A stretch of DNA of 64,000 nt from Sedimentisphaerales bacterium (GTDB taxonomy: Bacteria > Planctomycetota > Phycisphaerae > Sedimentisphaerales > Anaerobacaceae): NCBI GenBank assembly GCA_030611315.1, contig JAUWPZ010000001.1, positions 8,640 through 72,639 of the forward strand, written 5' to 3'. Both the position numbers and the translations under genes were made by a program. The notes below the pieces were generated by a model. It saw nothing but the letters and a program-made list of their open reading frames with translations. It did not search any database and was not told the origin of the DNA. This document shows, one piece after another, positions 1 through 64,000 of this stretch (its first letter is position 1; each line of letters opens with the position of its first letter).

Positions 1-768
1 CTCAAGGGCTTAGGCACAGCAATGCTGATATATGCCAACGATTACGATGATGAACTTCCGCGTGCGGGCGGCCCAACAACCCAACATGGAAATCTGAAAG
101 ACTGGGCGGCCGCCAACCGATTTGATGCTTTCGACCTGCAGCCCAACGGCTCGCAAGGATATGCAACCATCTCATCCAACTTGTTTCTTTTAGTCAAGTT
201 TGCCGAGGTAACACCCAAATCGTTCCTCTGCAAGGGAGATTCCGGCGTCAAAGAGTTTAAGCTTGGTGACGTCGGCGTTACCAACAAAGAGCTTATTGAG
301 GTCTGGGATTTCGGCCCCAATGCGAGAGAGCACTGCAGCTACACCTATCATTATCCTTTTGGGGCGTTTGCTCTGACCACCTCAACCGAGCCCGGTATGG
401 CGGTGGCGTCCGACCGCAACCCCTGGATAGAAGACCTCGCGGGAGAAACTCAAATCTGGGCCGATTTTGACCCTGTGGACACCGCTCCGACACTGGCCCA
501 AAAGGAAGGAAACGCCATTACCCACCAGGATGACGGGCAAAACGTATTGTTTATGGATGGCCACGTCAACTTTGAAAAACGCGCTTATTGCGCCATCGAC
601 GACGATAACATCTATACCCGTTATCCATCTAACTTCAGTAACATAAATGAAAAGCGTTTGGGCATTCTTCCACCGGGCCCCGAACCGGGGAACAGACAGG
701 ATTCGTACCTGATAAATGACGGGCCCGGCACCAGCGGCGGAACCACGACCACTACCACCGGACGCTGA
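1..768 (+). CDS. DUF1559 / H-X9-DG prepilin-like protein, 5' partial (N-terminus outside window)
   Basis: The frame is open from base 1. The protein is roughly three-quarters identical by eye to the full-length paralog at 5245-6147 (LKG.GTAML.YANDY.DELPRAGGPTTQHG ... HQDDGQNVL.MDGHV.FEKRAYCAIDDDNIYT). Confidence 0.85.
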   Translation, partial: LKGLGTAMLIYANDYDDELPRAGGPTTQHGNLKDWAAANRFDAFDLQPNGSQGYATISSNLFLLVKFAEVTPKSFLCKGDSGVKEFKLGDVGVTNKELIEVWDFGPNAREHCSYTYHYPFGAFALTTSTEPGMAVASDRNPWIEDLAGETQIWADFDPVDTAPTLAQKEGNAITHQDDGQNVLFMDGHVNFEKRAYCAIDDDNIYTRYPSNFSNINEKRLGILPPGPEPGNRQDSYLINDGPGTSGGTTTTTTGR

Positions 769-810
769 CGATAAGCCAGGCAGCCACGCTGCTTTTTGGA
801 TTGTGTACAG

Positions 811-846
811 GCGGCCTTATGCAACAAAGCATAAGGCCGCTTTTTT
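811..846 (+). terminator. Rho-independent terminator
   Basis: A perfect 12-bp stem (GCGGCCTTATGC, loop aacaaa, GCATAAGGCCGC) is followed by TTTTTT, 43 nt after the stop at 768. Confidence 0.85.
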
Positions 847-852
847 AGCATT

Positions 853-1008
853 TCTACCCTTAAGGGTAATAAATTCCCGCGATTGGGATTGTAAATTATT
901 GTTTTAAGGTTACTACCTGCGGCACAAGTACCTAGGGCACAAGTTGCCCGCCCCTATGGGGCAGGCGAACCCGCCGCGGCGGGGGAAATTTCAATCGTGA
1001 GCACTATC
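853..1008 (+). repeat. Intergenic repeat family, copy A (156 nt, expanded)
   Basis: It shares a 5' module (TACCCTTAAGGGTAATAAATTCCCGCGATTGGGATTGTAAATTATTGTTTTAAGG) and a 3' module (GAAATTTCAATCGTGAGCACTAT) with copies at 11922-12039 and 29042-29145. The interior carries extra GC-rich hairpins and two GGCACAAGT motifs. Confidence 0.8.
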
Positions 1009-1060
1009 CTTTATGCTCTCAAAGGTTTTCGGCAGTCATACCCCCGATTTCAATCTATCG

Positions 1061-1402
1061 TCAGTAAGGGGCCTTCCTGCACTGGCAGAGTCTCTCTCCC
1101 ATCAGAATTCTTATGCGCAGCATTCTGTCGCGGTAATTGCTTTGCAGCTCTATGGCTTCTTTTATTCTCGCGGATAGCTCTTCGTCTTTGATGACCACTC
1201 TTATCCACTCGGCCAGCTTCTCCAGATTCAGGCAAGGAAAGCTGTCATTCAATAGATGAACCACCTCTTCAAAACTGTACATTGACGCCCTTATTGCCCC
1301 GGCGCGCCGGCGCACTCGATACCCAATCAGGCGGTCCTCAAATCCGACCTCATCGAGCACTCTGGATACCAGAGATTCATCGGGTTCGGCCAATCTCTGC
1401 AT
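1061..1402 (-). CDS. Hypothetical 113-aa protein translationally coupled to the AOR gene
   Basis: The ATG at 1402 lies 2 nt after the AOR stop (1405-1407). I recognised no family. The ORF-track start at 1429 would overlap AOR. Confidence 0.45.
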   Translation of the reverse strand: MQRLAEPDESLVSRVLDEVGFEDRLIGYRVRRRAGAIRASMYSFEEVVHLLNDSFPCLNLEKLAEWIRVVIKDEELSARIKEAIELQSNYRDRMLRIRILMGERLCQCRKAPY

Positions 1403-1404
1403 AT

Positions 1405-3513
1405 CTACTCCCTGCCAAGTTTGCCGCATTTGTCGAGTTCATCGGCAACATACTTTAACCCCATCGACTCCAGCGTCTTTCCGGCAGGATACCCTGTGGC
1501 CGCATCCCAGCCCTGGAGTTTGTAAAACTTGGTCTTGAATTCTTCAAATTTTTTCCTGTCCACGTACCTGCCAAAAGAGTCGATGTACTGCCATTTCCCA
1601 TTTTTTCTGCCGGGCGAAAAGTGCCTTATATCCATTCCGCGATAAGTGCACGTCCTATCATAAATGAAGCCGGCAAAGTGCACCATGTCCCGGTGCCGGC
1701 CCTGGAGTGTCCAGATGGCGTGGTCGAGGTTCCATATCTTCCTTCCAAGCTCTATGCCGTCAAGGAACGAGAAGTTCTTTCCGGTTACAGCCTTAAAGAA
1801 TTTGGGTTCTGCCTGGCCCGTTGACCCTATTTTCTTCGGGGCATAAACATTAATGAAATCCGGCCAGCTCGCGTCGCAGAACAACGCCGACTGTTTCCAG
1901 AACCTTGTGTAGTATCGGTGCCAGGAGACGAGCTTTGCTATGTGCTCGGAGTACATGTTCTGCGTGCTGTAGTCAAGCATAAGCTCATCGTCCTGAAACG
2001 GAACCATTTTATCGACGTAGATTCTAACAGCTTCTTTCGCCGTCGTCTGCGACTTGCGCCCCTTCAATGCCGCCGGTGTCAAACACGAATGCAGCATGTC
2101 GAAACAATGTTCGTTTATGTCCCTGTCGCCGAGAATTGTTCCATATCCCCATTCGAGCCGGTGCCTTGGGTCCCGGTGCAAAGGTATTCCCCAATAAGGA
2201 AACGGAAGCAACCCGGTTTCCAGGTCTGACGAATCGCCGTCCAATCTGCCCCATTTCTCGGCCGCTCTTACAAAGCCCTCGGCGAGGTCATCGCCACACC
2301 GGCTCTTGCCGCCGCGACCGTCATTCCTGTAAGCGATCATCTTCACCAATTGCTCGACGAACTCGTAGCTCCCGTAACCATCGAAGTCAAGAGGGCAATC
2401 AATCTCTTTTCCCGGCCCCAGAACGCCTAATTTGTAAAGGTCTCTCAGATAAGTAGTGCCATAAATCATTTCGTGTGCATTCAAACCATATTTATTGAGC
2501 AGGTCGGTGGCCCTGCGCTGAATATCGAGAGACTTCGCGTCACAATAGAACATCGTTGCATAGCACATCGCCTCATTACCAAGCCCGCTCTCATATCTCG
2601 CCCGGCAGCCGGAGTGGCAGCCCACACATGCCTGCGGTCGTTGTCCCTCCGTCGGCTTCCAGGAACCACTAGGCCTTCCCCATAATGTCCCGGGCAAAGG
2701 AAGACTCGCGAATCCAGCCCATATCGGACCTTTCTTCAAATTATTAAGGTCAAAAGCATAATTCTGTTTTTGCCACAAACGCGCTTCCAGCAGCGCCTTC
2801 GGGTCGTTGACGTCGATGCCGCCGGTCCCTACCACGCTTATGGCTTTCAGGTTCTTGGAGCCCCAAACGGCCCCAAAGCCGCCCTGGCCCGAACCATTGC
2901 CCGCATCGTGTATCAGGCAGGCCATCCTGCTCAGGTTCTCCCCGGCAGGGCCTGCTGCCAGAACCGCAGGTCTCTGAGTAGTTTTATCCCCCTCTTCACC
3001 ATCTACGCATATCCAGTCTCCATACGCCTGGCTTCCAGCAACGTATTTCCAGATTCTTTTCTGGCAGTCCCAGGTGTCTGTTCCCCATAGCGATAACGGA
3101 CTACAGTCGCTGATGTGAACATTGCTGTTTCTGATGTCAATCCAGACGGGTCTGTCCGCCTTTCCCTCGAGCACTATCCCGTCCCAGCCGGCACACTTAA
3201 GCATCGTGGAAAACCTTCCACCGAAATTGCTTCTTGTGAACCAGCCTATAGGATATGACTGCACTCCAATCCCCTGCACCTCTGTCCTTCCGGCGCCCGC
3301 CGGGACTAAAGTACCGCTCAACGGCGAAGTCATCAATGTAACCACGTTCGCGGGGTCGAATCCGTCGATTGTCTTGTCCTTGACCAGGTCGAAGAAAATG
3401 GCGGAGCCCATTCCGTGTCCGCCGACCCACTGCTCGTAATCAGCGGTGGGTATGGTTGTAACTTTTTTGTCGGTCAGATTGACTCTCAGAATTTTCCCTG
3501 CGTATCCGTTCAT
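1405..3513 (-). CDS. Aldehyde:ferredoxin oxidoreductase family protein (W/Mo pterin enzyme, YdhV-like)
   Basis: The 702-aa protein has the N-terminal MNGYAGKILRVNLT typical of the AOR family. Its length and C-terminal segments (KFFKAVTGK..., KFYKLQGWD...) resemble E. coli YdhV as I recall it. Confidence 0.85.
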   Translation of the reverse strand: MNGYAGKILRVNLTDKKVTTIPTADYEQWVGGHGMGSAIFFDLVKDKTIDGFDPANVVTLMTSPLSGTLVPAGAGRTEVQGIGVQSYPIGWFTRSNFGGRFSTMLKCAGWDGIVLEGKADRPVWIDIRNSNVHISDCSPLSLWGTDTWDCQKRIWKYVAGSQAYGDWICVDGEEGDKTTQRPAVLAAGPAGENLSRMACLIHDAGNGSGQGGFGAVWGSKNLKAISVVGTGGIDVNDPKALLEARLWQKQNYAFDLNNLKKGPIWAGFASLPLPGTLWGRPSGSWKPTEGQRPQACVGCHSGCRARYESGLGNEAMCYATMFYCDAKSLDIQRRATDLLNKYGLNAHEMIYGTTYLRDLYKLGVLGPGKEIDCPLDFDGYGSYEFVEQLVKMIAYRNDGRGGKSRCGDDLAEGFVRAAEKWGRLDGDSSDLETGLLPFPYWGIPLHRDPRHRLEWGYGTILGDRDINEHCFDMLHSCLTPAALKGRKSQTTAKEAVRIYVDKMVPFQDDELMLDYSTQNMYSEHIAKLVSWHRYYTRFWKQSALFCDASWPDFINVYAPKKIGSTGQAEPKFFKAVTGKNFSFLDGIELGRKIWNLDHAIWTLQGRHRDMVHFAGFIYDRTCTYRGMDIRHFSPGRKNGKWQYIDSFGRYVDRKKFEEFKTKFYKLQGWDAATGYPAGKTLESMGLKYVADELDKCGKLGRE

Positions 3514-3568
3514 GCGTCTTCATTTCCCTTGAGTTGAAGTGCCGACAATAGCTGTTCTTCTCTGCCGC

Positions 3569-4285
3569 TCAAGAAATCGGGTATCCCAGCTTCTTCCAGC
3601 TCTTCCCCCTTAGATTGACCTTGTAACCGGCATTTCCTTCCTGAACCGGTATCCTTTTTGTGAACTTGATAGCGCCGACAGGACACACCTCAAGGCAAGC
3701 CTGCTTTCCGCCGGGACCTCCCCCTTTGGGGGACCAATGATATTTAGCATAAGCACAGAGGTCGCACTTTCTACTTTTCATATCACCGTTGAAGTCTTTA
3801 TGGGGGGCGACCAGCGACCTGCTCGGCGTATATGGACACGCTTCTTCGCACAACCCACAACCGATGCATTTGGCAATATCCACGGTTCTGACATTTCTAT
3901 ATTTCGAATCAACTTCAAGCGCTCCATTCGGACACGCCTTGACACAAGCAGGGTCCACACACTGCCTGCATTGCTCGATGGTTATATCGAGCGGCCATTT
4001 CTCAAATGAGTTCTGTATTACCTGTATTCTCGATAAAGTCAGATTCGCCTGTCCCTCATGCACCAACGAACAGGCCAGCATACAGGACAAACACCCCTGG
4101 CACTTTTTGGTATCAACAAGGATGTATCCGACAGACGCCGGGATTCCATCTATCACAATATCCGATGGGGGAGAACAACTACCGAGGCCGCCGCTGACGA
4201 CAACTACCCCCGCAATTTTCAGGAAATCCCTGCGCGGGGTTTGCCCATTGCAATCCCGATGTTGTCCTTCTCGTTGTTCGCTCAT
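3569..4285 (-). CDS. Tat-signal 4Fe-4S polyferredoxin (YdhX-like electron-transfer subunit)
   Basis: It has a twin-arginine motif (RRDFLKIAGVVV) and four Cys clusters (CQGCLSCMLAC, CRQCVDPACVKACP, CIGCGLCEEACP, CDLC...CLEVCP). It sits 55 nt upstream of the AOR gene on the same strand. Confidence 0.8.
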   Translation of the reverse strand: MSEQREGQHRDCNGQTPRRDFLKIAGVVVVSGGLGSCSPPSDIVIDGIPASVGYILVDTKKCQGCLSCMLACSLVHEGQANLTLSRIQVIQNSFEKWPLDITIEQCRQCVDPACVKACPNGALEVDSKYRNVRTVDIAKCIGCGLCEEACPYTPSRSLVAPHKDFNGDMKSRKCDLCAYAKYHWSPKGGGPGGKQACLEVCPVGAIKFTKRIPVQEGNAGYKVNLRGKSWKKLGYPIS

Positions 4286-4560
4286 GGCCGAGGCTACCCA
4301 TTAACCGATATTTCCATACAACCACGCTATCTTTGCCTGGCTGCGCTGCCGAACTCCTTTACCAATAGAATATCAAGTCTGTCCCGATAATTCAAGGTTT
4401 CCGGCCGCTTCTCGAAGGTATTCGAGCCGGAACAGCGACAAAAATTCGATTTTCCCGGTTAATCATCAATCGACCGACAGACCTCAGTCATCTTACGCGT
4501 CTCAAAATAAAGTTGTTCAGTGATATCCCCGATTTTAAGCCGGGAACAACGGTGTTAGGC

Positions 4561-4637
4561 AAATTGTAAAAAATTTTCAAAAAAAATACAAAATTCGACA
4601 TAATTTACTTGACAGAAATGTTACCTTGTGTTATAAT
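4561..4637 (+). promoter_or_regulatory. Near-consensus sigma70-type promoter with A/T-rich UP element
   Basis: TTGACA (4609-4614) and TATAAT (4632-4637) are separated by a 17-nt spacer, with a TGT extended -10 at 4629-4631. A tract of about 45 nt upstream (4561-4608) is A/T-rich. Confidence 0.7.
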
Positions 4638-4681
4638 AGTAATCAGAGAATGGCAGATTTGTAAAAACTTATATTATATAT

Positions 4682-4905
4682 TAAGTCGTCATTATATTCG
4701 GTCTTCATTTCATATCTCAAACCTGCCTTCGGCAAAAAGACTTCTTTTACAATTTGGCTTACGCTATTGCTCCGACAATGGCGCCGCCTGTATGGAGAAT
4801 TGCGCTAAAAGTTCGAAACAGAGACAGGCAGGTCTGAAAAACCTATCATAATCCAAGTCGTCATCATATTTGGTTTTCATTTCATAACCTGAACCTGCCT
4901 ACCGG
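4682..4905. repeat. Two direct copies of a ~50-nt motif, 171 nt apart, in the long leader
   Basis: Copy 1 at 4682-4732 reads AAGTCGTCATTATATTCGGTCTTCATTTCATATCTCAAACCTGCCTTCGG. Copy 2 at 4853-4905 reads AAGTCGTCATCATATTTGGTTTTCATTTCATAACCTGAACCTGCCTACCGG. Confidence 0.8.
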
Positions 4906-5244
4906 AGAAAAGGCCCCTTTTCCAGACCGGCCCGGCTCATTGAGCCGGCAACAGCTTTGAGTGTCCGAAGAACTTTTTTGCGCGAACCATAATGGAAAGA
5001 AACGGTTTTTTGCGTATCTGTTCTAAAACCGACCGTTATAGGCAAAAAAAAGTGAACCAAGGAGATTCGCAAAAAAGAACTGTGCGTTAAATGCTATAAG
5101 TACCCTTGTGGCCGGGATTGTCAGTTTTGTGGACCGGGCAACCGAGGCTCCCGGCAATAAAAAAAAGTACTAATCTATTCAAAAATCAATATGGGCTTAA
5201 AACGGTCGGGCCTGCGAGTCTCCGAATAGTAAAGGAGACAAAAA

Positions 5245-6147
5245 ATGGAACGGAAAAGAAAAGGTTTCACATTAGTTGAGCTGCTGGTCGTTATCGCGAT
5301 CATAGCTCTGCTCATGGGCATTCTGATGCCGGCCCTGGCCAGGGTCAGGCAAATTGCCTTCAGGTTGATCTGCGGAACCAACCTAAAGGGCATAGGCACT
5401 GCAATGCTGGTCTATGCCAACGACTACGAGGATGAACTTCCGCGAGCAGGAGGCCCAACAACCCAACATGGGCCTCTGGCGAACTGGCTGGCCGGCGACC
5501 GACGTACCGCCTTCGGCCTGGGCAACGACGGTTCCGGCGGAAAAGCAACCGTCTCGTCCAACTTCTTTCTTTTAGTCAAGTATGCCGAGGTAACACCCAA
5601 ATCGTTCATCTGCAAGGGCGATTCCGGCGTCGATGAGTTTAAGCTTGGTGACCACGGCGTTACCAACAAAGAGCTTATTGAGGTCTGGGATTTCGGCGAA
5701 TCCAAGAACGACCCTCCAACAAATCGAGAGCATTGCAGCTACTCCTATCATTATCCTTTTGGGCAGTTCGCTCTGACCACGTCATCCGAACCCGGTATGG
5801 CAGTGGCGGCCGACCGCAACCCCTGGATAAAAGACCCTGCGGGAGAAACGCAGATTTGGAACGATTTTAACCCTGCGGACAACGCTCCGACATTGAAACA
5901 AAAGGAAGGAAACGCCATTACCCACCAGGATGACGGGCAAAACGTATTGTATATGGACGGCCACGTAACATTTGAAAAACGCGCTTATTGCGCCATCGAC
6001 GACGATAACATCTATACCTGGTATCCATCCAGCTTCAAAAACATAACGGAAAAGCGCAAGGGCAATCAACCACCGGGAACACCTGGGAATAGACAGGATT
6101 CGTACCTGGCAATTGACGGTCCCGGAGGAATAACGACAACGCGCTAA
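5245..6147 (+). CDS. DUF1559 / H-X9-DG prepilin-type N-terminal cleavage/methylation domain protein
   Basis: The N-terminus has a KGFTLVELLVVIAIIALLMGILMPAL class-III signal/methylation motif. The C-terminus has HQDDGQNVLYMDGHV. An AAAGGAGA RBS lies upstream. Confidence 0.9.
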   Translation: MERKRKGFTLVELLVVIAIIALLMGILMPALARVRQIAFRLICGTNLKGIGTAMLVYANDYEDELPRAGGPTTQHGPLANWLAGDRRTAFGLGNDGSGGKATVSSNFFLLVKYAEVTPKSFICKGDSGVDEFKLGDHGVTNKELIEVWDFGESKNDPPTNREHCSYSYHYPFGQFALTTSSEPGMAVAADRNPWIKDPAGETQIWNDFNPADNAPTLKQKEGNAITHQDDGQNVLYMDGHVTFEKRAYCAIDDDNIYTWYPSSFKNITEKRKGNQPPGTPGNRQDSYLAIDGPGGITTTR

Positions 6148-6190
6148 CGACAAGTCAAGCGGCCAAGTGGTTTTCCCTTCGAACGCCTAC

Positions 6191-6235
6191 GGGCGACCTT
6201 GTGCAGCGGCGGGGCGCAAGGTCGCCCCTTTTTAT
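6191..6235 (+). terminator. Rho-independent terminator
   Basis: GGGCGACCTTG pairs with CAAGGTCGCCC over an 11-bp stem, followed by CTTTTTATT. Confidence 0.8.
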
Positions 6236-6426
6236 TGGCTTAGAGCCTATCCTGAAACCGGAATCTATTGCGGCCGGCTGCAAAGCACGATGAAAAGCGT
6301 TGTCGGCCAAAAAATCGCCGCTGGAGATTTGTTTTTACAGGGCATTTATGTGGGCCGGCATTTTGCGACTTGACGCAAAATGGGAGCCCTGTTAGATTGT
6401 ACGCCTGGATTCTAAGGAGTCAAAAA

Positions 6427-8427
6427 TTGGGACAAACACTCGTCTATAAGATACTTGCCGAACACACGGTTGACGGCAAAATAGCCGCCGGCGAGCAGAT
6501 TGGCATCAGAATCGACCAGACGCTCACGCAGGATGCCACCGGTACAACCGCGTTTTTGCTGTTCGAATCGATGGGGGGGGGCAGGGTCAAGACCGATTTG
6601 TCGGTCAGCTACGTGGACCACAATATGGCCGGGTTCGGGCCGGAGAACCACAACGACCATTTGTACCTTCAAACAATCGCCGCCAAATCCGGAGTTTATC
6701 ACTCGCGGGCGGGCAACGGTATCTGTCACCAGGTCCACTTAGAGCGGTTCGGCAGGCCCGGGGCCACACTATTAGGCAGCGACTCGCATACCCCGACCGG
6801 CGGCGGAATCGGTATGCTGGCGATTGGGGCCGGCGGACTGGATGTGGCAGCAGCCATGGCAGGCGGACCTTTCTACCTGAGCTGTCCGAAGGTCCTCGGA
6901 GTAAAACTTACCGGCCGATTGAACGACTGGGTGGCGGCCAAAGATGTTATCCTGACATTGCTCGGCCAGCTCTCGACAAAAGGCAACGTGGGATGGGTGG
7001 TCGAATACTTCGGCGAAGGTATCGAAACTCTGTCCGTGCCCCAGCGGGCGACAATAACGAATATGGGAGCGGAATTGGGCGTAACAACAAGCATCTTCGC
7101 CAGCGACGAACAAACCAGAAAATTCCTCGCCGCCCAGAAACGAGTTCAGGACTATCAGCCCCTGGCAGCCGATGCGGATGCCGAATACGACCGCCTCATC
7201 GAGATAAACCTGGCCGAGCTTGAGCCGATGGCGGCCTGTCCATCTTCGCCGGACAACGTCAAAACCGTCAGCGAAATTGCCGGAACCGGAACAGGGCAGG
7301 TCGTAATAGGAAGCTGCACCAATTCGAGCTTTGCCGACCTGATGATGGCGGCAAGGACATTAAAGGGCAGAAGTATAAACAATATGGTCGAATTTGCGGT
7401 CGCTCCCGGCAGCAGAGAGGTCCTGAATATGTTGGCGGAAAACGGGGCCTTGGCGGATATGATTTCAGCCGGCGCCAGAATCCTCGAATCGGGCTGCGGG
7501 CCTTGTATCGGCCAGGGCTTTTCGCCGGCGGATGAGGTAGTAAGCCTTCGCACGTTTAACAGGAATTTTCCCGGACGAAGCGGCACAACCGGCGATAAGG
7601 TTTATCTGGTCAGTCCGGAGACGGCGGTCGCTTCGGCCCTGACCGGCAAAATTACCGACCCGCGCGATTTGCCGGAATTGTTTGGTGCCGAATACCCAGG
7701 AATTGGGCTGCCGGACGAATTCGCCGTCGATGACAGTATGATAGAGAAGCCTTTAAGCGAGAAAGAAGCGGCAAAAGCAAGGGTTCTGCGCGGGCCCACA
7801 ATTGTCGTGCCTCAGACGCCGCCGCCATTGCCTGAGAAACTGGCGGCCAAGGTGCTGGTCAAATGCGGCGACAAGATAACCACCGACCATATTATGCCGG
7901 CGGGCACTTTCCTGAAACTGCGCTCAAACGTGCCCGAATACGCAAAAGTGGTCTTCAATTGTTTCAATGAAAAGGGGCGCCCGACGTTTGCCGAGCGGGC
8001 CCTCGAATTAAAACAAAAAGCCATAGCCGGCATCATCGTAGCAGGTGAAAGCTACGGCCAGGGCTCCTCAAGAGAGCACGCCGCACTTTGCCCGATGTAC
8101 CTGGGTATTCGGGCGGTGATTGCGAAAAGCATCGAGAGAATCCACAAAGCCAACTTGATTAACTTCTGCATTGTGCCGCTGACATTCGCCGAGGCGGCCG
8201 ACTACGACAAAATCGAACCAGACGACGAACTTTTAATCGACGACGTGCCCGAAGCGATAAAGAGCAGTAACGAGGTAACAATCGTCCGGCGGGACGGCTC
8301 GTTCGAATTTACGGGCAAGCTGGAGCTTTCCGACAGGGACAGGGAAATTTTACTCTCAGCCGGCCTTTTGAATTATACGCGAACAAAGGGGCAAAGGGAC
8401 AAAGGGGCAAAGGGGCAAAGGGATTGA
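6427..8427 (+). CDS. Aconitate hydratase (~666 aa) with a repeat-encoded C-terminal tail
   Basis: Aconitase motifs are present (GSDSHT, IGSCTNSS, CGPCIGQG, swivel-domain GSSREHAA). The likely start is TTG 6427, 7 nt after AAGGAG. The last ~13 aa (KGQRDKGAKGQRD) are encoded by octamer repeats. Confidence 0.85.
   Translation: MGQTLVYKILAEHTVDGKIAAGEQIGIRIDQTLTQDATGTTAFLLFESMGGGRVKTDLSVSYVDHNMAGFGPENHNDHLYLQTIAAKSGVYHSRAGNGICHQVHLERFGRPGATLLGSDSHTPTGGGIGMLAIGAGGLDVAAAMAGGPFYLSCPKVLGVKLTGRLNDWVAAKDVILTLLGQLSTKGNVGWVVEYFGEGIETLSVPQRATITNMGAELGVTTSIFASDEQTRKFLAAQKRVQDYQPLAADADAEYDRLIEINLAELEPMAACPSSPDNVKTVSEIAGTGTGQVVIGSCTNSSFADLMMAARTLKGRSINNMVEFAVAPGSREVLNMLAENGALADMISAGARILESGCGPCIGQGFSPADEVVSLRTFNRNFPGRSGTTGDKVYLVSPETAVASALTGKITDPRDLPELFGAEYPGIGLPDEFAVDDSMIEKPLSEKEAAKARVLRGPTIVVPQTPPPLPEKLAAKVLVKCGDKITTDHIMPAGTFLKLRSNVPEYAKVVFNCFNEKGRPTFAERALELKQKAIAGIIVAGESYGQGSSREHAALCPMYLGIRAVIAKSIERIHKANLINFCIVPLTFAEAADYDKIEPDDELLIDDVPEAIKSSNEVTIVRRDGSFEFTGKLELSDRDREILLSAGLLNYTRTKGQRDKGAKGQRD
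8384..8423 (+). repeat. Five tandem octamers CAAAGGGR
   Basis: The sequence CAAAGGGG CAAAGGGA CAAAGGGG CAAAGGGG CAAAGGGA forms the aconitase 3' end and abuts the four-helix-bundle gene start. Confidence 0.9.
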
Positions 8428-8798
8428 CGATAAAAACATACAAAAATCTGCTTGTTTGGCAGAAATCAATGAATTTGGTTACAGAAATATACAAGCTGTC
8501 AAAATCGTTTCCTGCAGATGAGATGTATGGATTGACCTGCCAAATCAGACGAAGCGCCATCTCCATTCCAAGCAATATAGCAGAAGGTTCCGGCAGGAAA
8601 TCAACTGCCGACTATATCCGCTTTCTATATATCGCGACTGGTTCACTCTATGAATTACAAACTCAAATAGAAATTGCTTTGAAGCTGGGGTATTTGAAGA
8701 AAACCGACTTTGATAAATTGTACGAATCGAGTAGAGAAATTGAGCGAATGCTCAGCAGCTTGACGAGAAAACTAAATGATGCTGCGCGGGCAGAGTAA
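8424..8798 (+). CDS. Four-helix-bundle protein (23S rRNA intervening-sequence protein / Avd-like family)
   Basis: The N-terminal YKNLLVWQKSMNL, the IPSNIAEGSGRKS motif and the ~124-aa size fit the TIGR02436/PF05635 family as I recall it. The TTG start overlaps the aconitase TGA (GATTGACG). Confidence 0.8.
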   Translation: MTIKTYKNLLVWQKSMNLVTEIYKLSKSFPADEMYGLTCQIRRSAISIPSNIAEGSGRKSTADYIRFLYIATGSLYELQTQIEIALKLGYLKKTDFDKLYESSREIERMLSSLTRKLNDAARAE

Positions 8799-8834
8799 CT
8801 CTGTGCCTCTGCTACTTTGCACCGGCCAAAAATA

Positions 8835-9356
8835 ATGAGTGAGAAAACAATAACCATCTTCGGGGCCGGCAAGGCCGGGGCGGGCGATTCGGCTTTCAAG
8901 CTGGCAGAGAAAGTGGGCGAACTGTTGGCAAAGGCCGGCTTTACCATTGTCAACGGCGGATACGGCGGGACGATGTTGGCCGCAGCAAAAGGAGCGGCCC
9001 AGGCCGGCGGTACAATTATCGGCGTTACGTGCTCAGCCTTCAAGGGCGCAGCGAACGAATATATCAGCCGCCAAATTACCACGGAGTCGCTCGATGAACG
9101 GCTCGATACACTGTTAGAACTGGGCCGGGGATACGTCGTGCTGCCCGGCGGAACGGGAACACTGCTGGAGCTGGCAAAGGTCTGGGAATTAAAAAACAAA
9201 GGCTTTCTCGAAGCGGATAAACCGATTATACTTGTAGGCGGATTCTGGAGGCCGCTGGTCGAACTTCTCGCAAGCGAGGACCCGGACAGCAGCCGATACG
9301 TCAAGTTCGCAGAAGGGCCCGAGCAAGTTGCCGACCTGATTAGCGAACCTTTATAA
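8835..9356 (+). CDS. LOG family (TIGR00730) nucleotide phosphoribohydrolase-like protein
   Basis: It has GGYGGTM and [15 protein letters not shown] (the PGGxGTxxE motif). The ATG is at 8835. Confidence 0.75.
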
Positions 9357-9378
9357 CCTGGCACGTAAAACTTTTGAC

Positions 9379-10491
9379 ATGACTATAAAACCGGCGATTT
9401 TGAATGTGGCGCTCCTGATAAGCGTTTTTTCGATGACAACATCGGGGTTCGCAGCGGACAAGGCCCGCCAAGCCCTGCTGCGGGACGGTTTTGCCCTGAG
9501 GGGCGTCAACGGTCAGGTCAAAAACGCCGAGGGCGGCGAGAAATGGCTGTTTGAACTCGACTCGGACCTGAGCGATGAAGAAAACGTCGTCAAGGCCGGG
9601 ACGAGTCTTCGACTGCTGCCGTCAACAACCCTGGAAAATATTACCGCCGACCTCAAAGAGCGCTCGGCCAACAATTATATGCTCTGGGGCATAGTTACAA
9701 AGTACAAAGGCAAAAACTTCATATTCCCCCTCTATTTCCTGGCGACCATCAAAGCAATCGAGCCGGAAAAACCGGTTAAAGTCCGGCCCAAACAGCAACC
9801 ACAGGAGCAGAAGGCCCCTGAGCAGCCACAGGAATCACAAGATAAATCGAGCGAGCCGAATAATGCCCCACCGGCGCAACAGAGCCAATCAAAACCTGAT
9901 GTCAGTGATGCGAACGGCATCTTGGAGATGCCGAAAGAGATACTCGAAATGCTCGATACCGGGAAAGTTGAACGCCCTGCGAAGTTAAGGCCGGCCCCGA
10001 AACCCAAAAAGCCTACTGTGCCCGATTCGAAACCGGTCGAAGAATCCAAAACCAAGCCTGAGCCTGAGCCTAAGCCTAAGCCTGAGCCTAAGCGCGAGCC
10101 TAAGCCTGAGCCTGAGCCTGAGCCTAAGCGCGAGCCCGAGCCAGAACCTGAGCCTAAGCGCGAGCCCGAGCCAGAACCTGAGCCTGCTAAAGGAGCGAAA
10201 CTAAAGCTGGACCCGATACTGGCCGACAGGACCGCCTTTCTGGTCAAACAGAAAAACGGCCGGTTTGTATTCGCGCTGGACGCCCTTGGGCGAAACGTGC
10301 AGGAGATTTCTCTGCGGCTGCTGCCGTGCGAGGCACTGGAGCTGACCGAGCTGAGACAATCCGCCGCGACCGAGCCTTTGCTATTCAAAATAGCAGGAAT
10401 CAGGACTAAATATAAAGGTAAACATTATCTGCTGCTGCAGAAGGCAACGCGAGTATATAGCCATGGCAACTTCAGGGCGCCAATTTTGTAA
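9379..10491 (+). CDS. Secreted protein with two homologous ~90-aa end domains and a Pro/Glu/Lys-rich linker
   Basis: A signal peptide ends ...[10 protein letters not shown]- and C-terminal segments share SLRLLP...LE...TKYKGK. The central linker is a PEPK low-complexity region. Confidence 0.7.
10053..10185 (+). repeat. In-frame hexanucleotide (CCTGAG/CCTAAG) and ~36-nt tandem repeats
   Basis: These repeats encode [42 protein letters not shown] within the 9379-10491 CDS. Confidence 0.85.
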
Positions 10492-10507
10492 TCAACAGCG
10501 GAATCTT

Positions 10508-10557
10508 CGATTGACGATTGACGATTTCAAGTCGAAAATCTTGAATCGCAAATACGA
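10508..10557 (+). repeat. AATCG-word repeat block (CGATTGA x2.5 plus GTCGAAAATC / AATCGCAAAT)
   Basis: CGATTGACGATTGACGATTTCAAGTCGAAAATCTTGAATCGCAAATACGAAT lies immediately upstream of the hisD RBS. It uses the same vocabulary as the alaS insertion. Confidence 0.7.
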
Positions 10558-10572
10558 ATAAAGGAGCCAACA

Positions 10573-11907
10573 GTGCCCCACGAACTCGACAGAATTCTTA
10601 TCCCCGAATCCCAGTCGGGCTTTGATAAACAATTCAAGGACATCCGTCGGATACTTCTCCACAAAGCAATGTTTGGCGGTTTTGATAAAGAGAGTGAGAA
10701 CAATCGTGATAAGGTCCTCGAGATTATTCGAGATGTTGACGAACAAAGGTATAAAGCTGTAAGAAAATATACAAAAGAATACGATGGGGTTGACATATCG
10801 CGCAAGGAATTCCGTGTGAGCAAAGAAGCTTTGGAGAAAGCTCACAAAGAAATAGACAAAGACCTTTTAGTATCGATTCGAAAAGCGATTAAGAACATAC
10901 GGGAATACCAAACCAAGATTTTTATCGGGAAAAAATCGGACCTGTCGGGAGAAACCGGCATCAGATATACCCCTATCAGAAGAGTTGGTATATGCGTCCC
11001 GGGCGCTTCGGCTCCGCTGCCTTCCACCGTAATAATGACAGCGGTACCTGCTCAAGTGGCAGGCGTGAAGGAAATTGTCGTGATTTCTCCGCCGAGATAT
11101 AACAAGGACATTCATCCGGTAACTTTGGCAGCCTGTTACGAACTGAAAATCGATAAGGTCTATCGGGCAGGCGGTGTGCAGGGAGTAGCAGCTTTGGTTA
11201 CTATCGCCAAGGTAAATAAAATTGTCGGGCCAGGAAATCAATGGGTACAGACGGCCAAGCTGATGGTTTTTGGATATGTCGGCATTGATTCAGTGGCCGG
11301 GCCAAGCGAAGTATTGATAATCGCGAACGATAAGGCCAACCCGGCATGGGTGGCGGCTGATATGCTCAGCCAGGCAGAGCACGCACCGGGCAGTGCGATT
11401 GTTTTTACAGATTCAAACGAAGTCGGCAAGAAAATCCTGGATGAGCTTAAAAAGCAAGCAGGACAATTAAGCAGGGCAAAAGAAACAATTGAATGCCTGA
11501 AAAAATATAGCGCTATCATTGTGTTTGATTCTTTTGAACATATAATTTCATGGGCAAACAATCTTGCGCCGGAACATTTAGAGATTCAATGCGGAGACAA
11601 AAGCAGAGAAATCGCCGACAAAATCAAGAACGCCGGTGCTATATTTATCGGTGATTACAGCCCGGTTGCAGTTGGCGACTATTGGGCCGGGCCAAGTCAT
11701 ACTTTGCCAACGGGAGGAGGGGCGAAATTCTCCAGCGCGCTTACCAGCAATGACTTTATCAAGTCCATAAGCATAATCGAGTACGATAAGGAGAAGCTGG
11801 CCCAAAGCGCCGAGGATATTATTCGGTTGGCGGAAGCTGAAGGTCTCGACGCCCACGCGAAAAGCGTGAAGATAAGACAGCAGAACCAGGCCCGCTCAAA
11901 AAGCTAA
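10573..11907 (+). CDS. hisD: Histidinol dehydrogenase
   Basis: The 444-aa protein has SQAEHAPGS and GDYWAGPSHTLPT motifs. It starts at a GTG after AAGGAG. Confidence 0.9.
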   Translation: MPHELDRILIPESQSGFDKQFKDIRRILLHKAMFGGFDKESENNRDKVLEIIRDVDEQRYKAVRKYTKEYDGVDISRKEFRVSKEALEKAHKEIDKDLLVSIRKAIKNIREYQTKIFIGKKSDLSGETGIRYTPIRRVGICVPGASAPLPSTVIMTAVPAQVAGVKEIVVISPPRYNKDIHPVTLAACYELKIDKVYRAGGVQGVAALVTIAKVNKIVGPGNQWVQTAKLMVFGYVGIDSVAGPSEVLIIANDKANPAWVAADMLSQAEHAPGSAIVFTDSNEVGKKILDELKKQAGQLSRAKETIECLKKYSAIIVFDSFEHIISWANNLAPEHLEIQCGDKSREIADKIKNAGAIFIGDYSPVAVGDYWAGPSHTLPTGGGAKFSSALTSNDFIKSISIIEYDKEKLAQSAEDIIRLAEAEGLDAHAKSVKIRQQNQARSKS

Positions 11908-11921
11908 CTCTCTGCGGCATC

Positions 11922-12039
11922 TATACCCTTCAGGGTAGTAAATTCCCGCGAGTAAGATTGTAACTTATTGTTCTAAAGCCACTACCTGTGGCACAAGTGA
12001 CCCGCGAACAAACGGGAAATCTCAACTGAGAGCACTATA
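11922..12039 (+). repeat. Intergenic repeat family, copy B (118 nt)
   Basis: TACCCTTCAGGGTAGTAAATTCCCGCGA...GATTGTAACTTATTGTTCTAAAG...GGCACAAGT...GAAATCTCAACTGAGAGCACTAT, located 15 nt after the hisD stop. Confidence 0.8.
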
Positions 12040-12045
12040 TCTCAT

Positions 12046-12621
12046 CTAAGGCACAGTCATAGACATAGAAAGCTTGACCAGGCGGTCTTCCTTGAGGGTA
12101 AAAAAGCATCGCCGCTTATTATAGTGCAGGATTGTCATCGAGCCTGCATCAGTAACGCGGTCCGGCCGGCCGTAAGCAGAGGCGATTTGTTCGGCGCCGG
12201 CCCCCATCGCGATACCTTTTTTCGTCGAACCGGCAAAATCGCTGACCTCGGTTCCCGGGGGCAATCCCCCCTTGGCCCAGCAGTCCATGCCCCTGACGCC
12301 CCGGGAAGAATCGACCAAAAAGCTCAGGCCTTTCGAGGCAATATAGTTCAGGCTTATCCCGCCGCCGTCGATTCTGTCGGGCTCTCCGAAGTGCTTTATG
12401 ACCTCTTCTTTTGACATGCCGAACCTGACCGGCCCAATGCCGAGGCCCAATTCAACCACCAACAAATCGCTCCGACCGCCGGCGCCGGTCGGCTGGGATT
12501 GCCGCGGCCCGCGTGCCTCAGGCGGCTCCGGTTCTTTCTTACGACAGCCACACACAGTAACAGCCAAAGCCAGAAGACACAAAACTATGACGGCCCTTTG
12601 TCGATACTTAATGTGGAACAT
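12046..12621 (-). CDS. Putative lipoprotein, unknown function
   Basis: It has a signal peptide with a lipobox-like LAVTVCGC. I recognised no family. Confidence 0.55.
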   Translation of the reverse strand: MFHIKYRQRAVIVLCLLALAVTVCGCRKKEPEPPEARGPRQSQPTGAGGRSDLLVVELGLGIGPVRFGMSKEEVIKHFGEPDRIDGGGISLNYIASKGLSFLVDSSRGVRGMDCWAKGGLPPGTEVSDFAGSTKKGIAMGAGAEQIASAYGRPDRVTDAGSMTILHYNKRRCFFTLKEDRLVKLSMSMTVP

Positions 12622-12729
12622 AACAACCTCCGTTAATTCGGTAATTTTTCAAAACAACTATACCGCTTTATCAGCTGCCGTCAAGGATTCACTTCGTCAC
12701 CCGCTCACAGATGGAAATAGCTCCACCAA

Positions 12730-13749
12730 CTAAACTTCCCAATTGAGTTTTTTCTCATACCGCCAGTAAAACCTGCCCAGAATATGTGCAGTGACGACCA
12801 GCAGGTAGATAGGAAGCAGTCCCAGGAGGTATCCTAAAAGCGGCGTGAAGGCGAATAGCACGCCCGCGACATTGAAAATGAAGACAATTACATAGAGTAG
12901 TATTACCAGGCCGCAATAGGGAAGAAACGTACTGAATATCGAGCCTATCAACAAAATGGGATTAAGCCCGGAGAGGGAATCAAACATTATGACGGCCAGC
13001 AGGCCCATCGGAAAGAAAAACAGAGAGCAGCCAAACAGAGACCAGAAAACAGGGTCTGTCTCGCGACCGCCATAGAAGTAGTAAATGCCTGTGGGCGCGA
13101 GAAAAAGAATATAGCAGCCGCCAATTTGCAGCGCTTGCGAGAACATTTCGCCGAGCCCCGGCGTATCACCGATGGTCTCAGCGGCGCGAATTCCGCCTAA
13201 GGCGCTGTCCTGAATACATCGGGCAAGGTACCAGAAGTAATACAACCCGATGACAATATTTATGAAAAAGCCTGGAATCAATACAAAAAAGCCAAATGGT
13301 CCGAGAAGGCCCGCCATCAGATTAATGAGCAGGGGCACCATTACAATGATAGCAAGCGTTGTCAGGCCGGGCTTGTTTATGGGGTATAGGAATATGTCAA
13401 TGACCCACGGGAGACGACGCTGCGGCGCCGGTTCGGGCCCGGGCGCCCGGTATCCGAGTATAAGCGGCTGCTCTTGCTTATGGTCCAAATCGGAGCTGTC
13501 CAATTCACTTTGTGGTTCGCCGGGCGGTTGCTCAACCGTTGGAGATACATCAAGAAAGTTCAAACCGAGAAGCGGCTTTGCGGCAGTTGTTTCCGGACAG
13601 CCGGAAGTACCGGCGGCAGGTGGGCCCGGGGCAGTCGGGTTTGGAACAATAAGCGAGGCTTTGCATTTCGGGCATCGCCCTTTTTTGCCCGCACGTTCTA
13701 CCGGCAATTTGAATTTCTGGCCGCAATTTGTACAACTGAACCTGAGCAT
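12730..13749 (-). CDS. Zinc-ribbon N-terminus plus multi-pass membrane protein
   Basis: The N-terminus carries CTNCGQKF...CPKCK. A Pro-rich linker follows, then about 6 hydrophobic helices. Confidence 0.6.
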   Translation of the reverse strand: MLRFSCTNCGQKFKLPVERAGKKGRCPKCKASLIVPNPTAPGPPAAGTSGCPETTAAKPLLGLNFLDVSPTVEQPPGEPQSELDSSDLDHKQEQPLILGYRAPGPEPAPQRRLPWVIDIFLYPINKPGLTTLAIIVMVPLLINLMAGLLGPFGFFVLIPGFFINIVIGLYYFWYLARCIQDSALGGIRAAETIGDTPGLGEMFSQALQIGGCYILFLAPTGIYYFYGGRETDPVFWSLFGCSLFFFPMGLLAVIMFDSLSGLNPILLIGSIFSTFLPYCGLVILLYVIVFIFNVAGVLFAFTPLLGYLLGLLPIYLLVVTAHILGRFYWRYEKKLNWEV

Positions 13750-13933
13750 AAGCCCTTACCCATCCGCGATTTAAGCATTTTTCAGACGAATTCCCGGCGA
13801 AAGACCTTAATCCTGTTCAAAAGATGCTATTCAATGCCGTCTCATTAAATAAGACTTGTTGTGAGGTGTTTTTCTTCAAACAAAACCGTTAAATGACGCG
13901 ATTTATTCTGACCGGTCATCGCAATGATGCTAA

Positions 13934-16693
13934 TCAACAAGCCGCCAGTTTTTCTTTCAAGATTTGTGCGGCTTTTGCCAGGGCATCGTCGATTTTTTCC
14001 GGTTTCTTTCCGCCGGCCTGGGCCATTTGCGCTCGCCCGCCGCCCCCGCCGTCAATGAGCGGCGCAACTGCCTTGACCACGTCGCTGGCCTTTATGCCCC
14101 TTTCCACCACGTCGTTGGTCATGCCCACCAAAAGCACGGCCTTGTCGCCGTCAGCAAAGCCCAAAACGATAGCGGCGGATTTCGCCTTCTTCTTGAGCAT
14201 ATCGACAGCCTCACGGGCCTGCTCGATGGAAGTCGGCGAAAGCGGGCCAACGATGATATGAGTTTCGCCGACCTTTTCGCAATCGGCAAGAAGCTGCTTT
14301 GCCTCTGCCATAACGTCAGAGCCGGACTGGCGCGAGGCCGACTTGAGCTCCTTAGAGAGCCTTTTATTTTCCTTCATCAGCCGGCCAATCCTCTCAACCA
14401 GCCCCTCGGAGGGGACCTTCAGCATCAATGAAAGCTCATCGATAATCACGCCGGTCTTTTCGAGATGTTCGGTAAGAGCCGAGCCGGTCAGAGCGGTAAT
14501 TCTGCGCACGCCGGTCGAAATGCTCTCTTCTCTGATTATTTTGAAGCCGCCGATAGAACCCAGTTTATCAACATGAGTACCACCACAAAACTCCAAAGAG
14601 ATTTGCGATTTGCGATTTGCGATTTGCGATTTTAATTCGTCAATCGGCAATTGGAAATCGTCAGCCGGCAATCCGATACCCACCACTCGAACCTCGCTTC
14701 CATACTTCTCACCGAACAACGCCATCGCGCCGAGCTTCTGGGCCTCTTCCCTCGGCATAATGCAGCAGGTTACCGGCAGGTCCTCGGCGATTTTTCCCCC
14801 GACCAAACTCTCAACCTTCTTTAGCTCCTCGGCGCTCGGCGCAGCCGGATAGGTAAAGTCAAACCTCAGATAATCCGGGCCGACGAAACTGCCCTGCTGA
14901 GCCACTGATTCGCCCAGCACCTTCTGCAGCGCCCACTGGAGCAGGTGTGTGGCGGTATGGTTCTTCCTTATCGCATCCCTGTCTTTGCTAACGAACGCTT
15001 CTACCGCCTCTTCGATACCGAACGAGCCTTCGGTAACTCGGCCCCTGTGAATTACGCAGTTGGCTATCTTTGCAGCGCTCTCAACGACAAACTGCCCCTT
15101 ATCCGATTTTATCAGGCCGCAATCACCAACCTGGCCTCCAGCTTCGGCATAAAAGCAGGTTCTCTCAAGGACAAGACCGACCTCGGCGCCGCAGTCGATT
15201 CGCCCCTGCTTTTTGAAACCCTCGTCATCAATCCAGCCGAGGACCTTAGCCTCGCAGCTATCGGTATGATATTTATGCACATCTTCAGTTTCCGGCAGCT
15301 CGGTATCAGCCAATGTCGCCACAAGTGAACTGCTTTTTTGCGCCGCCCTTGCCCGCTGCCGCTGTGCTTCCATCAACTCGTCAAATTTAGCCGTATCGAC
15401 TTTCAGCCCGCGTTCGGCGGCCATGAGCTCGGTCAAGTCAAGCGGAAATCCGTACGTATCATAAAGCTGAAAGGCATCTTCGCCGTTGATGGTCTTGTTG
15501 TCGGCCTTGGCCGCTCGCCCGGCGGCGGAGGCGAATATCTCAATGCCCCTGTCGAGCGTTCTGCCGAAGCTGGCCTCCTCCGATTCGATTACAGTCGAAA
15601 CGTAGTCGGCCCTTTGTCTTATCTCGCCGAACGCATCACCCAGACAGCCAACGACCACCGGCACAAGTTTATAGAGAAACGGCTCGTGCATCCCCAGCTC
15701 CCTGCCGAACCTCGAAGCCCTACGGAGTATTCGACGAATCACATATCCCCGGCCCTCATTAGAGGGCGCCGCCCCGTCGGTTATCGCAAAGGTAAGCGAG
15801 CGAATATGGTCGGATATCACCCGAAAGGCGTTATCGGTTTTGTTGCCTAATTGCGATGTGTACTCGTGGCCGGTGATACTCCCGATAGAATCGATTATCG
15901 GCATGAATAAATCGGTATCGTAGTTGCTCGGTTTGGCCTGCGTCACGGCAACGATTCTTTCCAGGCCCGCACCGGTGTCAACATATTTGGCGCCAAGCGG
16001 CACAAGCTCGCCGTCGCCTTGACGATTGAACTCTATAAAAACAAGGTTCCACAGCTCAATGTACCTCGCACAACCACTATTGACCCGGCATACATGGCCC
16101 GCAACATCCTTCATATCACACATATCAGGCCCCAGGTCGATATGTATTTCACTGCAGGGCCCACAGGGACCAACCTGGCCCATCTCCCAGAAATTATCTT
16201 TTTTACCGAAAGCCAGAACCCTCTCGGCAGGCAGCGACGTAACTTTTGGCCATAGCGCGGCGGCCTCGCTGTCTCGAGGCAGGCCGTCGGCTTCGTCGCC
16301 CGCAAAAACACTCGCCCACAGGCGGTCCGGGTCGATACCCCAGACCTCGGTAAGCAGTTCCCACGCCCACCGGATTGCCTCGGCCTTGAAGTAATCATCG
16401 AACGACCAGTTGCCGAGCATCTCGAAAAACGTGTGGTGATAAGTGTCCTTGCCCACTTCCTCGAGGTCGTTGTGCTTGCCGCTTACCCGCAGGCATTTCT
16501 GGCTGTTGGCTACCCTGCGATGCTCCGGGGGCGCCAGACCCAGGAAAATATCCTTGAACTGATTCATTCCGGCATTGGCAAAAAGCAGCGTCTCGTCGTC
16601 GATGGGCACAATGGGCGAGCTGGGGACAAACACGTGGCCTTTGCCCTTGAAAAAATCTATAAAGTCGCTTCTGACTTGCTTTGCACTTCTCAT
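13934..16693 (-). CDS. alaS: Alanine--tRNA ligase
   Basis: The 919-aa protein has RSDFIDFF...HVFVPSSP at the N-terminus, an editing-domain HTATHLL...CGGTHV, and a C-terminal DHHA1-like GGGGGRAQMAQAGG. Confidence 0.95.
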   Translation of the reverse strand: MRSAKQVRSDFIDFFKGKGHVFVPSSPIVPIDDETLLFANAGMNQFKDIFLGLAPPEHRRVANSQKCLRVSGKHNDLEEVGKDTYHHTFFEMLGNWSFDDYFKAEAIRWAWELLTEVWGIDPDRLWASVFAGDEADGLPRDSEAAALWPKVTSLPAERVLAFGKKDNFWEMGQVGPCGPCSEIHIDLGPDMCDMKDVAGHVCRVNSGCARYIELWNLVFIEFNRQGDGELVPLGAKYVDTGAGLERIVAVTQAKPSNYDTDLFMPIIDSIGSITGHEYTSQLGNKTDNAFRVISDHIRSLTFAITDGAAPSNEGRGYVIRRILRRASRFGRELGMHEPFLYKLVPVVVGCLGDAFGEIRQRADYVSTVIESEEASFGRTLDRGIEIFASAAGRAAKADNKTINGEDAFQLYDTYGFPLDLTELMAAERGLKVDTAKFDELMEAQRQRARAAQKSSSLVATLADTELPETEDVHKYHTDSCEAKVLGWIDDEGFKKQGRIDCGAEVGLVLERTCFYAEAGGQVGDCGLIKSDKGQFVVESAAKIANCVIHRGRVTEGSFGIEEAVEAFVSKDRDAIRKNHTATHLLQWALQKVLGESVAQQGSFVGPDYLRFDFTYPAAPSAEELKKVESLVGGKIAEDLPVTCCIMPREEAQKLGAMALFGEKYGSEVRVVGIGLPADDFQLPIDELKSQIANRKSQISLEFCGGTHVDKLGSIGGFKIIREESISTGVRRITALTGSALTEHLEKTGVIIDELSLMLKVPSEGLVERIGRLMKENKRLSKELKSASRQSGSDVMAEAKQLLADCEKVGETHIIVGPLSPTSIEQAREAVDMLKKKAKSAAIVLGFADGDKAVLLVGMTNDVVERGIKASDVVKAVAPLIDGGGGGRAQMAQAGGKKPEKIDDALAKAAQILKEKLAAC
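14598..14625. repeat. Four tandem heptamers GATTTGC inside alaS
   Basis: On the coding strand the sequence reads AAATCGC x4 and is translated as KSQIANRKSQI. Confidence 0.9.
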
Positions 16694-16761
16694 CGGCGTA
16701 TCTCATACCTCGTACTTAGAAACTGTAACAAAATGAGTTTTCAGTTTGCCCGATAATTCTG

Positions 16762-16804
16762 GATTCCCGCTACCCGCTTTCGCGGGCACAAGCTTCGCGG
16801 GAAT
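16762..16804. repeat. Nested hairpin repeat (ATTCCCGC ... GCGGGAAT type)
   Basis: GATTCCCGCTACCCGCTTTCGCGGGCACAAGCTTCGCGGGAATG lies between the recA stop and the alaS start. It shares ATTCCCGCG and GGCACAAG words with the three-copy element. Confidence 0.65.
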
Positions 16805-16858
16805 GACAGAGAACACACCTTTTTTCTTTCAGATGCTCTTAGTAATTCGCTTGCCGAT

Positions 16859-17905
16859 TCACACAAGGCCCTTGGCAACAAGGATTTTGTTTTTCAGTTC
16901 CCCGCACAAATCCGCATTATCAGCAAGATATTTCTTGGCGATTTCTCTGCCCTGGCCAAGCCGAATATCACCGTAGTTCAGCCAGGCGCCGCTTTTCTGG
17001 ACCACTTCGCAGCCAACAGCCAGGTCGAGCAAATCGCCCTCGTAGCTGATTCCGCTGTCGAACATAATATCGAACTCGGCGTCACGGAAAGGCGGCGCTA
17101 TTTTATTCTTCACCACCCTGGCGCGGACCCTTGAGCCGACGGCGCCGCTGCTGTCCTTTATCGTTGTTATCCGCCGCAGGTCGATTCGGACGGAAGTGTA
17201 AAACTTCAACGCCCTTCCGCCGGTCGTGGTCTCCGGGTTGCCGAACATCACGCCTATCTTCATACGAATTTGATTGATAAACACAAGGGCGGTTCTGCTC
17301 TTGCCAATGACGGCGGTAAGCTTTCTCATCGCCTGGCTCATTAATCTCGCCTGCAAGCCCATGTGGCTGGCGCCCATCTCGCCTTCAATCTCGGCCCTCG
17401 GCGTCAAAGCGGCCACCGAGTCAATAACTATGATGTCCAGCGAATTGGAGCTTATCAGCATCTCGGTAATTTCCAGCGCCTGCTCGCCGGTATCAGGCTG
17501 ACTGACCAGCAGGCTGCCGACATCGACGCCCAGCTTTTTGGCCCAGGTCGTATCAAGGGCATGCTCGGCATCGATAAACGCCGCTACGCCGCCGGCGCGC
17601 TGCGCGTTGGCAATTACATGAAGCGCAAGCGTGGTCTTACCCGACGACTCAGGCCCGAATAACTCGGTTACCCTGCCGCGGGGGATGCCGGGCCCGCCGA
17701 GAGCTATATCAAGCGACAATGAGCCGGTGTTGATGCCCTCAATTCTGGCGTACTTATGCTCGTCCATCTGCATTATTGAGCCCTGGCCGTATTGCTTCTC
17801 TATCTGAGCAATCACACGCTGAAGGGCGGTTTCTTTGCCGGTCTCCCGGGGCTTCAAACGCTCTATTTTGTGTTTGCTTGTTTGGGACGTCTTTGTCTTT
17901 TGCAT
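16859..17905 (-). CDS. recA: Recombinase RecA
   Basis: It has the [12 protein letters not shown] Walker A motif and the canonical RecA core. Confidence 0.97.
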
Positions 17906-17975
17906 TTTTACAACCTCCTGTGTTTCGAATCAGTTTTCATTTCTGTTTTGCATTTTTATTTTTAAACCTTCAGCT

Positions 17976-18542
17976 CTATTGTAGTTTATAATCGCCTAAT
18001 ACGGTATATATCAGCCCTTTCGGCGTCAACTCGCTTTGATAAACGCAGAGCGAATCAGCGGACATCGTGCCGAGCTTGAAATCCCTGTATGCCTCGGTCA
18101 TTTGCGCGAGCTCAAAGCCCGCTCGGGAGTTTCTCACCCTGCAAAGTGTCAGATGTCCCGAGAACTTCCTGTTTTCCTTCGGCCAGCCCGCCGAGGCCAG
18201 TGCCTGCTCAAGGTCCTGCTGCAGCCTTAACAGCTCATCGCTGTCGCCCCCGGCGCCGACCCACAGGACCCTTGCGCTTTTGCCGCCGAAATAGCCGACC
18301 GTTCCCACCTCCAGCTCGAAGTTTTCATATCTACCGGCCACGTCGGCGACGATGCTGCACACATCGACAACCTGCTCGTCCTTTATCTCGCCGAGAAATT
18401 TCAAAGTCAAATGACATACAAGCGGGTTCACCCATTTTGCATCGCTTTTTTTGATATCCACCTTGCTCTGCATCTCTCTTTGCAAATCGGCCAAGCCCTT
18501 TCTAATCTGCTCGTCAATATCTATCGCTATAAATACTCGCAT
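17976..18542 (-). CDS. thpR: RNA 2',3'-cyclic phosphodiesterase (2H phosphoesterase)
   Basis: Two HxTx motifs are present (HLTLKF, HLTLCR). The protein is 188 aa. Confidence 0.8.
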   Translation of the reverse strand: MRVFIAIDIDEQIRKGLADLQREMQSKVDIKKSDAKWVNPLVCHLTLKFLGEIKDEQVVDVCSIVADVAGRYENFELEVGTVGYFGGKSARVLWVGAGGDSDELLRLQQDLEQALASAGWPKENRKFSGHLTLCRVRNSRAGFELAQMTEAYRDFKLGTMSADSLCVYQSELTPKGLIYTVLGDYKLQ

Positions 18543-18555
18543 TTATGCCCGCCGA

Positions 18556-19461
18556 TTAAAAATTTGTCAGTTTTCGCAGGTCTTCAAATCTGCCGTCGAT
18601 ATCGCTTTTGTTTATTGCGCTCAAGCCCTGTAATGAAAAATCAGCAATCGTAAATGACGCTACTACGGTGCCGTACGCAACGGCCGTCTTTAACGTCTCG
18701 AAGTCGGTCCTTTCCTGCTGTGCCAGATAGCCCATAAAGCCGCCGGCAAAGCTGTCGCCGGCCCCGGTCGGGTCTTTCACCTCGGTCGCAGGATAGGCGG
18801 GAAGAATAAACTGCTTGCCATCGGCACCGCACAGCAGCGAACCCGATTCACCCTTCTTGATAACCACAATCGGCGCGCCCATAGCCTGAATCTTCCGGCC
18901 GGCCAGTATCAGGTTGTACTCATCGGCGAGCATCCTCACCTCATCCTCGTTGATTATCAGGCAGTTAATCTTTTTCAGAAGCGCCTTCAAGTCGTCTGTA
19001 TGGCCCTGTATCCAGCAGTTCATCGTATCTGCGGCGACAAATCTCGGCTCCCGGATTTGCTCGAGTAACTGATGCTGAAGCGCCGGTGCGGTATTGGCAA
19101 GAAACACGTACCTGCTGTCGGCGAACACCTCGGGCACCTTCGGCGGCTCTTCCGCCAGAACGTTCAATTCCACACTGTCCGTCGTCCTGTCATCCATATT
19201 CTCGCTGTATGTCCCGGCCCAGCGAAAGGTCCTGCTCTGCCGCCTTACCTCCAGCCCCGCCAAGTCAACGCCCCTGCCTACAAAGACCCGGGCCAACTCA
19301 AACGGGCAATCCGAGCCGATAACGCCCACAAACCTCACAGGCCCGAAAAAGCTCGCCGCCATACTGAAATACACAGCCGAGCCGCCCAGACAATCCTCGC
19401 TGAGACCGTAAGGCGTCCTGACAGTATCAATTCCTATCGAACCGGTTACCAATAACGACAC
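18556..19461 (-). CDS. PfkB-family carbohydrate kinase
   Basis: It has a DPTGAGDSFAGGF motif. The likely start is GTG 19461, 7 nt after GGAGG. The ORF-track TTG at 19500 would overlap gltX. Confidence 0.75.
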   Translation of the reverse strand: MSLLVTGSIGIDTVRTPYGLSEDCLGGSAVYFSMAASFFGPVRFVGVIGSDCPFELARVFVGRGVDLAGLEVRRQSRTFRWAGTYSENMDDRTTDSVELNVLAEEPPKVPEVFADSRYVFLANTAPALQHQLLEQIREPRFVAADTMNCWIQGHTDDLKALLKKINCLIINEDEVRMLADEYNLILAGRKIQAMGAPIVVIKKGESGSLLCGADGKQFILPAYPATEVKDPTGAGDSFAGGFMGYLAQQERTDFETLKTAVAYGTVVASFTIADFSLQGLSAINKSDIDGRFEDLRKLTNF

Positions 19462-19474
19462 TAACAAACCTCCT

Positions 19475-21124
19475 CTATATTTGAGCCTTTCCTTTGACAA
19501 ATTCCACTGTCCAGTCGATCCTCGCCAACGTTTTTTCTTTGCCTAACATTTCCACGGAATCAAATATCGGTGCACTGATGGTACTACCGCAAATCGCGAC
19601 ACGCAGCGGCTGGGCGACCTTGCCCAAACCCACCTGTTTTTCCTCGGCCAAGGAACGCAGTATCGTTTCGATACGCCCGTGAGTGAAATCGTCCGTTACA
19701 GCAAACTTCTCGCGCACCTCAACCAGGACGGCCAGGCCGTCATTTTTCAAAAGAACCTTTTCGACAGCCTTGTCATCATACTCAATTTCATCCCTTTTCA
19801 AAAAGAGAAATCTGCTCTTTCGCTCGATATCAGCCAGCGTCCGGGCACCTTCACAAATTTTAATCAATCTTGAAAGAAGCTCATCGTCGGCTGCAAGCAC
19901 GGGAGAACCAATCAGCTTCAAGTAATCCTTAAAATGCTGAATCAGTTTTTCCGGTGAGGCCATCCTGATGTGCTCGGTATTAAAGGCCAGCAGTTTTTTG
20001 CGGTCGAACAAACTGTTGGATTTGGTCAAACGCGAAAGGTCAAAAGACTCGAGCAGTTGTTCAACCGTCATAATCTCGCGGTCATCCCCCGGGTTCCAGC
20101 CAAGCAGAGCAAGGAAGTTGACGACCGCTTCGGGCAGATAGCCGCTCTTGAAGAAATCCACGATATTGATTTCCGGCAGTTGAACACCGAGAAATTCGGC
20201 CATCGCGTCGATGCTCACCATATCGGGCGTTGTCTTGCCACTTATGAAATCGGCGAACTCTTCGGCGCTGATGTTCCCAATCCCGGCAAGGGCCTCGGCG
20301 CTTATGTCCTGCATAGCCTTGATGGCATTTCGCATGGCCTTCGGCCGCTCGCGCTTGGAGAGCTTTCCGCCGGTGTCGCTGACGGTAACGGACATGTGCG
20401 CGTATTTCGGCGGCGGGGCATCGGCAAACAATGCCCGCCAGAGCGCCTGCTGGCCCGGCGTGTTCATCAGGTGCTCCTGGCCGCGTATGACGTGCGTAAT
20501 CCGCATCAAAAAGTCATCCACCACACACGCGAAGTTATAAGTCGGAAAGCCGTCGCTTTTTTGAATAATAAAATCGCCTATCTCGCCGGGCGCAAAAGTG
20601 ATAACGCCGCGGACCACGTCCCGGACCACCAGCGGCTCGCTGCGAGGAACGGCAAAACGGACCGTAACCGACCTGCCCTCGGCGCGGGCCTTGGCGGCGT
20701 CCGATTCGTCGGGGAACTGCTCCGGCCGGGGATACGCAAAGCCCTTCTTCTCGGCCTCGGCCCGCCTGCGAAGCGCATCGAGCTGCTCGGGCGTATCGAA
20801 GCAATAGTAGGTCTTTTGCTCATCGAGCAGCTTTCGTACGTACCTGTCGTAGATATCCCGGCGCTGCGATTGCAGATAGGGGCCGCTCGGCCCGCCAACC
20901 TCCGGGCCCTCGTCCCACTCTATCCCGAGCCACCGCAAATCGTCCATCACCTGCTGCATGGCCGTGGGGGTATTGCGCTTCTGGTCGGTATCTTCGATTC
21001 GCAGAATAAATACGCCGCCGGCCCTCCGGGCCAGGAGCCAGTTAAAAAGGGCCGTCCGAGCCCCACCAACGTGCAAATAACCCGTCGGAGACGGCGCAAA
21101 ACGCGTTACTACCTGTTCAGACAT
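19475..21124 (-). CDS. gltX: Glutamate--tRNA ligase
   Basis: It has RFAPSPTGYLHVGGARTAL (HIGH) and KLSKR motifs. Confidence 0.93.
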   Translation of the reverse strand: MSEQVVTRFAPSPTGYLHVGGARTALFNWLLARRAGGVFILRIEDTDQKRNTPTAMQQVMDDLRWLGIEWDEGPEVGGPSGPYLQSQRRDIYDRYVRKLLDEQKTYYCFDTPEQLDALRRRAEAEKKGFAYPRPEQFPDESDAAKARAEGRSVTVRFAVPRSEPLVVRDVVRGVITFAPGEIGDFIIQKSDGFPTYNFACVVDDFLMRITHVIRGQEHLMNTPGQQALWRALFADAPPPKYAHMSVTVSDTGGKLSKRERPKAMRNAIKAMQDISAEALAGIGNISAEEFADFISGKTTPDMVSIDAMAEFLGVQLPEINIVDFFKSGYLPEAVVNFLALLGWNPGDDREIMTVEQLLESFDLSRLTKSNSLFDRKKLLAFNTEHIRMASPEKLIQHFKDYLKLIGSPVLAADDELLSRLIKICEGARTLADIERKSRFLFLKRDEIEYDDKAVEKVLLKNDGLAVLVEVREKFAVTDDFTHGRIETILRSLAEEKQVGLGKVAQPLRVAICGSTISAPIFDSVEMLGKEKTLARIDWTVEFVKGKAQI

Positions 21125-21324
21125 AGCTTACGATTCCCCAACAGCCGTAAGATTTCCCAAAAATCACAGGTTAAGCTATCATAAGACCATTGTCAAGCCC
21201 CAGATTGGTCGTTGACGCATTTGCATCTGGTCAACAGACAAGTCGACGAATTTCCTGCTGTCAATTTTGTAGAGTATAGCTATAATGGCGCTAGAATGCA
21301 GCGTTGGTACTCAGGAGAATTATT

Positions 21325-21618
21325 GTGAACAAACAAGCGGTCCTAACACGTCTTAAGGGCAGTATCGAGGAAATCCGGCGGCGTTTTGGCGTCAGGACCC
21401 TCGCAGTATTTGGGTCGATTGCTCGCGATGAGGCGGCCGACAACAGCGATGTGGATGTGCTGGTTGTATTTAATCAAAGGGCCACTTTCGATATATATAT
21501 GGACTTGAAATTCTACTTGGAGGAGCTGCTTGGCATGTCAGTTGACCTTGTAACCGATAAGGCGCTTCGCCCACAAGTTAGACAGGCAATTGAACAGGAA
21601 CTTATTAATGTCGCGTAA
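21325..21618 (+). CDS. mntA: MNT-type nucleotidyltransferase antitoxin
   Basis: It has a [18 protein letters not shown] (GS...DxD) motif. It starts at a GTG after AGGAGA. Confidence 0.8.
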
Positions 21619-21949
21619 TGAGACAATGTATTTACAGGATATCACCGGGTGCTGCGAAAAGATTTTGCGGTTCACTCAGGGTCTCAGCCAGTCCGATTTG
21701 ATACAGGACGAAAAAACCCATGATGCAGTCGTTCGCAATCTTGAGATTATAGGCGAAGCTGCCAAGCATATTTCCGATGAGCTCAGAGTCCAACTGCCGG
21801 ACGTCGAATGGCGAAAAACCGCGGGAATGAGAGACATGCTCGCTCACGCCTATTTCGGAATTGACAATGATATTTTGTGGGATGTTGTGCAAAACAAAAT
21901 CCCGCAATTAGGCAAATCAATAAGTGTGTTTCTCAACAAATCAAGGTAG
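21608..21949 (+). CDS. hepT: HEPN (DUF86) toxin
   Basis: It carries the R-x4-H motif RDMLAHAYF. The ATG overlaps the MNT stop by 11 nt. Confidence 0.8.
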
Positions 21950-21957
21950 AAGAAAAA

Positions 21958-23679
21958 GTGCCAAACACCGAACAGGATGACAGCAACAAGCAAAACACTG
22001 ATAATACCCGGCTTGATTTTGTTCGCCAGATTGTAGCGGAAGATTTGAAGGCCGGCAAATGGGACGGGCGGGTCGTTACGCGCTTTCCGCCCGAGCCAAA
22101 CGGCTATCTGCATATTGGACACGCTAAGAGTATCTGCCTTAACTTCGGCATCGCAGCCGAATTCGGCGGACAATGCCACCTGAGATTCGACGACACCAAT
22201 CCGGAAAAAGAGGAGCAGGAATACGTCAACTCCATCATCGAGGACGTTCGCTGGCTTGGCTGGGACTGGAATGAACATTTGTATTACGGCTCGGACTACT
22301 TCAAGCAGATGTACGAGTACGCCGTGCAGCTCATCAAAAAGGCCAAGGCCTACGTCTGCGACCTGACGGCCGAGCAGACAAGAGAGTATCGCGGCACCCT
22401 CACCGAGCCGGGAAAGAACAGCCCTTATCGCAGCCGCTCCATCGAGGAAAATCTCGACCTATTCGAGCGGATGCGGGCGGGCGAATTCCCCGACGGCTCG
22501 CGGACCCTGCGGGCGAAAATCGATATGTTACACCCCAACCTGAATATGCGCGACCCTGTTATGTACCGCATCCTCCACGCGGCCCATCACCGCACGGGCG
22601 ATAAGTGGTGCATCTACCCGATGTACGACTGGGCGCACGGGCTCGAAGACTCCGTCGAAAAGATTACCCACTCGATATGCACGCTCGAATTTGAAAATCA
22701 TCGGCCGTTGTACGACTGGTTCCTCGACGAACTGGACGTCTATCACCCCCGGCAGATTGAATTCGCACGACTTAATCTGACCTACACCGTGATGAGCAAG
22801 CGCAAGCTCCTGCAGCTCGTACAGGCCGGCCACGTCAACGGCTGGGACGACCCGCGGATGCCGACCATAGGCGGCCTTCGCAGACGAGGCTATTCGCCGC
22901 AGGCCATCCGGGAATTCTGCAAACGCATCAGCGTGAACAAGTTCAACAGCACCGTCGATATCGCACTGCTCGAGCACTGCCTCCGGGAAGACCTCAACAA
23001 GACCTCCCCACGCGTGATGGCCGTGCTTAGGCCCCTCAAAGTCATCATCGACAACTTCCCCGAAGGCCACGTCGAACAGCTCGACGCCGTTAATAATCCG
23101 GAAGACCCCGCCGCCGGCACGCGAAAGGCTCCCTTCTCGCGGGAGCTGTATATCGAGCGGGAAGATTTTATGGAGGACCCGCCGAAGAAGTTCTACCGCC
23201 TGGCACCCGGACGTGAGGTTCGGCTGCGATATGCGTATTTCGTTACGTGCAGAGACGTGGTCAAGGACAAAGACGGCCAAATAATCGAGCTGCATTGCAC
23301 GTATGACCCGGCCACGCGGGGCGGGGACGCTCCGGACGGACGCAAGGTCAAGGCAACACTGCACTGGGTTTCAGCCGCGCACGCCCTCGAAGCCGAGGTG
23401 CGATTGTATGATAACCTCTTTAACAGGGAGAATCCCGACAATGTGCCCGAAGGCGCCGACTTCAAATCCAACCTGAAGGCAAACTCGCTGGAAACGCTCA
23501 CCTCCTGCCGAGTCGAACCGTCCCTTGCCGGCGCCGAAGCGTCAAGTCGATACCAGTTCGAGAGGCTCGGCTATTTCTGCGTCGATTCGGACAGCTCAAA
23601 AGACAAGCTCGTATTCAACCGGACCGTACCCCTGCGCGATACGTGGGCCAAAATCCAGAAAGCACAGAAGAAAAAATAG
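21958..23679 (+). CDS. glnS: Glutamine--tRNA ligase
   Basis: It has [18 protein letters not shown] and VMSKRKL motifs. The likely start is GTG 21958, just after the HEPN stop. Confidence 0.92.
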
Positions 23680-23747
23680 GCGGATTTGATTTAACGCCGG
23701 CAATCCCCCATTGAGCCCGCATTAAAAATCACCCTCGGTGCAGATTA

Positions 23748-24551
23748 TCAGCCGAAGATTTCTTGGAATTTCTCTGCGATATCGGGGCTTTCGCAGAGCG
23801 ACTGGCCTATAAGGACCGCCTTTACCCCCGCGGCCTTCAGCTTCGCCACGTCGGCGCGCGATTTTATCCCGCTCTCGGCAACCAACTCGTTTGTATTTTC
23901 GACAAGCTCCGCCAATCGGCTGGTCGTATTCAAATCTACCTGCATCGTCGTCAGGTTGCGATTGTTGATTCCAAGAACGCTATATCCTTTTTTAGGAAAG
24001 CCAATCAGACTACGAACCCCTAAGAGCGTATCGGCCTGATGCACTTCCAGCAGAACCGTCAGCGTCAACTCGGCCGCCGCTATCATCATATCCATCAGCT
24101 CACCGGGCTTGACGGCCTCGGCAAGCAACAATATCGCATCGGCGCCGGCTGCACGGGATTCGTAAACCTGCCAGATATCAACGATAAAATCCTTTCGAAG
24201 GACGGGCAAATCAACCGCATCTCTTACCTGCTTGATGTATTCGAGCCGGCCCTGAAAATATTTCTCGTCGGTAACAACGCTGATGGCCTCGGCGCCGCAT
24301 CCGGCATACGTTTGCGCAATCGCCACAGCGTCAAAATCCTCACGAATGACCCCGGCCGACGGCGAGGCCTTCTTGACCTCCGCGATGACGTTTATGCCGC
24401 GCTCGCTCGGAGCCGTGACGGCCTTGTAGAAGTTGCGGCACTTGGGCATCGAGCGGACCTGTTCTTTCAACTGCTCAAGAGGCCTCCGCAACTGTCGAAG
24501 CCTTACTTCGACCCTTTTGTCGGCAATAATTTTATCTAATATATTCGCCAA
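23748..24551 (-). CDS. trpC: Indole-3-glycerol-phosphate synthase
   Basis: It has the IAEVKKASPSAGVI motif. The protein is 267 aa. Confidence 0.9.
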   Translation of the reverse strand: MANILDKIIADKRVEVRLRQLRRPLEQLKEQVRSMPKCRNFYKAVTAPSERGINVIAEVKKASPSAGVIREDFDAVAIAQTYAGCGAEAISVVTDEKYFQGRLEYIKQVRDAVDLPVLRKDFIVDIWQVYESRAAGADAILLLAEAVKPGELMDMMIAAAELTLTVLLEVHQADTLLGVRSLIGFPKKGYSVLGINNRNLTTMQVDLNTTSRLAELVENTNELVAESGIKSRADVAKLKAAGVKAVLIGQSLCESPDIAEKFQEIFG

Positions 24552-24583
24552 TTTAGTTTACTCTTCAAACTCTGCGCGTATTA

Positions 24584-24627
24584 CGTGTCTCGTGGTTCGT
24601 GGTTCGTGGTTCGATTCACGAGATACG
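24584..24627. repeat. Hairpin whose loop is (GTGGTTC)x3
   Basis: An 11-bp stem (CGTGTCTCGTG with CACGAGATACG, including one G-T pair) encloses the heptamer repeats at 24592-24612. It lies between the DUF1844 gene stop and the trpC start. Confidence 0.75.
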
Positions 24628-24638
24628 CGTAACGATTT

Positions 24639-25028
24639 CTATCCCGCGATATCGACATAGCCCATACGAAGCTCACCAAGAGTTTTTTCGAGGACACCTT
24701 CCTCTTCTTTTGTCAAATTGCCCCTGGTCTTTTCCTGGAGAGCCTCGAGCATATCGATGTTGTATTTTGCCAGCATCAAATCCGGCTCTTTCTTTTCCTG
24801 CCCCTTTACCTGCAGCAGACCTAAAGAAAATAACGCCTGCGTCGCGAGCATGCTTATCAGCGCGGCAAAATCACCCTTCGGCAAAGGCCCGCGGGGCTTA
24901 CTCTCCTCCTGTTTCTCGGCTTTCTCGGCCTTTTCCTGCTCGGCCAAAATCTCCTTTTCCCGCTGAGCCTCTTCCTTCCAGTCCTTGTCGATTATTATTT
25001 TTTTCTCTTCTTTTTCTTCATCAGCCAT
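24639..25028 (-). CDS. DUF1844 domain protein
   Basis: It has an acidic Lys/Glu N-terminus, then GDFAALISMLATQALFSLGL and KTRGNLTKEE...LRMGYV, as recalled for DUF1844. Confidence 0.65.
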   Translation of the reverse strand: MADEEKEEKKIIIDKDWKEEAQREKEILAEQEKAEKAEKQEESKPRGPLPKGDFAALISMLATQALFSLGLLQVKGQEKKEPDLMLAKYNIDMLEALQEKTRGNLTKEEEGVLEKTLGELRMGYVDIAG

Positions 25029-25060
25029 AATTCACAAACCTCACAATTTCTGTTTTTCTT

Positions 25061-25543
25061 TCATTTGCGATACTTTTTCATACTCCTGTCGACATCCCGT
25101 TTCCGCTGGCGCTCGGCAATCGTTTGTCGCTTGTCGTACTGTCTCTTGCCCCTGGCCAGGGCCAGCTCTATCTTTGCCAGGCCTCTGTCATTGAAATAAA
25201 TCCGCAGCGGCACAAACGTAAAGCCCCGCTGTTCGAGCCTGGTCCTTATCCTGTGAATTTCCTGCTTGTGCAGCAGCAGTTTTCTCTTTCTGGTCGGCTC
25301 GTGATTATATATGCCGCCCTGCTGGTACTGGGCGATTGTGGCGCCGACGAGCCAGCACTGCTCATTATCGACCCTCGCGTACGAGCCGTCAAGGTCTGCC
25401 TGAGAGGCCCGCAGCGATTTGACCTCCGTGCCCCGCAGTGCAAGCCCGGCCTCGAACCTCTCGACAAGCTCGAAGTTTCTGTAAGCCTTCTTATTGACCG
25501 CCACAGAGCCGCCTTTTTTGTCCTTTTTTGATTTCGCTGCCAT
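25061..25543 (-). CDS. smpB: SsrA-binding protein
   Basis: It has NKKAYRNFELVERFEAGLALRGTEVKSLR. The ATG is at 25543. Confidence 0.92.
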   Translation of the reverse strand: MAAKSKKDKKGGSVAVNKKAYRNFELVERFEAGLALRGTEVKSLRASQADLDGSYARVDNEQCWLVGATIAQYQQGGIYNHEPTRKRKLLLHKQEIHRIRTRLEQRGFTFVPLRIYFNDRGLAKIELALARGKRQYDKRQTIAERQRKRDVDRSMKKYRK

Positions 25544-25630
25544 TTGCGCTATGATAGCCGCAGAAGAAGAACTTTGCAAGTGCACAGCGACAAAGAAGTC
25601 TTTGGCCTGTTATATCGAAATATCCAAATC

Positions 25631-27301
25631 CTACCTGCTGCCCTTGCCGGCAGGTTTTTTCTTTTGTTTCTTTTTCTGCAGCTCGTCCCACGGCGTAACA
25701 AAACTGCGCTTCGCCCACGCGCGGTAAAGGGCAGTCAGCTCTTCGACAACCTCCGGATGCTCGGCGGCTGCGTTTTTTGTCTCTGTGCGGTCGGCCTCCA
25801 TATCGTACAGCTCCCAACCGCCGGGGTATTTTGAGACCAGTTTCCACTTACCTCTGCGCACGGCCCGATTGCCCTCGTGCTCCCAGTAAATCGCCTCGTG
25901 GCCCGGCCTCTCCCGACCCTCGAATATCGGCAGCAGGCTCCTGCCCTCAAGGGCGATTATCTCTTTGCCTTTGAAAGCCTTCGGATAAGCGGCGGCGCCA
26001 ATATCACAGCAGGTAGCCATAATGTCGATAACGTGGCCCGGCTGGCTGGTCAGCCCTCCTCGCTTTTTGATGACCGCAGGCCAGTGGGCGATAAGGGGCG
26101 TAGCTATTCCGCCTTCGTGCACCCAGTGCTTGTACAGCCGAAACGGCGTGTTCGAGGCATTGGCCCAGGAAAGACCATAACTGGAAAAAGAATCGTCCGT
26201 CCCAATCCTGCCCTTTGTCCGGTCGAAGCCCCATATTCCACCCTCGGCGCAGCCGCCGTTGTCGGCCAAAAACAGAATCAGAGTATTCTCAAAGACCCCA
26301 AGCTCCTTGAGCTTTTCGACGAGTCGGCCGATGCCCTGGTCCACGCGGTCTATCTGGGCGGCATAAATGGCCATCTTCGTATCCATCAATTCCTTTTTGT
26401 CCTGCTCGACCTGGTCCCACGCCTGGGCCTTTTCGTCGCGGGCGGTTATAGGCCAGCCCTTTCTCACGATACCCATCTTTATCATTCGGGCATGCCGCTC
26501 GGCACGCATCGCATCCCAGCCCTTCATATATTTACCCTTGTACTTGGCAATATCCTGCTCCAGCGCCTGCAGGGGCCAATGCGGTGCGTTATGGGCGAGA
26601 TAGAAGAAGAAGGGTTCTTTTCTTTGCACGGCTTCTTCGATAAACCTGATTCCATAATCCGTCCACGCGTCCGTACTGTGCCATCCCTCGGGCATCGGTC
26701 CGCTCTGTCGCGTGTGGACTGCTTCGTTGTCCAGCACAACCGACCGGCCCGCCGTGGGCCTGAAGTAGAATCCGCCGCCTTCAGGCACGCCATAGAACCG
26801 GTCAAAGCCGCGCTGCAAAGGCCACCAGTTCGTATCCTTCGCTCCCACGTGCCACTTGCCCGTGGCGAACGTGCAGTAGCCGGCCGGCTTTAGCGCCTCG
26901 GCGATAGTAACGCAGTTCTTATTCAAATGCCCTATATAACCCGGCACGCCATAGTCGGAAGTCATGTGTCCAATGCCCGCCTGGTGCGAGTATAAGCCGG
27001 TCAGCAGGGACGCCCGTGTCGGACAGCAGCGGGCCGTGTTGTAAAACTGCGTAAAGCGCAGCCCATTTGCAGCCAACCGGTCCAGGTTGGGCGTGCGAAT
27101 CTCGCCGCCATAACAGCCGATATCCGAGTACCCCATATCATCACACATAATAACGATGATGTTGGGCTTGCCCGCAGATACTTTGGTTCGCCCCGGTGTC
27201 CCGGCGTTTGTGCACCCCGGAATCGAAAACACCGTCGCACAAAAACCGACCGCCTTCAAAAAATCTCGTCTATTAATGTTTTCCTTCACAATGTTCTCCA
27301 T
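25631..27301 (-). CDS. Arylsulfatase-family protein (Cys-type, Tat signal)
   Basis: It has an RRDFLKAVG Tat motif, the ARCCPTRASLLTG formylglycine motif, and a Lys-rich C-terminal tail. Confidence 0.9.
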   Translation of the reverse strand: MENIVKENINRRDFLKAVGFCATVFSIPGCTNAGTPGRTKVSAGKPNIIVIMCDDMGYSDIGCYGGEIRTPNLDRLAANGLRFTQFYNTARCCPTRASLLTGLYSHQAGIGHMTSDYGVPGYIGHLNKNCVTIAEALKPAGYCTFATGKWHVGAKDTNWWPLQRGFDRFYGVPEGGGFYFRPTAGRSVVLDNEAVHTRQSGPMPEGWHSTDAWTDYGIRFIEEAVQRKEPFFFYLAHNAPHWPLQALEQDIAKYKGKYMKGWDAMRAERHARMIKMGIVRKGWPITARDEKAQAWDQVEQDKKELMDTKMAIYAAQIDRVDQGIGRLVEKLKELGVFENTLILFLADNGGCAEGGIWGFDRTKGRIGTDDSFSSYGLSWANASNTPFRLYKHWVHEGGIATPLIAHWPAVIKKRGGLTSQPGHVIDIMATCCDIGAAAYPKAFKGKEIIALEGRSLLPIFEGRERPGHEAIYWEHEGNRAVRRGKWKLVSKYPGGWELYDMEADRTETKNAAAEHPEVVEELTALYRAWAKRSFVTPWDELQKKKQKKKPAGKGSR

Positions 27302-27307
27302 ATCGTA

Positions 27308-29032
27308 TCACTTATTCTTCTTTTTGGGTCTTTTTACAGGCCAGGGCTGGACGCCGACTCTTTTGGCCCAGCTTTCCCACAGAGTCTTCAACTGGGCGAC
27401 TTTTTGCGGATGCTTGTCGGCGAGGTTATTCAACTCGGTCCGGTCGGCATCGAGGTCATACAGCTCCCACTGGCCCGGATGCCTTGAAACCAGCTTCCAG
27501 TTGTCTTTTCGCACGGCCCGGTTGCCTTCGTGCTCCCAGTATATCGCTTCGCGCTCAATCGGTTTGTTATCAAAGGCCGGCGCCAGGCTCCTGCCTTCCA
27601 TCGGGTATATCTTGTTGCCCTTGTATTCAGCCGGATAATTCGCACCGGATAAATCCACGCACGTCGCCATGATATCGATAAGGTGTCCGGGCTGCGCGCG
27701 AAGCTCGCCCTGGGCCTTTATGCCCCCCGGCCAGTGAGCTACCAAAGGCGTGGATATACCTCCTTCGTGGACCCAGTGCTTGTACAGCCTGAACGGCGTA
27801 TTGGAGGCGTTCGCCCAGGCTTTGCCGTAGGCGATATACGTATCGGCCGGGCCGGGCATTACTCCATAGCCCGTCCGCACGGGCCGACCGTCGCGCGTCA
27901 CCGCCGGCTGCATCCTCGTCTGCAGCTCGTCCCTGCCCATCGGCTTGAGGACGACAGGCCTGGATGGGTCGGGCTTGACCGCTCCGCGGCTGCCGTATTC
28001 CTCCGCGCAGCCGCCGTTGTCGGCCAAGAAGAAAACCAGCGTGTTATCGAATTTCCCCGTCCGCTTTAACGCCCGGACGATGCGCCCGACGCCCTGGTCC
28101 ATACAATCGACCATCGCCGCATATACTTCCATCCGCCGCTCGAACCATTCCTTGTCCTTGGCCTCTTCCCACGGCGCAACTGCCTCATCGCGAGGCGTAA
28201 TCTTCCACTTACTATCGACAATCCCCATCTCAATCATCCGCTTGTGCCGCTCGGCGCGAAGGGCGTCCCAGCCACCTGCATAACGCCCTTTATACCTGGC
28301 GATATCCTGCGGCTTGGCGTGCATAGGCCAGTGCGGCGAGGTGTAGGCAACATACATAAAGAACGGATTTTCTCCTTTATGCTCGCTGATGAACTTCGAA
28401 GCGTTATCACTGATAGCGTCGGTATAGTAGAAGTCCTTGCTGCCGGGGACTATTTGCGTGTTGTCGCGTGTCAGGGTATTCGGGTCGTAGAAGCTCCCTG
28501 CCCCGTGAATCGTGCCGAAGAAACGGTCGAATCCGCGCTGACGAGGCCAGTTGTGCTTGTCGCCATCGGGCTTGGTGGATTTGGTCACATGCCACTTGCC
28601 GCTCATATACGTCGAATAACCCGCTGTCTTGAGGGCCTCCGCGATAGTAACACAGCGATTACTCAGCTCGCCTCGATAGCCGTCATAGCCGTAGTCGCCC
28701 ATCATGTGTCCGACGCCGGCCTGGTGCTGGTAGAGACCGCTCATCAGCGACGCCCTTGTCGGGCAGCAGCGGGCGGTGTTGTAGAACTGCGTAAAGCGCA
28801 GGCCCCCGGCGGCAAGCTCGTTGAGGTTCGGCGTGTTGATTTCACCGCCGTAACAACCTATATCGGAAAATCCCATATCGTCGGCCATCATTACGATTAT
28901 GTTCGGCCGCTTGCGCTTGGCCGTGGAGGTCTGAGAAGCGCTAATACAACCCGGCATCGCCAAAGTCGCCGCCCCAATGCCCATGGTCTTCAAAAAATCA
29001 CGGCGTGTGTAACTAATTGCATTCATATCCAT
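27308..29032 (-). CDS. Arylsulfatase-family protein (Cys-type, Tat signal), paralog
   Basis: It has RRDFLKTMG and ARCCPTRASLMSG motifs. It lies 6 nt upstream of the second sulfatase. Confidence 0.9.
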   Translation of the reverse strand: MDMNAISYTRRDFLKTMGIGAATLAMPGCISASQTSTAKRKRPNIIVMMADDMGFSDIGCYGGEINTPNLNELAAGGLRFTQFYNTARCCPTRASLMSGLYQHQAGVGHMMGDYGYDGYRGELSNRCVTIAEALKTAGYSTYMSGKWHVTKSTKPDGDKHNWPRQRGFDRFFGTIHGAGSFYDPNTLTRDNTQIVPGSKDFYYTDAISDNASKFISEHKGENPFFMYVAYTSPHWPMHAKPQDIARYKGRYAGGWDALRAERHKRMIEMGIVDSKWKITPRDEAVAPWEEAKDKEWFERRMEVYAAMVDCMDQGVGRIVRALKRTGKFDNTLVFFLADNGGCAEEYGSRGAVKPDPSRPVVLKPMGRDELQTRMQPAVTRDGRPVRTGYGVMPGPADTYIAYGKAWANASNTPFRLYKHWVHEGGISTPLVAHWPGGIKAQGELRAQPGHLIDIMATCVDLSGANYPAEYKGNKIYPMEGRSLAPAFDNKPIEREAIYWEHEGNRAVRKDNWKLVSRHPGQWELYDLDADRTELNNLADKHPQKVAQLKTLWESWAKRVGVQPWPVKRPKKKNK

Positions 29033-29041
29033 TTTCTCCTT

Positions 29042-29145
29042 GTATAGTGCTCACGATTGAAATTTCTCGTTTGTTCGCGGGCAAGTAACCTTAAAACAAT
29101 AATTTACAATCCTAATCGCGGGAATTTATTACCCTTAAGGGTATA
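29042..29145 (-). repeat. Intergenic repeat family, copy C (104 nt, minimal)
   Basis: The reverse complement reads TACCCTTAAGGGTAATAAATTCCCGCGATTAGGATTGTAAATTATTGTTTTAAGGTTACTTGCCCGCGAACAAACGAGAAATTTCAATCGTGAGCACTATACA. Its 3' end abuts the AAGGAGA RBS of the sulfatase gene. Confidence 0.8.
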
Positions 29146-29173
29146 AAATAATCAAACGCCCCAACTAACTTTC

Positions 29174-29524
29174 TCAACCAGCTCCTCTGTGGAGCAGCAA
29201 CTGATGAAATATAGCGGCGATAAGCCAGACTGCGAAACTCGCGCAAAGCACTATCTTAAGCGGCAACTGCCTGCGAAAGCATAAATAGGCCGCGAGAAAA
29301 AACAAAACACTCGGCACAATGCCCCACAAGGCGCCCCTAGTGTAATCGGTCATCAGCTTGACATCGCCCGGATTATCCAGATACAGCCAGATAAGCACGA
29401 GAAGGCCCGTCAACGGCATCACTGCAATCAGGCCGGCTAACGTCGGCATTTTTTGCCTGCCCGCCAACCAACTGCAAAAAGCAATAACGCACAGGCTTAT
29501 CAATAACTTGATAACAAATCGCAT
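29174..29524 (-). CDS. Small 4-TM membrane protein (DUF3147-like?)
   Basis: A hydrophobic ~116-aa product starts at ATG 29524. The family call is tentative. Confidence 0.5.
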   Translation of the reverse strand: MRFVIKLLISLCVIAFCSWLAGRQKMPTLAGLIAVMPLTGLLVLIWLYLDNPGDVKLMTDYTRGALWGIVPSVLFFLAAYLCFRRQLPLKIVLCASFAVWLIAAIFHQLLLHRGAG

Positions 29525-29635
29525 AACAACACTGAAATTTACATCACCACACAGACGGAACAAAGAGAACCAAAAAAATACAGGCACCTCCTGCGCCGTC
29601 CCTTTGTCATCCCAAGCGCAGCCGAGGGTTCTCTT

Positions 29636-30067
29636 TTACTTGATAAACCTGATACTGACGGGATAACGATAAGGCTCTCCCTTATTGGCCTTGACGGTAG
29701 CGAGGACGCAAAAGACTATGTTCCCAATCACAACCGCCATCAGCATGAAAAATCCGATGCACACCATAGTCAAAATCGCAGAGACGAACAACGCAATACA
29801 AACGGTAATCTGGAAATTCAGGGCCTCTTTGCCGTGCTCATCGACAAACGGGTCTTCGTCCTTCTTTATCAACCAGATAATCAAAGGCGCAAGAAAACCG
29901 GTAAAAATCGCCAAAAGATGGCACAGCATCGCCCACATTCGGGCATCCTTGCTGACCTCCCGGCTTTCTTGAGCACTTTCGACCTGTTCGGCATCAGCAG
30001 CCTGTTCCGCCTGGCTGCCGCTGGAACTTTCTTCTGCTTCTTGTGAGGCTTGTTCTTCTTCTACCAT
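29636..30067 (-). CDS. DUF4870-like membrane protein with acidic N-terminal tail
   Basis: The core reads ARMWAMLCHL...LIIWLIKKDEDPFVDEHGKEALNFQI...ANKGEPYRYPVSIRF. A ~40-aa Glu/Gln/Ser/Ala tail precedes it. Confidence 0.7.
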   Translation of the reverse strand: MVEEEQASQEAEESSSGSQAEQAADAEQVESAQESREVSKDARMWAMLCHLLAIFTGFLAPLIIWLIKKDEDPFVDEHGKEALNFQITVCIALFVSAILTMVCIGFFMLMAVVIGNIVFCVLATVKANKGEPYRYPVSIRFIK

Positions 30068-30211
30068 AGTACAACTCCTTTCTATTGGGGCCTCAAAACG
30101 CCCTTTATTTTCTCACGTGGCCGCTTAACTTATATTCGACCCGACAAATCGGTTCTGACCTTCTGTAAAGGCCGCTCAAAGCAACCCTCTTTGGTCAAAC
30201 CGAGAAAATTT

Positions 30212-30715
30212 TCACTTAAAAAACCGGATACATAACGGATAGCGATAATGCTCGCCGTTGTTGGCCTTGAACGCCGCTATCAGCAAAAATACCAGGTTGA
30301 AAATCACCACCACCGGCAGCAGGACTGCGCCGATACACGTCAAGCACAGCACTAATGAGTAAATCCCAATGGAAATCTGAAAGTTGACCGCCTCCCTGCC
30401 CTGCTCATCGGCGAACGGAAATTGATCTTTCTTTATCTGCCAGATAATCAACGGCGCAATAATGCTCCCGACGACAGGGATTACAGGTAGTAAGCCGGCA
30501 AGTCCGCCAAGATGACAGAACATAGCCCACTGACGAGCGTCACTGCCGGACTCTGTCGATTTAGCAGCAGCCGTCTTTTTAGCTTTTACAGGCTTTTCAG
30601 CAGCGACGGCCTTCTTGGATTTACTTGCGGTCTTTTTCGTCTTTTTGACGGCCTTCTTCGCCTTTTTTACAGCCTTTTTTGTTGCCTTTTCAGCGGCCTT
30701 CTTTTTCTTCGCCAT
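30212..30715 (-). CDS. DUF4870-like membrane protein with Lys/Ala-rich (histone H1-like) N-terminal tail
   Basis: The core reads ARQWAMFCHL...LIIWQIKKDQFPFADEQGREAVNFQI...ANNGEHYRYPLCIRF. A ~60-aa AKKA-type tail precedes it. The ATG is at 30715. Confidence 0.7.
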   Translation of the reverse strand: MAKKKKAAEKATKKAVKKAKKAVKKTKKTASKSKKAVAAEKPVKAKKTAAAKSTESGSDARQWAMFCHLGGLAGLLPVIPVVGSIIAPLIIWQIKKDQFPFADEQGREAVNFQISIGIYSLVLCLTCIGAVLLPVVVIFNLVFLLIAAFKANNGEHYRYPLCIRFFK

Positions 30716-30777
30716 ACTCCGACTCCCTATGATTATTTTATATTGACTGAGCAAACAGCCTTCTTTGCAACAACCCT

Positions 30778-31413
30778 CTACAAATCTCCGAGATAAGATT
30801 TGACATGTTCATCGTTTAGAAATATAAGGCTCAATACGCCGGCAACTATACTCACCCAGGCTGCTAATGTAACTATTGCAACAATTTCCAAAATAGGAAT
30901 AACACGCAAAGTTAACGGGCGTTTAGGCTTTTCCCTCAATAAGTTAATTCCTGAGACAATCTCAACAACGCCGAAAGGAATCAGGACGAGAGGAAAAACA
31001 AGCCAATAAAGCAAAAATCCGGCCAATACGTTGCAAACGCCGGAGCCTAATCGCATGCCGCCAATCACGATAAGTTTACCAGGTTTGGGAATTGCCGTCT
31101 CGGTCTGCTCAAGGATTTCGACCTGCTCGGCGGCTTCGCCCTGTTGTGTCAGGTCGCCGCTGCCGGCTTTTTTCACCTTTCGCCGGGTGTGCTTCTTCAC
31201 GGTTTTGGGCCGTTGTGCTCGGGCATCGGGGCCGTCCTTTGTCGCCTTTCGCTGGGTGCGCTTCTTCGCAGTTTTGGGCCGTTGTGCTCGGTCATCACTA
31301 CCGGCTTTTTTCGCCTTTCGCCGAGTTCGCTTCTTCGCGGTTTCCTGCTGATGCGCTCGGTCATCGCTGTCGGCTTTTTTCGCTCTTTGCTGGGTTTGCT
31401 TGGCCTTCGCCAC
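30778..31413 (-). CDS. Membrane protein with tandem-repeat basic N-terminal tail
   Basis: There are about three 23-aa repeats (KKAGSDDRAQRPKTAKKRTQRKA) followed by ~4 hydrophobic helices. It starts at a GTG. The underlying ~69-nt DNA repeats lie at ~31150-31400. Confidence 0.6.
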   Translation of the reverse strand: MAKAKQTQQRAKKADSDDRAHQQETAKKRTRRKAKKAGSDDRAQRPKTAKKRTQRKATKDGPDARAQRPKTVKKHTRRKVKKAGSGDLTQQGEAAEQVEILEQTETAIPKPGKLIVIGGMRLGSGVCNVLAGFLLYWLVFPLVLIPFGVVEIVSGINLLREKPKRPLTLRVIPILEIVAIVTLAAWVSIVAGVLSLIFLNDEHVKSYLGDL

Positions 31414-31537
31414 AGTCTAATTCCCTTCAACAAGGCTACTGTTGACCCGATAAACCAGTTGTTCTTTTAACAAAGGCTCCCCGAACCGTCAAGGGTAAAA
31501 AATCCCATCAAGTAACCCCTTTTTCCCTTTCGGCTGC

Positions 31538-33505
31538 TCAGGGACGCCGACCGGCGCCGCTGACATCTATCGGCTTTATGCCGAGCTTTCCCACTGGCGA
31601 CCCGGCGCCGAATATAACCCTGCCCTTGTCGAACTCGACAAGGAGCGGGTCGGCAAACAAGTTCCCATTCTCCGGCTCCAGTTGATACGAGCCCTTCCGG
31701 TTGTAACGCTCCAGTTTATTGCATTGAATTCTGCCCTCTGCGCTGAACAGGATGTTGTTCTTAAGCGTCCTGATACCTTCTGGATTGTCCAGTACGATTT
31801 TGCCCTTCGCGTAAACAACGTTTTTCTCGAAGACGTAGCCGGAGGACATGGGGAACGTGAACCTCGCATCTTCGTCGCTGACAAAAACATTGTTGCGGAT
31901 GATATTGTTCTTGGCCATGTGGTTGTGCGAAGGCCTGACAACGCCGAACGACAGATTGCCCTCGACCAGACAGCCCTCGGACCGCTCGTCAAGGTAGTAA
32001 GCCGAGGCGCCATAGCCGCCGGTGTCGATAATGTCACGAATGAAATTGCCCCGCAGGACAAGGCCCTTGCCCGCAAAGCAATAGATGCCGCCGCCGTCGT
32101 GCAGCTCCTGCATCGCGTGATATATCAGGTTGCTCTCGATTCGGTTGTTCTCCCCGCCGCAGTTTACCGCTGTGTAGGGCGTCTCGTGTATCTCGTTATG
32201 GATTATCCTGCAATCCCTGCCGCCGCCCTGCATCGCTATTGCACTCGGATAGGTAAGCCCGATATCGTGGATGTGGTTATCGCTGACAACGGCTGCTGTC
32301 CCGCTGCACCTGATGCCGCAGGCGCCGGTGTGGTGAACGTGGCACCTTTCGATTCGCAGCCGCGTTCCCGATGCCTTGATGCCCTGGCCCCCAACGTTGA
32401 CTATCTCCAGTCCGACAAATCGGCAGTCCTGGGCGGAACTGACCGACAACGCCCCGGCGAACTTTCCAGCGCCGAAGCCGCCGGCCTTGAGCGGTGTGGT
32501 CGTTACCGAAAGCGTCAGGCCGCGAATCGTTATATTTTCAGCCGGCTTGCCCCGCGAGCCCTCTATCCGAATTATCGTCTCGATGGTCGGGGCAAAAGCA
32601 ACTGCCCTGCTCATGTCTTCGGCGTCCAAAGGCTGGTAAACCAGCTTGCCGGCAGTGCGGTCGAGATACCACTGCCCCGGCTCGGTCATCCCCTCGCGAA
32701 CATTCCAGATGACGTACTTCTTGACGCCGAACGCACCCGGCGGATGACCGGTCTGGCCGGCAAAGGTCAGCGTCCGGGATTCCGTGTCCATCGCGGAAAG
32801 CCCAACCATCGACTCGTCCCACATATGATAAACGGTTATCTCGACGTTATTGATGTCGAGCCAGGGCCCGATGTCCTCGGAGCGGTATTTCAATGTTGTC
32901 AGCTCTTCGCCGGTCGGTTTGCGCTTCCACCCGCCGCCCGTACTGGTCATCCAGGGCACATCGAAGCTGCTAAGGTGTGCGAATGTGCCTTCTTTTGGCA
33001 GCCTGGCACGCCGGCAAAACCGCCCGTTCACCACCAGAGCGCGGAAGTCCCACTTCTTCTCCCTGACCTCGGGCAGGGCGATTGAGTAAAACTTCCCGCC
33101 GTCTTTTTTCCAGCCGCCGATTTTCCTGCCGCCGTAGAGAACAACCTTCGCCCCCGGGGCCGATTCGATGGTCAAGCCGGAATCTTTATCGCTGAGCACA
33201 AGCGGTTCGTCGAAGAAATACTGCCCGGCCCGAACCACGACCTTACGCGGCCGTTTCGTACCAAGCTGCCTCGCCGCCCGGCAGGCGGCATCGAGAGTAG
33301 CGAAAGGGCCGTCCGTCCCCTGAGCGTTGGCCCCGGATAATCGGCCCGACCAGGAATCGCTGCCGTTTGGCCCAACAAAGAAAATCTCCGCCTCGGCGGA
33401 ACTCAACGCGTGGGTCTGGCGAGCCCCAAAGCCCGCTAAAGCAATCAGCAAAAGCCCGCCTGCGCCCCAAAAAACCCGGCTTCTCGACGTTTCGGCTTTT
33501 CGCAT
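31538..33505 (-). CDS. Right-handed parallel beta-helix repeat protein (secreted)
   Basis: Repeated N.I.N/G..I.. turns are visible (NHIHDIG, IIHNEIHET, IESNLIYHA, LRGNFIRD). A signal peptide follows ATG 33505, which has an AAGGAG RBS. Confidence 0.7.
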   Translation of the reverse strand: MRKAETSRSRVFWGAGGLLLIALAGFGARQTHALSSAEAEIFFVGPNGSDSWSGRLSGANAQGTDGPFATLDAACRAARQLGTKRPRKVVVRAGQYFFDEPLVLSDKDSGLTIESAPGAKVVLYGGRKIGGWKKDGGKFYSIALPEVREKKWDFRALVVNGRFCRRARLPKEGTFAHLSSFDVPWMTSTGGGWKRKPTGEELTTLKYRSEDIGPWLDINNVEITVYHMWDESMVGLSAMDTESRTLTFAGQTGHPPGAFGVKKYVIWNVREGMTEPGQWYLDRTAGKLVYQPLDAEDMSRAVAFAPTIETIIRIEGSRGKPAENITIRGLTLSVTTTPLKAGGFGAGKFAGALSVSSAQDCRFVGLEIVNVGGQGIKASGTRLRIERCHVHHTGACGIRCSGTAAVVSDNHIHDIGLTYPSAIAMQGGGRDCRIIHNEIHETPYTAVNCGGENNRIESNLIYHAMQELHDGGGIYCFAGKGLVLRGNFIRDIIDTGGYGASAYYLDERSEGCLVEGNLSFGVVRPSHNHMAKNNIIRNNVFVSDEDARFTFPMSSGYVFEKNVVYAKGKIVLDNPEGIRTLKNNILFSAEGRIQCNKLERYNRKGSYQLEPENGNLFADPLLVEFDKGRVIFGAGSPVGKLGIKPIDVSGAGRRP

Positions 33506-33718
33506 ATACAGCTCCTTATTCGATTTCGGATAATCAACCATCACCCGGCGAGGGGACAGCCCTGTTTCTAACAAAAACCGCGCAAAGAAAAAAGTGCAAA
33601 ATCGAATCCGCAACTCAATAACTGCAAAAAAAGGGTTTGCCAAAAGCGCTGCTCTCTAGTAAGATATTCAGCACACGAGATGGAATTACACTTAACTTTT
33701 GGCTTATCGCGGTAGGTT

Positions 33719-34507
33719 ATGGACGTAACTGAAAATGTCATCCCGGCCTTGTTGCTCACCACAATCGCGGGGCTCTCCACGGGCATAGGCAGCGCCATCG
33801 CATACTTCATCAAAAAGCCCAAAATCGTCTATCTTTCGTTCTCACTGGGGCTCTCCGCCGGCGTAATGATATACATATCCTTTATGGAACTGCTGCCGGA
33901 CGCCATCGAATCCATTGGCCAGCTCCGGGGCCTGGCGGCCTTTTTCGTCGGCATCGGCTTCATCGCGCTAATAGATTTGCTCGTACCCGAAGCCGAGAAT
34001 CCGCATGAATTTCAAGGCATCGACGAGCCTACCGCCCCGCACGCCCGTGCTAAATTGATGAGGACCGGCCTGATGACCGCGCTGGCCATCGGAATCCACA
34101 ATTTCCCGGAAGGGCTGGCCACGTTCGCAACGGCTCTCAGCAGCATCCGGCTCGGCGTATTCATCGCGATAGCCATCGCAATACACAATATCCCCGAGGG
34201 AATCGCCGTCTCGGTGCCCATCTTTTACGCAACATCGAATAAAAACAAGGCCTTCGCCTACTCATTCCTCTCCGGCGTGTCCGAGCCGGTCGGAGCCATC
34301 ATCGGTTATCTGATATTGATGCCCTTCCTTACCCCGGCCATCCTCGCGGCCCTTCTGGCGTTCATCGCCGGCGTGATGATATACATCTCCCTCGACGAGC
34401 TGCTGCCAATGGCCTACCGCTACGGCCACGGACACCTCGTCATCGGCGGAATAGTCGCTGGAATGCTCATTATGGCAATCAGCCTGCTGATGCTTAACTT
34501 GTCCTAA
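33719..34507 (+). CDS. zupT: ZIP-family zinc transporter
   Basis: It has HNFPEGLATF and HNIPEGIAVSVP motifs. The protein is 262 aa. Confidence 0.88.
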   Translation: MDVTENVIPALLLTTIAGLSTGIGSAIAYFIKKPKIVYLSFSLGLSAGVMIYISFMELLPDAIESIGQLRGLAAFFVGIGFIALIDLLVPEAENPHEFQGIDEPTAPHARAKLMRTGLMTALAIGIHNFPEGLATFATALSSIRLGVFIAIAIAIHNIPEGIAVSVPIFYATSNKNKAFAYSFLSGVSEPVGAIIGYLILMPFLTPAILAALLAFIAGVMIYISLDELLPMAYRYGHGHLVIGGIVAGMLIMAISLLMLNLS

Positions 34508-34552
34508 TCGCCCTCCAAAAGCAGACAGAAAGCAAGTAATGCCTCGCTCGAA

Positions 34553-35515
34553 TCAACCTGCCGGTTCTCTGATTTGGCGGCAGAATTTGCCCATCAGCTC
34601 CATTGCCTTAGTCATTTTCTCGGCTGAGCCGTCCATTTTCGCGTATGCATCGACCAGCTCAAGCAGTTCCGCCGCCGGGGCAACCTGCCCATACCGATGC
34701 GCAGTATTGACAATCGCCGCATCCAGCCCATACTCCATCGCCTTGGCTGCGTACGCCCTGCAGATGCCTATTTTTCGCCCCGGCAAATCACGCATGCAGT
34801 TGCTGACCCCGAGCGAGCAGTGCACGCCCTGCATATCCGTCTCGCTCTTGATTTTCTTTATCGTCTCGAACGCCCGGTACGTATAGCCCGGCACGCCCGG
34901 CTCCATCGGCATATCTATCGCCAGCGGAAATACGGTCGAATCGAAGAATATCTCGCCGGGCTCAAAGCCGTATTCACCGACCGCCTTGTCATAAATCCGC
35001 TTCGCTAAGCAATATAATTCATCAACCGAGTGCGAGCCGCCCGGGCCGACAGGCGCTTCTTCACTGACCAGCAGCCCAATCAGGGCAAAGTCGAAATCCC
35101 TTTTTAACGGCAGCATATCGTCCACCGTGTAAACTTTCACCGAATTTATCAAAGGCTGCCCGACCTGCTCGGAAGTATTGTACCACTCCTTCAAGCCGGC
35201 CGTTAAACAATCATCGTTACTGCTGTCCACGCAGACCGGCGCCCCATTGCCCCATCTGCGGACCATCCGGACGTATTCGACCATCATATCAACTATAACC
35301 TGCGGGTCATCCTCGCCGAATGCGTCGAGATTGACCGCAATGTAATCGGCGCCATCGCTCACCTGCGATTCAATCAGGCCCTTGATGTAATTCAGCGGCT
35401 CGCTCGCCGACGAATAGGCATCGGGCCCCAGCTTACTCAACTGCTTCATAACCCTACCGGTCTTCGGAATTGACCCGTGGACCGATTCGCCGATTGTTAT
35501 CAATGGATTTTTCAT
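34553..35515 (-). CDS. Pterin-binding (DHPS-like) domain protein, methyltetrahydrofolate methyltransferase-like
   Basis: It is a 320-aa TIM-barrel-like protein with ADYIAVNLDAFG and GVHCSLGVSN segments reminiscent of MeTr/MtrH-type proteins. The call is tentative. Confidence 0.45.
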   Translation of the reverse strand: MKNPLITIGESVHGSIPKTGRVMKQLSKLGPDAYSSASEPLNYIKGLIESQVSDGADYIAVNLDAFGEDDPQVIVDMMVEYVRMVRRWGNGAPVCVDSSNDDCLTAGLKEWYNTSEQVGQPLINSVKVYTVDDMLPLKRDFDFALIGLLVSEEAPVGPGGSHSVDELYCLAKRIYDKAVGEYGFEPGEIFFDSTVFPLAIDMPMEPGVPGYTYRAFETIKKIKSETDMQGVHCSLGVSNCMRDLPGRKIGICRAYAAKAMEYGLDAAIVNTAHRYGQVAPAAELLELVDAYAKMDGSAEKMTKAMELMGKFCRQIREPAG

Positions 35516-35779
35516 TCTGCCGTCCTTACGAAAAAAAATAAGCCGGGACTAAAAATGTATGCTGCAAACACAATGCTTCCCATTTCTTTTCTTTCTCACG
35601 ACCGCTGATTGTACACAGGCCCGGTTTCTCCGGCAAGAAGCAATCGCCGCATTCGCAATAGCGCTCGAAAGATAAACACCGCCCGCAACCAAAACATGCA
35701 ACTGATATTTCAATCAGGTCAGCCGACGAAATGGTACATGTTCCACACACTCACCGCCGGAGTTCCTTATAATCTGTAT

Positions 35780-36190
35780 TTACAAACACTTACAAATCGC
35801 AGGGTCTTCTTCGTGCGCCATATTCGGCCTTGCGGCAACCTGAATTTTCGCTCCTGCGAGCACTTCGGTATTGTGGATAACCTGTTGATAACTCAAAATC
35901 TGACCCGCTCCAGCGGACTTCTCAGCTATTCTCAAGATACCAGCCACAATATTTGGCCTTTTTCGCCGACATCCCACCAGCCCGCTCCATACCTGCCTTT
36001 CAGCCCACAAACCCTTTTTGGCAAACAAGTTACATTTCCCGACAATTTCGTGCCACAAAGTCGCCTCTGCCGGACCAATCTCAGACCACAAATATCCTAC
36101 ATTTTCCCAATTTTGGCAATGGTTCACCAACAAATACCTTTGTTCGTGGATAATTCTGGGAAAAGCCCGCCTAAAATCCCGGCCAACCAT
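35780..36190 (-). CDS. Hypothetical protein (136 aa)
   Basis: Its composition is more protein-like than the overlapping plus-strand frame. I recognised no family. Confidence 0.3.
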   Translation of the reverse strand: MVGRDFRRAFPRIIHEQRYLLVNHCQNWENVGYLWSEIGPAEATLWHEIVGKCNLFAKKGLWAERQVWSGLVGCRRKRPNIVAGILRIAEKSAGAGQILSYQQVIHNTEVLAGAKIQVAARPNMAHEEDPAICKCL

Positions 36191-36430
36191 AAGCGTCCGC
36201 CCTGGCCCAAATCCAAAAACCGTGGTAAAAACCTATGTCCGGTCCCGGTTTTTCCCCGCGGTTTTTCTTTGGTCCGTCTGAACCGCCGCGCCAAGCGCCT
36301 TTGCGGCGGTATCTCGTTATATTCCAACCGATTTGAGAAAAATCTTACAACTTTTTGCTGGTTTTTGCGCACGTGCGCCTATAATGATGAAACGATAATC
36401 GCCGCAGGCGGCACGTTGAAAGGACCAACA

Positions 36431-36937
36431 ATGGTATCTCTGAAAAACACATCCTTGATAACGCTGTTTTGTATTTCCCTCATCGGCCAGGGCTGCAAAA
36501 CACCGGCAGCAAAGCCGATAGCGCCGGACGACAAGCTCGCCTGGAGCAAACCGACCTGGGGCCGGGCCGTCGAAGGTCTGCAGTGCCGACTAAGGCCCGA
36601 CAAACGCACCTGGCAGACAAGCCAAATCCCGACCTTCAGGCTGGACATACACAACCGGGGCAAGCGCGTGTTCGCTTTTTTACCGTCCCATCGGCTGCAG
36701 CTCTGCCAAATTCAGTTCGATGATAAATGGCATCATTGGCCGAGCCCTGTTATGATTGACAGCGCCGTTTGGCCCATCGCCCCGGGCGCTCAGCTCAACG
36801 ACATCCCCATTACGTTGCACAAACGTTTCGGAATTAACCTTGCCCCCGGCAAACACATCGTGCGCGTCGCCTTTGCCCCCGAGGGGGTCCGGGCCGTAAG
36901 CAATCCCGTGGGAATCAATATCTTAGCGAGTGACTAA
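36431..36937 (+). CDS. Putative lipoprotein (168 aa)
   Basis: ATG 36431 is followed by a signal peptide with a lipobox (LIGQGC). The upstream part of the 442-aa ORF looks non-coding. Confidence 0.55.
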   Translation: MVSLKNTSLITLFCISLIGQGCKTPAAKPIAPDDKLAWSKPTWGRAVEGLQCRLRPDKRTWQTSQIPTFRLDIHNRGKRVFAFLPSHRLQLCQIQFDDKWHHWPSPVMIDSAVWPIAPGAQLNDIPITLHKRFGINLAPGKHIVRVAFAPEGVRAVSNPVGINILASD

Positions 36938-37002
36938 CGGCCTGACCGGCCAAACGCGAGCGGCTCCGATATGAGGCGCTGCCTCCACGGCAATCACGGA
37001 GA

Positions 37003-38805
37003 TTACTTCTTCTCCCTGCCTGCCAGAAAATCGAACACATCATACAAAAGCCCTTGCGCATAAGGCCCCTCGAGCAGCCCGAACCAAACATACAGCACCC
37101 GCTGGCCGTTGCCGCTTTCTGAGTAGGCAATCCCATCACCAAGGTCACCGCCGCTGCCGTCGCGCAGCTTCAAAAGCGAAATGTACCCGCCGTCTTTCTC
37201 TCGCGGGACAAAAGGCCGCCACCGCAGGTCCCCCGTCCGTGGAAACGCAAACCGCTCCGGTAAGTGCCGCAGCATACGCCCCGGCTGAACAAACGTTAGC
37301 TCCGCGTCAGACGCCGGCCTTTCCCATCCTCTCCCGAAAGTCAGCCCGAACCTCTCGCCGGTGCGCACCGTCTTGCCGTCCTCGTCGTAATAAAAAGGCC
37401 ACGGCATCGAAGGCAAAACCGCCAGAGTCCCGCCTTCGGCCAAATAACGGCTCAGCGCCTCATCCACATCACCGATCTTCCTGACGGTCCGGCGATAACT
37501 CTCGCCCGCACAATACAAAACCATCCCGAAGCTGTCCGCCGTCAGCTTGCCGCCTGCCACGTCCTCCCAGCTCAAAATCTCTATATCCGCACCCAAATCC
37601 ACCAGCCACCAAAAAGCCATCGAATCCGCATCGGCCAGCACGCCAATCTTCACGCCGGAAAGCTTGCTCTTTAATCGGGCCTTTTCATCAGCCGATATAC
37701 CCCCGGAATCAACTACTCTGTGGATGCTTCGCTTTTTGGCCTTAAAACGCCCGGCAAATTCACCCGTAATCTCAAGGTATTTATCACCATACTCAACCGA
37801 CGGTTCAATCTCGCTGCCCTCGTGCCACTCGTTGAAGCTCGTTATCAGTATCCAGTGCGGGTCCGCCTTGATGGCCTCTTCCCACTGCACACGATAAAGC
37901 TCCCCGCCGTACCGCTTCACCGCGAGACCGGGTTTGCGGATTTTCGTGTCGTCGTAGCCGGGAATCACCGTTAAAGTACTTATCCTCCCGGCCTCATCCG
38001 CTAATTGCACCCAGGACCGATACGTGCCGCCAGCCCACTTGCGCAGCTCGACCGGTTTCACCCCGCGAAGCGACCCGGCCGTGTTATACGTGTGGACGCC
38101 GTCAAAAACCCGCGCACAGCCAAAGCTGAACTTATCGCCAATCGCCGCGATACCCGGGTCGTATCTTTCATTTATCAGCCTTATGGCCTCAAACCAGCCA
38201 GTCAGCCCGAGCTGCCCAAGGGCTCGGCCATACACAAACACCACACCCCTGCCGCCGACCTTAAGATAAGCAGCATGACTACTGTATTTGTTCAGGACCT
38301 TGACAATATCGTCCGCCGCCGCCTGGGGCGTTCGGGGCCTCGGCACGGCCTCGTAGTAAATGCACGCCTTCAGCCCATGACGCCGGCAGCGGTCGAGAAT
38401 CTTCTCCATCGCACGGTCAGAGTAACTATCATGCCCCCACCAACTGACGATAAACGTATCAATCCCGGCGTGCCGGGCCCATCGGCAGTGCTGGTCAATG
38501 AGCTTGCGGTCGTGTGAATCATAAGCCCCGAGAACTGGATAGTTGGTGCTCGCCGCGATATCTTTACCGGCGGCATCGATACGGCCCCAGTGCATCGTCC
38601 TGCCCGCACCCCCGGGCCCGTCAGCCGTGCCGTACCACGGATAATAGAACGTCATAATTCTTCGCGAAACCTCGCCGTCCTGCCGCCCACCGCGGCCACG
38701 CAAGACCTCGACTTCCATCCCTGCACTCCCATTCGCAGCCAACACAACGCCGGCAAATACGAATAATAGCAGCCCGAAGTAAGTGTTTCTGTGTGTTCCA
38801 GTCAT
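37003..38805 (-). CDS. Secreted glycoside-hydrolase-like protein (GH99-like N-terminal domain?)
   Basis: FYYPWYG...HWGRI...LGAYDSHD...AGIDTFIVSWWG resembles the GH99 family as I recall it. ATG 38805 is preceded by AGGAGA and followed by a signal peptide. Confidence 0.45.
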   Translation of the reverse strand: MTGTHRNTYFGLLLFVFAGVVLAANGSAGMEVEVLRGRGGRQDGEVSRRIMTFYYPWYGTADGPGGAGRTMHWGRIDAAGKDIAASTNYPVLGAYDSHDRKLIDQHCRWARHAGIDTFIVSWWGHDSYSDRAMEKILDRCRRHGLKACIYYEAVPRPRTPQAAADDIVKVLNKYSSHAAYLKVGGRGVVFVYGRALGQLGLTGWFEAIRLINERYDPGIAAIGDKFSFGCARVFDGVHTYNTAGSLRGVKPVELRKWAGGTYRSWVQLADEAGRISTLTVIPGYDDTKIRKPGLAVKRYGGELYRVQWEEAIKADPHWILITSFNEWHEGSEIEPSVEYGDKYLEITGEFAGRFKAKKRSIHRVVDSGGISADEKARLKSKLSGVKIGVLADADSMAFWWLVDLGADIEILSWEDVAGGKLTADSFGMVLYCAGESYRRTVRKIGDVDEALSRYLAEGGTLAVLPSMPWPFYYDEDGKTVRTGERFGLTFGRGWERPASDAELTFVQPGRMLRHLPERFAFPRTGDLRWRPFVPREKDGGYISLLKLRDGSGGDLGDGIAYSESGNGQRVLYVWFGLLEGPYAQGLLYDVFDFLAGREKK

Positions 38806-38962
38806 AGTTCTCCTCATGTTACGAAAGTAATGGCTCCTGCAAAATTGCATAACTTATTGTGATAGTGCCTGTCAGCATTCACCATTGAAGCGCCAAAAGG
38901 CTATTGTTCTGTCAAGGCCCAACTGATGGATTGTCATTCCTCAAATTATACTTGACAGAACA

Positions 38963-40015
38963 CTATTCATTCATCGAAAAACCAATTTTTTCTCTCAGCG
39001 CTCGACAGGCCGCTGCCGGGTCACCGACCCCGGTCGCCGCAGAACACACCGCTACCGCTTTAGCACCGGCCCCCAAAACCTCTTCGATATTGTCCGCCGT
39101 TATCCCGCCAATGGCAACATGGCCGATACCGGTACCGGCAAGCTCTTTCGTCGCCTCCCGGACATACCCCAGCCCGACGGGCTGGATAGTGGGCTTTGTC
39201 TCGGTAGCAAAAACCGGCCCTAAACTAACGTATGTAGGGCGCTGCTCGCAGGCGGCACGCAACTGTTCGAGCGAATGCGTGCTCCTGCCCACAATCAACG
39301 GAACCAACTGAAGCCCGCGGGCGCACTCGATAGATAAATCATTTTGACCAAGATGCACACCGTCCGCTCCGGCCCCGACCGCGATATCGACCCGGTCGTT
39401 GATTATGCTCAAGACCCCACAATCCCTGCAGAGCCTCACAAATTCGCCGGCAAGAGCGAATAACGTATCATCTGCAATATCTTTCGCCCGCAGTTGAATA
39501 CAATCAGCGTCGCCGGCTGCGCACTTGTAAGCCAACGAAATAACCTCTGCCGGTAAATTGCTGCTGATTATCACGTACAGCACGACCCGCCTGAATTTCT
39601 CGGCCGGCTCACTGAAGACAACAATGTCCTTTTCGAGCGTATAAGCATCGAATCGCAGCTTCTCGATTGCCTCGGCCACGGGTTTGTCCAGCATCTGCGC
39701 CATCTCTGCCAGCGCCCGAAGCGCCTCTGTCAGCCGTTTGCATCCGGCAATAAAGCAATCCCGCAGTTCGCCCCGCGTAAGTTGCTCACTGACAGTCTTT
39801 CCGACGCCAACGTCGCCAGGTACGTCCCTGCTTGAGATAAGCCGGCCGGTATCAAGCCTGTCAATAGCCGTACATAGCTCGTGCCGAAGCTGCCTGGCCC
39901 GCTCGGTCAATGCAGCCGAATTCAATGCGAATCTGCAATATTCCTCTACCATCCGAACCGCCTCCCGGGCACGGTTGAAATTCGCATCTATAATCCTGTA
40001 AACTGCACGTTCCAT
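38963..40015 (-). CDS. thiE: Thiamine-phosphate synthase with N-terminal extension domain
   Basis: The C-terminal half has GADGVHLGQNDL and ...GGI motifs. The N-terminal YRIIDANFNRAREAVRMVEE domain matches the long (cyanobacterial-type) ThiE form. Confidence 0.75.
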   Translation of the reverse strand: MERAVYRIIDANFNRAREAVRMVEEYCRFALNSAALTERARQLRHELCTAIDRLDTGRLISSRDVPGDVGVGKTVSEQLTRGELRDCFIAGCKRLTEALRALAEMAQMLDKPVAEAIEKLRFDAYTLEKDIVVFSEPAEKFRRVVLYVIISSNLPAEVISLAYKCAAGDADCIQLRAKDIADDTLFALAGEFVRLCRDCGVLSIINDRVDIAVGAGADGVHLGQNDLSIECARGLQLVPLIVGRSTHSLEQLRAACEQRPTYVSLGPVFATETKPTIQPVGLGYVREATKELAGTGIGHVAIGGITADNIEEVLGAGAKAVAVCSAATGVGDPAAACRALREKIGFSMNE

Positions 40016-40723
40016 AGCTGTGTTTATTATACAAGACAAGACGGCCGTTGAGTAGCCAAAATTCCCAATCCGGCCGATTCACTGCGTCATCCCCCGCAAA
40101 AGCTTGTCGCTTTACACTAAAACCCGCCATCCCTACGAAAGTCTGTCGTCCTCGCGAAAGCAGGGAATCCCAAACACTACTTGCATGCACCGGCCTCCCC
40201 CCGGCGCAAAGGAAAACGGAGTCGCCCCTCCTCCGGAACGACCCCGTGCGTATATTATTATCAAAACCAGCAACGCTGATTTTGGTTCCTTCAAAAAACC
40301 GGGCGGACATACCCTCCTCCATATTAGTTATGTTTAAGCCGTCCGCCTAATATTTCGAGTATTAAAGAACAAAACTTACTTTTACGCAAAAAATGTGCCA
40401 ACAACGAACAATAAATCCAAAGACCAACACCAGATATCACCTAAGCAATTACTACAAAAACAGTTACATCTGTGTTTTAAGCGGTCCTATAAGAAATAAT
40501 ATGTTCACTATTTTGACGCTGTGTTGCTTTCTTGCAACACCACAAGCGCCCAATTACTCTGTATTCACACAATATTTTGGCGCAAAGTGCGAAACAGCTT
40601 AGAAAATCACATAATGTTTACGAAAAACAACGTGGTTGTGAACTATGAACATTAAGGAATAGTTGGACGGCTGGAACGCAACGCTTGGTATGTCGAGTCA
40701 TAGAAAAACTACTCGCCAGACGT

Positions 40724-42730
40724 TCAATTCTTCCCTAAAGGCCGGTATTCCGCCCTCAGGAAGACACGGTTGGTCCACCGGCAAAACCACCGGCCGTACA
40801 GCATCTCCTCGCCGGGGCACTGCCGGTCAAGCCGAAAAACACTGTTCTTGCGCCATGCAGTGATCTCTTCGGCAATTGCCTCTGCCTGCTCTTCGGGTAG
40901 TTCAAGCCGGACCACCTCAAATGGGTCGGCGTCCAAGTCATAAGCGTACGCTATTTTTGTCGTGGGGTTGTAAAAGAGCTTGTGATTGCCCTCAACAAAG
41001 CCTGCAGGCCCCTCATGCATCCAGCCCGAGAAATAGACCTTGCGGGCCCGCGGAGGTTGCGCCAATATATCATGGCCGTCAAAATCGCCGTCTTTTATCT
41101 CGAAGCCCAGCAGTCCCAGAAGCGTCGGCGTCAAATCGACAGAACTGACAGCTTCAGCAACTTTGGCGCCAGGCTGAACTGAGGACCCGGCTCGCAAACA
41201 AAAAGGGATACGCAGCACCTCCTCGAACACTATCCTTTCGTGTCCGAGGAGCCCATGCTCGCCGAACGCCTCGCCGTGATCACCCACGACGCAAAAAACA
41301 GTCTTGTCCACAAGGCCCAATCTGTCAAGCTCCCCGTCCAGCGCTTTTAAGAATCCATCAGTGTAAGCAATGGACTGCTTATAGCGGTCAATCGGCTCGT
41401 CGGCAGGCTCGCCATACCACTCTGGAACCTCGTACGGGTCGTGAGTAACCGAGCAAAGGGCCGTCAAAAAAAATGGTTTGTCGTCCCGTTGTATCCACTC
41501 GATGATGTATTTTAGCATCCTGAACTCATCACAGGCCAGATAACCCAAAAAGCCGTTTGGGTCGGGCAAATCGTCTCTCGACCAGAACTCATCAAAGCCC
41601 AAATTGTGGACCAGCCCGGGCCGCGACTCAAAATTCCCTTTCGCTGATTGAAAAAACGCCGTGCGATAACCCAGTTCTTCTCGAAGGGCCGTTGCAAGAC
41701 TCGCATAAGGTTTGACTGCCGGAACCGCTTCAGCAAGGTCCTCGGATGCCGAAGGAAATTGTCCCGTCAAAAGCGCAAACAATGCTTTCGTGGTATGGGT
41801 CACCGAAGAACGGGCGTTTGTGAATTCAACTCCCTGCCCGGCCAGCTCCGCCAGAAACGGCGTCAGGTCATTCGCCTCTGGTCTTTCAAGGCCAACCGTG
41901 CTATCCAGGCCGGTCCCAGCCAGCGAAGTGTACCTGTACTGTACGCCCTCGAGCACAACTACCAGCACGTTTTGTCTTGTCGGTCGCGGCTTCAATGCGA
42001 GCCGCACCTGATCAAAGTAGGGGACCTGCCGCTTCGACTCCTCGAATCGGCGGCGAAAAAGACTTACAACCGCTTTATACTGGGCATTATACCGCATCCC
42101 CGTTGAAGCGATGTGCGGCGAGCCGCGATGTTCTGTCACGCCGCGAATTATAACGGCCAGGAAGATAACAGTAAGAGTAATAAGTATTTTCTTGGCAAAG
42201 CGCTGGTGGTTGTAATTTGGCAGCACTGGCCTTACTAAAACACAAAAGAAAAACGTAAGCGCTACGGCACTTGGCGCCAGCAGTGCCACGGTGGACTTCG
42301 GCGCCGCCGCAAGATTAGAACCAATTATGCCCAGTGAGTTAATAGGGTCGCGAAGTAAAGGTAAAAGGACAGTTGGTAAGACTTGTGTCCCGGTTCTTAT
42401 CAGCCAGCCTGCGTTTATAACCGACCACGTACACACAAGAGCTGCGAAAACAGTAACCGCCCGGACAATCCACCGGCGAGGCCGGCAAAAACAAATAGTC
42501 GCCAAGATTACCTCAATCCCTAACAATACAGATATATCAGAAAGAACCCAGTCAAAGTGTTGGTTCGCAAGACTGCAACGAAGAGAGTGGAAGAATTTAA
42601 CCACCAGAGTACAAAAGATAGCGCTGAACATAATAACAGTATAAGCGCGAGGAGCTAAAAGGTTATACAGCCGGTAAATAGACAAAACGTCTCTTGGCCC
42701 CTTTCTGAATTTTGCTTGCTTAATACCCAT
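40724..42730 (-). CDS. LTA-synthase/phosphoglycerol-transferase-like membrane sulfatase-fold protein
   Basis: About 5 N-terminal TM helices are followed by an alkaline-phosphatase/sulfatase fold (VVLEGVQ, VVGDHGEAFGEHG). Confidence 0.75.
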   Translation of the reverse strand: MGIKQAKFRKGPRDVLSIYRLYNLLAPRAYTVIMFSAIFCTLVVKFFHSLRCSLANQHFDWVLSDISVLLGIEVILATICFCRPRRWIVRAVTVFAALVCTWSVINAGWLIRTGTQVLPTVLLPLLRDPINSLGIIGSNLAAAPKSTVALLAPSAVALTFFFCVLVRPVLPNYNHQRFAKKILITLTVIFLAVIIRGVTEHRGSPHIASTGMRYNAQYKAVVSLFRRRFEESKRQVPYFDQVRLALKPRPTRQNVLVVVLEGVQYRYTSLAGTGLDSTVGLERPEANDLTPFLAELAGQGVEFTNARSSVTHTTKALFALLTGQFPSASEDLAEAVPAVKPYASLATALREELGYRTAFFQSAKGNFESRPGLVHNLGFDEFWSRDDLPDPNGFLGYLACDEFRMLKYIIEWIQRDDKPFFLTALCSVTHDPYEVPEWYGEPADEPIDRYKQSIAYTDGFLKALDGELDRLGLVDKTVFCVVGDHGEAFGEHGLLGHERIVFEEVLRIPFCLRAGSSVQPGAKVAEAVSSVDLTPTLLGLLGFEIKDGDFDGHDILAQPPRARKVYFSGWMHEGPAGFVEGNHKLFYNPTTKIAYAYDLDADPFEVVRLELPEEQAEAIAEEITAWRKNSVFRLDRQCPGEEMLYGRWFCRWTNRVFLRAEYRPLGKN

Positions 42731-43183
42731 GGCGTGTCAAAATACTACAATCATAGCCAATTAGCAAGCAGCTTTAGTAAAATGCGGTGCACTAAATTAC
42801 AGCACAGAAAGGGGCATGGTGTGGTGGTTGTAATAATATAGAATATAGTAAAGAAATATTAGTATTGGTAGTAGTATAGCTTGTTATTTTGTGATATCCT
42901 GAGCAAAGCAGCGAGCTAAGCCCTTTTCTGGTAGTGGGTTAGAGAATAGGGATGTTAGAAGTTTTCTGTGCGCAAGCTGTGAGGTTGGCGGTGAAATTAT
43001 CCGGGGAAAGTAACAACCAGTTGGCCCGCTGAATTTTGCCTGTTAACTTCTATGTAACTTAACACATATATCACAAGATTTTCTGGCGCGTGTGACTACG
43101 TATCAGGAACAATAGCCGCCTTTGATATTGGAAATCCGCAGGCTCTGGAGGTTAAATTTCCTTGGCTCTTTAAAAAAATAAAC

Positions 43184-43213
43184 TTGACAGCTTAGTTAAG
43201 CAGGCAACAATAT
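43184..43213 (+). promoter_or_regulatory. Putative marR promoter with embedded inverted repeat (candidate operator)
   Basis: TTGACA lies at 43184-43189, with a CAATAT-like -10 about 18 nt downstream. The inverted repeat GCTTA-GT-TAAGC (43190-43201) sits in the spacer. Confidence 0.45.
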
Positions 43214-43251
43214 ACATACGAACAATATAAAAATGAAACAAGGAGACCAGG

Positions 43252-43755
43252 ATGACGCTTGAAGATGAATTAGGCCTGCAAAAACCGGTGGCCTTGCTGG
43301 GCCACAAGGCTCTGTTGAGCATGTGCTATACAGCTTCACGTTTAAGAAAAAAGGCCGGCGAATTCTTCCGCCCTTTCACTCTTACAGACGTCCAGTTTAA
43401 CCTTATGATGCTCCTGAAACACCAGAGCGGTAATAAGAAGGGGTTAAGTCAGGTACAGCTAAGCAACATGATGCTTGTCAACCGTGCGAATATAACCTCG
43501 CTCGTGGATCGGATGGAGACAGCGGGCCTTGTCGCCCGGACGCCTGCGCCGTCTGATAGAAGGACGAATATAATAAAGCTGACCACCCGGGGCAAAAAGC
43601 TGCTTGAGAGGGTCGAGCCGATGTACGCCAGGGAGGTAGAAGGAATAATGGCCGCCCTAAAAGAGCCTGAACAGAAAAAACTGATAGCAATGCTAGAAAA
43701 AATAAGGTCAAACATCGGTGATTCAAATGGGAAAAAGAAGGCTCCGAAAACGTAG
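43252..43755 (+). CDS. MarR-family transcriptional regulator
   Basis: It has a winged-HTH segment (LSQVQLSNMMLVNRANITSLVDRMETAGLVARTPAPSDRRTNIIKLT). An AAGGAGA RBS lies upstream. Confidence 0.88.
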   Translation: MTLEDELGLQKPVALLGHKALLSMCYTASRLRKKAGEFFRPFTLTDVQFNLMMLLKHQSGNKKGLSQVQLSNMMLVNRANITSLVDRMETAGLVARTPAPSDRRTNIIKLTTRGKKLLERVEPMYAREVEGIMAALKEPEQKKLIAMLEKIRSNIGDSNGKKKAPKT

Positions 43756-43793
43756 GAAAGGAAGATTCTCTTGAGGCAAAGCAAAGACTATAA

Positions 43794-45308
43794 ATGAGCA
43801 CAGAGCAATGGACATGTAGGTTGACCGGCGCTGCCAGCGGATTATTGCTGGCTATTCCATATTTTTGGCCGCTTGCGGCACCGTTACAATTAGTAGCCCT
43901 GCTTCCGATTTTCTACCTAGGTTCTCGCCGGGCGACCACCCGCCGACAGATACTTATAGCCGGTGCTTATATGGGGATTTTATATGTGATGCCCCAAGCT
44001 ATCTTGCTTCGGATGCCTGCCTGGATTACGGTGGCCCTGTTGTTGGAGCTAACTATTTTAATGACTGTTTTTGCCTGCTGTTGCCACAGGATTCTTGCAG
44101 GCTCAACAGTGGCAGGCGCGCTGGCGGTGGGGGCCTCGCTGGTTGTGCTTGACTGGGTGAATATTACTGCGGTTCCTATATGGAGCATGGCGCAGTCGAT
44201 TGTTCGCCCGTGGTCCCGATATCCGAGCTTGATTTCATTCGTTTGTGTGACCGGCCTTACCGGTATTGCGTTTCTGTTGGGCACATTACAGGGACTGTTC
44301 ATAAACATCACTGGTTGCCCGAAACGGCGATATCGCTCGCTTATTGCGATTGTTTTCATTGTTTTGGTTTTCGGAGGGGCCAATGTGATTGTTCGATACC
44401 CCAAGTCGGCGGGTGAGCTTAAGGTTGCGGCGATAGGTTGGACAGATGGCGGCCCTGGGGATAGTGCCGACACTTCTTCTCCGGCGGGTTTCGATTCTTT
44501 ATATGCAGGACCAATAGCAAAAGCGGCTGGGCAGGGGGCACGGCTTATTGTTTCGCCGGAACTGGGCTTCTATTGCGGGGCCGGAACTCGTGAAAAATGG
44601 CTCGAGCGGTTTCGGGATGTTGCGAGTCACCATAATGTTTTTCTTGCTATCGGATTTTTCAGCGGCGCGCGACAGGAAAACCGCCTTTTGTTCATGGGTC
44701 CCGACGGTCGGGTGATGAGCGAATATACTAAGACGCACCTTACTCCATTTGAAGACTTCCGCAAGGGCAACGGCGAGCTGGCAATCATTGATGTTGATGG
44801 AGTGCAAATTGGCGCTATGATTTGCCAGGATGACAATTTTACGGACATATCGCGCCGCTATGGGAACAAGGGCGTTTCTTTGGTGGCGGTTCCGACGCTG
44901 GATTGGTCAACTGTGAAAAGCGCCCACTTACAAAGTAGTATTCACCGCGCTATCGAGTCGCGCTATGCGGTTGTCCGCGCTGGAATTAATGGGATAAGCG
45001 CAATTATTTCGCCGACGGGCGAGGTTATTGATAAAATGGATCATTTAGAGAAGGGCCCCGGAATTATCATTGCTGATGTTCCTTTGTATTCAGGCAGAAC
45101 GCTCTTTAGCATGGCCGGCCATTGGCCGGTCTTGCCGAGCGTTGTATTCCTTCTGGCTTATTTAGCCAAAGGCTTTTATACAACAAGACTGCATGGCAAA
45201 CTCGACACAGGGTGTTCTGAGGGAGATATTGAACAGGGCAACGAACCAGCCCTGGAGCAGAATAGCGAAGTAAGGCCGGCTGGGCCGGAAGGATTGTGTC
45301 TCGTTTAG
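43794..45308 (+). CDS. Apolipoprotein N-acyltransferase-like membrane CN-hydrolase
   Basis: About 6-7 N-terminal TM helices are followed by a nitrilase-superfamily domain. The E/K/C triad candidates are VSPELGF, KTHLTPFED and AMICQDD. There is a C-terminal TM helix. Confidence 0.7.
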   Translation: MSTEQWTCRLTGAASGLLLAIPYFWPLAAPLQLVALLPIFYLGSRRATTRRQILIAGAYMGILYVMPQAILLRMPAWITVALLLELTILMTVFACCCHRILAGSTVAGALAVGASLVVLDWVNITAVPIWSMAQSIVRPWSRYPSLISFVCVTGLTGIAFLLGTLQGLFINITGCPKRRYRSLIAIVFIVLVFGGANVIVRYPKSAGELKVAAIGWTDGGPGDSADTSSPAGFDSLYAGPIAKAAGQGARLIVSPELGFYCGAGTREKWLERFRDVASHHNVFLAIGFFSGARQENRLLFMGPDGRVMSEYTKTHLTPFEDFRKGNGELAIIDVDGVQIGAMICQDDNFTDISRRYGNKGVSLVAVPTLDWSTVKSAHLQSSIHRAIESRYAVVRAGINGISAIISPTGEVIDKMDHLEKGPGIIIADVPLYSGRTLFSMAGHWPVLPSVVFLLAYLAKGFYTTRLHGKLDTGCSEGDIEQGNEPALEQNSEVRPAGPEGLCLV

Positions 45309-45347
45309 AATGGTCGATTCTAATTATGAGGAATTTGATAGGCTGCG

Positions 45348-48300
45348 ATGAAAAAAGCAAAGATTGATAAAATAGACTTGTTTGTTGGTTTTGATGTCGG
45401 GAGTAGTTTCATCCATTATGCGGTTCTTGATGGGGATAGAAAAGTCGTATTTTCACCTGCGCCGATAATGCACTTTGCTAATCCCATCGGAGCAGTAAAA
45501 GAAGCATGGCGGGACATCACGAAAAAGCTCGGCAAGGCCAACATAAGGAATACCGCCTTTACAGGAAGCGGCGCCGAATCTTTCCCCAGGGTTCTGAAGG
45601 GCGTAACTTACGTTTTTGACAGCGTGGCTATTCCCAAAGGGGTGGAGGCAACACAGCCGGCGGCAAAGTACATATTCCACATAGGGGCAAAAGACTCGTA
45701 CTTCTTCAATCTAAAAGAAGTCAACGGCAGGAAGATTATCCAGGAATGGAAAACGGGCACCAAGTGCGGAGGCGGCTCCGGAACGCTGATAGAAAAGCAG
45801 TGCAGAAGATTGTTTGAGGGCCAGGTCCCCAATCCAAAACTAAAAGACACCGCAAAGGCAAAAAACGAGGCCGAAAAAGAAAAAATCAGAGTTAATAACC
45901 GCAAAAAACTACAGGGAAGACTTGAAGAAATGTACCGCAGGGCCGAGGAAGAAGCGGAGAAATCAAAAGAGCCGAGCGAGTTCCTCGCCAGATGCGGCGT
46001 TGTTATTCAATCCGATTTGATACACAAGCAAAACGAGGGCGCGACAAGGGAAGATAATTTAGCCGGGCTTTTTAAGACGGTCGCAAGAAATTTCAAGATT
46101 GACGTCCTCGGCGCAAGGCAGATCAACAACACCGGCGATGGTGCTGTCGCAACCGGTGGTGTTATGGCCAATGCTCTTATAAGGAAAAATCTGGAGGAAT
46201 TTCTCGGAATTTCCATAACCAGGCCCGAGCATTACCACAACATAGCGGCCGTGGGCGCAGCGGCGAAGGGTATAGAGGAGAACAACAGCGTTGTCTTCGA
46301 TGCCGAACAGCTCGACAAGGTCGCCCGGTACAGCCGGGAGAAAAGGCAGTACGGCCCAGCTCTTTCACAGTGCCTCGAAAATGTAAATGAAAAAAGCCAA
46401 TCCCTGGAAGAAGAAATACAGGAGAAAACGGAAGTAGTGCTCGGGATAGACGGAGGAAGCACTACGACAAAAGGGGCTTTGGTTGAGTTAAAAACAGGCA
46501 GGCTCCTCGATAAACTTTATATTAAAACCCACGGGAATCCGGAGCAGTCTCTAAAAAACGTCTTAAAGTACCTGAGCCGGCACAAAGACAGGGTTATTGT
46601 CAGGGGCGTTGGTGCTACCGGTTCTGCGAGGAAGCTGTACGAGAAGATTTTAGTCGGCAAGAAGAAGGCCGAGCGGTTGGCACAACAATCGATTGAAATC
46701 ACGGACAAAATAACCGATGAAATTACCTGCCACGCTCTTGGCGTTAAGTATTGCAATCCGGAGGTTGACACCATTTTCGAGGTGGGCGGCCAGGACATGA
46801 AGTTCACCAGTTTCGCCAAAGACGGAACGGTCAAAGAGGCGAAAATGAACTATAGCTGCCAGGCCGGCTCGGGACAGACCCTCGATAATATGGCCGACGT
46901 GATAAATCTGAACGTGGAGAATACCCTGCAGGCCGCCGCGCTTCGGGCGGACAGGGTCCCGATAATCGATTCGACCTGCGGCGTTTTTATGGAGATGGAT
47001 GAGAACAGGCTCATCGCCGAGGGCTTCAGCAAAGATGAAATCGCCGCCGCGATAATTCGAGGGACGGCCGCGAGTTATTACTTTAAGTTTGTTGGCGGCG
47101 CTCAGCATGTCGGAGAAAAATGCTCAGCCCAGGGCGGCCCGCCTCTGGGAAAAGCCTTTCTCGCCGCACTTGCCCAGGTAACGGAAAAACAAATAGAAGC
47201 CTATCCTCACAGGGAGATGTTCGGCGCATGGGGCCAGGCCCTGGACATTATTGAAAACATAAAACGCCTGGACGAGAAGGGCAAAAAGCATGAATCCGCG
47301 TTCAGAGGGTGGGGCCTGGTAGATATGCCTTTTGAAAAGCAGAAGATTTCCTGCCGGGAGCTGTTCAAGGAAAAGACCTGCGGCGTCAGAGATTGCCAGC
47401 TCGAAGTGTTTTCCATCGAGGATGATAAAATAATCACAGGGGGCTTCTGTCCCAGGGGAAATTCGGAGTCGGTCAAAAAACCGAAAACCAATTATGTTGA
47501 GAAATACCATAAAATATTCGAAAGGCACTTTAAGCTTCAGGGGGCCTTGCTGAAAGAAATATCCTCTACGAAGATAGACAGAAAATCGGTAAAAACCGTC
47601 GGCGTTAAAAGGAGCACCGCAACGCTTGGCGAGAAAGGAATCTGGAGCGCCGCCCTTTTGAGAAGGCTCGGCTTTTATCCTGTGATATCGCCGAGAAGTG
47701 ATAAGGAAATCGCGAAAATCGGAGTCGATAATTCGAGAACGGAGTTTTGTATAGCGAGGAAGCTCGCAACCGGACACGCCTCGGTATTGAACGCCGAGCC
47801 GAATATAGAGTACTTGTTTAATCCGAGTTTTATCGAGCAGAGAAAAGACGACCCCCCGGACCTGAAATACTGTATCTACACGGAGTCCGAAGGCTATATC
47901 CTCAACGATGTCCTATCCCTCGATAAGAGCAAGCAGATAAATCCAATCCTGCACTTCGGAGATGTGCCGCTTCTTGTTCGTGAATTAAAAAAGGAGTTTC
48001 GTCGATTGGGATTCGGGCTCACGAATAGACAGATAACAAATGCAATTCGGTGCGCAGAGAAGGCCGAGAGCGAATTCAAAGATGAGCTTTATAGAGAGGG
48101 CGATAAATTCCTGGACAAAATCGAGAAAGAAGACATAAAGGCCTACGTCGGCATTGGAAGGGATTACGTCCTGCTCGACCCCGAGGCAAGCTCGAACTCG
48201 GGAGCTATGTTCTCTCAGATAAGGGGATTGGATTACATACCGCAGCTCTTTTTGGAGCATAAATTCGCTGATATAGACCTTGGTGATGTCGTGGAGAACG

Positions 48301-49937
48301 AGTTTTGGGTGCAGAGCGTGAAGATTCTTCAGGCCAATTTGTTTGTGGCGCAGCATCCTAATTTGTTTGCTATAAGAATGATGAACTTCGCCTGCGGCCC
48401 GGACAGCCTGAAAATTTACCAGGAAGAAAAAATCCAGCAGGCGGCGGGCAAGCCCGTCCTTGTTTTGTTGACGGATGCGCAAACCAATAACGCCCCCTTT
48501 GTAACGAGGACCGAGGCCCACGAGAGGGTCGTAAGCCAGAGCAGGCGCAGAGACGTGAGAATCGAAAGAATAAAAAAATATTCGAACGACGGCAACGAAA
48601 AGAGAATATGGCTCATCCCGTATATGGGCAACAGCAGCTTCGTCGGGGCCGCGGGAATAAGGCACTTCGGCGTAAAGAGCCAGGTCTTGCCGACCAACAC
48701 GCAGAGAGGCTACGAGATAGCAAGGAAGTACATCTACACGGAGGTTTGCCATCCCCTTAAGGGAGTTGTCGGCGATGCACTTGCGTTCCTCGAAAGCCAG
48801 ATCGAGGCGAAAGGCAGGCAGTATGTTGAAGATAACTATCTTGTTATGCTCCCGACAACGAGCGGCCCATGCAGGTTCGGAAAGTATGTGGAGGTGCTTA
48901 GAGATTTTATGAACCGCGAAGGGCTGGAAAAAGTTCCGGTCGTGGGCCCATCTTCGGAAACGGATTATTTCGACATACCTTTTTCAGACGATTCCGGCTC
49001 ATCTCCGGGAATGAAAATGCAGAAAATACTGTTCAAGGGAATGAAGGCGTCAGACTTGCTCGAGGATATTACCTTGAGATTTCGTCCGTACGCTGAAGAT
49101 AAGAGCAAGGTGGATGAATTAAAAAAGCAGAGAATGGGCAGGCTGGAAAAAGTTGTGGAAAAGGGCGCCAAAATGGACGACATCCTTGAATGGGGAAGAA
49201 AAACGGTCTCCCTGTTCAAAGCCGCCAACCCGCAAAATCACGAGAGATTCCCTCTTGTTCTTTACATAGGCGAGATTTATATGAGGCAGCACGACCCTTA
49301 TACTAATTTTGTAATTGAGCGGCTGGAAGATAAGAATCTGGAATTGGTGAGGGACCCGGTAACTGATTGGCTGGACTATGTCAACCAGATGAACCAGAGA
49401 AACTCGAAAAGGGACATAGGATTAAGGCTTAGAGAATTCAACTTGAGCCGGTTGATGAAGGTGCTGAGAAAATACGCCAAGTCTTTCATCAAGGGGAAAT
49501 ATATGTCAACCGTTGAGCGGAAAATAGCCGAGCCGTTTCACGAAGTGCTCTCCGGCAGACACGCCCTTCCGAAGCCGATAGAAATAATCGAAACTCTGGA
49601 AAAGCAGCACGAAGGTCACGGCAACATCGAAGGCGAATCACCGCTGAGCACCGGAATAGCTTATCATTTTATGCACGATTTGACCAGGCCCGAAAACGGC
49701 GCCTATATATCGGGAATATTCCACGTGGGCCCTTTCACCTGCATGCAGGAAGGAGTCGCAACGGCAAAAATAGAGGCGATGGCCAAGGAGCTGAGAAAGA
49801 AAAAACCGGACCTGGTATTCCCAATCATACACGCCTTTTTCGGCGATTCGCCCAGCGCAAATCTCGATTCGGAAATCGCGGTTTTCACAGAGCAGTGTTA
49901 CCAGAAACAAGAAATATTGAAAGAAAAGTACGGATGA
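45348..49937 (+). CDS. Fusion of two BcrAD/BadFG activase ATPase modules with a DUF2229 / 2-hydroxyacyl-CoA-dehydratase-like half (PlsA/PlsR- or Ger-like)
   Basis: Module 1 spans aa ~1-310 (GFDVGSS, KCGGGSGTLIEKQ, ARCGVVIQSDL). Module 2 spans aa ~363-640 (GIDGGSTTTKG, SCQAGSGQTLDNM, STCGVFMEMDE). The C-terminal ~880 aa carries NFACGPDS, SGPCRFGKY and GPFTCMQE. Confidence 0.7.
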   Translation: MKKAKIDKIDLFVGFDVGSSFIHYAVLDGDRKVVFSPAPIMHFANPIGAVKEAWRDITKKLGKANIRNTAFTGSGAESFPRVLKGVTYVFDSVAIPKGVEATQPAAKYIFHIGAKDSYFFNLKEVNGRKIIQEWKTGTKCGGGSGTLIEKQCRRLFEGQVPNPKLKDTAKAKNEAEKEKIRVNNRKKLQGRLEEMYRRAEEEAEKSKEPSEFLARCGVVIQSDLIHKQNEGATREDNLAGLFKTVARNFKIDVLGARQINNTGDGAVATGGVMANALIRKNLEEFLGISITRPEHYHNIAAVGAAAKGIEENNSVVFDAEQLDKVARYSREKRQYGPALSQCLENVNEKSQSLEEEIQEKTEVVLGIDGGSTTTKGALVELKTGRLLDKLYIKTHGNPEQSLKNVLKYLSRHKDRVIVRGVGATGSARKLYEKILVGKKKAERLAQQSIEITDKITDEITCHALGVKYCNPEVDTIFEVGGQDMKFTSFAKDGTVKEAKMNYSCQAGSGQTLDNMADVINLNVENTLQAAALRADRVPIIDSTCGVFMEMDENRLIAEGFSKDEIAAAIIRGTAASYYFKFVGGAQHVGEKCSAQGGPPLGKAFLAALAQVTEKQIEAYPHREMFGAWGQALDIIENIKRLDEKGKKHESAFRGWGLVDMPFEKQKISCRELFKEKTCGVRDCQLEVFSIEDDKIITGGFCPRGNSESVKKPKTNYVEKYHKIFERHFKLQGALLKEISSTKIDRKSVKTVGVKRSTATLGEKGIWSAALLRRLGFYPVISPRSDKEIAKIGVDNSRTEFCIARKLATGHASVLNAEPNIEYLFNPSFIEQRKDDPPDLKYCIYTESEGYILNDVLSLDKSKQINPILHFGDVPLLVRELKKEFRRLGFGLTNRQITNAIRCAEKAESEFKDELYREGDKFLDKIEKEDIKAYVGIGRDYVLLDPEASSNSGAMFSQIRGLDYIPQLFLEHKFADIDLGDVVENEFWVQSVKILQANLFVAQHPNLFAIRMMNFACGPDSLKIYQEEKIQQAAGKPVLVLLTDAQTNNAPFVTRTEAHERVVSQSRRRDVRIERIKKYSNDGNEKRIWLIPYMGNSSFVGAAGIRHFGVKSQVLPTNTQRGYEIARKYIYTEVCHPLKGVVGDALAFLESQIEAKGRQYVEDNYLVMLPTTSGPCRFGKYVEVLRDFMNREGLEKVPVVGPSSETDYFDIPFSDDSGSSPGMKMQKILFKGMKASDLLEDITLRFRPYAEDKSKVDELKKQRMGRLEKVVEKGAKMDDILEWGRKTVSLFKAANPQNHERFPLVLYIGEIYMRQHDPYTNFVIERLEDKNLELVRDPVTDWLDYVNQMNQRNSKRDIGLRLREFNLSRLMKVLRKYAKSFIKGKYMSTVERKIAEPFHEVLSGRHALPKPIEIIETLEKQHEGHGNIEGESPLSTGIAYHFMHDLTRPENGAYISGIFHVGPFTCMQEGVATAKIEAMAKELRKKKPDLVFPIIHAFFGDSPSANLDSEIAVFTEQCYQKQEILKEKYG

Positions 49938-50206
49938 GGGCATCACGCTCTCAGGGCTTGGTGTTTATCGTGGCTGTGAAATTGTTGGGTTTCAATCGGT
50001 TGGCTTATATAAGGCTTTGTGTTGTAAGTAGTTACAAGCGGCAAGTCACCGCGATTTTTTGTGGATAAGCTGTTACATTATCGGTGAATTTGCCCGGCAG
50101 GACAGACTAAGGTGCTCTCGTCTGTCCGGCGTGGCCAAACAGGTTCACTGTTGCGAACAAACGCCGTCGAGTTTTGCCTCAGAGCCGAATCGTTTCGCTC
50201 CGCACG

Positions 50207-50689
50207 TCAGTTTATTTTCTTTAGCAGCTCTTTTCTGGCCTGGACTCGAAGCTTGGCGTTTTCGTAGCGTCTCTTTTCCTGCTCTGTTTCGGCCAGTATC
50301 GCGGGGACCGGTGTCGGCTTCTTATTCTCGTCCAGCGCCACAAACGTCAAATGCGCAGTCGTGGCTATGGCCTTGCGGCCGCTGTATGGCTCTTCCCTGA
50401 TGACCCGGACGCCGACTTCCATTGACGATCGGCTGACGTAATTTACGCTGGCCTTGAGGGCGACGTGGTCGCCGATTCGGATGGGCTCCTTGAAGGCGAG
50501 CGAGTCGATACCGGCGGTAACGACTTCCCTGCCGCAGTGTCTCTGTGCCGCCATTGCCGCCACCATATCAATCCACGCCATAATCACGCCTCCGAACGCC
50601 GTGCCGTGAGGATTGGCCTGATGGGGCATAAGTAAATATCTTGTTTCTACCGAGCTTTGGCTGGGGCTTTTGCCCTTTTCATCTTTCAT
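50207..50689 (-). CDS. Acyl-CoA thioesterase (hotdog fold, YciA-like)
   Basis: It has the MPHQANPHGTAFGGVIMAWIDMVAAMAA motif. Confidence 0.8.
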   Translation of the reverse strand: MKDEKGKSPSQSSVETRYLLMPHQANPHGTAFGGVIMAWIDMVAAMAAQRHCGREVVTAGIDSLAFKEPIRIGDHVALKASVNYVSRSSMEVGVRVIREEPYSGRKAIATTAHLTFVALDENKKPTPVPAILAETEQEKRRYENAKLRVQARKELLKKIN

Positions 50690-50713
50690 TGTTCAGATAC
50701 CCGTTAGTTCTGT

Positions 50714-51301
50714 CTAAAATTCCACTTTCGGCACTTCCGTCTTTGCCTGCTCGCTGGCCTCGAAATACTCCACCGGCTCCACGCCCGCCTTTTTGCAGAA
50801 GAATGAGCCGAAGTACTGCCGATGGTACGAATTCAACTGCTTGGCCGCCTCGTTATACCTCGTCCGGGCGACCGCTATCCGGTTTTCTGTCCCTTCCAGG
50901 GCGACCTGAAGGTCTCGAAAATTATCACTGGCCTTGAGCTGGGGATAGTTCTCCTGAAGCATCAGGAGCCGTGAGAGAAATCCTCCGAGCTCGTTCGATG
51001 CCGATATCTTCTCTGCCCTCGAGCCGGCCTGGAAATACTTCTCCCTGGATTTTGCGATGTTCTCGAACAGGTCTTTTTCGTGTGTCGCGTACCCCTTGAC
51101 CGTGTTCACAAGGTTCGGTATCAGCTCGAGCCGACGCTGCAGGGCGGCGTCGATGTCCGCCCAGCCCTTTTCCGCAGCTTGTTCGAGGTTGACGGCCTTG
51201 TTGTAGCCGCCGATATACCACAGGAATACCCCAAGACCTACTAACGCCAGAACTACCAATATCCCGACTAATACGACCCATCCCTTTGCGTTGTTTCTCA
51301 T
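50714..51301 (-). CDS. lemA: LemA family protein
   Basis: An N-terminal TM helix is followed by YNKAVNLEQ...RRLELIPNLVNTVKGYA..HEK. Confidence 0.85.
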   Translation of the reverse strand: MRNNAKGWVVLVGILVVLALVGLGVFLWYIGGYNKAVNLEQAAEKGWADIDAALQRRLELIPNLVNTVKGYATHEKDLFENIAKSREKYFQAGSRAEKISASNELGGFLSRLLMLQENYPQLKASDNFRDLQVALEGTENRIAVARTRYNEAAKQLNSYHRQYFGSFFCKKAGVEPVEYFEASEQAKTEVPKVEF

Positions 51302-51331
51302 TTTATTACGCCTCCATAATTTGTTTTTGCT

Positions 51332-52129
51332 TTACCAGCCTCCGCTTGCACCACCGCCTCCGAATCCGCCGCCCATACCACCGCCGAATCCCCCGAACCC
51401 GCCGCCGAAGCTGCCTCCTCCGAATGAGCCGCTCCTGCCGTAGCCGCCGTGCCCACCGAATCCTCCGAACATAAACGGCAGGAAAAACAGCCACCCCCCT
51501 CCTCGGCCCCTGCCGCTTAGTATCAAAAGGAGAAATATCAACGGAATTATAGCGCCGCCGCAGCACGGAAGTCCTCTTCTTCCGTATCTCGCGGTAGGTA
51601 CGGGTTTTAATTTTGGCATGCCGGTCAGGCTGACACCCAAATGGCTGGCTATTTTTTGAACAACGGTCAAATTGGCCTGGTGGATTCCCCGGCTGAAATC
51701 TGATTTTTTGAGGAACGGGACCAAAACCTCTCTGCCCACTCGGCCGCAGTACTGGTCTGTCACGAATCCCTCTAATCCGTACCCGGTCTCGAAACGGTAC
51801 CTTTTCTCTTTCACCGCCAGAGTGAAGAGCATTCCATTGTCTTTGCCTTTCTGGCCCAGCTTCCATTTCTCAGCTAGTTCGATTGAAAACTGCTCAATCG
51901 CGAGTCCACCGGTTGTTTGGACGGTCAGAATGATATATTGCACGCCGGTCTTTTGCTCCAGCTCCTGAAGTATGCCGTTGAGCGACTTTTCATCGGAGCC
52001 GTTTATCACGTTGGCGTAATCCTCGACGTAGTGACGGGGCATCGGCAGGTCGGACTGCGCGAAGGCAGGCCGGGACACGCCCAATATTACCGATAGAGCC
52101 CCCATCAAAATGACCGGGAGTAGTCGCAT
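51332..52129 (-). CDS. TPM-domain protein (YgcG-like) with Gly-rich C-terminus
   Basis: It has a signal peptide, a TPM-like core, a TM helix, and a GGGSFGGGFGGFGGG tail. It is adjacent to lemA. Confidence 0.75.
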   Translation of the reverse strand: MRLLPVILMGALSVILGVSRPAFAQSDLPMPRHYVEDYANVINGSDEKSLNGILQELEQKTGVQYIILTVQTTGGLAIEQFSIELAEKWKLGQKGKDNGMLFTLAVKEKRYRFETGYGLEGFVTDQYCGRVGREVLVPFLKKSDFSRGIHQANLTVVQKIASHLGVSLTGMPKLKPVPTARYGRRGLPCCGGAIIPLIFLLLILSGRGRGGGWLFFLPFMFGGFGGHGGYGRSGSFGGGSFGGGFGGFGGGMGGGFGGGGASGGW

Positions 52130-52131
52130 AA

Positions 52132-52911
52132 TCAGACCTCAAGCTCGTCAACAATCTCGGCCAGCCGGTCAACGGCTGCATAGACCGATTCGAACGCACT
52201 TGCCGTTTCGGTTTCACTCAGGCTGGCCTTCTCGTGCCGCCACTTTCCTGCGGTCCTCAGAGAATCCGTATCGACTGAAAATTCATCCGCTGCTTTACTG
52301 AAGGTCGCCTCGGCTGTCTTGGGCCGCTCGATATCTTTGAGCCAAAGCATCGCACGCAGCAGCGGCACCAGCCCCTTTGCCGTAGAGATAAGAATGTCGC
52401 GTACGATTTTCTTGTTGGCCGATGCGGCAATATACCCCTGCCTTAATCTGATGAGCGTGGCCTTTAACTCACGCTCGCATTGAAGGCGGACGTCTTTTTT
52501 ATCAAAGCTCAGTGCGGCAAAAGGGTCCTCGCCCAATATCGTCTCGTGGTTTAGCTGAAAGTCCAGCAGCTCGACGCCGAATACGTCGCGTGACCGTTCG
52601 ATGTAAGATTTCGTCATAAGCACCGGCGGCGAAATCCTCTTTCTGCTCATTGGCCTGGTCAGAGAAGCGATAGGCCTGAGCGAATCCAGCCTTTGCCTGC
52701 CGAGGACGACGACGGTATTGATATCGCTGCCGGCCTTGAAATCCTCCGTCAGGCTGCTGCCGACTACCGTAATACTCTCCAGATTCTCGCCCAGCTCTTC
52801 TTTGAGCTTCTCCGCAAAGGCCTTTACTCGTTCGCGGACCTCAGCACGCAAAGCATCTAATTTCAGAGTTTTTTTGTTATCAGTCATCTCATTTACCCCA
52901 TGGCTCTTCAA
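52132..52911 (-). CDS. Nucleotidyltransferase-fold protein with degenerate catalytic motif
   Basis: VVGSSLTEDFKAGSDINTVVV carries a GS motif, but it reads SDIN where DxD is expected. A helical C-terminal domain follows. Confidence 0.5.
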   Translation of the reverse strand: MKSHGVNEMTDNKKTLKLDALRAEVRERVKAFAEKLKEELGENLESITVVGSSLTEDFKAGSDINTVVVLGRQRLDSLRPIASLTRPMSRKRISPPVLMTKSYIERSRDVFGVELLDFQLNHETILGEDPFAALSFDKKDVRLQCERELKATLIRLRQGYIAASANKKIVRDILISTAKGLVPLLRAMLWLKDIERPKTAEATFSKAADEFSVDTDSLRTAGKWRHEKASLSETETASAFESVYAAVDRLAEIVDELEV

Positions 52912-52922
52912 GAGAAATACTA

Positions 52923-53813
52923 CTACTTCATCGCGATGATTTTATCGATGCGCTCGGAAAGGTCGGTCAGATAAGCCTCGTCGCCGCCTCCTAATTCGGT
53001 AGTAAGGAAGTCATTGTAGCCGATTTCGTTCAGCGCACGGCGAACCTCGAGCCAATTTACATCGCCCTCGAGCAGGGTCTTCCACTCATAGCCTTTGCGC
53101 TTGAAGTCCTTCAGATGGATTTTGACGATGCGTTTGCCGAGCGTGCGGAGCCAGTCCTGTGCGTACCCGTAAATAATCACATTGCCCACGTCGAAGTAGG
53201 CCTTGAGCCACGGGCTGTCGAATTCGTCCACGTACCGCGCGAATTCCAGCGGACTCAGCAAAAACTTATTCCAAACGTTCTCGACCGCGATTATCACGTT
53301 CAGCTCCTTCGCCAGCGGCAGCAGCTTGCGGATATGCTCCTGCGACCGCTTGTAAGCGTCCCCGTACCCCACCTTTTCCGTGACTATCGCAGGCACCAGC
53401 AGCACCACTCCCGCCCCCAGTGCTTTGGCGCTGCGAAGGGCGGTTTCCATTCCCGCCAGACCCCTCTTAATGACCTCGGGCCTCGGGTCGGAAAACGGCG
53501 CCCCCCATCCCCCGTAAACGATTGAATGAATCGGTACTCCCGCCTCGCTTGCCAGTTTGCCGCGCTGCTTTGCTGCATCAAGGTCCGACATCGGATTACC
53601 CTCGATACCCTCGTAGCCGCACTTGCGCGCCAGCTTGAATTTGTCTGCGTCGGAAAGCTGCTTTGGCAGCATCCCTAATTGAAGCGATTTTCGCAGTCCA
53701 GCGCCCTTTTGCCCCGCCTTGGCCGGCATGGGCCGGCCCAACAGGGCCGTCCCGGCTGTGACCGCTGCCGTGTACTTCAGAAAACTACGACGTCCTAAAT
53801 TGTTCTCTTTCAT
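52923..53813 (-). CDS. Sugar phosphate isomerase/epimerase (xylose isomerase-like TIM barrel), Tat signal
   Basis: It has an RRSFLKYTAAVTAG Tat motif. The TIM-barrel segments are typical of this family. Confidence 0.7.
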   Translation of the reverse strand: MKENNLGRRSFLKYTAAVTAGTALLGRPMPAKAGQKGAGLRKSLQLGMLPKQLSDADKFKLARKCGYEGIEGNPMSDLDAAKQRGKLASEAGVPIHSIVYGGWGAPFSDPRPEVIKRGLAGMETALRSAKALGAGVVLLVPAIVTEKVGYGDAYKRSQEHIRKLLPLAKELNVIIAVENVWNKFLLSPLEFARYVDEFDSPWLKAYFDVGNVIIYGYAQDWLRTLGKRIVKIHLKDFKRKGYEWKTLLEGDVNWLEVRRALNEIGYNDFLTTELGGGDEAYLTDLSERIDKIIAMK

Positions 53814-54232
53814 AACTCTTGCTCCTAACTGTCAAATAAACCGGTCGATTATGCCCGGCACGTAACTCGTTATGCACCACGTTCTGCCTCCGGTACTCTG
53901 CATAATATAACAGTTTGCCTGAATAGTCCAGGTTGTAAAAAAACGAATTCATCGCAGCAAAGCTTCTCTTCCGTCCCGGCAATCCGCCCCCGGCAGAAAG
54001 CGGCTCTTTGGCATAGATTTTTGCCGCAACCGACGTTTCGGACTGCGACACCGGGGTCCGGCATTATGTTGTTTGCCTTTTTTATCGGCTGGTCCCATAA
54101 AAAGATAAAGTTTTTCGACTTTCTTTGCCGAATAGTAGGAAGGGTACTTACCCTTTAACAACGCTGAAAAGGCGTTTTGCTACAGCGAAAAGGGGTTTTT
54201 CAAGCTGTCGTTTTAGAGGCTGGAGTTAAACT

Positions 54233-55510
54233 ATGAGAACCGTAGCGATTGTCAATCAAAAAGGTGGTTGTGGCAAGACGACTGTATCGATAAACCTGGC
54301 CAGCGCCCTTGCCGGCTTGGGCCAGAAGATACTGCTCGTCGATATGGATCCGCAGTCCCATTGTGCGGTTGGCCTTGCCGTGCCCGAAGAGCAGATTGAG
54401 CAGAGCATCTACGATGTACTGATAAGCAGAAGCAGAAACGAGCCGATTAGGCTGGCGGAAATGCTTTGGCAGATCAGCGACAAGCTGGAGCTGGCGCCTG
54501 CAAGCATAGACCTTTCTGCGTTCGAGCAGCAGATGGCCGGACTTGCCGAACGTGAGAGTTGCTTGAAAAATGTCCTGGACGAAGTAAAGAGCGAATATGA
54601 CTACGCAATAGTCGATTGCCCTCCCGCCGTGGGGCTGCTGACCTTCAATGCTTTAAGAGCGGCCACCGATGTTATCGTCCCCGTCGAGACCGGCTACTTT
54701 GCCCTCCACGGGCTCAGCAAGCAGCTCGAAACCTTGAGCATACTTTGCAAACGATGCACGCAGCAAGTCGATGTCAGGGTCCTGGCGAGTATGTATGATA
54801 TAAGGACAAAGATGGCACGGGAGATTCTGGCGGAATTGCGAGACCACTTCTCCGACATAATGTACGATACAATCGTTAATTTCAATACTAAAATCAAAGA
54901 GGCCTCCAGCTTCGGCCAGCCCATCAGCGAATACGATTCCGCCAGCAAAGGCCGGAAGGATTTTCAGGCACTGGCCGAAGAAATTTTAGGCTCACAGGCC
55001 GAACAGCAGCGCCATGAAATCGTCAACTCACTGGCAGGCCAGCTCGAATCCATCAGCGCCACCGCCGATGAGCTGCTGCAGGCGGCGAAAACTCCTATAC
55101 AAGGCGTTCCTGCCCCGCAACAAACAGAGCAGCCAATCCCAACGGAACAACCAATCCCAGTACAGGACATCAAAACCCGGAATCCTGAAGAACCGGAGCC
55201 TGTAAGTATCGACACCAAGCTGTCCGAGTATTACGGCGTCAACCAGATGAATGATGCCGTGGTGTTCGTAACGCTCTACCCGCGAGCCGAGAGCGTGCAG
55301 ATTGCCGGCGACTTTAATAATTGGCAGCCGTTACATACGCAGATGCACAAGGTGGGCAGCGGCGGCGTCTGGCAGACGAAGATAAAGCTCCCTCAGGGCA
55401 AATATCGCTATCGGCTGGTTGTTGACGGCCAGTGGCAGCAGGATCCGTATAATGAAATGGCCGAATTGAATCCATTCGGCGGATTTAACTCGGTCGTCGA
55501 GGTAAAATAA
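54233..55510 (+). CDS. ParA/Soj-like ATPase fused to C-terminal CBM48/AMPK-beta-like glycogen-binding domain
   Basis: The N-terminus has the deviant Walker A NQKGGCGKTT. The C-terminal ~85 aa read VVFVTLYP.AESVQIAGDFNNWQP..M.K...GVWQTKIKLPQGKYRYRLVVDGQWQQDPYN. Confidence 0.75.
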   Translation: MRTVAIVNQKGGCGKTTVSINLASALAGLGQKILLVDMDPQSHCAVGLAVPEEQIEQSIYDVLISRSRNEPIRLAEMLWQISDKLELAPASIDLSAFEQQMAGLAERESCLKNVLDEVKSEYDYAIVDCPPAVGLLTFNALRAATDVIVPVETGYFALHGLSKQLETLSILCKRCTQQVDVRVLASMYDIRTKMAREILAELRDHFSDIMYDTIVNFNTKIKEASSFGQPISEYDSASKGRKDFQALAEEILGSQAEQQRHEIVNSLAGQLESISATADELLQAAKTPIQGVPAPQQTEQPIPTEQPIPVQDIKTRNPEEPEPVSIDTKLSEYYGVNQMNDAVVFVTLYPRAESVQIAGDFNNWQPLHTQMHKVGSGGVWQTKIKLPQGKYRYRLVVDGQWQQDPYNEMAELNPFGGFNSVVEVK

Positions 55511-55522
55511 CATTTAACCGCA

Positions 55523-55552
55523 CCGCGCCTCGAACTTCGGGGCGCGGCCTTT
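55523..55552 (+). terminator. Probable terminator hairpin
   Basis: CCGCGCCTCGAA pairs with TTCGGGGCGCGG and is followed by CCTTTC, 13 nt after the parA-like stop. The T-tract is weak. Confidence 0.5.
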
Positions 55553-55833
55553 CAAATCCGTGGCGTTTTCAGCCTCTTTTCCATCCATTTGGTGTATTCT
55601 GCTCTGCTAAAAAATGAACGCCCGAAGCCTTTTGTCCGATTTCCAGCGGCTCTCTGTCCTTTATTTTTTTATTTTTTGCTTTACAAAAGCGTCCGATAAG
55701 GTTATAATTCCCCACTGCATAAACCTGATTTTCGGAAAATCTGGACATTATGCTGCGCCCACAGGAGGAGTTCTGTGCCCTGTGAAAACATGAATTAGAC
55801 TTGTGGGTCTTGTACGTAAGGATTGAGGGTTGG

Positions 55834-56523
55834 ATGAGAATGGACGCTCGCGCTCGAAAATGGATTTTTGTAGTTGTTGCCATCGTGGTTGGTGTTGGTT
55901 CTGCTGTTTTTGCCGGCTCGGTCAATATTTATCGCAGTAACTTCGACCTGCTCATTCCCTCGCCGGATGACCCGAATAGCCAGTTCGGTAAGGGCCGGAT
56001 GACCGACGCTGTAATAGAGGTCCCCGACTCCTTTTTAATCCGGGATGTTGATGTCGTCGTCGCTCTAACGCACGAGAGTTTTTTCGACCTGGAGATTATC
56101 CTTCAAAGCCCTGACGGGACGAATGTACTCTTAAATCCCGCTGGCAATTTGGCATTCCTCGTGGAGGACGAAGGTGGTGGGTTTAAGCCTGTAGGCGGTT
56201 CAATTGATATGTTTTTCGATGATGAAGCCGACGTATCGATTGAGCAGGCGGCTGAACCGTTTGTCGGGCCATATAGGCCGGTTGAGGGCTTGTCCGGGTT
56301 TGACGGGGAGGAAGCTTACGGCCTCTGGCGCCTGCGGATTAACGATTGGTGGCAGGATGATATCGGCAGCCTTCAAAGAGTGGAGCTTATGATAACAATT
56401 CCGGAGCCAGCCACAGTAATACCCTTGCTCCTCGGCGCAATTCTGTTGCGTTTATACAAGAGGTGGCGCCTCCCTCCCACCACACGACCGGTATTGCCGG
56501 ATTATCACAGCTGCATCAATTAG
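55834..56523 (+). CDS. Proprotein-convertase P-domain protein with PEP-CTERM anchor
   Basis: It has a signal peptide, a P-domain-like segment ([30 protein letters not shown]), and a C-terminal [24 protein letters not shown]. Confidence 0.7.
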
Positions 56524-56831
56524 GACTGGGTCAATGTCTTTATCTGTTCAGCCAATATCTGGAACAGGCGCACCGAAGCATAGCAGAGTACGGCAGTAAG
56601 CAGGATGACGATGACCGTTAGGACGAGTTTTGTAGTTTTTTTATAGCGCGGATTGAACCATACCAATGGCAGGGCCAACGGCCCAACGCACAAAAGCCCA
56701 ATCACCACCGAATACGTTGAGAAATACCATTTTGTCTTTGGCTTATCGGGTTTTTCGAGAAATTCACCGCAGTAACGGCACTTCACTGCCGCATCCTGAA
56801 TCTCTTCGGCGCAATAAGGACAATTCTTCAT
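56520..56831 (-). CDS. Zinc-ribbon plus 2-TM small membrane protein
   Basis: It has [11 protein letters not shown]...CRYCGEF followed by two hydrophobic helices. Confidence 0.55.
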
Positions 56832-56993
56832 AAACCACCCTTTTTCAGAAACAGCCTTTTCCTCTGTCCTTTCCTTCACGAGGACGTACAATAAGACAAA
56901 TCTCGTGTTCTGTCAATACCGGGTGCCGGGTTTATCTTAACGGTGTTATGGAAGACGCTATTATTTTTGGCACAGGAGAAAGGTTCAGACGGC

Positions 56994-58667
56994 ATGATTT
57001 GCAAAGGAAAACAAAGGCTGCTGTTTATTTCGGCGGTTTTAGCTTTAGCCTGGAATCTATCGATTGGGCCGGGTGTCCGGGCGGATGAGCAAACCAAACA
57101 GTACCGGACGGCGGACTGGGTGGGCAGTAACTACACTCCGGCATACTGCGTGAACACGGTGCAGCTTTGGCACGATTTCAGGCCGAAAGTTATCGAGAGA
57201 GAGCTTGCGGCGGCGCGGAAATACTTTGGGCTGACAACGCTGCGGGTTTATCTTCACAATATAGTTTTCGACGCCGAGAAAGACAAAATGCTCGCGCGCA
57301 TCGAGAAATTTCTGGAGATTTGCAATAAGAACGGCATTAAGCCCGGATTTGTTTTTTTCTGTGACTGCTGGAACCGCAAGGGAGTAACTATCGAATCGGC
57401 CCGGCCGGTCAAGGGACGCCACAATGGACGATGGGCTGCATGCCCTCAGGATGTCGAGCGCACCGAAGAGAACATGCCGAAGTTCAAAGCCTACATTCAG
57501 GACGTGATACGTCCCCATCGCAGAGATGCGCGTGTGCTTTGGTGGGAGATTTTTAACGAGCCGAGACTAAAGCCGCAGGACGGCCATAGGTCATTCAGCT
57601 CACAACTGCGGGAGCTCGGTTATAAATGGGCCAAAGAATTGCGGCCTGTTCAGCCGGTTATTGCATGCTGGGACGACCATTCGTGGACGGATATTGTTGA
57701 TGCGCACAATTACTCGGGCGACTTCAGCAAGTGGGACAGGCAGGCCCAGTTAAATCCGGCGAAAGGGACCGTATTTACCGAGGCCGGGGCCCGCTGGTAT
57801 GCCCCCAGGCCGAGCAACGGCGAGCCCGTTGAGGTCATCAGTTGGCTCGAATCGCGCAAGGCCGCGAATAAGCATGTGCCGGGCGTGTATCTGTGCTGGG
57901 AGCTGATGGCGGGCAATTCAAACTGCCGCTGGTACTGGGGGACCAAAGACAACAGCCCTGAGCCGACGGTGCCTTGGTGCGGATTGATGTGGCCGGACTG
58001 CACCCCGGTTTCGCTGGCCGAGGCCGAGGCGATTAGCCGTTATACCGGCGGCCAAAAGCGGGCATTATTTTTTGAGGATTTTCAGGGCGGGCGGGAGCAA
58101 ATTTATCGCACGGACGGATACGAGTGGGCTACCTACGAAAGCGGCGGCTCCGGCCTGGATAACGTCTTGGCTCTGGGGGCTGATGTCAAGATGGTCGTTG
58201 GCGACCCGGATTGGGGCGATGTTGTGCTCGAGGGCGTTGTCATGCTGAGGGAAAGTAAAGGCAGCGCCGGGCTGATATTCCGCGTAAATAACGCGGCGGC
58301 GGGGAGAGACCGGATGCAGGGCTATTATGTTGGATTCGATACCGAGAGACTTTACCTTGGAAAAATGAACAACAATTGGCGGGAGCTGGCGCGTTTCGAA
58401 CTGTCCGAGCTGGACTGCAAGGTGGTGCCGGGCGTGTGGAACCAGATTCGGATTGCGGCTATCGGGGACCGTATCAAGGTATGGTTTAACCGGATGCACC
58501 CTTCGGCTGACGGCGACCGCGGCCTGAGAATTGATTATACCGACAGCAAAAGCCCAATCCGGTCGGGCAGACTCGGCGTTCGCACGCATAATGTAACCGC
58601 GTGGTTCGACAACATTGTGGTCCTGCCCGCCGGGGCCTGTTCGAGCGATGTTCTCGGCCAATGGTGA
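56994..58667 (+). CDS. Glycoside hydrolase (GH5-like TIM barrel, NEP motif) fused to DUF1080/LamG-like domain
   Basis: It has a signal peptide and a WWEIFNEP acid/base-type motif. The C-terminus has GLIFRV...WFDNIVVLP, typical of DUF1080. Confidence 0.6.
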   Translation: MICKGKQRLLFISAVLALAWNLSIGPGVRADEQTKQYRTADWVGSNYTPAYCVNTVQLWHDFRPKVIERELAAARKYFGLTTLRVYLHNIVFDAEKDKMLARIEKFLEICNKNGIKPGFVFFCDCWNRKGVTIESARPVKGRHNGRWAACPQDVERTEENMPKFKAYIQDVIRPHRRDARVLWWEIFNEPRLKPQDGHRSFSSQLRELGYKWAKELRPVQPVIACWDDHSWTDIVDAHNYSGDFSKWDRQAQLNPAKGTVFTEAGARWYAPRPSNGEPVEVISWLESRKAANKHVPGVYLCWELMAGNSNCRWYWGTKDNSPEPTVPWCGLMWPDCTPVSLAEAEAISRYTGGQKRALFFEDFQGGREQIYRTDGYEWATYESGGSGLDNVLALGADVKMVVGDPDWGDVVLEGVVMLRESKGSAGLIFRVNNAAAGRDRMQGYYVGFDTERLYLGKMNNNWRELARFELSELDCKVVPGVWNQIRIAAIGDRIKVWFNRMHPSADGDRGLRIDYTDSKSPIRSGRLGVRTHNVTAWFDNIVVLPAGACSSDVLGQW

Positions 58668-58781
58668 GGCGCAGATGGCCGGTGGAAATTATGTTTTTTT
58701 CACTTGATTGGCGGAAGAAAAATAGTTAGAAAAATATGGCCTGAGAATAATTACCCGACGACATTTTTTCAGAGGTGCAAG

Positions 58782-59246
58782 ATGAGAGTGATAGAATTAC
58801 TGGACAAGTCCGGGGTAAAGTACGAAGTTACCGAACACCCGCCTGCCTTTACGGCGCAACAAATGGCGGCGGCCGAACATGAGCCGGGACAGTATGTGGC
58901 CAAGCCGGTCGTCATCAAAGCCGACGGCGAGTACGTTATGTGCGTTCTTTCGGCGTGTTACAAAATTGACCTGAAAGCGCTGAAGAGTCAAATTGGCGCC
59001 GAATCAGTCGAATTAGCCGAGGAAAAGGACATCGGAAAGATATTTGACGACTGTGAGCTGGGAGCCGAGCCGCCTTTTGGCAACTTGTATGATTTGCCCA
59101 CTATTATGGACAAGGCCCTGGAGGGGGACGACCATATCACGTTCCAGGGCGGCACACACGACAAGGCGATACGGATGAGTATGGCTGATTACCGAAAGCT
59201 GGTTGAGCCTAAGGTGCTCGAATTCAGCTACCATGTAGCCTCGTGA
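58782..59246 (+). CDS. YbaK/EbsC-like aminoacyl-tRNA deacylase domain protein
   Basis: The ~154-aa protein has LLDKSGVKYEVTEHPPAFTAQQ...AEPPFGNLY. The ATG at 58782 follows AGAGGTG. Confidence 0.6.
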   Translation: MRVIELLDKSGVKYEVTEHPPAFTAQQMAAAEHEPGQYVAKPVVIKADGEYVMCVLSACYKIDLKALKSQIGAESVELAEEKDIGKIFDDCELGAEPPFGNLYDLPTIMDKALEGDDHITFQGGTHDKAIRMSMADYRKLVEPKVLEFSYHVAS

Positions 59247-59515
59247 TTGGCACATAGCCGATAGAAGAGCGTGTTACGTATTGGGTGTGGGTGATTCCTG
59301 TCGCCTCGTGTGCATCTTATACGGATGCCGCTCAAAGCAAGCCGGGGCGGAAAAAGCCCACGGTCGAACGGCCGGTTCAATCGCTATCAGCCCAGGTCTT
59401 AAGACAATTCTTTTCCCGACCGGGCATTGTGACACCGGGATTTTGTGGAACTTTACCCCTTGTTGGTTGTATAGAAAAGGTAGAAGCAATTAGTCCTTGG
59501 TTCGGATTGCATTTA

Positions 59516-59935
59516 ATGACGCAGGAAATAGAGGTCATAGGCAAAGTGCTGGAAGGCGATATCGAATCTTTCAGGTTCTTGCTGGAAAGATATGAAAGGC
59601 CGGTTGTCAGGATGATAAGAAACATAACCTTCGACAAAGAATCCTGCGAGGACATCGCTCAGGATGTGTTCCTGACAGCCTACAAAAAGCCGGCGTCTTT
59701 CGACCCCGCCCGCAGCAGGTTTTCAACATGGCTGTTTACCATTGCTAAGAACAAGAGCATAAATGCGTTAAAAAAGAAAAAACCGCTTTCAATGAGCGAG
59801 CTGCCTCAAAAGAGCTGTTCGCATGACCCCTCGGAAGGTATGGCACAAAAGGAATTCTTTGGCAAATTAGACACGGCATTGCGAGCCCTATCCTTTATCC
59901 GATTTCGTCGTCGAGCCAGGCGAGCAGCTCTTTGA
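59516..59935 (+). pseudogene. Truncated ECF sigma factor (region 2 only)
   Basis: The sigma-2 signature DIAQDVFLTAY...FSTWLFTIAKNKSINALKK is present, but no region 4/HTH follows. The 3' end runs 41 nt into the convergent aminotransferase gene. Confidence 0.5.
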
Positions 59936-60983
59936 GGTCGTCGAGCGTGATATCGCCCATGTGAGCGATTCGGAAGGTCTCTTCCTTGAGCTTGCCGTAG
60001 CCGTTGCCGAAGATTGTATTGTGCTTTTGCTGTATCGCGTTAATCGTTTCGGCCACGTTGATGCCTCGCGTATTTTTTATTGTCGTCAGGGTGTTTGAGG
60101 CGTATCGCTCGTCGCAGAAGAGTTCAAATTTCTCCTTCGCCCAGCCCCTTACAAAATCGCCCATCTCTTTGTGCCGCCGCCAGACGTTCTCCATGCCCTC
60201 TGCGAGCAGTTTTTCACACTGGTAGTTCAGGGCCATAATGTGCGGGATGTTGGGCGTTACGAGGGTTTGATTTTTTTCCGCGGCTTTCGCCCAGAGCTCG
60301 AAATTGAAATAATATCCTTTTGCGGGGACGTTTCTGCTTTTTTCGAGGGCGCGGTTGCTGACCACGGCCACCGCCAGTCCGGGCGGAATAGCGAAGGCCT
60401 TCTGGACCGAGGCGAAGACGACGTCCCAGCCAAGCTCATCGAATTTCATAGGCAGGGCGACCATGGCACTGACCGCATCGACGAAAACAAGCACATCAGG
60501 GTACTTCTCTTTCATCATAGCGCTGATTTCGTGGACGGGATTTGTCAAGCCGGTGCTCGTCTCGTTGTAAACTATTGTGATGGCGGCGTATTTGCCGGTA
60601 GCGAGTTTTTCGTCGAGCATCTCGGGCAGGACGGGCTTGCCCCAATCGACTTTCAGCTCATCGACGCCTCTGCCGCAGCTTTCGACGATGGAGGCCCATT
60701 TGTCGCTGAAGGCGCCGCAGCAGGTTGACAGGACGACCTCGTCGGGCCCAACGCAATTGCGAATGGCGGCCTCCCATATCCCCGATGCTGAGGAGGTGGA
60801 CAAAAAGACGTTCTGCTCCGTGAAGAGGATTTTCTTGAGCATATCGACCGTTTGGCCGTGCAGTTGAGTGTACTCTTTGCCGCGATGCCCCAGCGTCGGA
60901 CGCGCGAGCTGCTGCAGAACGTCGTCGTTGACCTTTACCGGGCCGGGAATAAATAATCTCGGCGGGTTCTTCCAATCTACCAT
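59895..60983 (-). CDS. Class V aminotransferase (serine-pyruvate / phosphoserine aminotransferase-like)
   Basis: The 362-aa protein has a PLP-lysine context SVQKAFAIPPG. Confidence 0.8.
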   Translation of the reverse strand: MVDWKNPPRLFIPGPVKVNDDVLQQLARPTLGHRGKEYTQLHGQTVDMLKKILFTEQNVFLSTSSASGIWEAAIRNCVGPDEVVLSTCCGAFSDKWASIVESCGRGVDELKVDWGKPVLPEMLDEKLATGKYAAITIVYNETSTGLTNPVHEISAMMKEKYPDVLVFVDAVSAMVALPMKFDELGWDVVFASVQKAFAIPPGLAVAVVSNRALEKSRNVPAKGYYFNFELWAKAAEKNQTLVTPNIPHIMALNYQCEKLLAEGMENVWRRHKEMGDFVRGWAKEKFELFCDERYASNTLTTIKNTRGINVAETINAIQQKHNTIFGNGYGKLKEETFRIAHMGDITLDDLKELLAWLDDEIG

Positions 60984-61005
60984 ATACGGTCTCCCGCAAA
61001 AAGAG

Positions 61006-62334
61006 TCATAATTTGTTAATCGTCAGACCCGCGAATATTTTCGGATAGAAATAAGTCGATTTTTGCGGCATCCTTTCGCCGGCGTCCGTAACCTTTATAA
61101 GCTGCTGCATTTTTACCGGGTTCATAAAAAAGGCAGCCTGTTTTTGTCCCGCATCCACCTGTGCTGTCGATTCATCAATGGCGTTCGGGGTGTCTTTGAC
61201 GTATTGAAGATAGCCGCCTTCGGCCAATTTATCCTCGTCGATGCCGAGAAGCCCTTCGAGGATTAGTTTATGCAGGATAGAAACGTCGAGACTTCTCCAG
61301 GCCGAGCTCATATTCGGCACGAGAGAATCCATCGTGCGTTTGTCTTTCAGGACTGCTACATAGAAGGCGTTGTCCGGGCCGTAGAGACCGAATGCGTTTC
61401 TGTCGTTGTCGAACTCGGCCTTCATTTGTGCGAGGGCTTGCTGCCTTGCGTGCGTTTTGGTCTCTGGCGAATCGAACTGCAGCTTTGTAACCTCGAAATT
61501 TTCACTGAGGTCGGTAATTAATTTTTCGATATTGAATGTTTCGAGATTGCCGACGAGGCGGTGCGTAGCCAGGACAACGAGTCCTTCCTGGCGGGTGTTC
61601 GCAAGGGCCATCATTTGATATTGAGCCGCCGCCTTGCCGCTTTCTTTGGCGTAAGTCAGGCCCGTTGTATAGCGGTGATGGCCGTCGGCGATAATGCAGC
61701 TCTTGTCGCTCATCATTTGAACTATGGCGCCGATATCTTCCTTGGCGGTTATCGCGAAGAGCCGGTGCCTGACAGTTTCAACCTTCGATTTTCGATTTCC
61801 AATCTCCGTTTTGCAATCGATAATCGGCGTTCGTAAATCGCCAATGATTTTGTCTGCTGTCCCCTGCGGGTCTTCGTAGAGACAAAAAGGCAGGCCGAAT
61901 ATGGCGGAGGTCGCCCTGTTGAGGTTGAGCCTGTCAACTATCGGTTCATTGAGGACCTGTTCGTGGGGCCTGACGATTTGGCCGAATTCTTCGAGTTTCG
62001 CAAGGGCAATGAAGCTCGAGCGCTCAAATTCGGCCCCGCCCAATTGAAAGTTCTGGATGTAGGCGTAAATGGTCTCGGCAGGGTCCTGCTTGAGGGCGCC
62101 TTTTTCCGTCCAGTTATTGAGATACTCGGCGGCCCGGGTGTATTGATTATTGTCGCCGTTGTCGGATGGACGGGTTTTGCCTTTGATTATTCGCACGATA
62201 TTATACTCGCTCTTTTCATAGAGCTGCTGCTGCCGGGCGGTGTCGATTACATCATACGGAGGGGTGATGCAGTCGCCCACGTCGCCGACTACGGCGGCAT
62301 CGAATCTGAACGCTCTGAACGGCTTAATTTCCAT
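61006..62334 (-). CDS. DUF1015 domain protein
   Basis: It has the N-terminal IKPFRAFRF...ITPPYDVI and ADGHHRY. Confidence 0.8.
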   Translation of the reverse strand: MEIKPFRAFRFDAAVVGDVGDCITPPYDVIDTARQQQLYEKSEYNIVRIIKGKTRPSDNGDNNQYTRAAEYLNNWTEKGALKQDPAETIYAYIQNFQLGGAEFERSSFIALAKLEEFGQIVRPHEQVLNEPIVDRLNLNRATSAIFGLPFCLYEDPQGTADKIIGDLRTPIIDCKTEIGNRKSKVETVRHRLFAITAKEDIGAIVQMMSDKSCIIADGHHRYTTGLTYAKESGKAAAQYQMMALANTRQEGLVVLATHRLVGNLETFNIEKLITDLSENFEVTKLQFDSPETKTHARQQALAQMKAEFDNDRNAFGLYGPDNAFYVAVLKDKRTMDSLVPNMSSAWRSLDVSILHKLILEGLLGIDEDKLAEGGYLQYVKDTPNAIDESTAQVDAGQKQAAFFMNPVKMQQLIKVTDAGERMPQKSTYFYPKIFAGLTINKL

Positions 62335-62340
62335 TTCTCT

Positions 62341-62375
62341 CGTATTGCGTATATCGTATTGCGTATTGCGTTCTG
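62341..62375. repeat. About five tandem heptamers CGTATTG (two degenerate)
   Basis: CGTATTG CGTATAT CGTATTG CGTATTG CGTTCTG lies 6 nt upstream of the DUF1015 start codon and ~190 nt from the Y1 transposase-like gene. Confidence 0.85.
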
Positions 62376-62495
62376 AAAATTACAGAAGCAGGAATGATAC
62401 CAAGGAAAAGGCAGATTGTCAAATAGACTGGGAATATTTAGCTCTTTCGCCTGGCTTTTTTGGCTTTCTTTCCCGAAGCGGGCTTGTTGTATAGA

Positions 62496-63037
62496 CCCCG
62501 AAGCAGGCTTCGGGGCTAAACAGTGTTGCATATCGTTAGATTCGCGGATACCATTGGTCTTATGGGGAAGATGATTGGGTATATGGTGACGTGGACGACA
62601 TACGGGACGTGGTTGCAGGGTGATGAAAGAGGATACGTGCGGGATGGAAAAGTGCTGCCGTCAGATGCAGGACTCGAAGAGGCAAATAGAAAACTGCAAA
62701 AGTTCAGGCCTGTTCGTCTAACACCTAAGCAGAAAAGGGTCGTCGAAGAGGCTGTGCTCAAAGAGGCAGAACGAATCGGGCAGGAGATACTTGCGCTTGC
62801 GGTTTGCTCGAATCATGTTCATCTTGTGGCCGGCAAAGGGAAAGAGTCAATAGAGAATGCCGTGTCCCGGTATAAAAATGTGTCGTCCGGTGCCCTGAAA
62901 AAAACGGGATTGACAAAAAGGATATGGACGCGCGGTTTTGACAAGAGGTTCTGTTTCAGTGGTGAACAACTCGAGCAGAAAATCGAATATGTTCGTCGTC
63001 ACGACAAAATCGGTTAGCCCGCAGGCCAGCCTGCGGG
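62496..63037 (+). mobile_element. Hairpin-flanked IS200-like (HUH Y1) cassette
   Basis: The left hairpin is CCCCGAAGC-AG-GCTTCGGGG (62496-62515). The right hairpin is CCCGCAGGC-CA-GCCTGCGGG (63018-63037), immediately after the stop. Both have the same 9-2-9 architecture. Confidence 0.6.
62562..63017 (+). CDS. IS200-like / RAYT-like HUH tyrosine (Y1) transposase family protein
   Basis: It has GYMVTWTTYGTWLQGDERGYV and the HUH motif NHVHLV. The product is ~151 aa from ATG 62562. Confidence 0.65.
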   Translation: MGKMIGYMVTWTTYGTWLQGDERGYVRDGKVLPSDAGLEEANRKLQKFRPVRLTPKQKRVVEEAVLKEAERIGQEILALAVCSNHVHLVAGKGKESIENAVSRYKNVSSGALKKTGLTKRIWTRGFDKRFCFSGEQLEQKIEYVRRHDKIG

Positions 63038-63043
63038 TGAAGA

Positions 63044-64000
63044 CTAAATGGACTTTTTCTTTTTTGCGAGGTATTCGTTCATTGCGGCGGCGGCGATCCG
63101 GCCCTGGCCCATTGCAAGGATAACGGTTGCGGCGCCGAGGACAATGTCTCCGCCGGCGTAAACGCCTTCCAGTAATGTCTTGCAATTCTCATCGACGACA
63201 ATGTTTCCCCACTTGTTGAACTCCAGGCCGGGCGTGGTCTGGCGGATGAGTGGATTTGCGGCGTTGCCGATTGCGATAATCACGGTGTCGAGGCCGATTC
63301 TGAACTCTGAGCCTTCGATGGGGATAGGCCTTCTGCGGCCGGAGTCGTCGGGCTCGCCGAGGCGATACTTGAGGCATTCGATTCCGGTAACACGGCTGTT
63401 GTCGTCGCCGATTATTCGTTTTGGGCTTTGCAGAATATGAAATTCGACGCCCTCTTCTTTTGCGTGGTGTACTTCTTCGACTCTGGCGGGCATCTCCTTT
63501 TCGGTCCTTCGATAAACCAGATAAACTTTTTCGGCTCCGAGCCTGACGGCCGTTCTGGCTGAGTCCATAGCAACGTTGCCACCGCCTATGACGGCGACTT
63601 TCTTCGATTGGACAATGGGGGTGTCGGCGCTTTTTCCGAAGTCGTAGGCCCTCATAAGATTTGCGCGCGTGAGATATTCGTTGGCGCTGAATACGCCGAT
63701 AAGCGATTCGCCTTCGATGCTCATAAATCTGGGCAGGCCCGCCCCGACTCCGATATAAACGGCGTCGAATCCGTCCTCTTTCATTAGTTGCTCGATGGCC
63801 CTTGTTCTTCCGACGATGAAGTTGCAGACGATTTTGACGCCCATTTTTTCGAGTGTGTCGATTTCCCGCTGGACGATTGCCTTGGGTAGTCTGAATTCCG
63901 GGATTCCATACACCATCACGCCTCCGGTCTTATGGAAGGCCTCGAATATGGTAACGTCGTGGCCGGCCCTTCTGGTATCCGCTGCTGCGACGATGCCGCC
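63044..64000 (-). CDS. Glutamate synthase small-subunit-like NAD(P)H oxidoreductase (GltD/SudA-like), 5' partial
   Basis: It has YGIPEFRLPK and VAVIGGGNVAMDSARTA. The frame stays open to the window edge (…HDVTIFEAFHKTGGV…). Confidence 0.8.
   Translation of the reverse strand, partial: GGIVAAADTRRAGHDVTIFEAFHKTGGVMVYGIPEFRLPKAIVQREIDTLEKMGVKIVCNFIVGRTRAIEQLMKEDGFDAVYIGVGAGLPRFMSIEGESLIGVFSANEYLTRANLMRAYDFGKSADTPIVQSKKVAVIGGGNVAMDSARTAVRLGAEKVYLVYRRTEKEMPARVEEVHHAKEEGVEFHILQSPKRIIGDDNSRVTGIECLKYRLGEPDDSGRRRPIPIEGSEFRIGLDTVIIAIGNAANPLIRQTTPGLEFNKWGNIVVDENCKTLLEGVYAGGDIVLGAATVILAMGQGRIAAAAMNEYLAKKKKSI

Follow-up and report, generated by a model that had tools for sequence, protein, structure and literature searches.

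A ParA-type ATPase with a built-in AMPK-beta-type glycogen-binding module in Phycisphaerae, a candidate tether between storage glucan and the nucleoid

To our knowledge, all characterized ParA/MinD positioning systems recognize their cargo via a separate adaptor, and we know of no dedicated bacterial system for the placement or inheritance of glycogen. The gene at positions 54,233–55,510 (+) of the window, that is, of the whole 64,000-nucleotide stretch of Sedimentisphaerales DNA analyzed here, raises the question of what a ParA-type ATPase does with a glycogen-binding domain of its own. The open reading frame begins with ATG in the ORF map and is listed with 425 amino acids and a stop codon. 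The 419-bp intergenic region upstream (53,814–54,232) separates it in the ORF map from a divergent gene for a TIM-barrel isomerase and is the presumed promoter region; a consensus scan of these 419 bp gave no convincing forward promoter. The two-domain architecture, which an earlier note had read from the sequence, is real: both parts have Pfam matches and structure superpositions, and the best 120 homologues share the same architecture over their full length. The AF2 model of the whole protein has a mean pLDDT of 81. Neither a signal peptide nor a transmembrane segment can be read from the sequence, so the protein is predicted to be cytoplasmic.

The N-terminal part (aa 1–252; 54,233–54,988, +) is a Soj-like ParA ATPase core by Pfam, PDB sequence matches and Foldseek. 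Pfam AAA_31 matches aa 1–179 with 173–175 bits, and CbiA and BcsQ also match within aa 1–249. The deviant Walker A motif NQKGGCGKTT (aa 8–17; 54,254–54,283, +) was recognized by sequence reading and contains the signature lysine K10 and the P-loop lysine K15; it is followed by the Walker A'/switch motif DMDPQ with D37 and D39 (aa 37–41; 54,341–54,355, +) and by the Walker B motif AIVDCPP with D128 (aa 125–131; 54,605–54,625, +). These five residues are invariant in 85 of 85 relatives, and the cysteine of KGGCGKT is common to the other Soj-type ParAs of the genome. The closest PDB sequences are 8ray (E 4e-51) and Thermus Soj (E 5e-43), the core being about 37–45% identical to solved Soj/ParA structures, and Foldseek superposes it on the Soj structures 9a6n, 8ray, 6iub and 2bek with target TM scores of 0.86–0.92 and an rmsd of about 2 A. 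The proposal of a complete deviant-Walker-A core is thus borne out by the AAA_31 match, the intact motifs and the Soj-like AF2 fold. Compared with the Soj/ParA proteins of ParABS systems (T. thermophilus 1wcv/2bek, H. pylori 6iub/8jmj, 8ray), the fusion shares the fold (TM about 0.9), the Walker motifs and the signature lysine, while its C-terminus is extended by a helix, an unstructured tether and a CBM48; neither parB nor parS lies next to its gene, and it belongs to a separate paralogous clade. The carboxysome-type ATPase McdA is also a structural match to the core (6non/6nop), which in sequence is however far closer to Soj (E 5e-43 vs 2e-11).

The two domains are joined by a linker (aa 253–333) of the roughly 80 residues that had been described as rich in Pro, Gln and Glu, although its first part, up to about aa 285, is helical and the P/Q/E-rich disordered segment comes after it. 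The AF2 helix spans aa 239–285, with confidence falling along its length. A heptad pattern was assigned to aa 258–286 (55,004–55,090, +) from this helix and from column conservation over 85 sequences, in which V264, L267, L271, I274, A278 and L281/L282 are kept, and the motif is also found in distant family members. The disordered tether itself (aa 287–333; 55,091–55,231, +) was delimited by pLDDT, which is below 50 over aa 287–325, and by a repeat scan, which placed a TEQPIP tandem duplication (tandem repeat D4) within it. Within the family the linker is 18–194 aa long (median 100) and carries a net negative charge in 68% of the members.

The C-terminal domain (aa 334–425; 55,232–55,507, +) is an AMPK-beta-type CBM48, a glycogen-binding module, by HMM, sequence and fold. 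The two HMMs suggested for its confirmation both score above their cut-offs, PF16561 (AMPK1_CBM) with 51.7 bits over aa 352–425 (cut-off 26.8 bits) and PF02922 (CBM_48) with 41.3 bits over aa 334–406 (cut-off 22.4 bits). The top PDB sequence matches are the CBMs of AMPK beta1 and beta2, with LSF1 and SEX4 also among the matches, and the AF2 model of the domain alone (pLDDT 90) is closest in Foldseek to 1z0n/1z0m (TM 0.89–0.91, rmsd 1.7–1.8 A), with branching-enzyme CBM48s next in rank. In the alignment with AMPK beta1, the positions that we take to be the ligand contacts correspond as W100=W364, K126=R394, W133=W401, L146=F415 and N150=N419. Three of these sugar-site positions are identical and two are conservative; the carbohydrate-binding aromatic residues on which the earlier note had staked its claim are present, with both tryptophans intact, and K126 and N150 of AMPK beta1 have Arg and Asn as their counterparts. 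W364, R394 and W401 occur in all 85 relatives and N419 in 83 of them, and the F415 position is F or Y in 84. The module is only slightly more variable than the ATPase, with a mean pairwise identity of 0.58 vs 0.65 among the 85 relatives, a CBM/ATPase distance ratio of 1.06–1.44 over most of the range and r = 0.94; it co-evolves with the ATPase and is not fast-evolving in the Phycisphaerae clade.

The ability of the core to bind DNA is less certain. The non-specific DNA-binding patch of HpSoj consists of K199, K227, K230 and K247, and R189 and R218 of BsSoj have been proven by mutagenesis (PMC6393308). In the homologous region of the fusion (aa 196–239; 54,818–54,949, +), placed by alignment to HpSoj with the residues given in that study, two of the four positions are kept as R196 and K220. 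Both align with the BsSoj residues R189 and R218, and this likeness to the ParABS proteins thus concerns the two residues proven by mutagenesis. R196 is present in 83/85 relatives, and the K220 position is K or R in all 85. The equivalents of HpSoj K227 and K247 are the non-basic F217 and A237, with K239 close by. With two of the four patch positions non-basic, DNA binding by the core is not assured, as judged from this alignment. Another feature, family-specific and nearly invariant, is the loop HCAVGLAVPE, which sits where ParB peptides dock on HpSoj. Among ParAs, the ParB-peptide contacts show little conservation (PMC11229316), and stimulation by ParB can therefore not be judged from sequence.

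The fusion is not the only Soj-type ParA of its genome. Two further Soj-type ParAs lie on contig C93 and score higher with AAA_31 (about 201–203 bits vs 173–175), and the same holds for the 11 fusion-carrying class genomes tested, each of which has another, higher-scoring Soj-type ParA. In the tree, the fusion forms its own clade (99/97 support), whose sister is a clade of conventional ParAs that spans the class (clade B), and both clades mirror taxonomy; no member of clade B was detected in the genome studied here. With a canonical ParB encoded elsewhere, these results uphold the view of the gene as an orphan and not as the sole chromosomal Soj. The survey of its taxonomic spread, which had been advised, found the fusion in 211 of 301 sampled Phycisphaerae genomes (about 70%), mostly in single copy and structured by lineage: it is carried by 13 of 14 genomes of its own family and by every genome listed in families f2, f3 and f105, and by none of the four in f4. 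Its identity decays with kinship, and the best 80 named loci are labeled Planctomycetota or unclassified bacteria. The fusion gene is thus a paralogue of conventional ParAs that stands alone, descends vertically and has a housekeeping-like profile. Outside the class, a branch represented by G094 and P0122 has a fast-evolving, Walker-A-less ParA-like companion gene, which is absent from the genome studied here and from the flanks of the family loci; a search with the divergent linker and CBM of G094 returned two proteins only.

The surroundings of the gene name no partner. The earlier note had seen no parB, centromere-like repeats or origin-proximal genes nearby, and the searches for ParB_N, parS, repeats, DnaA boxes and dnaA/dnaN agree. 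ParB_N has no match in the 64-kb window and three on other contigs, no parS-like site was found in the window at up to 3 mismatches, and neither centromere-like repeats nor dnaA or dnaN were found there. A replication origin near the gene was considered and rejected, since the window has no DnaA-box cluster (14 matches vs 9 expected) and dnaN-dciA lies on another contig. The cumulative GC-skew minimum of the window coincides with a strand switch at about 42.7–43.2 kb, in a spacer without a DnaA box. In one relative, the fusion gene is located 6.5 kb from dnaN-dciA-gyrB. The canonical ParB is encoded on contig C133 and has an N-peptide with LGRGL (N-peptide sequence KHLGRGLQSLIG). Synteny with parB was tried as a marker of the true chromosomal ParA and proved uninformative, as the two genes are unlinked at all 16 loci examined in relatives: none of these 16 other Soj-type ParAs has a ParB closer than about 3.5 kb. 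Across 80 relatives the fusion gene has no conserved neighbor, and its neighbors here are ordinary metabolic genes. PADLOC gave no meaningful match for the fusion and nine neighbors; the fusion itself scored no higher than 22 bits, as weak P-loop noise, and an unannotated 259-aa neighbor had a 25.6-bit match to PDC-S09.

The links to glucan metabolism come from elsewhere in the genome and from relatives. On C174 a GlgA-like GT4/5 adjoins a GH57, and C89 carries a GT35 phosphorylase; with these genes, both synthesis and use of alpha-glucan are plausible. The fusion is the only CBM48 of the genome. In six genomes, the closest stand-alone CBM paralogue (59% identical) comes third in every case in a tight operon of the order GlgA-like, GH57, CBM48, and this CBM subfamily is thereby tied by gene context to glucan synthesis. 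A branching-enzyme identity was sought for the synthase-adjacent GH57, for which a PDB sequence search gave no matches. The phylogenetic profile, which covered the GlgA-like synthase, classical GlgA and GT35 phosphorylase, found the GlgA-like synthase in 90% of fusion carriers vs 63% of the genomes without the fusion (odds ratio about 5, with kinship ignored). Conversely, in the 22 genomes of f6 (g9/g13) and f117 the fusion is present and neither synthase type was detected, five of the 22 also being without a detectable phosphorylase, and many fusion-less genomes have glucan genes. The association between the fusion and glycogen genes is therefore weak, with exceptions both ways.

The reading that we favor, tentatively and at somewhat short of an even chance, is that the fusion protein ties storage alpha-glucan, in the form of glycogen-like particles, to the nucleoid as an ATP-switched tether. 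The CBM48 would bind alpha-1,4/1,6-glucan via its canonical two-Trp platform, so that many copies could decorate each particle through the flexible, usually acidic tether, put at 50–200 aa. The Soj-like core would form ATP-sandwich dimers, and the dimers would bind DNA non-specifically. The multivalent particle would then stay attached to the chromosome, become distributed over it and pass with it to the daughter cells, and ATP hydrolysis would release and recycle the fusion protein. This reading is favored by the invariant catalytic set and Soj-like fold of the core, by the AMPK-beta-type CBM with its conserved ligand contacts, by the retention of R196 and K220 at positions proven by mutagenesis in BsSoj, and by the status of the fusion as an extra paralogue beside another Soj-type ParA. 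The housekeeping profile and the co-evolution of CBM and ATPase point the same way, as do the glucan genes of the genome, the CBM paralogue in the synthase-GH57 operon and the co-occurrence with the GlgA-like synthase. It is disfavored by the non-basic F217 and A237, by the lack of a conserved partner gene nearby, by the exceptions to glycogen co-occurrence and by the branching activity of GH57, which is only assumed, and the sole published opinion, a preprint, favors immunity. Furthermore, glycogen particles are small and numerous and may not need active partition. We infer glycogen binding, DNA binding and the cargo alike, as well as any active (ratchet-like) positioning as against passive hitch-hiking. 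A stronger version, in which a single polypeptide actively spaces and partitions glycogen particles, is decidedly unlikely in our estimate. In such a self-contained machine, the CBM48 would load many ATPase copies on each particle, and neighboring molecules would stimulate each other's ATPase in trans through the HCAVGLAVPE loop and the heptad helix; this trans-stimulation would replace a ParB/McdB-type adaptor and yield a nucleoid-based Brownian ratchet for polysaccharide cargo.

Other readings draw on much of the same evidence. In Bacillus subtilis, Soj acts on DnaA in replication initiation, and the fusion could be a sensor by which the glycogen or energy status of the cell acts on the cell cycle: the CBM would report glycogen load as in AMPK, and glycogen binding or release would sequester or free the Soj-like ATPase with effects on segregation, replication initiation or the choice of the division site. 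The nearest match of the CBM is the AMPK-beta regulatory module and not an enzyme-attached CBM48, the ATPase is closely paralogous to the chromosomal ParAs, parA lies apart from parB across the class, which leaves the assignment of partners free, one relative has the gene near dnaN-dciA-gyrB, and the loop at the ParB-peptide site is nearly invariant. We nevertheless regard the sensor as rather unlikely, since no regulatory target can be identified, the gene has no conserved link with dnaA, with parB or with genes for division, the same evidence fits simple tethering, and the long flexible tether suggests reach, not allostery. It is improbable that the fusion is the working chromosomal ParA of the lineage, partner of the unlinked ParB, with a CBM that only anchors or buffers it. 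Its identity to solved Soj/ParA proteins, the canonical ParB with the LGRGL N-peptide, the absence of any ParA next to parB in the class loci examined and the missing clade B member would fit, whereas the two more canonical, higher-scoring Soj-type ParAs of the genome, another Soj-type ParA in every fusion genome tested, whole families without the fusion (e.g., f4) and the loss of two DNA-patch positions argue against it. In AMPK, the CBM has a second docking partner in the kinase domain, and the CBM48 of the fusion might bind a ligand other than storage glycogen, for instance a protein surface or an oligosaccharide taken up by the cell, with the ParA organizing another cargo, e.g., an assembly of glucan-metabolizing enzymes. 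Some carriers have no detected glycogen synthase and five no phosphorylase, the host organisms are specialized glycan degraders (PMC11266412), and no other CBM48 occurs in the genome; since the exact alpha-glucan contacts are conserved, the stand-alone paralogue sits in the synthase-GH57 operon and the protein is cytoplasmic, we give this reading little probability as well.

Contrary to what the earlier note had implied, the architecture itself is not new. A preprint of October 2026 has catalogued ParA with a C-terminal AMPK1_CBM as "ParA-CBM" (ConB5) and predicted it to be an immune system (bioRxiv 10.64898/2026.10.19.760177). The traits given for it are a sporadic distribution, a rapidly diverging CBM and companion genes or a defense-island setting, the companions being either a TM-CBM protein or an inactive ParA with an inactive REase (bioRxiv 10.64898/2026.10.19.760177). 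As an immune sensor-effector, the lectin domain would sense infection-linked carbohydrates or polysaccharide depletion, and multimerization of the ParA would limit the invader. The architecture is identical, and the out-of-class G094/P0122 branch does have a fast-evolving, Walker-A-less companion of the preprint type. The inactive-ParA companion was however seen in that branch only, and the Phycisphaerae clade is stand-alone, with no companion genes at the locus or in 80 relatives, near-core (211/301) and vertical instead of sporadic, with a slowly evolving CBM, a conserved glucan site and metabolic neighbors, and with neither a meaningful PADLOC match nor a defense island. The phyletic view of the preprint comprised 8,052 RefSeq genomes, among which Phycisphaerae are sparse. 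For our gene, immunity is thus very improbable, and we argue that, at least in Phycisphaerae, the fusion behaves as a gene of the housekeeping type with a link to glucan storage, against the immune prediction of the preprint. The case bears on a current disagreement, because the sole paper on this architecture predicts immunity and the distribution, rate and context within the class argue otherwise.

Several known systems resemble parts of the proposed tether. Like McdA/McdB, ParC/ParP, PpfA and PomZ, the fusion belongs to the ParA-family ATPases with a role other than DNA partition, its proposed task being the distribution of a cytoplasmic cargo over the nucleoid; those systems use a separate, cargo-borne, ATPase-stimulating adaptor, whereas the fusion has a built-in cargo module and no conserved adaptor gene. 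The CBM agrees with that of AMPK beta in CBM48 sub-type, fold and sugar contacts, and in AMPK beta, the plant proteins PTST/FLO6, LSF1 and SEX4, mammalian Stbd1 and yeast Atg45 a non-catalytic CBM likewise brings another activity to glycogen or starch. In those scaffolds the partner is a kinase, phosphatase, synthase or autophagy adaptor, while here it is a ParA ATPase and the host is a bacterium. The plant PTST proteins also combine a coiled coil with a CBM48. The logic proposed for the fusion is that of PhaM/PhaF, by which PHB granules are attached to the nucleoid for inheritance; these proteins, of the histone-like or phasin kind, have no ATPase, whereas attachment by the fusion would be nucleotide-switched.

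If the tether exists, a class-wide ParA with an intact, built-in glycogen site would be the first candidate for adaptor-free cargo recognition and for the placement and inheritance of glycogen. As a one-gene system, it is compact enough for simple biochemistry and heterologous imaging, and any outcome, whether positioning, metabolic sensing or immunity, would extend the known roles of ParA ATPases.

The ORF at 54233..55510 (+) encodes a 425-aa protein (ORF listing), in which the earlier note had recognized a ParA ATPase carrying a C-terminal domain of the glycogen-binding type, and both parts were found by Pfam. The ParA-type P-loop domain AAA_31 covers aa 1-179 (173 bits), with CbiA and BcsQ matches extending to about aa 249, and the C-terminal domain exceeded the cut-offs of both models named for its confirmation, AMPK1_CBM (PF16561; 51.7 bits, cut-off 26.8) and CBM_48 (PF02922; 41.3 bits, cut-off 22.4). 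No NCBIfam equivalog was reached. In a PDB sequence comparison, the nearest solved proteins to the ATPase part were chromosomal Soj/ParA (8ray, E 4e-51; Thermus Soj, 5e-43; Helicobacter pylori Soj, HpSoj, 6e-42), whereas McdA is a far weaker match (E 2e-11). The AlphaFold2 model, built from a 24-sequence alignment (mean pLDDT 81), has a Soj-like core (Foldseek target TM 0.86-0.92 on Soj structures), a long helix reaching about aa 285, disorder over aa 287-325 and a confident beta-sandwich. Modelled alone, the CBM reached pLDDT 90, and its top fold match is the glycogen-binding domain of AMPK beta1 (1z0n/1z0m; TM 0.89-0.91, rmsd ~1.7 A), followed by branching-enzyme CBM48s.

In the sequence alignment, W364, R394, W401, F415 and N419 of the fusion correspond to W100, K126, W133, L146 and N150 of rat AMPK beta1, reported as the sugar-contact residues of AMPK in the 1Z0N work. 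Among 85 fusion-family members, W364, R394 and W401 do not vary, N419 is kept in 83 and residue 415 is an aromatic, Phe or Tyr, in 84; the carbohydrate-binding aromatic residues, whose absence had been named beforehand as a possible refutation, are therefore present as W364 and W401. The ATPase residues K10, K15, D37, D39 and D128 are equally invariant in these members. The DNA patch of HpSoj consists of K199/K227/K230/K247, with mutagenesis cited for BsSoj R189 and R218 (PMC6393308), and was carried onto the fusion through its alignment with HpSoj. K199 becomes R196 (kept in 83/85 members), K227 becomes F217 (aromatic in 82/85), K230 remains K220 (K or R in 85/85), and K247 becomes A237, mostly a small residue, residue 239 being K or R in 76/85. 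Since the patch is partly kept and partly replaced, DNA binding by the fusion is plausible, not assured. At the place of the ParB-peptide site described for HpSoj (PMC11229316), the family has a loop that hardly varies (H43, C44, A45, G47, L48, A49, P51) and that differs from the loop of the paralogous ParAs. The linker is 18-194 aa long (median 100), rich in P/A/Q/S/T/E, and carries a net negative charge in 68% of members. A single helix in it is conserved; patterned in a/d heptads (V264, L267, L271, I274, A278, L281/L282), it resembles a short coiled coil or a docking helix.

The best 120 database relatives (73-95% identity), labelled Planctomycetota, Phycisphaerae or Sedimentisphaerales, all have the same full-length architecture. 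When a phylum sample was searched with the CBM alone, 7/8 genomes of the same order and most of those of the same class gave strong matches, lying in frames of 400-535 aa. The fetched loci (13/13 from the class, and one from G094, a genome outside it) proved to be genuine fusions that begin with MRT[IV]A. Among GTDB species representatives there are 481 CBM relatives. The best 80 of these are nearly all labelled Planctomycetota, mostly Sedimentisphaerales, Phycisphaerales, Tepidisphaerales or Anaerohalosphaeraceae, with many 'uncultured Pirellulales'; in 73 the ORF also contains the ParA Walker A, four are cut by a contig end and three are stand-alone CBMs. In 301 Phycisphaerae genomes of at least 90% completeness, the fusion was matched (E <= 1e-12) in 211 (70%), usually once per genome, including 13/14 genomes of its own family, all listed genomes of families f2, f3 and f105, and 0/4 of f4. 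Sequence identity falls from 67-83% inside the family to 46-69% at order level and 41-54% at class level. One f8 genome, G382 (C2:374796-375332; L119:3258-4370), has a 371-aa orthologue inside the fusion clade with no detectable CBM48, which may have been secondarily lost or have diverged.

No conserved neighbour of the fusion gene was found across 80 relatives. Only in close relatives is the fusion likewise flanked by a xylose-isomerase-like TIM-barrel gene upstream and a P-domain gene downstream (the latter its downstream neighbour in ~11). The product of this P-domain gene (55801-56523, +) is small and looks secreted; it combines a proprotein-convertase P-domain with a C-terminal tail that is hydrophobic and basic and resembles a PEP-CTERM sorting signal. 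Other window neighbours encode a sulfatase, ThiD2/TMP-TENI, GH99, MarR, CN-hydrolase, thioesterase, LemA, a TPM protein, a 3-keto-disaccharide-hydrolase-domain protein, YbaK, an ECF sigma factor and an aminotransferase, and a 259-aa ORF (52132-52911, -) has no Pfam match and a weak PADLOC match to PDC-S09 (25.6 bits, aa 23-81). As the earlier note had stated, centromere-like repeats are absent; neither parS nor a DnaA-box cluster was found in the window. GC-skew sign and gene orientation switch at a 520-bp divergent spacer (42731-43251) between sulfatase (-) and MarR (+) genes, which holds no DnaA-box cluster. In a 79%-identical relative (L001:8001-17275), the fusion lies ~6.5 kb from dnaN-dciA-gyrB, an origin-type neighbourhood not preserved in the window. 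There the MarR gene abuts dnaN-dciA-gyrB, genes that lie on contig C114 in the window's genome, so the spacer region has been rearranged between relatives.

The fusion is the only CBM48 protein of its genome, which thus has no classical GlgB or GlgX. A GlgA-like GT4/5 gene directly followed by GH57 (contig C174) and a GT35 phosphorylase (C89) are present. In the class, a GlgA-like synthase orthologue occurs in 189/211 fusion carriers against 57/90 non-carriers (odds ratio ~5, Fisher p ~4e-7, genomes being counted without phylogeny correction). There are important exceptions. In f6 (g9/g13) and f117 the fusion is present and neither synthase type was found, phosphorylase being likewise undetectable in 5/22 of these genomes; f4-g304 has the GlgA-like gene and phosphorylase without the fusion. 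Stronger support for a glucan link comes from operon context. The stand-alone CBM48 proteins nearest to the fusion's CBM (59% identity; CBM48/AMPK1_CBM, 117-124 aa) are the third gene of a tight GlgA-like GT4/5 -> GH57 -> CBM48 operon in all six Phycisphaerae genomes examined (L125:1913-4862, +; L124:2097-5048, -; L126:2093-5392, -; L082-L084), one from the window's own family, which links this subfamily of CBMs to alpha-glucan synthesis by the cell itself. In the three comparable genomes (G588, G608, G628) the operon synthase is a second copy and the ParA fusion is also present.

That the fusion is the working chromosomal ParA appears improbable. Outside the window, on contig C93 (8055-9784, -) of the same genome, Soj-type ParA genes for proteins of 265 and 283 aa stand in tandem and share the unusual KGGCGKT Walker A with the fusion, and another, higher-scoring Soj-type ParA occurs in 11/11 tested class genomes with the fusion. 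No parB lies beside these other Soj-type ParAs, and parA and parB are unlinked in 16/16 relatives' loci examined. A maximum-likelihood tree of ParA cores has three clades; the fusion clade (support 99/97) has as its sister (92/75) a clade of conventional ParAs that carry an N-terminal extension and occur class-wide. Because both sister clades mirror taxonomy in their branching order, the tree points to an ancient duplication with vertical inheritance since then, and the fusion would therefore not simply be 'the' chromosomal Soj. Of the objection raised beforehand, a canonical chromosomal Soj with ParB elsewhere, the ParB part holds (a canonical ParB with an LGRGL N-terminus stands alone at the start of contig C133) and the Soj part is made improbable by the separate clade.

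The architecture is no longer undescribed, since a preprint already lists ParA-CBM, to which a TM-CBM protein or inactive ParA and REase genes are sometimes added, and predicts it to be an immune sensor; its phyletic analysis covers 8,052 RefSeq genomes (bioRxiv 10.64898/2026.10.19.760177). A role in immunity is very improbable here, although a companion gene exists in the out-of-class branch (G094, P0122). Each preprint criterion for an immune system fails in the Phycisphaerae clade. The gene is near-core in the class and vertically inherited; the CBM keeps its glucan site and evolves in lock-step with the ATPase (r = 0.94), at 1.06-1.44 times the ATPase rate across most of the range; neither the window nor the neighbourhoods of 80 relatives hold companion genes; and neither PADLOC nor gene neighbourhood gives the window fusion a defence context. 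The out-of-class companion is the next gene after the fusion (L123:8122-9105, +; L121:8237-9115, +) and its product, 293-328 aa long, evolves fast (the two are 28% identical) and has what looks like a ParA fold that lacks Walker A. At the N-terminus, KLGRGIEDFIG or GRRVHDFLG resembles the ATPase-stimulating peptide of ParB, so this protein is possibly a dedicated activator or adaptor. Binding of a ligand other than glycogen by the fusion's CBM is improbable too, and it is unlikely that the fusion regulates the cell cycle by sensing glycogen. Our leading, still tentative reading from these sequences is that the fusion may serve as a tether between nucleoid and glycogen.
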